DNA of 64,000 nucleotides from Narcine bancroftii (taxonomy: Eukaryota): positions 331,018,001 through 331,082,000 of the forward strand of contig NC_091471.1 in NCBI RefSeq assembly GCF_036971445.1. The letters run 5' to 3'. The notes beneath the pieces are model-generated. The model ran no database searches. It worked only from the letters and a program-made list of their open reading frames with translations, and was not told the DNA's origin. The first letter of the stretch is position 1, and every line of letters starts with the position of its first letter. This document shows, piece by piece, positions 1 to 64,000 of the stretch. Both the position numbers and the translations under genes were made by a program.

Positions 1-690
1 ACAGGCCCTTGGGCCCCTCTCGTCTGTGCCAATTTTTTTTTTGCCTAGACCCACTGACTTGCAACCATTCTATATCCCTCCATAACCCCTCCCATCCATG
101 TAGCTGTCCACATTATTCTTAAATGTTAAATTGATCCCGCATTCACCAGCTCAGCTCGTTCCACACTCCCACCACTCTCTGTGTGAAAATGCCACCTCCC
201 CCTAAACTTTTCCACTTTCACCCTTAACCCATGTCCTCTGGTTCGTATCTCACCGACCCCGGTGGGAAAAGCCAACCTACATTTACTTTCAGGGAATTAT
301 GTATCTATATTCCTGGATCTCTCTGTTCTACCGCACTCCTCAGTGCCCGACCTTTTACCGTGTGCGTCCTTTCTTGGTTTGTCTTTCCAAAATGCAACAC
401 CTCAACCTTGTCTGCATTAAAATACCATCGGCCATTTTTCTAGCTGGTCCAGATCCCTCTGCAAGCTTTGAAAACCTTCCTCGCCGTCCACACCACCTAC
501 AAACTTAGTGTCATCTGCTAACTTGCTGATCTAATTTACCACATGATCATCCAGATCACTGACAGACGACAAACAATGAGGGTCCCAGCACTGATCCCTG
601 AGGCACACCACTAGTCACAGGGCTCCAGTCTAAGAAGCAATCATCCACCACTACTCTCTTGCATCTCCCAGCTAATGTTGAATCCAGCTA
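1..690 (-). mobile_element. CR1 LINE fragments
   Basis: Near-match to the 57090-57780 CR1 sequence (e.g. ggtcccagcactgatccctgagg, agaagcaatcatccaccactactctc). Confidence 0.75.
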
Positions 691-1754
691 TGCTTGTTTT
701 GGCTCTGACTCAACATTCTGCAGAAAGCTGCCATCTCAGGAGTTATTGGTGAGATATTCCTCACCTGAGAACGGCTGCAGCAACCCGATAAGGTTATCAG
801 CAGACCAGGGAAGTGTCCCTCCCTTCATCAGTAACTCTGGCTTGGGCGCCCGCACTCTGCTGTGTTAGTTCTAATGACCTGAGTCACAGCTGATGTGGAG
901 CGCGAGAGCAGGATGGTCATGTGTGCACACGCGCGCAGACACATACCCATAAGCACACACACACAGAGGCACACGGAGAGAGACGCACATGGTGAGACAT
1001 GCGCACAGACACACACCCACACAGAGACACTCAGGAACCCTCGCGCCCAGACGCTTCCACACCCTGACACTCTGTGCCCAGACACCAACGCTCAGACACT
1101 GACACAGACAGACACACTCATGCATGCGATAAGGGAGATGCAATGGATGCTGTGCACAGTAAAGCTTCTGGTATCCAGCACCTCTGGGGATGGTTAGATG
1201 CCAGATAAGTGCATTTTCCAGTTGCTTGAGAATTATAATGCCTGACTAATACATCTGCATTAAGAATAAACAGTTTAATAGACAAAAATACTCTACTGTC
1301 CTTACACTGAACAAACTTCACTTGCATCAATATATAAACCTTAAAGCATTTTACTTTATTTTCAGTCACATTCTGTGAAAAATTTTAACAGGTTCCTCCC
1401 CTTCCACAGAGACGCCCAAAAGATGAACAACAACATTATAGATAATTAACTCCCCACTCCCCACAAGTTGACAGATAATCTTGACCGGGGCGATTTTAAC
1501 CAAGCAGGGAGAACACACTATAAGAGAGTCTCTTCATCCCGGGTGATGCCTTTGCTGTTTCACACAACATTATTTAAACAGCTGCTATGACCAAAGCCTG
1601 ACCAAGGCACTCCACTGGCTGGATATTAGCTCCCATCTTCACCAAAGGTTTACGTGATACTTCAGAGAACGTTTACTTTTACAGTTTCAAACTTGAGTAT
1701 TTTTTTACCCATTGTATTATTTTTTTGTTGGTTATTTGAATTCTGTTTGGGTTT

Positions 1755-2935
1755 TCAGAAGGCCTTTGACAAGGGGCTGCACATGAGGCTACTGGCCAAG
1801 AGCGCATAGTGTAACAGGAAACAGTAGTGAGGGGAGAGCATTGGCTGATTGGCAAGAAGCAAAGAGTCGGAATACAGGAATCGTATTCGGATTGGTTGGC
1901 GGTCACTAGTGATGTTCCTCAGGGGTCAGTGTTGGCCCTTCTATTTATGTTGTATATTAATAATTTAAATTATGGAATGAACAGCTTTGTGGCCAAGTCT
2001 GCAGACAATATGAAGGGGCAGGTTATGTCAAGGAAACGCAGAGGCTGCAGAAGGACTTTGATCAGGACAACGGGCAGAGAAGTGCCAAATGAAATACATT
2101 GTCAGAAAGTTTACGGTCGTGCCCTTTGGTCGAAAAAATAAACAGGCAGTTTTCTAAATGGGGAGAAAATTGAAAATCCCCAGATACAAAGGGACCTGGG
2201 AGTCCTCGTGCAGGACGGCCAGAGGTAAAGTTGCAGGTGGAGTTGGGGGTGAAGAAGGCAAACGCGATGCTGCCATTCATTTCAAGAGGAATCAAATACT
2301 AGAGCAGGGATGTGATGTTGAGGCTTTATAAGGCCCTGGTGAGACCTCACGTGGAATATTGTGAGCAGGTTTGGGATCCCCGTTATAGAAAGGATGTTCT
2401 GACATTGGAGAGGTTCAGAGGAGGTTCACTCCAGTAATGAAAGGGTTATCATGTGAGGAGCGTTTGACTGCTCTTGGCCAGTACTCGTTGGAATTTACTG
2501 ACCCATTCTTCCACCTCTTCATCCAGGTCATTTATAAAAAAATCAAAAAGAGCAGGGGTCCCAGAAAAGATCTCTATGGAGCTCCACTAGTCAGCGACCT
2601 CCAGGCTGAATACTTTCCTTCCACTACTACTCTCTGCTTTCTGCCTGCGAGTCATTTTTTTTATCCACACAGCTGTTTCCACGGATCCTGTGCCTCATGA
2701 CTTTCTGGATGAGACTCTTGTGGAGGGACCTTGTCAAATGCCTTCCTAAATCCATGTCAACCACATCTACCACCCGACCCTCATCAATTTCTTTTGTCAT
2801 CTCCTCAAAAGACGCAATTAGGGCCGTGAGGCACGACCTTCCCTTCAAAAAGCCAAGCTGACTCTCCAAAAGGTCATAGATCCTGTCCTTAAGAATCCTC
2901 TCCAACAATTTACACACCACTGATGTAAGACTCAG
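1755..2935. mobile_element. Two opposed CR1 LINE fragments (+ to ~2497, then -)
   Basis: SDVPQGSVL..LFMLYIN (+); GRSCLTALI..FEEMTKEIDEGRVVDVV (-). Confidence 0.8.
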
Positions 2936-3486
2936 GGTTACGGCAGTCAATATTACAGTCAGCCCGACAGTCAGACTAACAGTCAGTGCTACGGACAGTC
3001 AGCCTTACAGTCAGAGAGAGAGAGAAGCAAAAGAGAGTCCTCTCCCCCTCCCCCCCTTCAGAATCACCGTGTCCATAGATTTACCTCGGGCCCAGATTTT
3101 AAACTAATCCTTTAATGGGGTATTTAAAATCTGCACAAAGCCATCTGTAGTTAGACCGGACGGTTGGACCCCATGGGGCAGTGCTGTGTCTCTACTCCCC
3201 GCTCCCCCTGGGTCTGCCACAACATACCTGGGTGGATATAAACCATAGAACAATACAGCAGAGAAACAGGCCTTTCAGCCCTCTGTACCCCTCTCGTGCA
3301 CCTGTCCAAAGTCCTCTTAAATGTTAAAATTCAACAGTTCTGGGTTCCCATGGGAAGGGTGTGTTGGCATTGTGGTGGTCTGGGGTGCAGGTTTGGAGGG
3401 AAATGGGTGGAGAAGGGGAAGGGAGGGAAGGTGATTTCCCCAGCACCGGGACCTTTCACCCTGTCTCTCACCTGCCTGTCTTTCAG

Positions 3487-3551
3487 CTGACCAGGTGTAC
3501 GGTGACCAGGATATGCACGATGTGGTGAGGAAGCATTGCATGGACTACCTG
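3487..3551 (+). CDS. OTUD5: OTU deubiquitinase 5 (DUBA), internal exon (A)[21 protein letters not shown]
   Basis: Acceptor tttcag|, donor |gtgagt; the peptide is near-identical to the vertebrate OTUD5 OTU domain. Upstream exons lie before the window. Confidence 0.96.
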
Positions 3552-3626
3552 GTGAGTGGACGTTCCCCCTCCCTCGCCCATCGCCCCTGCCCCACCTCCC
3601 CTCACTCTCTTCCCCTCCCCACGCAG

Positions 3627-3801
3627 GTGAAGAATGCAGACTACTTCTCCAACTACGTGACCGAGGACTTCACCACCTACATCAACCGTAAACGCATCAG
3701 CAGCTGCCACGGTAACCACATCGAGATGCAGGCCATGGCGGAGATGTACAACCGGCCGGTGGAGGTGTACCAGTACAGTGCAGCAGGCCAGGACAATCTG
3801 G
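3627..3801 (+). CDS. OTUD5: OTUD5 exon [23 protein letters not shown]...[13 protein letters not shown]
   Basis: Acceptor acgcag|. The first phase-1 GT donor (g|gtacgg) is at 3802; an alternative phase-1 GC donor is possible after 3786, so the 3' boundary is slightly uncertain. Confidence 0.92.
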
Positions 3802-4740
3802 GTACGGGGCAACTCTCCATCCGCCTGTGGTGACTGTGCCTGCGGAAGGCCTGCAGCCTCCTTTCTCCCCGCCTCATCCATGTCCCAGGATCACCCCTCT
3901 CCTTCCCCCATCCCTACAGGGCTCCCCTCTCCTTCCCCCATCCCTACAGGGCTCCCCTCGGCAGCCCTCTCCCTGCCTCATCCATGTCTCAGTGACCCCT
4001 AGTCTCCCCACAGCTCTCCTCTCCCCAGGGGTCTCCCGTTCCCTCATCCATGTCCCAGTGTTCCCCAGCCTCCTGTCGGCTCTCCTCTCCCCAGGGTCTG
4101 TCTCCTTATCCATGTCCCAGTGCCCCCCAGCTCTCCTCTCCCCAGATCCCCCCCAGGGTCTCTCGACCCCTTATCCATGTCCCAGCCTCCTGTTGGCATC
4201 CCTCTCCCTGTCTCATCCATGTCCCAGTGCCCCCCATTGTCTCCTGTCTGCTCTAATCGACCCCCATCCATCCATCCGCTGGTAACCTGTCCCCTTGCCC
4301 CTCTTCAAACCTTTCTGTCCCCCTTCCCCTCCCCCTCCCATCTGTCCATTACACCTCATCCCCCACCCCCCCAACCCTCGTGCTGAAGCCCACTCTCTCC
4401 AAATTTCCATTTCCCCACCTCTCCACCCACTGTCCCTGTGGTTCTCGTGACCTCTCCCTATCCCCCTGGTCTGTCCATCCCCCTCATGGCTTCTCCACCC
4501 CTTTATCCCATGACCCCTTCTCCTCCCTCCCTCCAGTCTGTCTTCCCCCATCATACCACGGTCAAGCCTTCTCTCCCCACCCCCTCACACAGCCCACTCC
4601 CTCCAGGGTTCTCTTCCCTCACCCCCCATAGCGTCCATTCAGCTTCCGTGACTGAGCGGGCAGGGGGTGGGGCTCGTCAAGCGTTGGGAGGGCCCGTGGC
4701 GGCGCACAGAGGGACTTGACAGCCTCGTGTCCTCCGGCAG

Positions 4741-4889
4741 AGCCCATCAACACCTTCCATGGCATCCACCAGACGGAGGATGAGCCGATCCGGGTCAGTT
4801 ACCACCGCAACATCCACTACAACTCCGTGGTGAACCCCAACAAGGCCACCATTGGCGTGGGGCTGGGTCTCCCTGCCTTCAAACCTGGG
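4741..4889 (+). CDS. OTUD5: OTUD5 exon [10 protein letters not shown]...[31 protein letters not shown] (catalytic His loop)
   Basis: ggcag| ... |gtgagt; 149 bp, phase 1 to 0; OTU His-loop motif HYNSV. Confidence 0.97.
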
Positions 4890-4984
4890 GTGAGTTTGTT
4901 GTCTCTGCTTGTGGTTGGGCGGGGGTGCAAAGGGAGGCCTGGTCGCCCCATCACAGGCGGCACCTGGTCTCCAGACAGGGCAGG

Positions 4985-5905
4985 AGGGTTACACGAGAAA
5001 CAGGAACAGGAGTCGGCCACCCGGCCCGTCGAGCCTGCTCCGCTGTTCATTGAGATTTCGGCTGATCTGATGATTATCTCCACTGACCTGCCTCCCTCTT
5101 CCCCACATCCCGTAATTCCCTGATGAGGCAAAAATCAATCCAACCTCGCTTTAAATATATTTACTGAGGTCGCCTCCACTGCTTCAGTGGCCAGCAAATT
5201 CCACAGATTCACCACCATCTGGGAAAAGAAGTTCCTCCTGGGGGAAAGACCGATTCCAGTGAACGGTCGGGCACTGAGGAGTGTGGTGGAACAGAGGGAT
5301 CTGGGAATACAGAGACATAATTCCCTGTAAGTAGCTACACAGGTGGACAGGGTTGTAAAGAGAACTTTTGGCATATTGGCCTTCATAAGTCAAAGTATTG
5401 AGTACAGGAGTTGGGATGTTATGGTAAAGTTGTATAAGATGTTGGTGAGGCCAAATTTGGAGAATTGCATGCAGTTTTGGTCACCGAACTATAGGAAAGA
5501 TATCAGTAAGATAGAAAGAGGGCAGGGAAGATTTACTCGGGTGTTGCCTGGACTTCAGGAACTGAGTTACAGGGAAAAGTTGAACAGGTTTAGACTTTAT
5601 TCCCTGGAGCGTAGACAAATGAGGGGAGATTTGATTAAGGTGTTTAAAATTATGAGGGTTGGTGAGATACAAACCAATGGACATGGGTAAAGGATGAAAG
5701 GGGGAACGTCTTCACACAGAGAGTGGTGGGAGTGTGGAACGAGCTGAGGTGGTGAATACGGGCTCAATTTTAATATTTAAGAATTTGGACAGGCACATGG
5801 ACGGGAGGAGAATGGACTGGGTGCAGGTCAGTGGGACGCGGCAGAATAATGGATTGGCACAGACTAGAAGGGCCGAACGACCTGTTTCTGTGCTGTAATG
5901 TTCTC
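4985..5905. mobile_element. CR1 LINE 3' fragments (- then +) in an OTUD5 intron
   Basis: LYKMLVRPNLENCMQFWSPNYRKD..LYSLERRQMRGDLI; NFFSQ.VVNLWN. Confidence 0.82.
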
Positions 5906-6070
5906 TCTCCACCTTCCCTCTATCTAGCTGATCCAATATTGAGTGTATTTAACTGAGATTTCCCCACCCCCACACCCCCCTCCCCCATCGTCCACATTCT
6001 GGCCCTGAGACCCTCGGAGGGAGAGGGGGTAACGTCCGTGACACATGCACTCACTCCAGGACCCCGTCAG

Positions 6071-6256
6071 TCCGCAGACCAGTCGCTGATGAAGAACGCC
6101 ATCAAGACGTCGGAGGAGTCGTGGATTGAGCAGCAGATGTTAGAGGACAAGAAGCGGGCAACGGACTGGGAAGCGACAAACGAGGCCATCGAGGAGCAGG
6201 TGGCTCGCGAGTCATACCTGCAGTGGCTGCGGGACCAGGAGAAGCAGGCCCGGCAG
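6071..6256 (+). CDS. OTUD5: OTUD5 exon [62 protein letters not shown]
   Basis: gtcag| ... |gtgatg; 186 bp, phase 0-0; near-identical to vertebrate OTUD5. Confidence 0.97.
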
Positions 6257-6641
6257 GTGATGTATTGTGGCGCTGGCTGGGGGGGTTGCGGTGTTACCGG
6301 TCCGTGGGGAGGCGCTGCAGTGTTATTGCTCTGTGGGGAGGGGATCACGGGGTTACCGGTCAGATGAGAGGGGTCGCCAAATTACCAATCGGTGGGGAGG
6401 GGTCGCAGTGTTACTGATTGGTGGGAGAGGGGTCACGGTGTTACTGATCCATGGGGAGAAGGTCACAGGGTTACCAACACTCAGTGAGGTGAGGGGGACT
6501 GGGGTGAGCTGTGGAGGAGTAGCCGGGAAAGGGGAATGAGAGGAGCCGTGGGGAAGGGACTGGAGGAGCCATGAGGAGGGGTTGATGAAATCGGTGCAAC
6601 CAGTGGATGCCGGCTGACCCACTTGCCTGTTCCTCCTGCAG

Positions 6642-6849
6642 CCCCGGAAAGCCTCGGCCACATGCAGCTCGGCCACAGCGGCTGCCAGCAGCGTCCCTGA
6701 GGAGTGGAGCGGCCGATCTCCCCGGCAGAAGAGCACCGCCTCGTCACCAGAACACCTTGACCCGCAGGTGGATGGTGGTGGCAAGCCCCCGTCACCCGGC
6801 TCCGCCATGGCCCTGGCCCTTGGCAAGCCCCCCTCGCCATGCGCTCCAG
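6642..6849 (+). CDS. OTUD5: OTUD5 exon [17 protein letters not shown]...KPPSPCAP
   Basis: ctgcag| ... |gttagt; 208 bp, phase 0 to 1; matches the OTUD5 Ser/Pro-rich region. This frame is not given as such in the ORF track. Confidence 0.93.
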
Positions 6850-7064
6850 GTTAGTGTGAGCTTTTACCCCCCCCTCCCCCTGGGGTACCATCTCCTCCTT
6901 TCCCCTCCCCCTGGGATCCCATCCCTTCCCTTCCCCTGCGGACCTATCCCCTGCATTCTCCCCTACCCCCGGAGTCCCATCCCCTCCGTTTTGCTCCCCT
7001 CCCCCCCTCTCGGCCACCCCCTCCCACCTCGGTTGCCCTCGCCCCCACGGCTGACTCCCCCCCC

Positions 7065-8090
7065 CCCTCGGCCGGCCCCCCCCCTCGGCCGCCCCCCCCT
7101 CCCCCTCGGCCGCCCCCCTCCCCCTCGGCCGCCTCCCTCCCCCTCGGCCGCCCCCCTCCCCCTCGGCCGCCCCCCTCCCCCTCGGCCGCCCCCCTCCCCC
7201 TCGGCCGCCCCCCTCCCCCTCGGCCGCCCCCCCTCCCCCTCGGCCGCCCCCCTCCCCCTCGGCCGCCCCCCTCCCCCTCGGCCGCCCCCCCTCCCCCTCG
7301 GCCGCCCCCCTCCCCCTCGGCCGCCCCCCTCCCCCTCGGCCGCCCCCCTCCCCCCTCGGCCGCCCCCCTCCCCCTCGGCCGCCCCCTCCCCCCTCGGCCG
7401 CCCCCCTCCCCCCTCGGCCGCCCCCCTCCCCCTCGGCCGCCCCCCCTCCCCCCTCGGCCGCCCCCCTCCCCCCTCGGCCGCCCCCCTCGGCCGCCCCCTC
7501 CCCCCTCGGCCGCCCCCCCTCCCCCTCGGCCGCCCCCCTCCCCCTCGGCCGCCCCCCTCCCCCTCGGCCGCCCCCCTCCCCCTCGGCCGCCCCCCTCCCC
7601 CTCGGCCGCCCCCCTCGGCCGCCCCCCTCCCCCTCGGCCGCCCCCCCCCCTCGGCCGCCGCCCCCCTCCCCCTCGGCCGCCGCCCCCCTCCCCCTCGGCC
7701 GCCGCCCCCCTCCCCCCTCGGCCGCCGCCCCCCTCCCCCTCGGCCGCCGCCCCCCTCCCCCTCGGCCGCCGCCCCCCTCCCCCTCGGCCGCCGCCCCCCT
7801 CCCCCTCGGCCCGCCGCCCCCCCTCCCCCTCGGCCGCCGCCCCCCTCCCCCTCGGCCGCCGCCCCCCCTCCCCCTCGGCCGCCGCCCCCCTCCCCCTCGG
7901 CCGCCGCCCCCCTCCCCCTCGGCCGCCGCCCCCCTCCCCCTCGGCCGCCGCCCCCCTCCCCCTCGGCCGCCGCCCCCCCTCCCCCGGCCACCGCCCCCCT
8001 CCCCCTCGGCCACCGCCCCCCTCCCCCTCGGCCACCGCCCCCCTCCCCCTCGGCCACCGCCCCCCTGCCCCTCGGCCACCGCCCCCCTCC
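7065..8090. repeat. Extremely GC-rich 19-22 bp minisatellite (CTCGGCCGCC[GCC]CCCCTCCCC)n in an OTUD5 intron
   Basis: Directly visible; dozens of units; source of the spurious Gly/Arg and Pro ORFs. Confidence 0.97.
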
Positions 8091-8162
8091 CGTCGCCCAT
8101 CCCTTCCTCGTCGCCCCCCTCTTCCCGTCGTCCCCTCACCCCCTATGGTGTGTACCCTATAG

Positions 8163-8276
8163 GAACGAGCAGACAGGTTTCGTCAAGTGGAGAGCATGTC
8201 CCCTCCTCAGCGCTTTCCTTGTGCCCCACACTGGATTGTCGGGCTATAATGCAGCAGATGTCGCCCACGGCCTTTG
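8163..8276 (+). CDS. OTUD5: OTUD5 exon GTSRQVSS...LDCRAIMQQMSPTAF
   Basis: ctatag| ... |gtgagt; 114 bp, phase 1-1; homologous to human LECRALIQQMSPSAFG. Confidence 0.92.
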
Positions 8277-8399
8277 GTGAGTTAAATGGGAGTGAGTGTC
8301 ATGTCTCTCTTGGATCCCATCCCCTCCCCACAGCCTTACATCAGTGAGAGGGATAGGGGACGGTCGGGTTGGGTATTGGTAAGGGGGACGTGCCGGGCT

Positions 8400-8630
8400 A
8401 TAGGTGAGGGGGACGGTCCGGGGGATCGGTGAGGGGGACGGGCCGGGGGATCGGTGAGGGGTACGGGCTGGGGATCGGTGAGGTGGACGGGCCGGGGGAT
8501 CGGTGAGGTGGACGGGCCGGGGGATCGGTGAGGTGGACGGGCCGGGAATCGGTGAGGTGGACGGGCCGGGGGTCGGTGAGGTGGACGGGCCGGGGGATCG
8601 GTGAGGTGGACGGGCCGGGGGGATCGGTTA
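8400..8630. repeat. ~24 bp minisatellite GGGGATCGGTGAGGTGGACGGGCC
   Basis: About 9 tandem units in the last OTUD5 intron. Confidence 0.93.
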
Positions 8631-8668
8631 GTGAGACGGACAGGTTTAACCACACTCTCCCCACATAG

Positions 8669-8793
8669 GCCTGGCGGACTGGGAAGATGACGAGATCTTG
8701 GCCTCGGTTCTGGCCGTTTCTCAGCAGGAGTACCTGGACAGCATGAAGAAAGGCCGGGAGCCTCGCAGAGAATCCTCGCCAGACCACAGCTGA
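8669..8793 (+). CDS. OTUD5: OTUD5 last coding exon [41 protein letters not shown] (UIM)
   Basis: catag| acceptor; UIM-like [13 protein letters not shown]; stop TGA at 8791-8793. Confidence 0.95.
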
Positions 8794-9586
8794 TGGACTG
8801 CCTTATTTCCCCTTCCTCAACCCACTGCTTGCCCTCCCTCCCTCCCTTCCTCCCCTCTCTCCTTCCCCCTCTTTCCTTCAGATCTAGGCACACGAGAGAC
8901 TTACTTTTATCGGCTAGATGCATGTACAGAGACTCAGCGGATGACGTTTCACCCAACGTAATACTGATCTTCAATCTTTGACAATACCACCTTGTGTTCT
9001 TGGTGTTCATGTGTGAGAGCGGCTGGGGAACGCGAGTGGTCCGACTCCAGGAGAGGCAGGGACCGCAGCGGAATACCTCCCCTCCCAACCTTCTACTCTG
9101 CGACAGGGAATCTTGTCTGTTGCGGCGGACCAGACCAGCTTCTGCACTGCCTCCCACCCTCCTCGACCCCAGAATTCAGTGTTGGGCCATTCGAGGGGTG
9201 CAGAGATGGAAGCGTGTTGAGGGAGAAGAGATTGGGGCCAGTGTGGGGATCTGTGAAGAGGTGGTGATGTGGAATACTGAGGACAGTGAACATTGTCCAG
9301 GGGGTCATGTGTGAGGGCTACCAGTGGAAGTGATGAACACGGGCTGAAACATTTAAGAGGAATTTGGACGGGAACATGGATGGGAGGGGTATGGAGGGCG
9401 ACGGGCTGGGTGCAGGTCAGTGGGACTGGGCAGAATAGTGGTCCGGCACAAATTTGAAGGGCCAAAGGGACTGTTTGTGCAGGAATGTTCTACAGTTCTA
9501 TCACTTGGAATGCAGGCTTATGTTGGCAGTATGCCATTCATCAAACCGAACGTCTGAGAGCCCCGGGTGTTGCTCCGTGAGATGTA

Positions 9587-11148
9587 CAGTGCTCTCCAGA
9601 GTGTTTGGGACAAAGATGCAGTTTTTATCTTTATCTGCCCATGTGCTGCACAAATTTAAATTTATAATCAAACAATTCTTATGTGCAGATTTTATTTGTA
9701 GATTTTGGTTTGACCATATGGAAATTACAGTACTTTTTTGACCTTGACCCCTCATTTCAGGGCACCGTAATATTTGGGATGTGGCAGTGGGGGTTTGTCT
9801 GTTAAAGTGGTCGTGTTCCGTACTTCATTCCAGAGACCGTGTGAAGCCTGTGATTCGTGGACATCACCAGGTGCTGAGTATCTTCTCTGGTGAGGCCCTG
9901 CAAGGCCCCCGCTGCAGCCATCTTCAGGGGGCTGGTCCCTTACCGTTTTCTCTTCAGCTTACGGAAGACATGTTCAACTGGATTTAGATCGGGTGACTGG
10001 CTTGGCCATTCCAGAATTGTCCAGTTTTTAGCTTTGGTAAATCTCCTTTGTTGCTTCAGCAGGATGTTTGGGGACCTTTGTCTTGCTGCAGGATGAAGCG
10101 CCGTCCGGTGAGTTTGGAGGTATTTGCTCTAACTTGAGCAGACGTTTCTATACACCTCATTTTGCTATTTTCCATCATCAGTGAAGATAACTGCGCCAGT
10201 CAGTACCTGTGGCAGCCGGACATACCCAGGGCGCACACCCCCACCTCCACGTTTCACAGACAAGGATAACTGTGCCAGTCAGTCTCTGTTGCAGCCGGAC
10301 ATGCCCAGGACCAACACCCCCACCACCAAATTTCATAGATGAGGTGATATGCTTTAGGTCTTGGTCAGTTCCTTTACACCTCCACGCTTTGCTCTTGCCA
10401 TCACTCTGATACAGGTTCATCTTGATCTCATCTCTCCTCCAGACCTTTTTCCAGAATTTTCCCGGCTTGTTGAAACATTTCTTGGCAGAAATGATACCAG
10501 CCGCCAGACTGGTGGTTGGTATCTTGCAGGGCAGCCTATGTGTTTCTGCTCCTGGTCTCCTGTGGACAGCGGTCATCGACGCATCCACTCCTGCCTCCTG
10601 AAGAGCGTTTCTGATCTGTCGGGCGGGTGTTGGGGAATTTGTCTTCATTATGATGAGAATTCTGTTGTCAGCAGTGGAGTCTTTCTTGGTCGACCAGTCC
10701 CTTGGCGATGACTGAGCTCACCAGTATGCTCTTTCTTCATAATGATGTTCCAAACTGTTGATTTTGGACATGCTAAAGTTTGGGTGATGTCTCTCACTGT
10801 TTTATTCTTGTTTTACAGCCTTAAATTGGCTTCTTTGATGATCATTAGCACTGGTCCTCAAGTTGAAAAATGGCAAGTACGGATCCAAAGGTGATCCAAA
10901 GCTTCGAACCAGGCAGGGCTCTTTTCTCCCTGCCCCAATGAGGCAGACCCGAGTTCTCCCACACACCAGTGAAGCCAAAAGTCCCAAACAGGGCGACGAT
11001 GTACAAAAAGTGCTGTCATTTCTACATGTGGAGAAATAAACTGGAATCTGCACTTTGATCAGGAGAATCCATTTGATTACAAATTTAAAACGGGCACACT
11101 GTTAAATAAAGGGAAAACATCTTTATCCCAAGTATTATGGAGGCACTG
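9587..11148 (-). mobile_element. Degenerate Tc1/mariner (IR/DR-type) DNA transposon, ~1.56 kb
   Basis: TA|CAGTGCTCTCC...TTTGGGACAAAGATG at the left end mirrors the reverse complement of the right end (CAGTGCCTCC...TTGGGATAAAGATG). Minus-strand transposase pieces: ARQIRNALQEAG, FWKKVW..DE, KFGGGGV, EWPSQSPDLNPVEH. Confidence 0.88.
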
Positions 11149-11149
11149 A

Positions 11150-13730
11150 GGGAGCCATTCAGCCCATTGAGTCTGGCCTGCCATTCTAATCCTAAGCTGA
11201 TCCATCCTCCCACTCTGCCCCCACTTCCCAGCCTTCTTCCCAGATGCCCTGGCTAATCAAGAACCGATCAGTCTCTGCCTTAAATGCACCCAATGATCCC
11301 GTGGCAACAAATTCCACAGATTCACCGCCCTCTGGCTGAAGAAAATCCTCCACATCTGTTCCCTTCAATCCTGAAGTCATGCCCTCTTGTCCTGGACACT
11401 CCCACCGTGGGGGAAACAATCTTTCCATATCAATTCTGTCCATGCCTTTCAATGTTCAAAATGTTTCAATGAGACTCCCCTCATTCTCCTAAATTCCATC
11501 GAGTTCAGTCCAAAAGCCGTCAAATGCTCCTCACACGGTAACCCTTTCATTACCTCTGGACCCTCTCCACTTCAGAACATCCTTTCTCCAACAAGGAGCC
11601 CAAACTGCTTATAACACTCCACGAGGCCTAGGTGTGATGGTGCATGGATCACAATATGGTAAGTTTGCAGGTGCGACAGTTCAGATGGGATGTTGGCCTT
11701 CATCACAGGAGTTGATCCAGCCCTCCTGTGGCATCACATTCCACAGTCTCTCCACCCTCTAGCTGAAGAAATTGTTCAAAGCAGATCCCCTTCAATCCAT
11801 TGGGTTGGTCAGTTTGTAGATGACAGTGCAGTCAGGGAATGCTCTCCGAGATGGCAGCACGGTGGGGGTGGGGGCGGGAAGAAGGGGTTTAACTGGGACC
11901 AAATGTGGGGTGCTGCACTTTGGGAGGTGAAACCAGGCCAGGATTCGCAGGTGAATGGGACAGCCCCGGGGTATCGTCTCATTTAGAAAATTGATGTTTG
12001 TCATTCCCAATGGTAGCAGAGTCAAGAGGGCAGGGCCTGGGTGGTGGGGAGGTCTTTGAAGATAGAGGCGGCTTTTTTAAGACTGCCTCATGTTGTCAAT
12101 GGAGTGAAGTCTGGTGCTCATGATGTTGCAGGCCAAGTTCACATCCCTCTGGGGTTTATTCCTGTCCTGAGAGTTGGTGCCTCCGTACCAGACAGTGATG
12201 CAACGGGCCAGAATGCTTTCCACCGTACACCTGTAGAAATTTACAAGAGTTTTTGGTGACATACCAAGTCTCAAACTCCTCATGAAGTACAGCAGCTGTC
12301 GAGCCTTCTTTGTGATTGCATCATTGTGGGTGGCTCCAGGACAGACCTTGGGAGATGTTGGCCCCAAGGAACTTGAAGTTCTTGATCCTTTCCACGACTG
12401 AGCCCTCAATTAGAACTGGTCCTAATTGAGAGTTACCAACTCTCAGGACAAGAATAAACTCCAGAGAATTGTTAACTCTGCTTGCAACATCATAGGCACC
12501 AGACTTCATCGATATGAGGTGGAGTCTTAAAAAAACAAGCCTCTGTCCTCAAAGACTCCCACCACCCCAGGCCAGGTCGTCTTCACTCTGTTCCCATCGG
12601 GAAAAAGTTACAGGAGCCTGAAGATGAGCATTCAGTGGCACAAGGACAGCTTCTTCCCCTCTGCCATCAGATTCCTGAATGATCAATGTATTAGACACTG
12701 CCTCACTTTCTCCAAGGAAAACTGATGCTGAAGAAACTCAGCAGGTAAAATATTGTCCTTCATGTAGCAAAGGTAAAGATACATCACCAATGTGTCTGGC
12801 TTGAGGCCTTCATCAGGGGACAAGCAAAATGTTGGCAGGCGCCCGAACCTCAATTTCTCTACTTTTGCACTAAATGTATGTTTTAAAGTAATTTATAGCA
12901 ATGTTTATACTTGTAAAAGATCATGAAACACGGCAGCCCAGGACCGGCCCTTTGAACCCTCAATGTTGTGCTGACCCATGTATTCCTTAAAAAAAAACTA
13001 ATCCCTCCTGTCCCTTAACCCTTTATTTTTCTTCCATCCACATGTCTGTCTCAGAGTCTCTTAAATGTTCCCAATGTTCCAGCCTCCATCACCAACCCTG
13101 TCAAGGCATTCCAGGCCCCCACAACTGTGTGTGTAAAAAAAAAAAAACAAAAAAAAAAAAACACCCCAAAACTTCCCTCCTTTCACTTTGTACAGACATC
13201 CTCTGATGTTTACTGATCCCGCCCTGGGAAACAGGCGCTGGCCATCCACCCTGCCTCTGCCTCTCAGAATCTCGTCGACCTCTATAAAGTCTCCTCTCAT
13301 CCTTCTATGTTCCAAAAAGAAAAGTTCCATCTTTGCTAACCTTGCCTCATGAGACATTTCCCAATCCAGACAACATCCTGGTCAATCTCTGCCCCCCCCC
13401 CCCCCCCCAGACCTTCCACATCCTTCCTGTAATGAGGTGACTAGAACAAAACACAATCCTCCAAGTGGGGTCTCACTAGAGATTTGTAGAGTTACAACAT
13501 GCCCTCTCAACTCCTAAACTCAATCCCCCCGACTAAATGAAGCCCAGCGTCCCGTAGTCCTTAACTATCCTATGAACCTGTCCAGCGACCAAGGTCTCTC
13601 TGTTCATCCACACGGTTAAGTATCCAACCATCAACCCTGTACTTAGCCTTCTGGTTAGTCCTTCCAAAATGTATGACCTCATTCTGATCCAGATTAAACT
13701 CCATCTGCTACTTTTCTAACTCTGTTGTAA
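11150..13730. mobile_element. Cluster of CR1 fragments and two opposed Rex/Babar-like LINE 3' fragments (~11990-12710)
   Basis: AITKKARQLLYFMRSL..GMSPKTLVNFYRCTVESIL..CITVWYG (Rex-like); LEHRRMRGDFIEV (CR1). Confidence 0.75.
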
Positions 13731-13959
13731 AGAGCAATGAATTTCCAGCTGTTACGTTCTGAGCAAGGGCGCAAGAGCATGGATTTGTGCAGGTGATCAG
13801 GGTGGGTTAGCACAGAGCCGATGGGCTGAAGGGCATGCCCCATAACTTTCTGGAGTGGCTGCGCATTACGGAGCCGGATTCATTTGGGCCTCTGGCCACC
13901 CGAGGGTGCTCAGCTTTTTTGGTGTGCGGTTGGCGCTGCAGAGTTGTCCCCTACTTGGG

Positions 13960-14266
13960 CCGCCCGTCCAGTCGAGGGCGCGGTAATGACGGCTTATGAG
14001 TCCTCCCGGGCAGCCGCGGAGCTAAGACCTATGACGCATGCGCAATGGAAGTGGACGGGGTGATGCCGTGGCAAAGGCACGTCCGTGGTGCTGCCGTGGG
14101 CTAGGCGCATGCGCAGTGGAGGAGTGGGCGCTGTCGTGGCTCGTACGCATGTGCAGTGGTGGCGCCGGGGCGCTGCCGTGGTTGGAGTGCATGCGCGGTG
14201 CTGGCGGCCGGGTAGCCCGGCACAGGGGAGCCGGAGCGGCGGCGGAGAACGGCCCAAGGCCGAGGC
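13960..14266 (+). promoter_or_regulatory. SLC35A2 CpG-island promoter with 4 NRF1-type (GCGCATGCGCA-like) sites and an ETS GGAAGTG
   Basis: cgcatgcgca at 14035, gcgcatgcgca at 14105, cgcatgtgca at 14146, tgcatgcgcg at 14188; high CpG density. Confidence 0.7.
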
Positions 14267-14348
14267 ATGATTGCGGCCCAGAGGCTGAAGGAGAGAGGCG
14301 GCGACGGCGGCCGGGAGCCGAGCCAGGGCGCTGCTCACGGGATGACAG
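14267..14348 (+). CDS. SLC35A2: SLC35A2 putative first coding exon MIAAQRLKERGGDGGREPSQGAAHGMT
   Basis: ATG in a CpG island just after NRF1 motifs; the donor CAG|GTGGAG gives phase 1, matching exon 2. The peptide is not conserved, so this exon is inferred. Confidence 0.6.
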
Positions 14349-14359
14349 GTGGAGGAATA

Positions 14360-15092
14360 GTCGGGGGAGGTGTCAGGAGGTGATGGGGTCGGGGGGAGGT
14401 GAGGGGTCAGGGATGTAAGGGGTGAGGGTCGGGGGGAGATGAGGGGTCAAGGATGTAAGGGGTGAGGGACGGGGGAGGTGAGGGGTCAGGGATGTAAGGG
14501 ATAAGGGTCGGGGGGGAGATGTGGGATCGGGGAGAGGTGAGGGGTCAGGGATGTAAGGGGTGAGGGTTGGGGAGGTGAGGGGTCAGGGATGTAAGGGATA
14601 AGGGTCGGGGGGGAGATGTGGGGTCGGGGAGAGGTGAGGGGTCAGGGATGTAAGGGATAAGGGTCGGGGGGAGATGTGGGGTCGGGGAGAGGTGAGGGGT
14701 CAGGGATGTAAGGGGTGAGGGTTGGGTAGGTGAGGGGTCAGGGATGTAAGGGGTGAGGGTTGGGTAGGTGAGGGGTCAGGGATGTAAGGGGTGAGGGTTG
14801 GGTAGGTGAGGGGTCAGGGATGTAAGGGGTGAGGGTTGGGTAGGTGAGGGGTCAGGGATGTAAGGGTTGAGGGTTGGGTAGGTGAGGGGTCAGGGATGTA
14901 AGGGATAAGGGTCGGGGGGGAGATGTGGGGTCGGGGAGAGGTGAGGGGTCAGGGATGTAAGGGATAAGGGTCGGGGGGAGATGTGGGGTCGGGGAGAGGT
15001 GAGGGGTCAGGGATGTAAGGGGTGAGGGTTGGGTAGGTGAGGGGTCAGGGATGTAAGGGGTGAGGGTCGGGGGGAGATGAGGGGTGAGGTGA
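14360..15092. repeat. G-rich ~38 bp minisatellite (GGTGAGGGGTCAGGGATGTAAGGGGTGAGGGTTGGGTA) with variant units
   Basis: Tandem units at the start of SLC35A2 intron 1. Confidence 0.94.
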
Positions 15093-16024
15093 GGCGTCAG
15101 GTATTTGTGAGAACCAGGAAATCATTGGAATTTAGGAGAATGAAACATTTTGAACGTTGAAAGGTGTGGAGAGAGTAGATGTAGAAAAGTTGTTTACCAC
15201 AGTGGGAGAGTCTGGGACAAGAGGGCGCGACTTCAGGACTGAAGGAAGTCCGCTTAGAACAGAGACCTGGAGGAATTTCTTCAGCCAGAGGGTGGTGAAT
15301 CTGTGGAATTTGTTGCCATGGGCTGTTGCAAGAGAGAGGTTGACGGGAAGGGAGGGGGGCAGAGGGGGACGGGTGAAAGTGACGGGGACTGGTCCCAGTG
15401 CCTGGCCTTCGTGTGTCTGGGAAAGACAAGCTGGTACAGGGATGGGAGACAGTTGAGCAGCAATTTGGTGCTTGGGGACCAGCTGGACTCCATTTACCCT
15501 CCTTGGTGTGGGGTGGGTGGATTTTGGAGGGGGTGTGGGAGAGGTCTGAGCGAGCGGTCTGGTGTCAGCTGGCACATTGGTGACAGGAGGGTGTCCTGGG
15601 GATGGGCTGGGCAACTGATTGCACTGATGCTTCAGACTGGGAGGGTGGGGAGCTCCTGCAGAGAGTTCCCTCACTCCTAACAAGGCTGGAGGATGGCAGA
15701 CAGCCCTTCACGACAGAACCGCCTGCTCCTGACCTGCTCTTGCATCCCCCCTCATCGGATTTCTGCGATGGGAGTGCGTTTGAGGGGGGTCATGGAGACA
15801 ACTCTCAGTCTGGGTCTCACTTTACTCCGAATTGCCCTTTGAGAGAGGGCATGTCTTTCTGCCCAAACTGCCTGAATCCCCTGAGTTCTCTTAGTGGTTT
15901 GGATCTTGTTTTGCACCTATGGTTCTGAGGTTTCTCTCAGTTCAAATAATTTGTTGAGAAAACCAGTGGAACAGGTTCATCCAGATCATAAGATCTATTT
16001 CCAAAAGAAAAATATGACAGATCC

Positions 16025-16985
16025 AGCACAGAGTGAAGCTCCCTCCGCACCATTCCATCCCACACTCCCGGGGTCAGACCCAGAGTGAAGCTCCCTCCGC
16101 ACTGTCCAATCACACACACCCGGGTTCAGACCCAGAGTGAAGCTCCCTCCGCACCGTCCCATCACACACTCCCGGGTTCAGACCCAGAGTGAAGCTCCTT
16201 CCGCACTGTCCCATCACACACTCCTGGGTTCAGACCCAGAGTGAAGCTCCTTCCGCACCGTCCCATCACACATTCCCGGGTTCAGATACAGAGTGAAGCT
16301 CCCTCTGCACCGTCCCATCACACACTCCCGGGGTCAGACACAGAGTGAAGCTCCCTCTGCACCATTCCATCACACACACCCGGGGTCAAACCCAGCGTGA
16401 AGCTCCCTCCGCACCGTCCCATCACACACTTCCGGGTTCAGACCCAGAGAGGAGCTCCCTCCGCACCGTCCCATCACACATTCCTGGGGTCAGATACAGA
16501 GTGAAGCTTCCTCCGCACCATCCCATCACACACTCCCAAGGTCAGACCCAGCGTGAAGCTCCCACCGCACCGTCCCATCACACACTTCCGGGGTCAGACC
16601 CAGAGTGAAGCTCCCTCCGCACCATCCAGCCCACACTCCCGGGGTCAGACCCAGAGTGAAGCTCCCACTGCACCGTCCCATCACACACTCTTGGGGTCAG
16701 ACACGGATTGAAGCTCCCTCTGCACCGTCCCATCACACACTCCCGGGGTCAGACCCAGAGTGAAGCTCCCACCGCACCGTCCCATCACACACTTCCGGGG
16801 TCAGACCCAGAGTGAAGCTCCCTCCGCACCATCCAGCCCACACTCCCGGGGTCAGACCCAGAGTGAAGCTCCCACCGCACCGTCCCATCACACACTCTTG
16901 GGGTCAGACACGGATTGAAGCTCCCTCTGCACCGTCCCATCACACACTCCCGGGGTCAGACCCAGAGTGAAGCTCCCTCCGCACC
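16025..16985. repeat. 52-bp tandem repeat (CAGAGTGAAGCTCCCTCCGCACCGTCCCATCACACACTCCCGGGGTCAGACC); also at 37640-37720 and reverse complement at 52365-52700
   Basis: Period 52 (16081 to 16133); about 18 units. Confidence 0.95.
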
Positions 16986-17171
16986 AGGGGTTGAAGACGT
17001 TGTTGAAGGGGGTCAGACGATCCGAGCGTTACTGGGGGTGAGGGTGGGTGAATTCAACTTTGTGGTTGGTTGGGATATGATCCTGTGGAGTCGGCAGCGC
17101 AGTGTCTGTGTGTGAGTTGGGAAGCCCTGTATTTCTGCTCTGGTCCCTGATCGCTGTCTCTACACCCACAG

Positions 17172-17354
17172 TCAACAACAAACTGAAGTACTCATGCCTG
17201 GTGGTGCTGGTGTTGCAGAATGCCTCTGTCATCCTGTGTATCCGCTATGTACGGACGGTGCCTGGGGACCGTTTCTTCACCACGTCCGCAGTCGTGGCCG
17301 TTGAGGTGCTCAAGCTGTTCACCTGTCTGCTGTTACTGCTCATACAGAAGCGAG
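17172..17354 (+). CDS. SLC35A2: UDP-galactose transporter exon 2 (V)[35 protein letters not shown]...QKR
   Basis: cacag| ... |gtgagt; 183 bp; homologous to human [32 protein letters not shown]. Confidence 0.95.
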
Positions 17355-17361
17355 GTGAGTG

Positions 17362-17650
17362 GCTGTCCCACCCCCGCTGTCCCCAGACCCCCTCCCACCC
17401 CCGCTGTCCCTAGACCCCCTCCCAGCCCTGCTGTCCCCAGACCCCCTCCCACCCCCGCTGTCCACAGACCCCCTCCCATCCCTGCTGTCCCCAGATCCCC
17501 CACTCCCGCTGTCCCGACACCCCTCCCACCCCCGCTGTCCCCAGACCCTCTCCCACCCCCGCTGTCCCCAGACACCCTCCCACCCCCGCTGTCCCCAGAC
17601 ACCCTCCCACCCCCACTGTCCCCAGACCCCCTCCCACCCCCGCTGTCCCC
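17362..17650. repeat. ~27 bp minisatellite CCCCAGACCCCCTCCCACCCCCGCTGT, followed by a C-rich low-complexity intron
   Basis: Tandem units immediately after the SLC35A2 exon 2 donor. Confidence 0.9.
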
Positions 17651-18239
17651 CTTCCATTCCCCCTCCTACCACCCAGACCCTCCCCCATTGTCTCTGGGAC
17701 CCTCCTACCTCCTACCCTCCCAGACCTCTCCCACCACCCCCACCCTCCTATGCCCAAACCCTCCCAGACCCATCCCCCTCCTGGACCCCCTTTCCACCCT
17801 GCACTCTCTGGACCACCTCCTTTCCCCTCCCACCACACCTCTATCCTCCTGTACCCTCTCCCACCCCCACCTCAGATCCCCTCCTCCCCCCATCTTCTCG
17901 GATCCCGTCCTACCCCACCTACTCCCCCACACTTCCCGGACCCCCTCCAACCCCCTCACCCTCCCAGTCCTACCCCTCTCCTGGACCCCCTCCTACTCTC
18001 CCACCCTCCCAGACCCACCTCCTTCCCGGGCCTCCTCCTACCTCCCTCACCCTCCTGGACCCCCTCCCACCCTCCAGGACCCTCTCCTATCCCCCACCTC
18101 TCCAGACCCCTCCTACCCCCTCTCTTCCCAACCCCGTCAACCCCCACCTTCCCCCTCCTTCATCCCCCCCTCCTTGCTCCCCCTTGGCCTGTGTGTGTTC
18201 TCGACCCACCCCATCTCTCTTTCTCCCCCATCCGCCCAG

Positions 18240-18391
18240 GCAATGTGAAGGACCTCGCTATCCTTCTGTACGATAGCTTGGTCACGCAGTATGTGGACAC
18301 ATTGAAGATGGCCGTCCCCTCCCTCATCTACACCCTGCAGAATAACCTGCAGTACGTGGCCATCTCCAACCTCCCAGCTGCCACCTTCCAG
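18240..18391 (+). CDS. SLC35A2: SLC35A2 exon 3 [51 protein letters not shown]
   Basis: cccag| ... |gtgaga; 152 bp; the [26 protein letters not shown] motif is as in SLC35A2. Confidence 0.96.
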
Positions 18392-18905
18392 GTGAGATGT
18401 CAGCAGGTCTCTGCACAATTCGCACCCCAAATAACCCCATCCCCAGCTCCCACAGATAGGGATGAGTGTAGTAGAATGTTCGGGGGGTGTTACAGAGACA
18501 GGGAGGTGTGTGGAAGATAGGAGGGGGTGACAGAGACAGGGAGGGGTGTAGGGGACCAGAGGGGGGGGTTACAGAGACAGGAAGGGGTGTAGTGGACTGG
18601 AGGGGGGGGTTACAGAGACAGGGAGGGGTGTAGGGGACCAGAGAGGGGGGGCGTTACAGAGACAGGAAAGGGTGTAGTGGACCGGAGGGGGGGGGGAGGG
18701 GGGTTACAGAGACGAGGGGTTTAGGGGACCGAAGGGGGACTGGAGGGGTTTACAGAGACAGGGAGGGGTTTTTGAAGATCAGGATTCCCTGCTCTGCCCC
18801 CATTCATCCCTCTCAGAGCTGGGACACGGATGCCAAAGTCCCTGTGACCCTTCCCCCAGCCTGGGGACCCCATCCCTCAGCATGTCTCTGCTCCCTCCTT
18901 GCCAG

Positions 18906-19571
18906 GTGCTGTACCAGTTCAAGATCTTCACCACCGCCATCTTCTCAGTCTTGATGCTGAGGAAGTCCCTGAGCCGGCTGCAGTGGGTGTCGCTGGTGCT
19001 CCTGTTTGTGGGCATTGCCATCGTTCAGGTGACGCAAGAAGGCAGTACTGGGCAGGACCGAGTCCCCGGCCAGAACTACCTGGTTGGGCTGATTGCTGTG
19101 CTGGTCTCCTGCGTGTCCTCTGGCTTCGCTGGCGTCTACTTCGAGCGCATCCTGAAGGGCTCATCAGCCTCCATCTGGCTGCGGAATGTTCAGTTGGGGA
19201 TCTTTGGGACCTTGCTAGGGTTGGGGGCCATGTTCTCCAAGGAAGGCCCAGCCATTATGGAGAAGGGCTTCTTCTTCGCCTACACACCCATGGTTTGGAC
19301 TGTGGTCTTCAACCAGGCCCTGGGAGGGCTGCTGGTGGCCATGGTGGTCAAGTACGCTGATAACATCCTGAAGGGCTTCGCCGCCTCCGTCTCCATCATC
19401 GTCTCCACCGTGGCCTCTGTCCAGCTCTTTGGCTTCCACACCGACCTGTCCTTCACACTGGGAGCCGGCCTTGTCATCTCCGCCGTCTACATGTACAGTC
19501 TGCCCAGGACCAACCCTGACGCCAGCCCCGGTCAGATGTCCAGCCTGGGTGGCACCAAGTTAGTGGGCTAG
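18906..19571 (+). CDS. SLC35A2: SLC35A2 large exon [18 protein letters not shown]...[13 protein letters not shown]...[12 protein letters not shown]...TKLVG*
   Basis: gccag| acceptor; nucleotide-sugar transporter transmembrane motifs; stop TAG at 19569-19571; AATAAA at 20781. Confidence 0.95.
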
Positions 19572-20712
19572 TGACAGCTCGCCAATCCACTCGGTGGCTC
19601 GGTTCCCCCCTTTCCAGGCCTCCCCTCCCTCTCTCTCTTCATCCCTCTCTCCCCCACTCCTTCATCCCCTCTCTCCCTCCCTATCTTCATCCCTCCCCCT
19701 GCATCCCCCTCCTCCTCCTCCATTTCCTTTCCCCCACCTATTCACCCTTCCCCTCCCTGCTACATCCTCTAGCCCACCCCATCCCGTTGACATGAGGCTG
19801 ATGTTCAGACCATGAGGGATTTGTTGGGGGAATCGCTGGGATGTCTGTCACAGCAGGAGGATGAATCACCTGTGGCTGGCTGCAGTGAAAGGCTGGTGTT
19901 TTGAGGGAGCTTTTGGGAGTGGGACGGGTCCCTCACACACTGTCTCACACAGGATGGGTCCCACACACACATTGACCCTCACTAGGGGATGGGTCCCGCA
20001 CACACACTGACCCTCACTGGGAGACAGTTCCCACACACACTGACCCTCACTGGGGGAGGGGTCCCACACACACTGGCCCATCCTGCAGCCCTGACCTGCA
20101 GTGTCGGCCCCCTCTACCCTCTGTGTATTCATTCCTGTGAGGCAGCTGGAACCCTTCCACACCAGGTTGAACATTAATTGTTTGTTTGTGCGTTCAGGAT
20201 GTTGACTGGTCTCCCCACCCACCCCCCCCCCCCCCCAGTAATAAGGGCAGGGTTGGCCACACTTTGTGATCTTTAGTGAATGTGAACAGATGGACCTCCG
20301 TGTTCTGCTGCTGGAGTGAGGACAGCGAGACTGGTGGAGTGCAGGGGCATCCTGCTTCCCCCCACTGCCAGCCCCAACGGAGGACCCGAGGGCATTCCTG
20401 CACCCCCTGTGAGCAAGTCGGGGGAGGCTGGTGGGGGGAGAAGGTTGCGGCTGGTGTGGGTTGGAGGCTCAGGGGCTGGGACTCGGAGCAGACGTGATGT
20501 GGTAGTGGGTAGTAAATAAGCTGGTGGTGGGTCGCAGTGGATAGAATTGTTCCCTCAGCTCCAAGGTGGTACGGACTGAGGGAATGGGTTTGTTTAGAAA
20601 TTTTTGGGGGTAAATATAAAGAAGATAATTTTTTTTAATATATTTTTTTGATATTTCCTTTTAGCAACATGAAGCAGTCATTGATTGAGACTATATATAA
20701 ATATATATACAT

Positions 20713-20746
<34 letters not shown>

Positions 20747-23700
20747 GTCTATAAAGTCGCTGTACGCATTGATTTTGCACAATAAAATTCTCATCTTTTC
20801 TCTGCTTCCTGTGTAGTGTTTGAGGCCTCGTTGGGTCAAACAAAAGAACCCTCCCCCAATCCTTTTGTTGGGGCACCCTCGTCCAGTCCACCCCCGCACC
20901 CTAGCTTCAAAGCCCCTCTGAAACCAGTGAGCATGGGGATTCTCTCTCATGGAGCTGCTGGAAGCAGTGGGTAGAGAGAGAGAGCAGGGACTGACTCACC
21001 TCTCTCCTACCCACCCCACAAGGAGGAGAAGGAGGGAGCGCTTGCACCCTGATGCCTTGGCGGGGAGATAGAGTGCTGAGGCAGGAGTTTTGGTGCCCGT
21101 TTCAAAGGTGGTGGCTTTACCCACAATCCTGGGTGGCCCAGAAATCCCTGCATCCCACAGCCTGCTCCACGGCAGTGGGGCTATATGAGGAATCTGTATG
21201 TTCCCTCTAAGGTTGCATGTCTCCCCCCCCCCCAACCCATGGGTGCTCCCGTTTCCTCCCACCCCCTAACAATGTGTATGTCAGGGAATTCATTCAGACG
21301 GACCACACGGTGACGAGCATGTGCCACCCAATTCACCTCCAATCCCACTGGGGAGAGGGGGAAACCCCATGCAGACACGGGCGAAAACCTTGGGCGCTGG
21401 GCTGCAGGCGATGGAATCTGATCAGGAGGATTGGTGGGCAGATAGGAACAATGAGGGGAGGTAAGAACAACAGGAGCAGGAGTGGGCCATCGAGCCCTGC
21501 TCCACCATTCAATGAGATCATGGCTGATCTGATGATCATCTCCACTCACCTGCCTTTTTCACATATCCTTTAATTCCCTGATGATGTAAAAATCTATCAA
21601 CCTTGTTTTATATATATTTACTAAGGCTGCCTCCACTGCTTCAATAGTGAATTTCACAGATTCGCCACCCTCTGGGAAAAGCATCTCTGTCCTAAATCTA
21701 CTCCCCTGTATCTTGAGGTGATGTCCCCTCGTTCTGGTCTCCCCCACCAATGGGAACAACTTACCCACCTCTATCTGATCCACACCTTTCATCATTTTAT
21801 ATGTTTCTGTAAGATCCCTCTCATTCTCGTAAATTCCAGCGAATCCAGTCCCAGACGTCTCAATCTCTCCTCATAGGTCAACCCCCTCATCCCTGGAATC
21901 CTCTGTATCACCTCCAAAGCCAGAACATCCTTCAAGTCAGGAGACCAGACTGCACCCAGTTCTCCTCACCAGGACCTTGTACAGTTGCAACTAAACCTCC
22001 CAGCTCCTAAACTTAAACTCTGCAGCAATGAAGGCCAACGTCCCATTTGCCTTCTCGACAGCCTGCTGCACCGGCATTCCCGTCCTTCTGCCTGACAGCA
22101 GGCTGCAATCGCTTCTCATTTAAATAATAATTCGATCTTCCATTCTTCCTTCCAAAGTGGATAGGAGGGAAAGAGAGAGGACCTGATTGGTGTGGATCCC
22201 ATGGGCTGGTTTAACTTCCTGATGTACCTGAGGCACCTTGTGGGTTCCCCAGCTGGGCCTCTGTGGTCATGGGAAGCATTTGGGTGAGTCGGTGGTGGAT
22301 GGGAAGGCTTGGCTTCACTGGGCGAGTGAGAATGAGTTAACACAGCTGCACGAAACCTCATCCCTGGCCACATGTTGTACAATTCCGGTCTCATGAAAGG
22401 AAAGGGTTTGCCCAGTTGGAAGGTGAGAGTTGGACACGCAGGTTCTTTGGAGCGTCAGGGGGCCCTGAGAGGTTTGTGCATTTGTGAGAGGAATTGATTG
22501 GACAGACATGCTCCTTCCCCCTCAGGATGAAAGTGTCACACACGAGGGCAGGCAGTGGGGCTGGGTGGGAGAATGGATTGATTAAATGGTGGGGCGGACT
22601 CAATGGGCAGAATAGCTTATTTCCGCTCCTATATCTCATGGTCTCACAGTCTTTTTGGAGAGAAGGGTCTGTCCCTGTGCTGCTCTCTTCGAGGGGTACA
22701 GTGGCTGTGAGGGGGACAATTCTGATTGAAGGTGGCAGGCTGAGTGGCGCACACCTGTCACAACCTGTTCCCCACCCACTGTTGAGGGTGGCGCTGAACT
22801 GGCCTTCTCTGAAGGGAAGGCACGGTGTAAGTGAGGCTGGGCAATGGGCTGGCACCTCTGAGCTTGGTGACCTCTCCCTGGTGGGAAGGCTGTTCAATAG
22901 TGTCGGTGTTACCCACAATCGTCGGTGTTCCAGAATCCCCTCTATTTCACCCCTATCCTGGGGAGTTGAGTAGTCATTGGCTTGAGCCTGTGTCTAAGCC
23001 CTTGATGCCAGCACTAGCTGTGCGGCTCCTGAACTCTGCAGGAAGACCGGATTCTGTGGAGGAACGGTGGGACCTTTGGGCTCAGTCCATGGACCCCTCA
23101 AAGTTGCTGCACCAGTTGGTCAGGTGTGTTGGCCTTCATTAGTCACAGTATTGAGTTCAAGAGGGGTGAGATCATGTCACAGCTCAAAGAAACTCTGGTT
23201 AAACCACATAGAGTAATCAAGATTATTTTACTGTCATGTGATAGAACAGAAAATGTGATATTACATGGAATTTCCTTCAGTCTACTGTAAGGCAGACAAA
23301 GATTTGCCATCAGCAGAAATTATCCAGAGCCCTTTACAGCCAGAGAAAGAGAAGTAAAAAAGAGTCCCCTCCGAGTCACCGAGCGTCCGTGGATTCACCT
23401 CCAGCGCTCCCGCAGCCTCCTGCCACACAGCCAAACCATCAGCATCCCAAGCTCCAGGTATACACCTCTGACACAATCAAGAAGCCTCCGGCACCCTCTC
23501 ACATCCTGCTACTAATACCTGGTACTCCTTCAGACCAGTCTCAAGCAGTCTCCGGCAGTCTGCTGCCCGGTGTGAGTCCCTTGACTGCAGTCGCCTGCAT
23601 CCTATGTGGTTTCCTCATCTTGAGTCACCAACAGCCCCGACTCCTGTGTGTTCTTCATCCTCAGAGCCCCTCACTGGTCTGACGCCATGGTCACCATCCC

Positions 23701-24127
23701 ATGGGTCATCTTCCCTGCTTGCCCTTCTCAGAGAGGGGTGTGGTCTCCCCGTTTTCTGGTGCCCCGCTTCCCCGGAGTCTGCAGCCCCTTGAGGCTGCTG
23801 CCGATCACAGGCGCCGCCGCCTTGGGCCTAGATCCTTCGGGATTTAAAATAAAATCACCATCGGCTTCTGAAACGGGCTATCCACAGCAGGCAGCAGTTG
23901 GACAGGGCGATTTGACCCTGCGGTGTCTCTGCTCCCCACTCTCCCGGGGTCCACACTGCAGTTACAGCAGTGCTCCCTGATCGGGTCAGATATGTGTATC
24001 TGGAGCTCGGGCTGCCATTGGTTTGGACCAGACTCTGCATGGCTGTGGTTGCGGGGGCGCTGGAGGCAAATCCACGGACACACGGGGTCTCTGGTGGGGA
24101 GGGAACTCTCTTCTGTTTCTCGCTCTC

Positions 24128-24397
24128 TGTTGTGATTCTCCTCCTTTATAATCGCTGAGATTGTTTATGTCAAGAAAAAGCTCGTATTAAAATTGAGTTG
24201 AGTTTTCCACGGTTTATTAAACCTGATATCAGTTAGTATATTATTACAACTTTGTTATACGGTGCTAACCTATAAAATAGTCAATAAAAGTTTCAGTCCA
24301 ATTCAAGTCCTTCCATCTTCTCAAAACAAACATGCAGAGAGCCAGCTATAACCGTGAAGCTGGCTGTTACTAGGAGGCAATATGAAATGTTTCAACA
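24128..24397 (-). mobile_element. Possible solo LTR
   Basis: TGTTG...CAACA inverted termini; AT-rich interior with polyA-like (tttatt) and TATA-like motifs; TSD imperfect (tctc/tcta). Confidence 0.4.
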
Positions 24398-25299
24398 TCT
24401 ACTAGCTGTTTGCAGCTTACAGTTCATGCTACCCCTTTACTCTGGGTGTAAGGGGTGCTGGGCGATTTCACTGATGGTGAAGCTGCCTGCCTCACGGTAG
24501 GCAAAAGGACATTTCTTTTAGGGGAGGCATCGGGTAATTTGTTTTTACACCGAAAGTGCCTGGAATGCCTTGCTGGGATGGTGGTGGAGGGTGGAACGTT
24601 TAAGAGACTCTTAGACAGGCGCTTGGATGGAAGAAAGATTGTGGGTGTGAGGTGGGGAAGGATGAGAATTTGTGGGTCGGCACAACATCGTGGGCCGAAA
24701 GGTGGAGTTCTCAGTTCTCACCAACTTCGGCTAATGTCATGGGCTGTTTAAAACCTGCAAGGTGCCGACGGCAGATAGACCCTGCAGGGCAGCACCATGT
24801 CTCTGCTCCCCGCTCAGAAGAAGTTACTTTAATGCAGGTGCTGCTACTGGTGCAGACCCAGGGAGAGCAGGGAGCAGAGACACAGCACTGCCCCGCAGGA
24901 TCCAACCGCCCAGTCTTCTCCATACAGGCTTTATACGGTCCGTTAATGGGTCTGACGGTGGTTTATTTTAAAACCCCGTGACCATGGGGTTTGGGGCCAA
25001 GATGGCGGCACCTGTGATCAGCGGACTAATGTGGTGGGGGGGGGGGGAAGGACAGCCCCTTAGGGAGGTAATGGAGAAAGGGGTGGAGGGAGGGGGAGGA
25101 GATGGCTTGTTAATCTCTCTCTTTCTCTTTCCCTGCGCAGAATCACCTCCAAGGAGAAGGGATCGTGAGGCTCCGACACGGGAATCGGTGGGACTCTGGA
25201 CCCTGGAGGCAACTAGTGTGCCCTGGGGTTCCTCCTCCACACCTCCCTGTCTCAGGGTTCAGCCATCACTCTTTACAACTCGCTGTGCTTTTAAAGTAG

Positions 25300-26470
25300 A
25301 GCACGACAGGACAGGCCCTTCAGCCTGCAATGTTGTCCTTTTAAAAACGACTAACCCTCCCTACCCTGTAACCCTCTATTTTTCTTCCATCCGTGTCTAA
25401 GAGTCTCTTTAAATGCCCCCAGTGTTTCAGCCTCCTCCATCACCCCTGGTGAGGCATTCCAGGCCCCCACAACTCCTAAACATACCCCTAAACTCCCCTC
25501 CCTTCACTTTGTACCGACATCCTCTGATGTTTGCTATTCCTGCTCGGAGAAACAGGCACTGGCTGTCCACCTTATCTATGCCTCTCAGAATCTTGTAGAT
25601 TAAGTTTCCTCTCATCCTTCTTTGCTCCAGAGCTTCCTCATCCTTCCTGTAATGAGATGACCACATGTACTCCAAGTGGGGTCTCACTAGATATTTGTAG
25701 AGCTGCAACATGACTCTCTGCTCCTGAACTCAATGCCCTGACTAATGAAACCCACCATCCCATAGGCCTCCTTAACTATCCTGTCAACCTGTGTGGTGAC
25801 CTTGAGGGATCACAAGATCCTGGAGCAAAATTTGGAGCAGAATTCAGCCCATCAAGTCTGCCCCACCACTCTAATCATAAGCTGATCCATCCTCCCACTC
25901 AGCTCCATTCCCCGGCCTTCTCCCTGTAACCCTTGATGCCCTGACTGATCAAATACCCAACTGATCAAATTCACCCAACAACCTTGCTTCCACTGTCGCC
26001 CGGGGCAACAAGTTCACAGACTCACCACCCTCTGGCTGAAGAAATTTTTACACATCTCTTAAATTGATGCCCTTTTACCCTGAAGTTGTGGCCTCTTGTC
26101 CCAGACACCCCTACCATGGGAAACATCCTTACCACATCTACTCTGTCCAGGCCTTTCAACATTCGAAATGCCTTGATGAGGTCCCCCTCATCCTTCTGTC
26201 CTCCCAACGAGTACTGTCCAAGAGCCAATAAATGTTCCTCATTTGCTAACCCTTTCATTCCTGCTATCATTCTGGTAAATCTCTGAACTGTCTCCAATGT
26301 CACCATGTCTCTTCTCAAATACGGTGCCCAGAACTGTACACAGTTCTCCACGTGAGGTCTCACCAGTGCTATACAGAGTCTCAACATCGCATCCCTGCTC
26401 TTGCACGCTGTCCCTCTGGAAAACAACGCCAATGTTGCATTCGCCTTCACCGCCACCGACACAACTTGGA
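25300..26470 (-). mobile_element. CR1 LINE 3' fragments
   Basis: LYKYLVRPHLEY; LVRPHVENCVQFWAPY..FTRMIAGMKGL. Confidence 0.8.
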
Positions 26471-26822
26471 GGTCCAGCAGAGACCAAACGCTGATCGGAA
26501 GAACCACATGTGATAAACTTCAGACGTTTGAGAGCCAGAAGTCATGAACAAATATAACATAATGTTTTTACTCTTTGTGCACATTCTGTTACAGAATGTT
26601 TCTATAAATATTAAACACTGCATGTAAGTGATAATATTTATTCCTGTGTGTAGTTTTAAAACTGCTCCTTTCTGGTAGTTTCAATGCCACAAAACACCGG
26701 ACTCATTCAAGGCAATAAATCCCAACCCTGACTCTGACCCCAACCCCAACCCTGATCCTGATCCTGATCCTGACTCCGAACCTGACCCTGACTGATCCTG
26801 ATTCTGACCCTAACTCTGATCC

Positions 26823-29257
26823 TTTTTTAAATATTTTTTTATTTTTCACACTATGAACCATATCAACCAAAATATGTACAAATGTTTCTCATTAAATTTA
26901 CACAGTGGTCTTTTCTCCCCTTTTTTTCCCCTTTCCCTCCCTCCCCTATATCCACCTCCCTCCAAAACCCATAAATATTCAACATATAGAATATCATAAA
27001 ACAATATCTTCACACAAAAGAAAATAAACAAGAAAAATGCGTCATCTATTTATTCCACACTGAATCTAGTCGTTTTGTCTTATCATTTTCATTCTCATTT
27101 TAGGGGATGGAGGTCCATCTCTCTCTGATATGTTCCATGTATGGTTCCCAAATTTGTTCAAACAATATGACTTTATTTTTTAAATTATATGTTATTTTTT
27201 CCACTGGAATACATTTATTCATTTCCATGTACCATTGCTGTATTCTCAGGCTCTCTTCCATTTTCCAAGTTGACATTATACATTTTTTGCTATCGCTAAG
27301 GCTATCTAATGAATTTTTTTGTGCTTTATCCAATTTCTTTACTTCTTATGTAACTTAAAAGAAATATCTCTGGATTTTTTGATATGTTATTTTTTGTAAT
27401 TTTATTTAATATCTGATTTAGTTCTTCCCAAAACGTATTTATTTTCATACATGCCCAAGTTGCATGTAATGTTGTTCCCATTTCCTTCTTACAGCGAAAA
27501 CATCTATCCGATAATGTGTTTGTTGTATTCTTCATAGTTCCAGAACATAACTTTTCCCAAACTTCATTTTTTATCTTTATGTTTAAATCCTTTTCCCACT
27601 TCTGTCTAGGTTTATAGTTTATTTCATTGTTTTCCTTATCTTGCAGCTTAATGTAAATATTCGTTATAAATCTTTTAATTAATCATTGTGTCTGTAATTT
27701 CAAAGTTGCTTCCTTCAGGTAATCTCAGTCTGTTTCCCAATTTATCCTTTAAATAAGCTTTCAGTTGATGATATGCAAACATTGTACCTTGAGTTATTCC
27801 ATATTTGACCTTCAACTATTCAAATGTTAATAAATTATTTCCCAAAAAAAACAATTTTCTATTATTTTGATTCCTTTTCTCTCCCATTCTCTAAAGGAAA
27901 GGTTATCTATTGTAAAAGGGATTAGTGGATTTTGCTTCAATAATAATTTTGGTATTTGGTCATTCGTTTTATTTTCTTTTTAAGTGGATCAAATGATGCA
28001 GTACTGATGAGCTTTTATATTGCCCCAGCTTTTCATCCCACTTATAAACTATATGTTCCAGTACCTTCTCCCCTATTTTATCTAGTTCTATCTTAGTCCA
28101 GTCTGGTTTTTCCCTTGTCTGGTAAAAATCTGATAAATACCTTAAATGTGCGGCTCTAATAATTTCTAGAGTTTGGTAACTGCAAACCACCTTGGTTATA
28201 CCTCTCTGTTAATTTATCTAACGCTACCCTCGGTTTCCTCCCTTTCCACAAGAATTTCCTTATGCGTCTGCAATCTTCAAAAAAATATCCTGCATAAACT
28301 TTTGATTCTCCTCATTAGGCACATATATATTGAGCAAATTCCAAAATTCTGAGTATATCTGACACTTTATCATTACATACCTCCCTGTTGGATCTATTAT
28401 TTCCTCCTCTATTTTGATTGGTACATTTTTGTTGACTAGTATAGCTACACCTCAAGCTTTTGAATTATTGGATGCTGCCGCTACGTGTTCTACCCAGTCT
28501 CTCTTTAGTTTGTTATGTTCCACTTCAATTTTGGAATTTGCTCAATATATATGCACATAACAAGGAGGATCAAAAGTTTATGCAGGATATTTTTTTGAAG
28601 ATTGTAGACACACAAGGAAATACATTGATAGGAGGGGATTTTAACCTTAATTTGGACCTAATTTTGGATAAAACTGGACAAAAGACAAGCAAAAAGAATA
28701 AAGTAGCCAAATTTATGGTTAAATCAATGCAGGAAATGAAACATAGATATATGGAGGAGGCAACACCCAAGAGAGAAGGAATATTCATATTATTCGAGTA
28801 GGCACAAAACATACTCAAGGATTGATATGTTTTTGTTGTCAGCCTATATTCAAGGGAGAGTTAGGAAAACTGAGTATAAAGCTAGACTACTATCTGATCA
28901 TTCACCCCTGTTATTAGCAATAGAACTGGAGGACATCCCACCAAGAAGCATTTCCTGCACAAATGCTATATCTATTTTTTCTTTCAATAAATTTAATAGC
29001 CTCTTCCTTTTAATTTGGTTATGTATTCCATTAATGTTTAGTCATAGAGTTCAACATGGCCATCTTGTATCTTGCATACACCTCTGTCCACTTCTTTGCC
29101 ACCTCCATCCCCCTTTTCCCCATTTTCATCTCTTAGTTCCCTTACTAAACTCAATGTCTGACAACACATTTAAAACACAAAATACCCCAACAGTTCCCAC
29201 ACCCAATAGTACCTTAACCCCAAATGGTCCCCCACCTCTGAGTTGCCCACCCTTACT
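26823..29257 (-). mobile_element. Rearranged L1 (same family): minus-strand 3' end, large ORF2 deletion, inverted APE segment at ~28525-28948
   Basis: T-rich tail at the left; reverse-complement ORF2 C-terminus (DRCFRCKKEMGTTLHATW); plus-strand GGDFN/SDHSP block between minus-strand pieces; flanked by (CCTGAY)n repeat. Confidence 0.85.
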
Positions 29258-30404
29258 CTGACTGATCCTGACCCTGATCCTGACTCTAACTGATCCGACT
29301 TTGATTCTGATCCTGATCCTGACTCTGATCCTGATTCTGACCCCGACCCTGACTGATCCTGACTCTGACTTTGATCCTGATCTGTTGTCAGGTCTGTACC
29401 AATTAGCTGTCAGGTGTTGACATGTAGGGATCGCTCGATGCTTTGACTTCACCAACTTCATTACAAAGCTCGGATAGGAGGGCGATCAGGGTGACGGGAA
29501 CTCAGACCTCAGAGGGGAGGGTGGTCAGGTGACAGGAGCTCAGATAGAAGGCAGTCGGGATGATGGGCGCTCCGGAAGAAGGGTGGCCTGGATCACACTT
29601 ACACTTCAATTCCATCGCCCACAACACAGCCACGCATGCCACAATCACGCGATCACAGGCCTCACCCACCTCACTCTGTCTCAGCCACACATTAGATGTC
29701 AAAAAGCCGTGTGTGGCTCAGCAGCCGCAATTTGGCCATCCTGCTTTAGGATGTCCTGCACAAGGACACCCAAGTCCCTTTGCACCTCAGGTTCGAATTT
29801 TTTTCCCCATCTAAATGACATGCATGTGCACCCTGTCTGTGTTTTTTCACACCGTCCCAGCAACGTGGAGACTCTGCTCTCTCTCTTGGACCCCCTCTCC
29901 ACACCATGGCACAACTTTCAGGATTGGAGAGATACAGAGAATTTCTTCAGCCAGAGGCAGTGAATCTGTGGAACTTTTTGGCACAGGTGGTTGTGGAGGC
30001 TGGGACAATGGGTGTATCTAAGGCAGAGAATGACGGATTCCTGATTAGCCAGGGCATCAATGGTTATGGGGAGAAGGCCAGGCAATGGGGCCGAATGGGA
30101 GAATGGATCAGCTCATGATTGAATGGTACAGTAGATTCGATGGGCTGAATGGCCTATTTCTGCTCCTGTGTCTTATCCTCTAATTGCGTATTCCTGCTTG
30201 GGCAATGTGTAAGGAATGAAATGCTGACTGAAAGACTGAGGAGAGGGGGAGGAGGTGGGGTCAAGAGTTGGCTCCGCAGTGTGAATGCCTGCACACGAAC
30301 AAAGAGGGGTTCTGTTTCCGCTGCCACGGCTGGGAGTATGTCAGAGACGAGGTTTGGCAGGGTCACTCCCAGCAGAGCCAGAAGGAAAACGCCGAGGGAG
30401 GAGC

Positions 30405-31330
30405 AGTGAGGGAGCTCCACACTGTGGGAACGGTGGTGAGGGAGCTCCATGCCTTGGGATGGGTAGTGAGGAGGGAGCTCCACTCCATGGGAGGGGTGGT
30501 GAAGGAGATCCTTGCTGTGGGGGAGGGGCAGTGAGGAGGGAGCTCTGCCTTCAGTGATATCACATGGCTGTGGTGACATCATTCCCCTCTGCAATGGCAT
30601 CACACACCCCGGTGATGTCACATGTAATGTAACAGAGGTCCAGAGTCTCTGTGCCTACACATTCTGCCCAGGACACTGTCCACACAGGACGCTTGTGATT
30701 GGTTAGTGCTCTCCATCCCTCGGCATGGGCTCCGGACAGTCCCCGGGACAGGGGTCCCGGCCCAGTGGCCTCCATCTCAGTCTGCTGAGCGACAAGCAAG
30801 GTGGTAACCACGGGATCCGGCCACGGGAGGGATGGTGAGGGAGCTCCACACCATGGGAGGAGTGGTGATGGAAATCCACACCATGGGAGGGGTGGTGAGG
30901 GAGCTCTGCACTGTGGGAGGGGTAGTGAGGGAGCTCAACACTATGGGAGGGGTGGTGAGGGAGCTCTGGACTGTGGGAAGGGTTAGTGAGGGAGCTACAG
31001 ACTGTGGGAGGGGTGGTGAGGGAGCTACAGACTGTGGGAGGGGTGGTGAGGGAGCTACAGACTGTGGGAGGGGTGGTGAGGGAGCTCTGCACCATGGAAG
31101 GGGCAGTGAGGGAGCTACAGACTGTGGGAGTGGTGGTGAGGAGGATGCACACCATGGGTGGGGCGGTGACGGAGCTCTGCACCATGGAAGGGGCGGTGAG
31201 GGAGCTACAGGCTGTGGGAGGGGTGGTGAGGAAGATGCATACCATGGGTGGGGGGGGGGGTGAGCGAGCTCTGTGCCGTGGAGAGGCGGTGAGGGAACCT
31301 CGCCATGGGAGGAGCGGTGACGGAGCTCCC
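30405..31330. repeat. 30-bp minisatellite GGGAGCTACAGACTGTGGGAGGGGTGGTGA, interrupted at ~30550-30825 by unique sequence
   Basis: Tandem units; the 10-codon period yields spurious ORFs. Confidence 0.9.
30725..30800 (+). CDS. Putative exon 1 of an uncharacterised gene, MGSGQSPGQGSRPSGLHLSLLSDKQ(G)
   Basis: Kozak-like ggcATGG with an in-frame upstream TAG (30704); MGxxxS myristoylation pattern; phase-1 donors after 30800 (AAG|GTGGTA) or 30803 (GTG|GTAACC) both fit the acceptor at 33126. Confidence 0.5.
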
Positions 31331-31744
31331 TCTGTTGGACAGTAGTCTCCATCCCCTCGGTGTATGATTCCATCACCTAGAATCACCTCCATTCCCTCAG
31401 TGGTACTCCTGTACAGCAGAACCACATGGTCCCAACCGTCATTCTCTGCATCGCCCACCACCCACCCCTGGGGAATCTCTTAACCCTCACTGCCAACACA
31501 CCTCCTGGCCACTGTTGACTTTCCTGGCCACCATGGACTTTACTGCCCTCCCAGACACAGTGGACATTCCCAGCCACCGTGAATGTTCCTGGCCATTGTG
31601 GACATTATTGCCCGCCTGGTGGTCTGGGCTCACTGCCCCTTCCCAGCTGCCCGTCCGTGGGGAACCACACTCCACCTCTGTGGTCAGGTGCACAGAGAGA
31701 TAACCACCACTTGGTGTCACACAGCAGATTCACCCAACTCGCTG

Positions 31745-33030
31745 AGCAGAGAAGATTCACCAGGATGTGGCTGGGACTTCAGGAATTGAGTTCTGGGTCT
31801 CCTGATGAGGAAGGATGGACTGACATCAGAGGTGGGGCAGAGGAGGTTCATCAGGTTGATTCCAGGGAAGAGGGGGTTGGTCTATGAGGAGAGATTGAGG
31901 CATCTGGGACTGCACTCGCTGGAATTTAGAAGAATGAGGGGATCTGATAGAAACGTATAAAATGATGAAAGTCATGGATCAGATAGAGGTGGATAAGTTG
32001 TTCCCAGTGGTGGAGGAGACCAAAATGAGGGGACATCCCCTCAAGATCCAGGGGAGTAGATTTAGGACGGAAATACAGAACAACACAGCCCAGGAAAGGG
32101 ATGTACCAACCCATATATTCCTTAAAAAAAAACTATACCCTCCCTGCCCCTTAACCCTCTATTTTTCTCCCATCCATGTCTAAGAGTCTCTTAAATGCCC
32201 TCAATGTTCCAGCCTCCACCACCACACCTGGCGAGGCATTCCAGGCCCCCACAACTCGTGTGTAAAAAACTTAGCTCAAAACTTCCCTCCCTTCACTTTG
32301 TACAGACATCCTCTGGTGTTTGCTGATCCCACCCTGGGAAATAGGTGCTGGCCATCCACCCTATCTCTGCCTCTCAGAATCTTGTCGACCTCTATTAAGT
32401 CTCCTCTTATCCTTCGACAGTCCAGAGAGAAAATTTCCTGCTCTGCTAACCTTGCCTCATGAGACTTGTTTCCGAATCCAGGCAACATCCTGGTCAATCT
32501 CCTCTGCCCTCTCTCCAGAGCTTCCACATCCTTCCTGTAATGAGGTGACCAGAACTGAACACAATCCTCCAAGTGAGGTCTCATCAGAGATTTGTAGAAC
32601 TGCAACGTCACCTCTCGACTCTTGAACTCAATCCCCCAACTAATGAAGTCCAGCGTCCCATAGGCCTTCTTAACTATCCTATCAACCTGCGCAGCGACCT
32701 TGAGGGATGTATGGACTTGAACCCCAAGGCCCCTCTGTTCATCCTCACAGTTAAGTAACTGACTATTAATCCTGTTCTCAGCCTTCTGGTTTGTCCTCCC
32801 AAAATGCATCACCTCACACTGATCCGGATGGAACTCCATCTCCCAACTCTGCATACTGTCCATATCCTGTTGTTAACTATGACAAGTTTCAACTCCTCCA
32901 CCCTTCGTGTCATCTGCAAACTTACTGACTCAATCTTCCGCCTCTTCATCCAGGTCATTTATAAAAATCACAAGGAGCAGGGGGGAGTCCCAGAATAGAT
33001 CCTTGCGACACTTCACTAGTCACTAAGCCG
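31745..33030. mobile_element. CR1 LINE fragments in the intron of the uncharacterised gene
   Basis: ORF 32276-32863 (-): W.MEFHPDQCEVMHFG, FYKSLMRPHLEDCVQFWSPHYRKD. Confidence 0.85.
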
Positions 33031-33125
33031 CAAGTTTTGTCAGTGGGAGTAGGCCACAGGCTTGGTCAGCAGGGCTAGGCCATGGGCTTTGACTAACTGT
33101 AACGCCTCACCCTCCCTTCCCCCAG

Positions 33126-34636
33126 GTCTGTGGGTGGCAGCAGCTGCCAGCTCCCAGGAGCAGGCCACAAGTGAGGTCCCGACCCCGGCGATGGGGCAGG
33201 CGGATTTTCCCGCCGTACTGGTGACCAGGCTGCACCCCCACCACCCATCGCCCAGGGCAGGCGACCCACAGCAGGCTCCCACAGCAACATCCGCCATCAC
33301 TCTGCAGACAGGCCAGCGCTGCAAAGCCACTGGGGCAAGGGAGATCCACGTGACCTTTGCCCCAGGCTCATCTGAGCGTCACGGGCTGGATAAAGAAGCT
33401 GAGCGACCATTAGGGCCTGGCCCGATGACCCTGAGGCCGCGCATCTCATGCCTGAGGAAGGCTGTGGAGGGCAGCCAGGTCCCCTTCACCTCCTGGGGCC
33501 AGGCCGTACCTCGGGGTCCAACAGATCACTCATCTCGTCGCCCTGGCTCCAGGGACACCTCAGCACCTTTCAGCAAACACTGGATCCTGGCTAACTCCAA
33601 CCAGGCCCAGGATCCTGGTCCACACCCTCTGGCTTGCCCTTGCTCAGCAGCGGCCTATCACAAGGACCTCTCCAATGGCCACTCCCCTGATGTTACGCTG
33701 GTCTGCCTCATCGATGGGCACAGGGATTTGCTGGCAGACACCCAAGATGGCAGCATCAGTGACCTCACGGTGGACATCCAAGATGGTGGCATCAGTGACC
33801 TCACAGTTGACACACAAGATGGTGGCATCAGTGACCTGATAGATTCCCAAGCTGATGGCATCAGTGATCTAGTGAATGACCAAGGTGGTGGCTCCAGTGA
33901 CACCATGGCTGAAGACCAGGATGGTGACTGCAGCAACCTTCTGGTGGACAGCCAGGATGCCACCTTTAGTGAACCGATGGCGGGCTCCCTGGATAATGAG
34001 TGCAGAGATGGCAGCTATCTGGTAGACATTCAAGATGGCAGCATCTTAGATACTCAAGATGGCAGGTTCCAGGACACTCAAAATGGCAGCATCTTAGACA
34101 CTGAAGATGGCAGATTCTTGAACACTCAAGTTGACAGCTGCCTGGTGGACATTCAAGAAGGCAGCTTCCAGGAGACTCAAGATGGCAGCATCTTTGACAC
34201 TCAAGATGGCAGCTTCCTGGTGGACATTCAAGATGGTGGCTTCCTGGACATTCAAGATGGTGGCTTGAGACAGGGATTAACTGACATCCAAGGCCCAAAG
34301 GAGGAGATGTGGGGACGGCTGGACTTTGACAAGCCCGGCAACACCTCCAAGCTGCTCAGTGTCGCAGAGGCCATCACGGGGCGAAGCGACCAGCCTTCAA
34401 CCCAGAAGGGGATGGGGGTGGAGCTTGACCTGGGCTCAGCCCCAGCATTGGGGCCCAGGGCTCGGACAGATGACCTGCAGGATGCCTACACTGAGATGCA
34501 CCAGGACATGTTCTACAAGGCCTTCCTGTTCTACAGGTTCATGAGACTTGGAGATCCTCTCTGCAGAGCCAGAAGGCAGCATCAGCAGAGACAGCACCCT
34601 GAGGTGCTGGGCTCACCCAGGGGTGCAGCACCGTAG
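33126..34636 (+). CDS. Terminal exon of an uncharacterised, largely disordered protein with acidic DxQDG repeats
   Basis: 1.5 kb stop-free frame in non-TE sequence; branch point GACTAAC (33091) plus polypyrimidine tract plus CAG; repeat length changes preserve frame; AATAAA about 42 nt after the stop (34678). Confidence 0.75.
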
Positions 34637-35599
34637 CGACCAGCTCTGTGGCAGGCCATTTGTTTCCTGACTGTACCAATAAAGTATTTTTGTTACTGCT
34701 TCCATTCCTCTCCTGGTGTCACACACCTGCTGTTGCCACCCTAGTTGGCCTTTCCCCAACTCCATGGAGTCTGGAGGCCCAGGGAGGGGGGCTTCACAGC
34801 CTGAGTCTCCTCAACCACATGTCCCCTTCGATCTCCTGCCCAGGAATGTCCTCTCCAAGTCCCCAACTGCAACCATGTTCACCTTCCATTCCCCTCCCCT
34901 TCTATCTCTCTCTCACATTCTCTCTCCCCCCTCCCTCCTTCACCTGATCTCCTGCCCTCCTTCCCTCAATCACTGCCACCCAGGAGGTTCCTCCAACCCT
35001 CACCAATCCTTCCTTGGGTGCCCCCCGAACCCAGTCCTCACTTCCTCCCTGACCATCCATCTTCCCCATCTCATCACCTTGCCTCAAACCACTTCTCCGT
35101 AAAACACAGGAGCAGAAATAGGCCATTCAGCCCATTGAGTCTGCCCCATTTCCCACTCAGCCCCACTGCCTGGCTTTCTCTCCACAACCTTTGATGCCCT
35201 GACTAATCAAGAATCCATCAATCTCTTCCTGAAACGAACACCAGCATCGTGTTTACCTTCTCAACCTGCAAGTTTACCCGTGTCATTGCCAAATCAGAGC
35301 CCAATCCTGACCCTTGACCTGGCTCGTGACCTGGACTCACTGTGACTTCTGACCTTGACCTGGCTCGGGTCCCGAGTGTAACCCAGACCATGACCCCGAC
35401 CGTGACTCCTGTCCACGACCAGACTGTGACCTTGACCTCCGAGGGTGACCCTTGGGCTCAGACCGCAGTGGATCCCTGACTGTAGAAGTGAATGAGCCCC
35501 CTACTCCAACACCAACAGTCAGCAACAATCACGTCCCAGACGCTGACCCATCACGGCAAATCGTGTCCCAGACACAACCCAGCACGGCCTATCACGTCC

Positions 35600-36035
35600 T
35601 AAATACCGGCCCAGCCCAGCCAATGAGATCAGTTCACTAGCTTAGCCAATGAGATTTCAGTCCCAATAAGGAGCTAATAAGGTGCCAGACACTGACCTAG
35701 CCCAGCCAATAAGAAACTATAGATTGACCCAGTGGAGCCAATGCTGCTCCGGTCACCACCCAGTTCATCCAATGAGGAGCCATCTACTGACCTGACCCAG
35801 CCCAGCCACGCCAGTAACGTACCTGTCATCGGTCCAACCAATAAGGCGACAACCAATCGGGTTCTGGATAACACGATCAACTAATGATTACAACAGACCG
35901 CACTTAGTGGCCAATGGGAGCCTTTGAGGACGAGGCGCCGGCCAATCAGCTGAGCTGGGAACCGCCCATGAGGCACAACATCACTTCCTGGAGAACGGGT
36001 CAGTTGAGACCGGAAGTGGAGGTGCAGCCGTGAGT
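35600..36035 (+). promoter_or_regulatory. BCAP31 promoter and probable non-coding exon 1, with 10 CCAAT boxes and ETS sites
   Basis: CCAAT at 35620, 35646, 35663, 35706, 35738, 35769, 35838, 35853, 35911, 35942; CCGGAAGT at ~36010; donor cc|gtgagt at 36030. Confidence 0.7.
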
Positions 36036-36899
36036 GGTGGTGAGAGGGTCCCCCATCGCTGTAACCCCCTCCTCCTTCTACCCCCCCAACACCCCTCCCA
36101 CCTACACGCCCAACACCACCCATACACTCCCCACCCCTACACCACTCCTAAACGCCCACACCCACCCCTTTTTCCCCCACTCCACTCCTACACCCCACCC
36201 CACGACATCCCCCTACCTCCACACCTCCCATATCCGCCATATCCCCTACAACCCCCACACTCCTTACAACTCATCCCTGTCCCCCCTACTCCCCTCTACA
36301 TCCCCATACACCCCCACTTAACAACCTTCCCTCCACCCTATTACATATCTCTCCATCCCCACCCTGTCCCCAACACCCCCACCCCCTACCCTTCCACAAC
36401 CCCTTCACCCCCCACTCCTCTATAACTCCCTACATCTCACACTGACTCCACACCTACACGTGAATGCCCCCACAACCACTACACCTGTACCCCTACACCC
36501 ACCTACAACCTCCAGCCCCGACACCCCACACAACTCCTACACCCCCCTGCACAGCCCTTACACCCCCTGACAATGCTTACATCTCCTGACCCACCTTCAC
36601 ACCCTGTGCATCCCCTCCACCCTATAACATAACTCCATCCCCTCCCTGTCCCCTACACCTCTGCACACCACCCTACACCCACTTACACCCCCTACTCTAC
36701 TCCCTTTACACCCCCACCCCCAATATCCCCCTACATGCCCCCACACCCACTACCTCATCCCTGTCCCCTACACCCACCAACAACCCCTACACTCCCCAGA
36801 CCCACCCTACACCTCCCACAACCCCTGAACCCCCTACACCCACCAACAATGCCTACACCTCCCGCAGACCCACCCAACACACCACCCTTCCGCATGGCC

Positions 36900-37372
36900 C
36901 CCCTTGTCTCTGTAACCCCCTCCGGTCCCCTACACCCCTCCCCGTCTCTGTAACCCCCTCCGGTCCCCTACACCCCTCCCCGTCTCTGTAACCCCCTCCG
37001 GTCCCCTACACCCCTCCCTGTCTCTGTAAACCCCTCCAGTCCTCTACATCTCACCCCCCCCCATCTCTGTAACCCCCTCTGGTCCCCTACAACCCTCCCT
37101 GTCTCTGTAACCCCCTCTGGTCCCCTACAACCCTCCCTGTCTCTGTAACACTCTCCGGTTCTCTACATCCCTCCCTGTCCTGTGAACCCTTGCCTGTCAA
37201 CTATACCCTTCCCTGTCTCTGTAACCCTCTCCAGTCCCCTGCACCTCTTCCTGTCTCTGTGAATCCCCTCCGTTCTCCTACACCCCTCCCTGACCCTGTA
37301 ATCCTCTCCAGTCCCCTATACCCCTCCCTGTCTCTGTAACACTCTCTGGTCCCATTCACCCCTCCCTGTCTG
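36900..37372. repeat. ~38 bp dispersed minisatellite (CCTGTCTCTGTAACCCCCTCCGGTCCCCTACACCCCTC); reverse-complement arrays at 18490-18770, 52988-53520, 60368-60660
   Basis: Same unit in four separate introns. Confidence 0.92.
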
Positions 37373-37862
37373 TGTTTATGTTGTGTGGGGCACTAGCTCC
37401 CAGGTGTTGGACTTTACCCTGCATATGTAGCCTCCTTTGGGTGTGACATTGTTGAGTTCTGACACTTCTATTTAGGAATGCAGATCTCAGATTCATTTTG
37501 GTTTTGTAATGTTGCACAATCTGGGGTGGGTGATTGGTGAATCTCTAAAGCCTGTTTAAAAAGGGTAGAATGTCAGGCGGTAAAAGATGGGCAATTATCG
37601 ACCCCCTTTGCACTCTTTTCCCCCTCCCATCTCAGGCAACCCGGGGTCAGACACAGAGTGAACGAAGCTCCTTCCGCACCATCCCATCACACACTCCCGG
37701 GGTCAGACACAGAGTGAAGGCAACCCCCTTTGTGTGACTGGGCTTGAGAAATGGAGAGGGGAGATGCCTGGGGCTTGGGTAATGGAGAGGGGAGTTGGCT
37801 GGGTTTCCATTCCACTAATGCTCATTCCTTTCTCTTCTGCCAAGTATTAGGACAAGATCACA

Positions 37863-37954
37863 ATGAGTCTACAGTGGACAGCGGTGGCAGGCTTCCTGTA
37901 TGCCGAGGTGTTTGCCCTGCTCCTCATGTGCATCCCCTTCCTTTCAGCAAAACA
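37863..37954 (+). CDS. BCAP31: B-cell receptor-associated protein 31, first coding exon MSLQWTAVAGFLYAEVFALLLMCIPFLSAK(Q)
   Basis: Matches the BAP31 N-terminus MSLQWTAVATFLYAEVF; 92 coding nt, donor |gtgagt. Absent from the ORF track. Confidence 0.93.
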
Positions 37955-38159
37955 GTGAGTTGTTCTCCATTGCCCGCTTCTGTGCAAGTGCCGAGCTGAT
38001 CTGGCTGGGGCACTGTTGCAAGGGGTGGTGACCCAGGGTTCGATCCTGCACATTTTCCCCCGTGACGTTCCAAGATACCGGAGCAGAAAGTGGCCTATCA
38101 AGTCTGCCCTGCAATTCCATTCATGAGTTGATCCATCCTCCCATCAGCCCCGCTTCCTA

Positions 38160-38290
38160 GCTGTCTGCGTGGGTTTTCCTTGGGGACTCTGGTTTCCTCC
38201 CACCATTCAAAACCGTACTAGGGGTGTAGGTTAATGGGGTGTAACCGGGCAGCACGGACCCGATGCATGTGCTGCATGTCTAAATTTAAA
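38160..38290 (+). mobile_element. V-SINE (HE1-like) fragment; further copies at ~55100-55270, 58890-59030 and 60700-60850 (-)
   Basis: Core gcgtgggttttcc..ggg.ctc.ggtttcctccca motif typical of the V-SINE central domain. Confidence 0.55.
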
Positions 38291-39819
38291 TGGTTGGCAC
38301 TGATTGGGCATTAAATGTTTCAAAGACCTTTTAATTCAAAATAATTCTGCTAGTGGTAAAAGTTAACTTCCAAAACACAGTTTTTTTTAGATATTTACAA
38401 GTTAGACATTTTGGTGTTAGATCCCTGATTTTCTTCAAATCCCCAAGGCAAAGATTTTTTATGCACTTTGGGATTTCTAGCTCTATCATAAATCTCTTAT
38501 TTCTAACAAGTTGCTTGATTTAAGTTGGTTAAAATCAAGAGTCTGGGAACAGGATTTCAATCCTTCAATCTCTAAGTGTTGGAATTCTGCCTGTTGTTTG
38601 ATTGTAGTTCAGTTTATTTATAGAGCACGTTTAAAACATCTCACAGTGACCAAAGTGCTGTATGGATCAAAAAGATATCACAGCGAGACGACTGTTTAAA
38701 GCCCAGAATAGGAGGAAAACGAGAAGTTAAGACACACGGTAATAATCAGATGCACAAGGAGAGCTCACTCTAGATGGAAAAGAGTTGACGGAAGGGGCCC
38801 ATTTGATGGGGGGGGGGGGGAAATGTTATCCCACAGTTTGGGGGCTGTGGTTGCAGAGGTGCGAATCCCTCCCCCCCCACCCGAGTTTACAAACAGCTGA
38901 GCGCCCCGAGTTCGCCAGCCTGCGGAGTCTTGAAGTGGAGTATGGCATGATCTAAGGGGTGGGGGGGAGGGCTAGCCCGTTAATGGACAAGATCTATTCT
39001 GAGCCGTGCTGGCAGCCAGTGGAGGGAGGCCAGAAGAAGAGTGATAGGGTCCCTCTTCTCTGCTCCCTGTTAGGAGCCTGGTATCTAGAGAGTTAGAACA
39101 AGGGAATACAAGGGCATGGATAACTTTCTCTGTAAATGAAAGGGATAATTTGATTTTGGTGATAGTGCGGCTTGAAGTTCTGTAGGTGGTCGATGCCTTG
39201 TAAAAGATGATTCCCTATTTCTGGCCCTAAAATCTGTAACTTACCATATATAGCATGTAAAAGTTGACCTCCCTCACCAATCCATGCTTCAAACACCCTG
39301 ACCACGGACTCTCAGCCCCTCCGCCTACCCATCCGTGTTCCCGACACCCTGACCACAGACTCTCACCCCAACCACCCACCCATCTGTGCTCCCCAAACTC
39401 TAACTGTGGACTCTCACCCCCCCACTCCGGCCCGCTCATTCATGCTTCTGACACCCTGACCATGGACTCAACCCAGACCTCCCACCCATCCGTGCTCCTG
39501 AACCCTTGAACCCATATGCATGTAAAAGTCAACCCTCTAAATTTTACCCTAAAAATCTGTCCACAAAATATGACTGTTACCTGGTAGATACTTAAAAATG
39601 ACAGGTCTTTACTAAAATAGGTTGCAGGTATATCTCAAAAGAAGGAAGGTGACAGGAAAATTTTATGGTAATGTTCGTGATCAGCTGCCTGAAATCCATG
39701 AAATACCCCCCAGAAGTGTTCAGGAGACAACATCCTCATTGTCCAGTGTAATCAACTGCTGAGATGGTGTCTTGGGTAAACTTATACCTCTCATTTTGTT
39801 CGTTTTAGATTGGTTACAG

Positions 39820-40414
39820 TGTTTGAGCTACCGAAAGAAAATAGACACACGCAGACCGAGAGCAGTTCAGTTTATACAAGTCTTTATTACTAAATAGCTA
39901 GCTGAATTCACACTACAATATACAAGCCCTTCCCAATTATACTTATCAATGCCTGGACTGGTCCCAACTGCCAAAGCAAGGCGACGACTGCACACTTGTA
40001 GGTTGTCTGGGCGCCGGTAGCAGCTTCTCCACCTCCCCGGACCGGGATGTTGGTTGGAATCTTGAAGTTCTTCTTCTTGCTGAGAGATGTTGCCACCTTT
40101 TGGAGAGTCTCAAACTTCAGCAGTGGGACCATGGCTTATATTACCCAAAATTTGTTTACTTCAGATCTTAGCTCTTTGAACAAATGATTTAATTATCTTC
40201 AAGGTCTCCTGACAGTCTGCGACCAACAAAAGACAACTGCATCTCTGGGCCCCATATAGTGTAAATTTAGATAATGTCTTCTGATTCAACTGCATCCTGG
40301 GCCCCATGGTGGAATTTAGGTGTGTCTACTCATTCATATGCAGCAAGCAGGTTCTCAGCCTTGCAGAAGCAAAGGCTGAAAAAGTAAGAAACACGGTTTA
40401 AATCTTCCATTACA
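39820..40414 (-). mobile_element. Possible solo LTR in a BCAP31 intron
   Basis: TG...CA ends; reverse-complement AATAAAG at ~39880 and TATA-like motif at ~40136 in LTR order; no TSD seen. Confidence 0.35.
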
Positions 40415-40709
40415 GATGGGGGAAATCCGAGGGTGGTGGTGGTGGTGGGGGGGGCGGGGGGTGGATGGTGGGGAAATTTATGGGACAGTTGGGAGAGTTA
40501 AATGGCATCAGTGTCTCTGGGAGGTTGGCAATGTGCCAAAAGCCTTTTGACATGTAAGAGGAGGACCCTTGACCACACCTCTGGCCCCGGAGCTGTTTCC
40601 CAACCCCTGGCAAGGGAGGGCAGGGTCTCCCACCTGGGTTTCCATGCATGTTCCCCATCCTGAGCAGTTGCCTCTGATCACTGACTGGCCTGAATCTCCG
40701 TCCTTGCAG

Positions 40710-40810
40710 GTGGCAAAGGCTTTTCCGATCCAGCCTCTTCACCCTCGCTGTGTCGTATGGAAACAAATTCTTTTTCTTCTTCATCGCCTTGCTGGCCTTC
40801 CTCGTGTTTG
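40710..40810 (+). CDS. BCAP31: BCAP31 exon WQRLFRSSLFTLAVSYGNKFFFFFIALLAFLVF
   Basis: ttgcag| ... |gtaagt; 101 bp, phase 2 to 1; homologous to WQKIFKSRLVELLVSYGNTFF. Confidence 0.92.
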
Positions 40811-41604
40811 GTAAGTGTCAGGGGTGGGGTTTTATGGGCGACTGAAGTTGCTCTTGGGAGTCTGTCTTCTGGCGTGCCAAGTTTTCCCTGAATCTGTAAA
40901 ACTGGGAAAGGTTGCAGCTCTACAAATCTCTGGTGAGATCCCACTTGGAGGATTGTGTTCAGTTCTGGACACCTCTCTTCCTGTAATGAAGTGTGGAGCG
41001 GGTGCAGAGGAGATTGATCAGGATATTGCCTGAATTGGAAAATAAGTCTCGTTAGGCAAGGTTAGCAGAGCTGGGACTTTTCTCTATAGAGCGTAGAAGG
41101 ATGAGAGAAGAATTTCTTCGGGGCAAAATTGGGTCACCACTCGCTTGCAGTGTGAAAATGGCCAGGTCTACAAGACTCTGGGAAGCATAGATAGGGTGAA
41201 CGGCCAGCACCTGTTTTCCCAGGGCAGGATCAGCAAACACCATAGGATGTCTGTAGAAAGTGAAGGGAAGGATGTTTAGGGGTGTTTTTTTTTACAGAGA
41301 ATTGTGGGGGCCTGGAATGCCTCGCCAGGATTGGTGGTGGAGGCTGGGACATTGGGGGCATTTAAAGAGCCTCTTAGGTACATGGATTGAAGAAAAATAG
41401 AGGGTTACGGGGTATGGAGGGGTATATGGGTCGGCACAACATGGAGGGCCGAAAAGCCTGTCCTGTGCTCTATAGTGTTCTGTGTTCAATCCAACTCTAT
41501 AACATCCGGGAGCTGGGCGACCAGAACTGTGCTCGAGAGAAGTGCGTAGCTTCGTGGCAGGGCTTAGAGCTGTGATCTCACCAGGCCTTTCATACTGCAG
41601 GGTA

Positions 41605-41821
41605 AAATGATATTCTCGGGAAACATTCCTGGGCCACCCTCTCCCTGTGGTTTGAACAGGTTGGCCTCAGGAAATGTTTGCCAGACCACCCTCTCTCTGT
41701 GGTGTGAAGAGGTCAGCCCCGGGATACGTTCCTGGACCACCCTCTCCCTGCAGTATGAACAGGTCGGCCCCAGGAAATGTTCCTGGACCACCCTCTCCCA
41801 ATGGCGTGAAAACTTCAGCCC
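41605..41821. repeat. ~51 bp tandem repeat (GGAAATGTTCCTGGACCACCCTCTCCCTGTGGTGTGAAGAGGTCAGCCCC) split by the L1; continues at 50596-50710
   Basis: Same unit on both L1 flanks. Confidence 0.85.
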
Positions 41822-44800
41822 CCGGGGAGGAGTCATGTGATGGAGTAGTGGCCGGTCAGGGAACTCCAGCCCTCTCCGGAAAAGTTTAAAAAAAAAATAC
41901 ACAAAACACAAAGGCACAAGAATAAAAATTAAAATAAAGTGAAAGTAAAGGTGGGAAGAAAATGGCAGCGAAGAAAGAAAAGTCGAAAGCAACGGGAAGA
42001 AGAGAAGAAGAAAGAACGTCGGAAGAAGAAGGTGAAGGCCTTACCTGTTCGAGGAGGCCCGCCGCGGAGAGAGAAGCCCGCTCCCTAAGGTCAGTGGAAG
42101 TCCTGAGCTCGGGACTACAAAAATGGCTCGTGGAGCCAAGTAAAAATGCGCAACCGCGCATGAAAAAAAAAAAACACTGACGGGAGGGGGGATCAGCTGA
42201 GGAGTCGATCTCCACAGCTGAGGATGACAGCTGCAACATAACAACAGGAACAGAACATAGAAAACAACGAGAACAAGAAAGAAGAGAGTAAAAAGAAAAC
42301 AAGGAAAGAACAGATGACCAACCCAGAGGAAGAAGAAGAACATAGAGAAATGAAAGAAGAAGGGAAAGGCAAGACAATGGATATATTTTTTTAAAGAATA
42401 TATGGAATCAGTAAAAGAATGGCAATTACAAGAATTTAGTGAAATAAAAAGAAGAATTAAAAGTGCAGAAGAAAAAATGAATAGAATAGAGATGGTCATG
42501 TCAGATATAGGAAAAAGAGTGGACAAGGTGGAAGAACGAGAAACAGCCGTAGAAATGGAAGTAGAGGACTTAAAAAAGAAATTAGAAGAATCTAATAAAA
42601 AAGTTAAAGAGACAAAAGAGCTGTAAGCTAAGATGATAGATATAATGGAAAATTATAATAGAAGAAATAATATAAAGATAGTGGGCCTTAAGGAAGATGA
42701 AGAAGGTAAGAATATGAGAGAATTTATAAAAGATTGGATTCCCAGGGTCCTAGGAAGACCAGAATTACAGGATGAAATGGAAATAGAAAGGGAACATAGA
42801 ACATTAGCCCTGAAACCACAGCCACAACAAAATCCAAGATCCATTTTAGTAAAATTCTTAAGATATACAACAAGAGAAAATATATTGGAGAAAGCAATGA
42901 AGAAAATAAGAGAAGACAAAAAGCCACTGGAATACAAAGGTCAAAAAAATTTTTTCTATCCAGACATAAGTTTTGAACTCCTGAAGAAGAGGAAGGAGTT
43001 TAATACAGCAAAAACGATCCTATGGAAAAAAGGATATAAATTTATGCTAAAGTACCCAGTGGTACTTAAAATAGTTATTCCAGGGCAGCAAAACAGACTA
43101 TTCTCGGATCCGGAGGAAGCACGAAAATTTGCAGAACAACTACAAAACAGGCTGAGAGATGAAGACATGTAACGAGAGTAAAAATGACCACAAACTATAT
43201 GTATGTGTGTATATGGGTGTATATATATATATATATATAGATGTGTATGTATATATGTGTGTACATGAGTGTATCCGTATTTAGAGGAAAATATATAGAG
43301 TATAGATAAGAATTAATAAGGGAATGAAAGGGAACAGAGGAAGTAAGGAGGGAATTAAAAGAGTGACCTTAGTTATATATGAAAATTGAAATCTTTTCTG
43401 GGGGGGCTGGGTGGGGAGGAGTTACGGTCACTGTGAAATCAGTTGACGCTTGCGAGTGAATTAGCAAATCCAAATGGAGAGGGGAGATGTGGTTGCCCAA
43501 CAAGGGATAAAGGGCAACTCAGGAAGGGGAGGGGATAGTGGGGTTAAAGAAATTTTAGATAGGAGAATAAGGGAAATGTTTGATGTTTTAGAAATGTTGT
43601 CTTATAAAGTGTTCAAAACAAGAAACCAGAAATGGATAAGAAGGAAAGGTGATGATGAGGAAACGGAACGGAAAGATAAACAAAGTATGAAATGGCTACG
43701 TTGAACTATATGACTTTAAATATTAACGGAATACATAACCAAATCAAAAGGAAGAAACTGCTAAATTTACTGAAAAAAAAAATTGATATAGCATTCGTGC
43801 AAGAAACACATTTAACTGAAATGGAGCACAAGAAATTAAAGAGAGATTGGGTAGGACATGTAACAGCAGCGTCATATAATTAAAAAGCTAGAGGAGTGGC
43901 TATATTAATCAGTAAAAATGTAGCAATTAAAATAGAAGAGGAAATAATAGATCCAGCAGGGAGATATATAATGATAAAATGTCAGATATATTCGGAGTTT
44001 TGGAATTTACTCAATGTATATTCACCTAACGAAGAAGATCAAAAATTTATGCAAGATATTTTTTTGAAGATAGCAGACATGCAAGGGAACATACTAATAG
44101 GAGGGGATTTCAACCTTAATTTGGATTCAAACATGGATAAAACTGGGAAAAATCTAACAGAAAGAACAAAGTAACCAAATTTATAATTAAATCGATGCAA
44201 CAAATGCAACTTTTGGCTATATGGAGGAAACAACACCCAAAGGAAAAGGAATATTCATATTATTCGGGTAGACATAAAACATACTCAAGAATAGACCTAT
44301 TCCTGTTATCAGCTCGTATGCAAGAAAGAGTAAGAAAAACAGAATATAAAGCTAGAATATTATCGGACCACTCACCCCTGATATTGACAATAGAGTTAGA
44401 GGACATCCCTCCAAGAATGTATAGATGGAGATTAAATTCCATGCTACTTAAAAGGCAGGATTTTAGAGAATTAATTGAAAGACAAATTAAAATGTACTTT
44501 GAAATAAATACGGAATCAGTGAAAGATAAGTTTATACTATGGGATGCAATGAAAGCATTCATCAGAGGGCAAATAATAAGTTATGTAACCAAGATGAAGA
44601 AGGACAATAATCAGGAACCAGAGCAGTTGGAAAGGGAAATAGTAAATATAGAAAAAGAATTAGCAATGAAGGAAGACACAACTAAAAGAAGAGAATTGGC
44701 AGATAAAAAAAATTAAATATGAAACACTACAAACATATAAGGTGGAGAAGAACATAATGAAGACAAAACAGAAATATTATGAACTAGGAGAAAAAACGCA

Positions 44801-45562
44801 CAAAATTCTAGCATGGCAGCTTAAGACAGAACAAACTAAGAGAATGGTATTGGCATCAAGGAAAAAAGACAAACAAATCACATATAATCCAACGGAGATT
44901 AATGAACACTTCTGAGAATTCTACGAACAATTATACCAAACTGAAAACGAAGGGAAAAAAGACAAAATAGATGAATTTTTAACTAAAATTGAACTACCGA
45001 AATTACAAATAGAGGAACAAAATAAATTAACAGAACCATTTGAAATAGTAGAAATACAAGAGATAATAAAAAAACTACCGAATAATAAAACACCAGGAGA
45101 GGATGGATTCCCAATAGAATTCTATAAAACATTTAAAGATTTATTAATTCCTCCCCTCCTGGAAGTAATCAACCAGATTGATAAAACACAAAGCTTACCA
45201 GATTCATGCAAAACAGCAATAATTACAGTAATACCAAAGACAGGGAAAGATCCACTCTCACCAGCGTCATATAGACCAATATCTTTACTTAACACAGATT
45301 ATAAGATAATAGCTAAACTATTAGCAAACAGATTAGCCGACTATGTACCTAAAATAGTAAATCTAGACAAACTGGATTTATTAAAAAAAGATGAACAACA
45401 GACAATATTTGTAAATTTATTAACTTAATTCATGCAGTAGAAGGGAATAAAGCTCCAACAGTAGCAGTTGCTTCTAGACGCAGAGAAGGCCTTTGACAGA
45501 GTAGAATGGAATTATTTATCAAAGTATTACAAAAATTCAGTTTACCAGAGAAGTATATTAAT

Positions 45563-46662
45563 GAAGACGCTGTTTACATCCGGTACCGCACGGATGGCAG
45601 TCTCTTCAATCTGAGGCGCCTGCAAGCTCACACCAAGACACAAGAGAAACTTGTCCGTGAACTACTCTTTGCAGATGATGCCGCTTTAGTTGCCCATTCA
45701 GAGCCAGCTCTTCAGCGCTTGACGTCCTGCTTTGCGGAAACTGCCAAAATGTTTGGCTGGAAGTCAGCCTGAAGAAAACTGAGGTCCTCCATCAGCCAGC
45801 TCCCCACCATGACTACCAGCCCCCCCCCACATCTCCATCGGGCACACAAAACTCAAAACGGTCAACCAGTTTACCTATCTCGGCTGCACCATTTCATCAG
45901 ATGCAAGGATCGACAATGAGATAGACAACAGACTCGCCAAGGCAAATAGCGCCTTTGGAAGACTACACAAAAGAGTCTGGAAAAACAACCAACTGAAAAA
46001 CCTCACAAAGATAAGCGTATACAGAGCCGTTGTCATACCCACACTCCTGTTCGGCTCCGAATCATGGGTCCTCTACCGGCACCACCTACGGCTCCTAGAA
46101 CGCTTCCACCAGCGTTGTCTCCGCTCCATCCTCAACATCCATTGGAGCGCTCACACCCCTAACGTCGAGGTACTCGAGATGGCAGAGGTCGACAGCATCG
46201 AGTCCACGCTGCTGAAGATCCAGCTGCGCTGGATGGGTCACGTCTCCAGAATGGAGGACCATCGCCTTCCCAAGATCGTATTATATGGCGAGCTCTCCAC
46301 TGGCCACCGTGACAGAGGTGCACCAAAGAAAAGGTACAAGGACTGCCTAAAGAAATCTCTTGGTGCCTGCCACATTGACCACCGCCAGTGGGCTGATAAC
46401 GCCTCAAACCGTGCATCTTGGCGCCTCACAGTTTGGCGGGCAGCAGCCTCCTTTGAAGAAGACCGCAGAGCCCACCTCACTGACAAAAGGCAAAGGAGGA
46501 AAAACCCAACACCCAACCCCAACCAACCAATTTTCCCTTGCAACCGCTGCAATCGTGTCTGCCTGTCCCGCATCGGACTGGTCAGCCACAAACGAGCCTG
46601 CAGCTGACGTGGACTTTTTACCCCCTCCATAAATCTTCGTCCGCGAAGCCAAGCCAAAGAAG
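45563..46662 (+). mobile_element. 5'-truncated RTE-clade LINE nested in L1 ORF2
   Basis: RYRTDGSLFNLRRL, LLFADDAAL, QLRWMGHVSRM..RLPKIVLYGEL, C-terminal CNRC..H..C; TSD ATATTAAT at 45555-45562 and 46663-46670; abrupt GC rise. Confidence 0.9.
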
Positions 46663-47472
46663 ATATTAATTGGATTAAAGCATTATATAAGGGGCCATTG
46701 GCGAAAGTGACAGTAAATGAATATATATCAAAGCAATTTAACTTAAGCAGATCAACAAGGCAGGGATGCCCACTATCACCCTTATTGTTTGTGTTAGCTA
46801 TAGAACCACTAGCAGAATTGATAAGAACAGAAAATAATATAAAAGGGATAAAAATAAAAGACAAGGAATATAAAATCAGTTTATTTGCAGATGACGTTAT
46901 AGTATACTTAACAGAACCAGAAATATCAATAAAAGGATTACATAAGAAATTGAAAGAATATGGAGAAGTGTTGGGATACAAGATTAACGCAAATAAAAGT
47001 GAAGCAATGCCAATGAATAATGCGGATTTCTCAAAATTTAAGAAAGAATCACCATTCAGATGGCAAATGCAAGCAATACGATACCTATGTATACAAATAA
47101 ATAAAAACCTCGGCCATCTATATAAATTCAATTATTATCCACTAATGAAAAAATTACAGGACGACTTAGAGCATTGGAAAGACTTACCACTAACACTAAT
47201 AGGAAGGATAAACTGTATTAAAATGAACATTTTCCCAAGGATATAATACCTACTTCAGGCATTGCCAATACACTTGACGGAGAAATTCTTAAGGAGTTAA
47301 AGAAATAATAAGGAAATTTTTATGGAAAGGGAGGAAACCGAGGATAGCACTAGATAAATTAACAGAATGGTATAAACAAGGAGTTCTTACAACTGCCAAA
47401 CTTTAAAAATTATTATAGAGGCGCACAATTAAGATACCTATCAGATTTTTATCAAACAAGGGAAAAGCCAGA

Positions 47473-49207
47473 AGACAAATAAATAAAATGGAGATGACCT
47501 TAACAGAAATGGGAAAGAAAATGGACAAGATGGAAGAGCAGGCAGTAGCAGCAGAAATGGAGGTAGAAGACTTAAAAAAGAAATTGAAGAAATCTAATAA
47601 AAAAACTAAAGAGACACAAGAACTACTAGCTCAAAAAATAGATACAATGGAAAACCATAACAGAAGAAATAACATAAAGATAGTGGGCCTTAAGGAAGAT
47701 TAAGAAGGCAAGAATATGAGGGAGTTTATAAAAGAGTGGATCCCTAAGACCCTAGGATGTCCAGAACTACAGCAAGAAATGGAAATAGAAAGGGCACATA
47801 GAGTATTGGCCTCTAAACCACAACCACAACAAAAACCAAGATCTATTGTAGTAAAATTCCTAAGATATACTACAAGAGAAAAGGTACTGGAGAAGACAAT
47901 GGAAAAAGTAAGAGAGGGCAACAAACCACTGGAGTATAAAGGGCAAAAAATCTTCATTTATCAAGATATAAGTTTTGAACTCCTAAAGAAGAGAAAGGAG
48001 TTCAATACAGCAAAGGCGATTTTATGGAAGAAAGGGTATAAATTTATACTAAAGCATCCAGCGGAATTGAAAATATTTATTCCAGGTCAACAAAACAGAC
48101 TATTCTCGGATCCAGAAGAAGCACGAAAATTTGCAGAACAATTACAAAAATAGACTGAGGGAGGAAGACGGGTAATGAGAGTTAAAATGATCACGATTGA
48201 TATGTATGTGGGTAAAGACAAAAATAGACTGAGGGATGAAGACGGGTAACGAGAGTAAAAATGATCACGATTGATATGTATGCGGGTAAAGAGGTATAAG
48301 AGTGAATAGAGACAATGAGCATACATGAATGTATCTGTACTTAGAGGAAAATATAGATAGTATAGACAAGAATTAATAAGGGAAGGTAATGGAATAGAGA
48401 GAATAAGGAGGGAATTAAAAGAGTGACCTTTGTGACATATGAAAAGTGAAATCTTTTCTGGGGGAGGCGGGGAGGGGGGAAATAGCGGTCACTGCAAAAT
48501 CAGTTGACGCTTGCGAGTGGATTCGCAAATCCAAATGGAGAGGGGAGATGTGGTTGTCCGACAAGGGATAAAGGACAACTCAGGAGGTGAAGGGGAGATT
48601 GGGGATAAATAAGATAGAAATAGGAGAATAAGGAAAATGTTGGATGTTGTAGGAATGTTGTCTTATAAAGAGTTGAAAATAAGAAAACAGAAATGGAAAA
48701 GGAGGAAAGGTAATGATGGGAAAACGGAAAGAGAAGATAAACAAAATATAAAAGGGCTACGCTGAACTATATGTCTTTAAATATTAATGGAATACATAAA
48801 CAAATCTAAAAGGAAGAAACTACTAAATTTAAATGAATAAATGTATTCCATTAGAAAAAATAACATATAGGTTAAAAAATAATATTGAAATATTCGAACA
48901 AGTATAGGAGCCTTACATTAAATACAATAGCGAAAACCTACTGGGGACAAACATTACCTAAGTTGATGGAAGGAGAAGGAAAGAAAAGAATGGACTCAGT
49001 AGAATTTCTGGTGTAATTTTGTTGAATGACAACATTATCTGACTGGCTTAATGCAACCTAGATTGTATACCTAAAATGGATGAGAGGGGGGGGTGGTTTG
49101 GAGGAAAAGGGGGGGGGGGGAGAAAAAGTCACTGTATATGTGTGAAAAGAAATAGTGTATATCATGGCTAATGTGATTTATGGTGTGAAAAATAAAAAAT
49201 TAAAAAA
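47473..49207 (+). mobile_element. ORF2-deleted L1 derivative (half-L1-like) nested in L1 ORF2
   Basis: ORF1 C-terminal part, inter-ORF spacer, ORF2 start fused at ~48830 to the ORF2 end, 3'UTR and polyA; 19-bp TSD AAACAAGGGAAAAGCCAGA at 47454-47472 and 49208-49226. Confidence 0.88.
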
Positions 49208-51289
49208 AAACAAGGGAAAAGCCAGATTGGACAAGATTAGAACTAGATAAAATAGGGGAGAAGATACCTGAACATATATAAATGGGATGAAAAATTGGTA
49301 TCAATGTAGGAATTCTCCAGTATTACATCATCTGCTCAATATTTGGAAGAAGATTCATGTAGAAAGGAATAAAACAAATTACCAATTACCACAACTAATA
49401 TTGACGCAAATCAGCTAATCCCTTTTACAATAGATAACCTTTCCTTTAGAGAATGGGAGAAAAAAGGGATCAAAAGAATAGAAAATTGCTTTTCAGGAAT
49501 AAATTACTATCCTTTGAACAAATGAAGGATAAATATAATATAACTCAAGATACAGTGCTGGCATACTACCAACTGAAATCCTACTTGAAGGACAAATTGG
49601 GAAACAGTCTGAAGTTACCAGAGGGAAGTAATTTTGAATATGTGATTACAGATACATTGATAATCAAAACATTTATAAGAAATATGTATATTAAACTGCA
49701 AGAAAAGGAGAATGAGGAAACAAATGGTAAAACTAAACAAAAATGGGATCAAGATTTAAACATAAAGATAAAGAAGGAAACATGGGAGAAGTTATGTTCT
49801 GGAACGATGAGAAATACAATAAATACGAGGTTACGTATGATACAATATAACTGGATACACAGGCTATACATTCCACCTCAAAGTTAAATAAATGGGACCC
49901 AACAGTATCTGATAGATGTTTTCGATGTAAAAAAGAATTGGGAACAACAATTCATGCAATCTGGACATGTGAGAAAGTAGAAAAATTTTGGGAAGATCTA
50001 AACCAGATATTAAATAAAATTACAGAAAACAATATACCAAAAATCCAGAGATCTTCCTCCTACGTAACATAAAAAACAAAGAATTTGGACTTGATTTGGA
50101 TGGTGCACAAAAAAGATTTGTTAGGATAGCCCTAGCCATAGCAAAAAAATGTATTATGTCAGCCTGGAAATTAGAAGATAACTTGAGAATACAACAATGG
50201 TATATAGAAATGAATAAATGTATTCCATTAGAAAAAAATAACATATAATTTAAGAAATAATATTCCAGTATTTGAACAAATATGGGAGCCATACATGAAA
50301 CACAATAGAGAAAACCTACCGGGGACATCTACCACCTAAAATGATAGAAGGAGAAGGAAATGAAAAGAATTGACTCAGTGGAATTTCTTGTTTATTTTTA
50401 TTGAGTGACAACATTGTTTTGACGTGTTTAATGTATCTTAGATTCTGTACTTTAAATGAATGGGAGGGGCAGGTAGGGAGGGTGGGATGGGAAGAAGGGG
50501 GGGGAGAAAACGACACTATATATTTGAAAAGAAAAATGTATGTATCTTGATCAATGTTTATAGTGTGAAAAATAAAAAAATTAAAAAAGAAAAAGACTTC
50601 AGCCCTGGGAAATATTCCCAGACCACCCTCTCCCTGTGGTGCAAAAAGGTCCGCAGCCCTGGGAAATGTTCCTCGACCACCATTGTGGTGTGAAGAGGTC
50701 GGGCCCAGGCTGCGCAGGTGAAGTCTCGTGATGTCAGTGCTTGCATATTATGTCATGTAAATGATTAAAATTAAAGGATACCTACCTTTTGAAACAGCGG
50801 CCACTTTGGCCCATCTCAATGGGGCACTATATGAGATGAATGGCCATCCTCGTTCACTATGATCCCTCACACAGATGGATTTCCCAGAGCGTTTCCAGGT
50901 GCGTTGAGGGATTATGGAAAATAAGTTGGCAATTCACCCCATATTGTGCCCCGTCGTGACGTGCTGAAGTGTGGGGTGGAGGGGGGGGCGTGGAGGGAGC
51001 GGCGAGTAACTGACTGATCAGACGGTTGGGGGAGATTGGGGGGGGGTGGAGAGACAAACGGACCGATGCACTTACTCCTATGAGTGTGTATCGTGTCATT
51101 GGTTGGGGGCAGGACTCCCACTAAATTGCTGGGGAGGACAAATTCCTGGAACTTAGACTGTGGGGTGAAGGGGCTAGGAGGTCTGCATTCCCGGGAATTT
51201 CTCCAGGGCAAAGTTGGGTCACTGCTCGCTTGCAGTGTGAAAATGGCCAGAGTCTGACTGCAGGATCCAGAGAGTGTATGCAGGGCTCT

Positions 51290-51900
51290 GAAAGGATCAC
51301 AAGACATTGGAGCAGAAGTTAGGCCCATCGAGTCTGCCCACCACTCTAATCATGAGCTGATCAATCCTCCCACTCAGCCCCACTCCCCGCCTTTCTCCCC
51401 ATAACCCTCTGCTTTAAATCTACCCAACGACCTCACTTCCACCGCCACCTGTGGCCACATTCCACAGACTCACCACCCTCTGGCCGAAGAAATTCCTCAG
51501 CGTCTCTGTTTTAAATTGACACACTTTTACCCAGAAGTTGTGCCTTCTAGACCGAGATTCCCCGACCGTGGGAAACATCTTTACCACATCTACTCTGTCC
51601 AGACCTTTCAACATTCAAAATGCCTCGATGAGGTCCCTCTCATCCTTCTGTCCTCCCAATGAGTACAGTCCAAGAGCTGATAAATGTTCCTCATTTGCTA
51701 ATCCCTTCATTCCTGGTATCATTCTGGTAAATCTCTGAACCATCTCCAACACCACCACGTCTCTTCTCAAATACGGTGCCCAGAACTGTACATAGTTCTC
51801 CACGCGAGCCTTATAGAGTCTCAACAACACATCCCTGCTCCCCTTCCATGGGAAATATCCTTGCCACATCTACTCTGTCCAGCCCTTTCACCATTCACAA
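51290..51900 (-). mobile_element. CR1 LINE 3' fragment
   Basis: VQFWAPYLRRD..FTRMIPGMKGL; NFFGQRVVSLWN. Confidence 0.8.
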
Positions 51901-52097
51901 TGTCCAGGTTTACAGGGGAGAGTGGGTGCAGCCTCTGAGCTGTGGAAGGATCCGGTTTGGGAACGTGGGTGAGATGGAGAGTGTGTTATGTTCTTTCACT
52001 GTGTGAGAGGGAAGTGGGATGGGGAGATAGCTCTGTGAGTCGATCTTGCTTCTGCCAATGAGAGTTGACCGCGAATTCCCATCTGCCTCTATTGTAG

Positions 52098-52242
52098 ATG
52101 CCGTCCGAGAAGTTCAGAAGTACAGCATCGTGGATAAGGTGGATCTGAAAACTCTTCCCACGGCGGAGGACCACATCCATATGAAGCTATTCCGCGCTCA
52201 GAGGAACCTCTACATTGCTGGCTTTGCTCTGTTGCTCTGGTT
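52098..52242 (+). CDS. BCAP31: BCAP31 exon DAVREVQKYS...HMKLFRAQRNLYIAGFALLLW
   Basis: ttgtag| ... |gtgagt; hallmark KLFRAQRNLYIAGF. Later exons are not present before the gap. Confidence 0.95.
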
Positions 52243-53665
52243 GTGAGTTTACATGCACTCCTATCGTAATCAACCTGCCCTCAATCCCTAACCAGTAACA
52301 ATTCCCCGTCACCTGAGGATGAGATGTGTTGTGGCAGACATGCTGACAGCTTTTCTCCAATATGATCCTGGGAGTGTGTGATGGGACGGTGCGGAGGGAG
52401 CTTCGCTCTGTGTCTGACCCCGGGAGTGTGCGATGGGATGGTGCGGAGGGAGCTTCACTCCGTGTCTAACCCCGGGAGTGTGCGATGGGATGGTGTGGAG
52501 GGAGCTTCACTCCATGTCTGACCCCGGGGAATATGTGATGGGATGTGCAGAAGGATCTTCATTCTGTGTCTGACCCCGGGAGTGTGTGATGGGATGTCCA
52601 GAGGGAGCTTCACTCTGGGTCTGACCCCAGGGAGTGGGTGATGGGACGGTGCGGAGGGAGCTTCATTCTTTGTCTGACCCCGAGTGTGACGGGACGGTGC
52701 CGTGCAGTTCCAATAATCTCCTCACGAGGGGGCACTGGAGCTGCGATATTGGACAGTAGCTGGGAGATAGAAGAAGGATTGAAGGGCGTAGGAGGTTGGG
52801 GAGAGTGACAAGGAGTGCTTTCCCCAACCGGAAACATTCTGGCCCACCAGAGACTGCCACAGAATCTGTTGTGAAATTAGTGGAGGGCCTCTGCACTGTT
52901 CCAAATCTGGCACAGCCTCTGGTCTGTACAGTCACCTGTGTGAGCACGTGTAGTGAGAGAGATGAAATGTCAGGCAGTTCACATTGCAGAGACAGGGAGG
53001 GGGTTACAGAGACAGGGAGGGGTGTAGGAGACCGGAGGGGATGACAGAGACGGGGAGGGGTGTGGGGGATCGGAGGGGGTGACAGAGACAGGGAGGGGTG
53101 TAGGGGACTGCAGGGGGTGACAGAGGCAGGGAGGGGTGTAGAGGACCGGAAGGGGTGACAGAGACAGGGAGGGGTGTAGAGGACTGGAGGGGGTGACAGA
53201 GACAGGGAGGGGTGTAGAGGACCGGAGGGGTGACAGAGACAGAGAGGGGTGCAGAGGACCGGAGGGGTAACAGAGACGGGGAGGGGTGTGGGGATCGGAG
53301 GGGGTGACAGAGACAGGGAGGGGTGTAGGGCACTGAAGGGGGTGACAGAGACAGGGAGGGGTGCAGGGGACCGGAGGGCGTGACAGAGACAGGGAGGGGT
53401 GTGGGAGATCGGAGGGACTGACAGAGACAGGGAGTGGTGTGGGAGGGGGTGACTGAGACAAGGAGGGGTATGGGGGACCGGAGGGAGTGATAGAGACAGG
53501 GAGGGCTATGGGGGACTGGAAGAGCCCTCTGGGACCCCCTCCCCCCACCCCTGCTGCTCTGTGCTGGTGACCTAGGGTCGCATTCTACAGCTGTAACGGG
53601 AGAGCAACGAGCCTGTGTGAAGTGAAACCCCTGGATGAATTGCTTCCTCGAAAAGCACCTGATCA

Positions 53666-53865
53666 NNNNNNNNNNNNNNNNNNNNNNNNNNNNNNNNNNN
53701 NNNNNNNNNNNNNNNNNNNNNNNNNNNNNNNNNNNNNNNNNNNNNNNNNNNNNNNNNNNNNNNNNNNNNNNNNNNNNNNNNNNNNNNNNNNNNNNNNNNN
53801 NNNNNNNNNNNNNNNNNNNNNNNNNNNNNNNNNNNNNNNNNNNNNNNNNNNNNNNNNNNNNNNNN
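53666..53865. other. Assembly gap (200 N)
   Basis: Run of exactly 200 N, a placeholder size. Confidence 0.99.
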
Positions 53866-55487
53866 TTTAAAACCAGGTTGGAGAGGGCCCAGATGGAAAT
53901 ACAAGGTGCTGTTCCTCCAATCTGTGGGTGGCCTCAGCTTGGTAGAGTGGCGGGGGCCTGGAATGCCTCGCCAGGGGTGGCAGTGGAGGCTGGAACACTG
54001 GGGGCATTTATGAGACTTTTAAACACACAGATGGAAGGAAAATAGAGTGTTACAGGAGTTAGTATTTTTTGGGGGTGGGCCGAAGGGCCTGTACCAGACT
54101 CTAGTGTTCCACGTGGAACTGAAATGTTTGACAACTGGGAGGCCGTTCCTGCCGCAGACAGAGCGAAGCGATCTCCTAGTGCATGCCTGGTTTCTCCACC
54201 ATAGAAGAGACCACAGTGGGGGCTCTGAACGCAGTCGGCCACTCTCCCACGAGTACAGGAGGAAGTGTCCCTTCATTTGGGAGGGGCTGTTGGCTTTTAT
54301 TTTGTGCCATTTCTGGATCCGGTGGACAGAGGGTCTTTGTCGCCAGGACAGAGGAAGGCGGTTTTGTCGGATTGTCCCCATGTGATGGGATGACAATGGA
54401 CTTGGTTTGACCTGCATGTCGGAGCTGAGGGATTAATTGGGAAAGCCAAAAGTGAACTTGGACAAATCCTGTCTGTACAAAAATGGGGCCTGAAATATTG
54501 CTTCCCGTGGATGAGGCCAAGTTTCTCCAGCACGTTCAGAGTCTGTTTTACGATGAACCCATAAGTGGAGTCGGGAGTGAAGAAGGGAAACATGATGCTG
54601 GCATTCATTTCAGGAGGAATCGAACACACGAGCAGGGATGTGATGTTGAGGCTTCATCAGGCTCTGGGGAGACCTTGCATGGAGTATTGTGAGCAGTTTT
54701 GGGCTCCTCATTAATGTACTGATGTTGGGAGTGTTTGACAGCTCTTGGCCTGAACTCGTTGGAATTTAGGAGATTGAGGGGAGAATCTCAATGAAACAAG
54801 TTGAAAGGCAAGGACAGAGTAGATGTAGAAAGGTTGTTTCCCCCACGATGGGAGAATCCAGGACAAGAGGGCACAACTTCAGGATTGAAGGGCATCTGCT
54901 TAGAACAGAGACACGGAGGAATTTCTTTAGCCAGAGGGTGGTAAATCTGTGGGATTTGTTGCCACAGGAGGTTGTAGAGGCTGGGACATTGGGTGTATTT
55001 AAGGGGGAGGTTCTTTATGAGCCAGGGTTACGGGGAGAAGGCCAGGCAATAGGGCTGAGTGGGGGAATGGAGCAGCTCATGATTGTATTTAAATACAGAC
55101 CGACAGCCCGGTAACAGACCTTCCGGCCCACCAGCCTGTGCTGGCCAATTGACCTACAACCCCGGTACGTTTTAAAAGGTGGAAGGAAACTGGAGCCCCC
55201 GGGGAAAACTCATGTAGACACGGGGAGGACATGCAAACTCCTCACAGACAGCGCGGCATTCGTACCCTGTGTGCCTGTGTGAATCAAACTGGCCTCATCA
55301 TGTCACGTGCGGTATCAGTTGGCAGATGGAGGGGGCGGAATCAAACGTCAATCCCCTTCCCTGTGGAGATGCCCCTCGCTCCAGTCCCCAGGTTCATCCT
55401 GGCCGCACACAAGGCCTGTCCAATGGACCCCCATTCCCCCTGACCCCTAACCCCGTTCCCTGCCCCCTCTCCCCACACATGTCCTTA

Positions 55488-55610
<123 letters not shown>

Positions 55611-55866
55611 TCAGGGGGGGGTGCTGGGACCCACAGAGACCACCCTGCTCCCCCTACCCCCTCTCTCCCTCTCCTACCCCTCTCTCTCCCCCTCCCCCTC
55701 CCTCCCTGTGTCCCCTCTCTCTCCCCTCCCCCCTCTCTCTCCTACCTCTTTCCCCCTCTACCTCTCCCTCTCTCGGCCCCCTCTCTCCCTCTGCCCCCTC
55801 TTTCCCTCTCTCTCCCCCCCACTTCCCCTTCCCCCTTTACCCTCTCTCCCCCTCCCCCTTACCCAC

Positions 55867-56001
55867 CTGGGCTTCCCCCAGCTTCCCCCAGTCAGGCTTC
55901 AAGTAGTAGATGATACCCTGGACGGCCCCATTCAAGGTGAGTCCTCTCACCAGCAGAGCCACCAGGATGAAGTAGGGGAACGTCGCTGTCATGTACACGA
56001 T
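55867..56001 (-). CDS. SLC6A8: SLC6A8 exon 5 [45 protein letters not shown]
   Basis: 135 bp, canonical splice sites. Confidence 0.96.
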
Positions 56002-56306
56002 CTGTGGGCCAGAGGGGAGGTGGTTAATGGGCCCAGCACCCTCAGGTGGGGGAGAGAGTACAATCTCAACACCCTGTGGTTCTAGCCACCCAGACACCCA
56101 CCCACCTTCAGGCCCCCTCCCCCCCATTCCTGGAAGTCCTGGACCCCCTTCCACCCCTACACCAAGGGTCACAGACCCCCTTTCCCCCACCCTGGAGGTC
56201 CTGGACCCCCCACCCACCTTCCTGAAGTTTAGGTACTCCTCCCCCATTCCCATGGGTTCTGGACCCCCCCCTCCCCTGTTCCTCGGAATTCCGGACCCCC
56301 ACCCAC

Positions 56307-56439
56307 CTTCCCAGAGGTCTTCACACCCTTCCAGATGCAGAAGTAGACAAGCATCCAAGTGGCGATGAGGCAGATGCACAACTCCCAGCCAATGTCCCCG
56401 ACGTCCCCAATGCCACTCGACAACCTCAGCACCCGTCTC
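56307..56439 (-). CDS. SLC6A8: SLC6A8 exon 4 [44 protein letters not shown]
   Basis: 133 bp, canonical splice sites, phase 2 to 0. Confidence 0.96.
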
Positions 56440-56716
56440 CTGTAACAGCAGAGGTGGTGAGGCGGGCATGAGGCCATTCAGCCCCTCAATACTGCTCCCA
56501 CAGCCGTTCGGCCCCTTGATACTGCTCCCCACAGCCGCTCAGCCCCTCGATACTGTTCCCACAGCCTGGAGGCCACTCAACCCATCAGTGCTATTCCCCA
56601 GAATCACAAGGTTGTTCAGCCCTTACATCAGGTTTCCCGCCCAGCCCACAAGTGCCCCCCCCCCCCCAACCACCATATCCCAGAGGTAGACAGTGTGCGC
56701 ATAAGACCCGACTTAC

Positions 56717-56945
56717 TCCCAGAACTGGATGATGGAGGACTGGGCCGGAGCGGTGGGCGGACAGACCTCAGCGCTGGCATTGGCCCCGCCCTCATAGCAA
56801 GCAGCTGTGTTCCACGTGTTATTGCAGGAGGCCCAGGGCAGTGGGGAGGAGAATGAGTGGGCCAGGTAGAAACAGCTCCATGCCAACACCAGAATGTAGT
56901 AGGAGTTGCAGAAGAAGACGATCACCATGGAAGCACAGCCCAGGC
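56717..56945 (-). CDS. SLC6A8: SLC6A8 exon 3 GLGCASMVIVFFCNSYYILVLAW...LPWASCNNTWNTAAC...IIQFWE
   Basis: TM3 with the CT1-type Cys (VIVFFCN); EL2 disulfide motif; canonical splice sites. Confidence 0.96.
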
Positions 56946-57064
56946 CTACGAGGGACAGAGAGGCTGCAGTTCACCTTTCTTGCATCCCTGATGGATCTTC
57001 CAGGACCCTCCCGCAGATGACCCGACCCTTCCTCCCTACTTCTCCCCACCCCCTCCCTCCCTCA

Positions 57065-58860
57065 AGACCGCAGAACACTGCAGCACAGAAACAGACCCTT
57101 TGGCCCTTCTAGTCTGTCTTGAACTATTATTCGGCCTTGTCCCACTGACCTGGACCCAGTCCATTGCCCTTCAATCCTCTCCTGTCCACAGATCTGTCCA
57201 AATTCTTCTTAAATGTTAAAATTGAGCCCGCATTCACCACCTCGGCTCATTCAACACCCCCATCACTCTCTGTGTGAAGAAGCTCCCCCTAAACTGTTCG
57301 CCCTTCACCCTTAACCCATGTCCTCACTGACCCTCAGTGGAAAAAGCCGACCTACATTTATTCTGTCTATCCCCCTCATAATTTTAAACACCTCGATCAA
57401 ATCTCCCCTCGTTCTTCTACACTCCAGGGAATAAAGTCCAAATCTGTTTAACCTTTCCCTGTAATTCAGTTCCTGAAGTCTGGGCAACATCCTAGTAAAT
57501 CTTCTCTGCACTCTTTCAATCTTATTGATATCTTTCCTGTAATTCGGTGACCAAAACTGCACACAATTCTCCAAATTCCAGCGAGTACATTCTCAGATGA
57601 CAACACCTCCAATCAGTGTCATCTGCTAACTTGCTGATTCAATTTACCACATGATCATCCAGATCATTGATATAGATAACAAACAACAATGGTCCCAGCA
57701 CCGATCCCTGAGGAACACCACTAGTCACAGGCCTCCAGTCTGAGAAGCAATCATCCACCACTACTCTCTGGCTTCTCCTGTTCTGCCATTGTAAAATCGA
57801 ACCAAGCGCCTGAACCTTCCTGATGAACCTTGTCAAAGGCCTTTCTAAAGCCCATGTAGACAACATCCACAGCCTTTCCTTCATCACCTTTCCTGGTAAC
57901 CTCCTTGAAAAACTTGATAAGATTGGTTAAACACGACCTACCATGCACCAAGCCATGTTAACTATCTCTAATCAGTCCATGGCTATCCAAATATTTGTAT
58001 ACCTAATCTCTTAGAACACCTTCCAATAATTTACCTACTACTGACATCATCAGGCTCACTGGCCTATAATTTCCAGGGTTACATTTGGAGCCTTTTTTAA
58101 ACAACGCAACAACATGAACTACTCTCCAATCCTTTGGCACCACACCTGTGACTAAGGACATTTTAAATATTTCTGCCAGAGCCCCTGCAAATTCTACATG
58201 AGCCTCCCTCAAGGTCCGAGGGAATATCTTGTCAGGCCTTGGGGATTTATTCTCCCTTATTTGCTTTAAGAGAGCAAGCACTTCCTCTTCTTTAATCTGC
58301 ATCGGATCCGTGACCTCACTTCTTGTTTTCCTGACTTCCCACAGCTCTGCACCCATTTCCTGTGTGAATACTGATGAAATAAAAACATTTAAGATCTCCC
58401 CCATCTCTTTTGGCTTCATACAAAGGGGACCCATTTTGTCCCTCACTATCCTTTCTCTCTTAATATACCTGTAGAAACCTTTAGGATTTTCCTTCACATT
58501 CTCTGCAAAAGCAACCTTGTGTTTTCTTTTAGCCCTCCTGATTTCTGTCGAGGTTTTTCTTGCATTTTTTATACCTCATTTGCTTCATGTTGCCTATACC
58601 TGTTATACACTTTCTGAACCAGATCTCCAGTATCCCTTGAAAACCAAGGTCCCCTCTGCCTGCTAACTTTGAATTTAATCCTGACAGGAAAACACAAACT
58701 CTGGACTCTCGAAATCTCGCCTTTGATGGTCCTCCAAGGACCTCATACGTCCTTGCTTGAAACTTATCCCAATCCATGAATTCTGGGTCCTTTCTCATTT
58801 CCTGCAGACTGGCCCAATTAAGAATCTCAGCCCAATTTAGAATCTCAACCCAATCCCTCA
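57065..58860 (-). mobile_element. CR1-clade LINE remnant in SLC6A8 intron 2
   Basis: [75 protein letters not shown]. Confidence 0.9.
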
Positions 58861-59674
58861 CACCCGTCTGTCTCCAGAATTAACTTGAAACCCTTCTGGC
58901 CCATGGGCGTGCGTTGTCCAATTCACCTCCAACCCCAAACGGGAGGAAGAAAACTGGAGCCCCCCCCTCACACAGACACAGCCAAGAATGTGCAGACAGC
59001 ACGGGGATTTGAACCCTTGATGCTGGAACTGCGTTGCTCCGATTGTGTGCCTGCCAAACCTTCCCTGTTGTTTACTCTGAATGAGTTGGGGTGGGGTGTG
59101 TGCGATTAGAGGCTGAAGCAGTTGGAGAAGAGGGAGTGAGACCTGGCCCCCTCCCCACCCATGTGGAGTGAGGAGAACATCAGGAGCAGGAGTCAGCCAT
59201 CTGGCCCGTCAAGCCCTGCTGCACCATTCAATGTGATCGTCTAATCTCCACTGACCTGCCTTTTCCCCATATCCCTCAATTCCCCGACGATGTAAAAATC
59301 TACCCAATCTTGTCTTAAATCTACTGACTGAGGTCACCTCCACTGCTTCAATGGGCAGCAAATTCCACACCCTCTGGGAAAAGCATCTCCATCCTAAATC
59401 TACTCCACTGGATCTTGAGACTCTGTCCCCTCATTCTGGTCTCCCCCACCAAAGGGAAGAACTTACCCACCTCTATCTGATATCTGATCCACGCCTTTCA
59501 TAATTTTATGTTTCTATCAGATCCTCTCTCATCTGTCTAAATTCCAGCGAGTCCAGTCCCAGACACCTCAAACTTTCCCCGTAGGCCAACCCCCCTCATC
59601 CCTGGAATCAACCCGGTGTACCTCCTCAGGCCTGCCTCCAACGCCAGTCCACCCTTGCTCAAGTTTCCACTGAC

Positions 59675-59806
59675 CTTTGAAGAGCGGGACAATGTTCCAG
59701 GCATTGATGCCTCCAGCCTTCATGAACTGTCCAAGGGAGATCTCCAGGAAAAAGATGGGAATGCCTCCAAACAAAGCCACCAGGAGGTAGGGGATGAGGA
59801 ACACGC
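59675..59806 (-). CDS. SLC6A8: SLC6A8 exon 2 [44 protein letters not shown]
   Basis: 132 bp, canonical AG/GT, phase 1-1. Confidence 0.96.
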
Positions 59807-60929
59807 CTGGAAGGAAAGGACACGGCCCACAGAGTTGAGACAGTGGCAATTCGATCACGAGCTACCACTCAGCCCCTCAGCCTGGCCTTCTCCCCCTTAC
59901 CTACGATGCCCTGGCTGATCGAGAATCCCTGCCTTGAATATATCCTAGGACCTGGCCTCCATGCCCGCCCGTGGCCACAAATTCCACAGATTAATCGCCT
60001 TCTGGCTGACAAGATTCTACCTGCATCTCGGTTCTGAAACGGACAATAATTGAGTGACCTGCCCCTCCCACTGTTAGGTTGAGATCACACCAGCAACTTG
60101 TGTGCAGATATGTTGGTTCAGCTTCCACCAGGAGTTGGTGCATTGGTCAGTATCCCTGGGTCAGATCACTCCAGAAACAACCTGCACAGTTCCCGGTGTC
60201 TGTACCCCTGGGTCAGATCACACCAGGAACACCGTGCACATATCCTGGTCTCTGTACCCCTGTGTCAGACTGTACCAGGAACACCGTGCTCAATTCCCAG
60301 TCTCTATCCTTGATTCCCGATTTCCTCCAGTATTTTGTGAGAGAAGGTTGTGTGGGGGAAAGGAGGGAAGGGGTTACAGAGACAGGGAGGGGTGTAGGGG
60401 ACCGGAGGGGGTTACAGAGACAGGGTGGGGTATAGGAGACCGGAGGGGGCTACAGAGGCAGGGAGGGGTGTAGAGGACTGGAGTGGGTGACAGAGAGGAA
60501 TGTAGGGGACCGGAGGGGGTTACAGAGACAGGGAGAGGTGTAGGGGACCGGAGTAGGTGACAGAGACAGAGAGGGATGTAGGGGACCGGAGGGGGTTAAA
60601 GAGACAGGGAGGGATGTAGGGGACTGGAGGGGGTTAAAGAGACAGGGAGGGGTGTGGGGTTACTCTAAGTGACCTGTGTTCTCCCCATTGTACCCCCCAA
60701 CACATTGGGTGATTTGATGTTACCATTTGCCAACTCCCAGGTCTCTGACACATGGGAGGAAACTGGAGCCCCCGGGGAAAATGCATGTAGACACGGGCAA
60801 GAATGGGGAAACTCCTTACAGACAGCGCGGGATTCAAACCCCCAATCGCTGGTCAGCTACCGGTCAGCATTGGCATTCTACACGGGGTCAGAGTTGGGCC
60901 ACTTTGTTTTATGCTGTATGGCAGTGATC

Positions 60930-61945
60930 GGGGTGTGAAAACTGGTAGTTGGGCGGGCGGTGCTGAGGGAACAGAGAAATTTGGATCGATTGGGAGAATG
61001 GTGGCAGACAGAATGCAATGTTGGGAAGTATACAGTCATGAACTTGGGTGGAAGAAATAAACATTATTTAGATGGTGAAGAAAATTCAAATTTCCCAGGC
61101 ACAGAGGGACCTGGGAGTCCTCATGCAGGATTCCCTGAACGCAGGGGTGGCTGACTTATTAATGTTTAATGCAGACATGCAGAGCAGGGTAACAGGACGT
61201 TTCGCCCCACAAGGCTGTGCCCGGGTTGTGGGGGGGGAAGGTTAATTGGGCCTAGTGGGGCAAAACGGCCTGTTACCTCGCTGCATGTCGGAGTTATATA
61301 TTAAAAGGTTGGCCCTTCCCCCCATACCGTATATTTCAACCTCCAGGTTGGGTTGGCAGTGGAGAAGGCGAATGCATTGTTGACGTTGATTTCCAGAGGG
61401 ACAGCGGGCAGGAGCAGGGACGTGAAGTTGAGACTATAAGGTGAGACGTCATATGGAAAACTGTGTACAGTTCTGGGCACCGTATTTGAGAAGAGACGTG
61501 GTAAGATTGGAGAGGGTTCAGAGATTTACCAGAATGATAGGAGGAATGAAAGGGTTAGCAAATGAGGAACGATTGTTGGCTCTTTGGACTGTACTTGTTG
61601 GGAGGACAGAAGGATGAGAAGGACCTCATTGAGGCATTTCGAATGTTGAAAGGCCTGGACAGATTAGATGTGGCAAGGATGTTTCCCACGGTCGGGGAGT
61701 CTGGGACAAGAGGCCACAACCTCAGGGTAAAAGAGAAGGTCTTTAGCCAGAGGGCGGTGAGTCCATGGAACTTGTGGCCACGGGCAGCAGTGGAAGTGAG
61801 GTTGTTGGGCAGATTTAGGGCTGAGATACTTGATCAGTCAGGGCATCGCGGGTTACAGGGAGTGGGGCTGTGAGAGGCGGATCAGCCCAGGATTAGAGTG
61901 GCGGGGCAGGCCCGATGGGCCGGCTTCTGCTCCGGAATCTTGTGG
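60930..61945 (+). mobile_element. CR1 LINE 3' fragments in SLC6A8 intron 1
   Basis: DLIEAFRMLKGLDRLDVARMFPTVGESGTRGHNL; similar to the copies at 25850-26460 and 51300-51850. Confidence 0.78.

Positions 61946-64000: not shown

What the first reader, a model, noticed from the sequence alone, without database searches (positions are those of the whole stretch)
30725..34683. Unrecognised two-exon gene: putative N-myristoylated ~528-aa protein between SLC35A2 and BCAP31
Seen: the 524-aa ORF at 33062 is really a terminal exon. It has a textbook branch point (GACTAAC, 33091), a polypyrimidine tract, CAG| at 33125 (phase 1) and AATAAA at 34678. About 2.4 kb upstream, an island of unique sequence inside a minisatellite holds ggcATGG with an in-frame upstream stop, encodes MGSGQSPGQGSRPSGLHLSLLSDKQ and ends in phase-1 donors. 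Joining 76 + 1511 nt gives 1587 nt, an intact 528-aa CDS. Established: Met-Gly-x-x-x-Ser is the N-myristoyltransferase consensus. Inference: a membrane-tethered, disordered, acidic scaffold with a short hydrophobic/basic C-terminal helix (LQDAYTEMHQDMFYKAFLFYRFMRLG) that may be a docking motif. I do not recognise it as any human Xp11/Xq28 neighbour gene, so it may be lineage-restricted or highly diverged.
Basis: partly seen in the sequence, partly recalled or inferred. Interest (0 to 1): 0.8.

Follow-up and report, generated by a model that had tools for sequence, protein, structure and literature searches.

The report
Shark-and-ray germ-cell disordered scaffold gene
This is a real, spliced gene, so far found only in sharks and rays, whose acidic and predicted floppy protein ends in one strongly conserved helix and likely serves as a docking scaffold in developing sperm or egg cells; the proposed fatty-acid membrane anchor is doubtful.

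Summary
The gene is real. One transcript contig joins 30800 to 33126 exactly as predicted, and the 528-aa product equals an unnamed RefSeq model of Narcine bancroftii. It is single-copy and belongs to a family found in 11 ray and shark species and nowhere else in the searches run; no usable Pfam, PDB or Atlas match. AlphaFold gives disorder except one helix, residues 473-500, the most conserved block (66% ray-versus-shark identity). The run holding the transcript also holds deep contigs of the meiotic gene SYCP3, and three CRE-like palindromes lie upstream: a hint of gonad expression from one run. Myristoylation is not family-wide and is weak in Narcine (Pro at 7). Relatives carry an extra segment with LxxLL boxes, an RVxF-type PP1 motif and, in 7 of 11, Phe exactly 20 residues before a terminal Pro, like a FEM1B degron; Narcine has lost or eroded these. 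Best reading: a lineage-restricted germ-cell adaptor working through short motifs. Partners are untested.

The parts
30554..30621 (+). three CpG-free CRE-like palindromes (RTGAYRTCAY), 104-171 nt before the ATG; possible promoter elements
   Evidence: the only 3 matches in 64 kb (0.96 expected, 6 of 100 shuffles reach 3); pattern chosen after seeing the sites
30718..30800 (+). exon 1 (coding 30725-30800, 25 codons + 1 nt); true 5' end not shown
   Evidence: matches Pristis residues 1-35 at 49%
30801..33125 (+). intron, 2325 nt, GT..AG, phase 1; holds minisatellite and dispersed repeats; no remnant of the family's middle segment found
33091..33125 (+). branch point GACTAAC, pyrimidine tract and acceptor
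33126..34636 (+). coding part of exon 2, residues 26-528 and stop
33347..33358 (+). HVTF (residues 100-103), at the place of RVTF in five relatives; candidate PP1 docking motif, non-canonical here
33737..34260 (+). acidic D-x-Q-D-G repeats, periods 24-99 nt, all multiples of three
34466..34549 (+). conserved C-terminal helix, residues 473-500
34595..34636 (+). His-Pro where most relatives stop, an out-of-frame TGA at 34600-34602, then 11 extra residues again ending in Pro
34678..34683 (+). AATAAA, candidate polyadenylation signal; the X1 contig continues to 35133

Best explanation
This is a transcribed, spliced, single-copy gene of a family found so far only in sharks and rays, and its predicted disordered, acidic protein likely works in meiotic or post-meiotic germ cells as an adaptor that docks on a folded partner through its conserved C-terminal helix. 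Shown: gene structure, transcript, family, block conservation. Predicted: disorder and the helix. Inferred: (1) gonad expression; (2) the helix (11 of its 27 residues invariant) folds on an unknown partner; (3) the basic K..RVTF segment recruits protein phosphatase 1, so the protein would bring PP1 to that partner across a long acidic spacer of variable length; (4) in the ancestral form the Phe(-20)...Pro(-1) end would time its destruction through CRL2-FEM1B. The Narcine copy is a derived, eroded version: no middle segment, no LxxLL, HVTF for RVTF, an 11-residue extension, but an intact helix, which marks the helix as the indispensable part.
For: Junction in a transcript contig. Single copy. 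Orthologues in 5 rays and 6 sharks; their tree groups the rays together (support 0.99) and gives Narcine the longest branch, 0.94. Ray-versus-shark identity 0.66 in residues 475-501 against 0.21-0.27 in flanking spacers, 0.44 around VTF. AlphaFold: 421 of 528 residues under pLDDT 50, helix 473-500 near 90; same picture in Heterodontus. No transmembrane stretch (highest 19-residue hydropathy 0.64-1.44), net charge -29 to -79. Run X1 holds SYCP3 exon contigs, depth 7199 at one exon, a locus picked independently of how the run was found. Three CpG-free CRE-like sites upstream; such sites are reported as over-represented in testis promoters (PMC2853129, passages). RVxF regex met in 5 of 11, VTF core in 9 of 11; RVxF is in nearly 90% of validated PP1 regulators (PMC13545437, passages). 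Phe at -20 with terminal Pro in 7 of 11 although the linker is only 27% identical, fitting the FEM1B degron description (PMC11053023, PMC10567573, passages).
Against: All expression data are one run of one study, contigs only, RNA by guess, perhaps the data behind the RefSeq model; contig depth is a poor measure of expression, and X3 also holds a spliced SYCP3 contig (depth 3.6), so SYCP3 presence alone is not gonad-specific. The CRE-like pattern was chosen after the fact and 6 of 100 shuffles reach the same count. RVxF is a four-letter motif, absent in Stegostoma and Rhincodon and non-canonical in 4 of 5 rays including Narcine. The -20/Pro spacing fails in 4 of 11 (Narcine -32; two Chiloscyllium end 3 residues early without Pro; the Rhincodon model ends differently). 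The helix is far more conserved than a degron needs, so its main partner is unknown. All relatives are automatic gene models with uncertain N-termini.
Confidence: 0.5

Rival explanations
1. A MARCKS-like, N-myristoylated membrane scaffold; the lipid anchor is the key feature.
For: Narcine and Pristis start MGSGQS, matching G-x-x-x-S/T (PMC5492501, passages); 4 of 5 ray models start Met-Gly-Ser.
Against: Pro follows Ser6 in both (a recalled PROSITE rule excludes this; the papers seen give only S6 and K7 as favoured, so the exclusion itself comes from no call). Hypanus and Mobula birostris have Pro at 5 and 6. Heterodontus starts MTSGPP. No Cys or basic cluster near the N-terminus; net charge -36.
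Confidence: 0.15
2. An acidic sink or chaperone for basic sperm nuclear proteins during chromatin exchange, with the helix as targeting element.
For: Acidic repeats kept in all 11 (D+E 13-18%); gonad hint. Analogy with acidic histone chaperones is recalled.
Against: Repeat number and spacer length vary (e.g. 321-467 residues); no chaperone fold or family match; no localisation data.
Confidence: 0.12
3. A highly diverged orthologue of a gene also present in chimaeras and bony vertebrates, missed because only short motifs are conserved.
For: No skate or white-shark member was returned although these lie inside the clade that has the gene, so the searches miss members; two orthologues sit on contigs of only 70-111 kb, so the region assembles badly. 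The exhaustive profile had 3 sequences; the 7-sequence helix profile was word-seeded.
Against: No true hit outside elasmobranchs among 37 profile hits (7 family members, and 6 of the other 30 checked by name or sequence were unrelated repeats), 11 helix hits, Pfam, PDB or Atlas.
Confidence: 0.13
4. A nuclear-receptor co-regulator working through LxxLL boxes.
For: 8 of 11 members have 1-3 LxxLL, several at one aligned site (L-R-x-L-L-x-x-D); predicted short helices there in Heterodontus.
Against: The Narcine protein has none and lacks the segment; LxxLL is common in amphipathic helices.
Confidence: 0.07

Closest known systems
RefSeq 'uncharacterized' models XP_069785378.1 (Narcine), LOC127567101 (Pristis), LOC132380616 (Hypanus), LOC134338984 (Mobula), LOC122542353 (Chiloscyllium), LOC125450062 (Stegostoma), XP_067880349.1, XP_072350887.1
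   Same: The first is this very protein; the others are its orthologues.
FEM1B Psi-Pro/C-degron substrates (CCDC89, PSMB5) and BEX pseudosubstrates
   Same: Aromatic residue in a helix about 20 residues before a terminal Pro (7 of 11 members).
   Different: No sequence relation found; the helix is much more conserved than a degron; Narcine has the Phe at -32.
Disordered PP1-targeting subunits with an RVxF motif
   Same: Basic stretch then RVTF in a predicted disordered region (5 of 11 canonical).
   Different: No homology to a known subunit; motif eroded in Narcine, lost in two sharks; binding untested.
Myristoylated disordered scaffolds (MARCKS, BASP1, AKAP12; recalled)
   Same: Met-Gly start, acidic, disordered.
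   Different: Pro7, no basic effector domain, Gly2 not family-wide.

Membership tests
N-myristoylated proteins | Gly at position 2 and Ser/Thr at position 6 | tested here: met
   Narcine MGSGQS
N-myristoylated proteins | Favourable residue 7 (Lys favoured; Pro excluded by a recalled PROSITE rule) | tested here: not met
   Pro7; S6K7 in 10.1101/2021.06.22.449375, one passage; Pro rule recalled
N-myristoylated proteins | Signal conserved in orthologues | tested here: inconclusive
   MG in 4 of 5 rays, Ser6 in 2; Heterodontus MT; five other shark models have unaligned or truncated starts
N-myristoylated proteins | Covalent myristate on Gly2 | not testable with these tools
   needs labelling or mass spectrometry
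PP1 regulatory subunits | [RK]-x(0,1)-[VI]-{P}-[FW] motif (regex recalled) | tested here: inconclusive
   5 of 11 members match; Narcine HVTF does not
PP1 regulatory subunits | Motif in a disordered region | tested here: met
   pLDDT under 50 around it
PP1 regulatory subunits | Binds PP1c | not testable with these tools
   needs pull-down
FEM1B Psi-Pro/C-degron | C-terminal Pro | tested here: met
   8 of 11 members including Narcine
FEM1B Psi-Pro/C-degron | Aromatic or His about 20 residues upstream | tested here: inconclusive
   Phe at -20 in 7 of 11; in Narcine Phe at -32, His at -18
FEM1B Psi-Pro/C-degron | FEM1B-dependent turnover | not testable with these tools
   needs reporter assay or ITC
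LxxLL nuclear-receptor co-regulators | LxxLL box | tested here: not met
   none in Narcine; 8 of 11 relatives have one or more
Transposon-derived ORF | Multi-copy or TE domain | tested here: not met
   single copy; no Pfam TE family
Taxonomically restricted gene family | No homologue outside the clade | tested here: inconclusive
   none found but the searches also miss expected in-clade species; no outgroup genome could be searched

The most novel reading that the evidence does not exclude
An elasmobranch-only germ-cell regulator, kept since sharks and rays split, that couples PP1 recruitment to a FEM1B-type C-terminal degron or acts as a FEM1B pseudosubstrate, a convergent counterpart of the mammalian BEX proteins, with the electric-ray copy stripped down to the helix.
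Probability: 0.12. Interest if true: 0.7.

Novelty: new member of a known kind. Interest (0 to 1): 0.4.

Why it matters
It defines an unnamed gene family shared by sharks and rays with one nearly invariant 27-residue helix, a good bait for finding a partner, and a candidate marker of germ-cell stages in a group whose gametogenesis is little studied. The Narcine copy is a natural deletion series showing which motifs are dispensable. It is, however, an already annotated model of a common kind (lineage-restricted, likely gonad-expressed, disordered), and no mechanism is shown.

Tried and rejected
Runs X2 and X3 gave no cover of exon 2, and X2 next to none of the SYCP3 exons; contigs show presence, not absence, so this is not counted as evidence. 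No listed holder is on record as RNA. Complex prediction of residues 474-528 with the last exon of the genome's FEM1B (human 169-627; the Pro pocket lies outside it): no answer, score 0.00 in both runs, alignment not used; neither for nor against. Search for the middle segment in 30801-33125 and 19500-30724: scores within the shuffle range, and no hit in the genome with a stricter search. Pfam: only FlgE D1 at E 0.29 and DUF7486 on the repeats of one member, rejected as low-complexity. PDB profile: V-ATPase d at E 0.27, rejected. Foldseek: nothing under E 4.9. Atlas: no usable hit by features, twice. Pristis residues 1-150 found only itself. Repeat-only hits in the genome and library (10 of 37 looked up) rejected; P0061 (E 0.51) rejected. 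Literature: six accession terms, 0 papers; species, testis, PP1 and protamine searches (listings only) name no such gene; supplements were not read and could list it. PMC5869587 (passages) gave nothing. Earlier findings: nothing relevant. In one search the Pristis helix row and two of its spacer values come from a wrong regex anchor and were ignored. dN/dS could not be run: no orthologous DNA was available.
Full report
Observation. The long frame is not chance: 502 codons against a maximum of 272 in 1000 shuffles, 13-29 stops in the other five frames, and 10 of 10 repeat cores in one codon phase. Of three public runs listed, X1 holds a 2091-nt contig identical to the window that skips exactly 30801-33125, GT..AG. 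The genome search finds one copy; other matches are repeat-only at 32-42%. The protein equals RefSeq XP_069785378.1 of Narcine bancroftii, 'uncharacterized'; that model may rest on the same reads and is not independent. Gene order on + is OTUD5, SLC35A2-type transporter, this gene, BCAP31-type gene.

Family. Searches returned orthologues in Pristis, Hypanus, two Mobula, Scyliorhinus, Heterodontus, two Chiloscyllium, Stegostoma and Rhincodon, 11 species with Narcine. A tree on 335 columns groups the five rays (0.99) and gives Narcine the longest branch. Nothing credible came from outside elasmobranchs, Pfam, PDB, Foldseek or the Atlas. This is not proof of restriction: no skate or white shark was returned either, two members lie on small scaffolds, and no outgroup genome could be searched.

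Anatomy. From N to C the family has: a short first exon; a middle segment of about 110-120 aa with predicted short helices and LxxLL boxes, skipped in Hypanus isoform X2 (110 aa) and without detectable remnant in Narcine; a hydrophobic LAML-x-x-G-x-PT-x-L patch; a basic stretch ending in VTF (RVTF in 5 of 11, HVTF or NVTF in 4, lost in 2); a KRR-x-SCL[RK] patch; acidic D-x-Q-D-G repeats of variable number; in the six sharks an FYTP motif after the acidic tract; and the terminal helix D-V-Y-x-E-x-x-x-D-M-F-x-K-A-F-L-F-x-K-F-M-x-x-G, with 11 residues invariant in all 11 and 66% ray-versus-shark identity against 21-27% in the spacers beside it. AlphaFold on an 11-sequence alignment gives 421 of 528 residues under pLDDT 50 and one confident helix, 473-500. 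There is no transmembrane stretch. In 7 of 11 members the last Phe lies exactly 20 residues before a terminal Pro. Narcine reads His-Pro at that place over an out-of-frame TGA (34600-34602) and continues 11 residues to another Pro; the transcript contig agrees with the assembly there. A one-base slip at the old stop is the simplest reading (inference).

Myristoylation. G2 and S6 are present (consensus in PMC5492501, passages), but residue 7 is Pro where Lys is favoured (10.1101/2021.06.22.449375, one passage); that Pro is excluded is my recall of PROSITE and was not found. Two other rays have Pro at 5-6, Heterodontus starts Met-Thr, and there is no second membrane signal. It may occur in Narcine, but it is unlikely to be what the family is conserved for.

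Where it acts. I laid the same runs on the genome's one Cor1-family locus, confirmed as SYCP3. X1 holds exon contigs at depth 7199; X3 holds a spliced contig at 3.6. Contig depth is a poor measure of expression and this is one run of one study, so it is a hint of a meiotic gonad, not a demonstration; testis and ovary are not told apart. The only three RTGAYRTCAY palindromes of the window lie 104-171 nt before the ATG (pattern post hoc). [quoted passage not shown]

Mechanism. The best reading is a germ-cell adaptor: the helix folds on a partner, the RVTF segment recruits PP1 (RVxF in nearly 90% of PP1 regulators, PMC13545437, passages), the acidic repeats form a spacer, and the Phe(-20)/Pro(-1) end fits the bipartite FEM1B degron (PMC11053023 and PMC10567573, passages; BEX proteins are described there as pseudosubstrates). 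All binding steps are inferred from motifs. Against: RVxF and the degron spacing both fail in Narcine itself and in some sharks, so only the helix is universal, and its partner is unknown. Rivals are a myristoyl-anchored scaffold (0.15), a diverged pan-vertebrate gene (0.13), an acidic chaperone for sperm nuclear proteins (0.12) and an LxxLL co-regulator (0.07).

Verdict. Observation confirmed, interpretation partly supported. A real, already annotated but undescribed elasmobranch gene family of a familiar kind. No paper naming it was found; supplements were not read. Interest 0.4.

Noticed in passing
   Followed up: partly
P0005, P0007, P0008, P0009, P0058, P0060: All six sharks have SED[FL]-x-x-x-x-FYTP-x-x-x-PSD after the acidic tract, absent in rays; it resembles a phospho-FFAT motif for ER VAP proteins (recalled).
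   Followed up: no
window 3486-52250: Order OTUD5, SLC35A2, this gene, BCAP31, all on +, joins genes of human Xp11.23 and Xq28 (human order recalled); whether PIM2 lies between OTUD5 and SLC35A2 was not tested.
   Followed up: partly
P0003/P0004, P0059: The Hypanus and Mobula hypostoma orthologues lie on contigs of 38.8 and 37.5 Mb, smaller than the 45-73 Mb X1 and X2 of these species (10.1101/2025.02.26.637739, section 18 and passages), so the gene is probably autosomal there.
   Followed up: partly
P0005 residues 1-190: The Scyliorhinus model has a long N-terminal part unlike all others, resembling a LINE ORF1 piece (recalled; no Pfam support): probably a gene-model fusion.
   Followed up: no
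L014:1642-3036 (G000 C29): FEM1B here has an intron near human residue 169; I recall the human gene having one long last exon from about residue 83.
   Followed up: no
window 6997-8091: A 19-20 bp minisatellite of about 51 copies, 90% G+C and CpG-rich, inside an OTUD5 intron.
   Followed up: no
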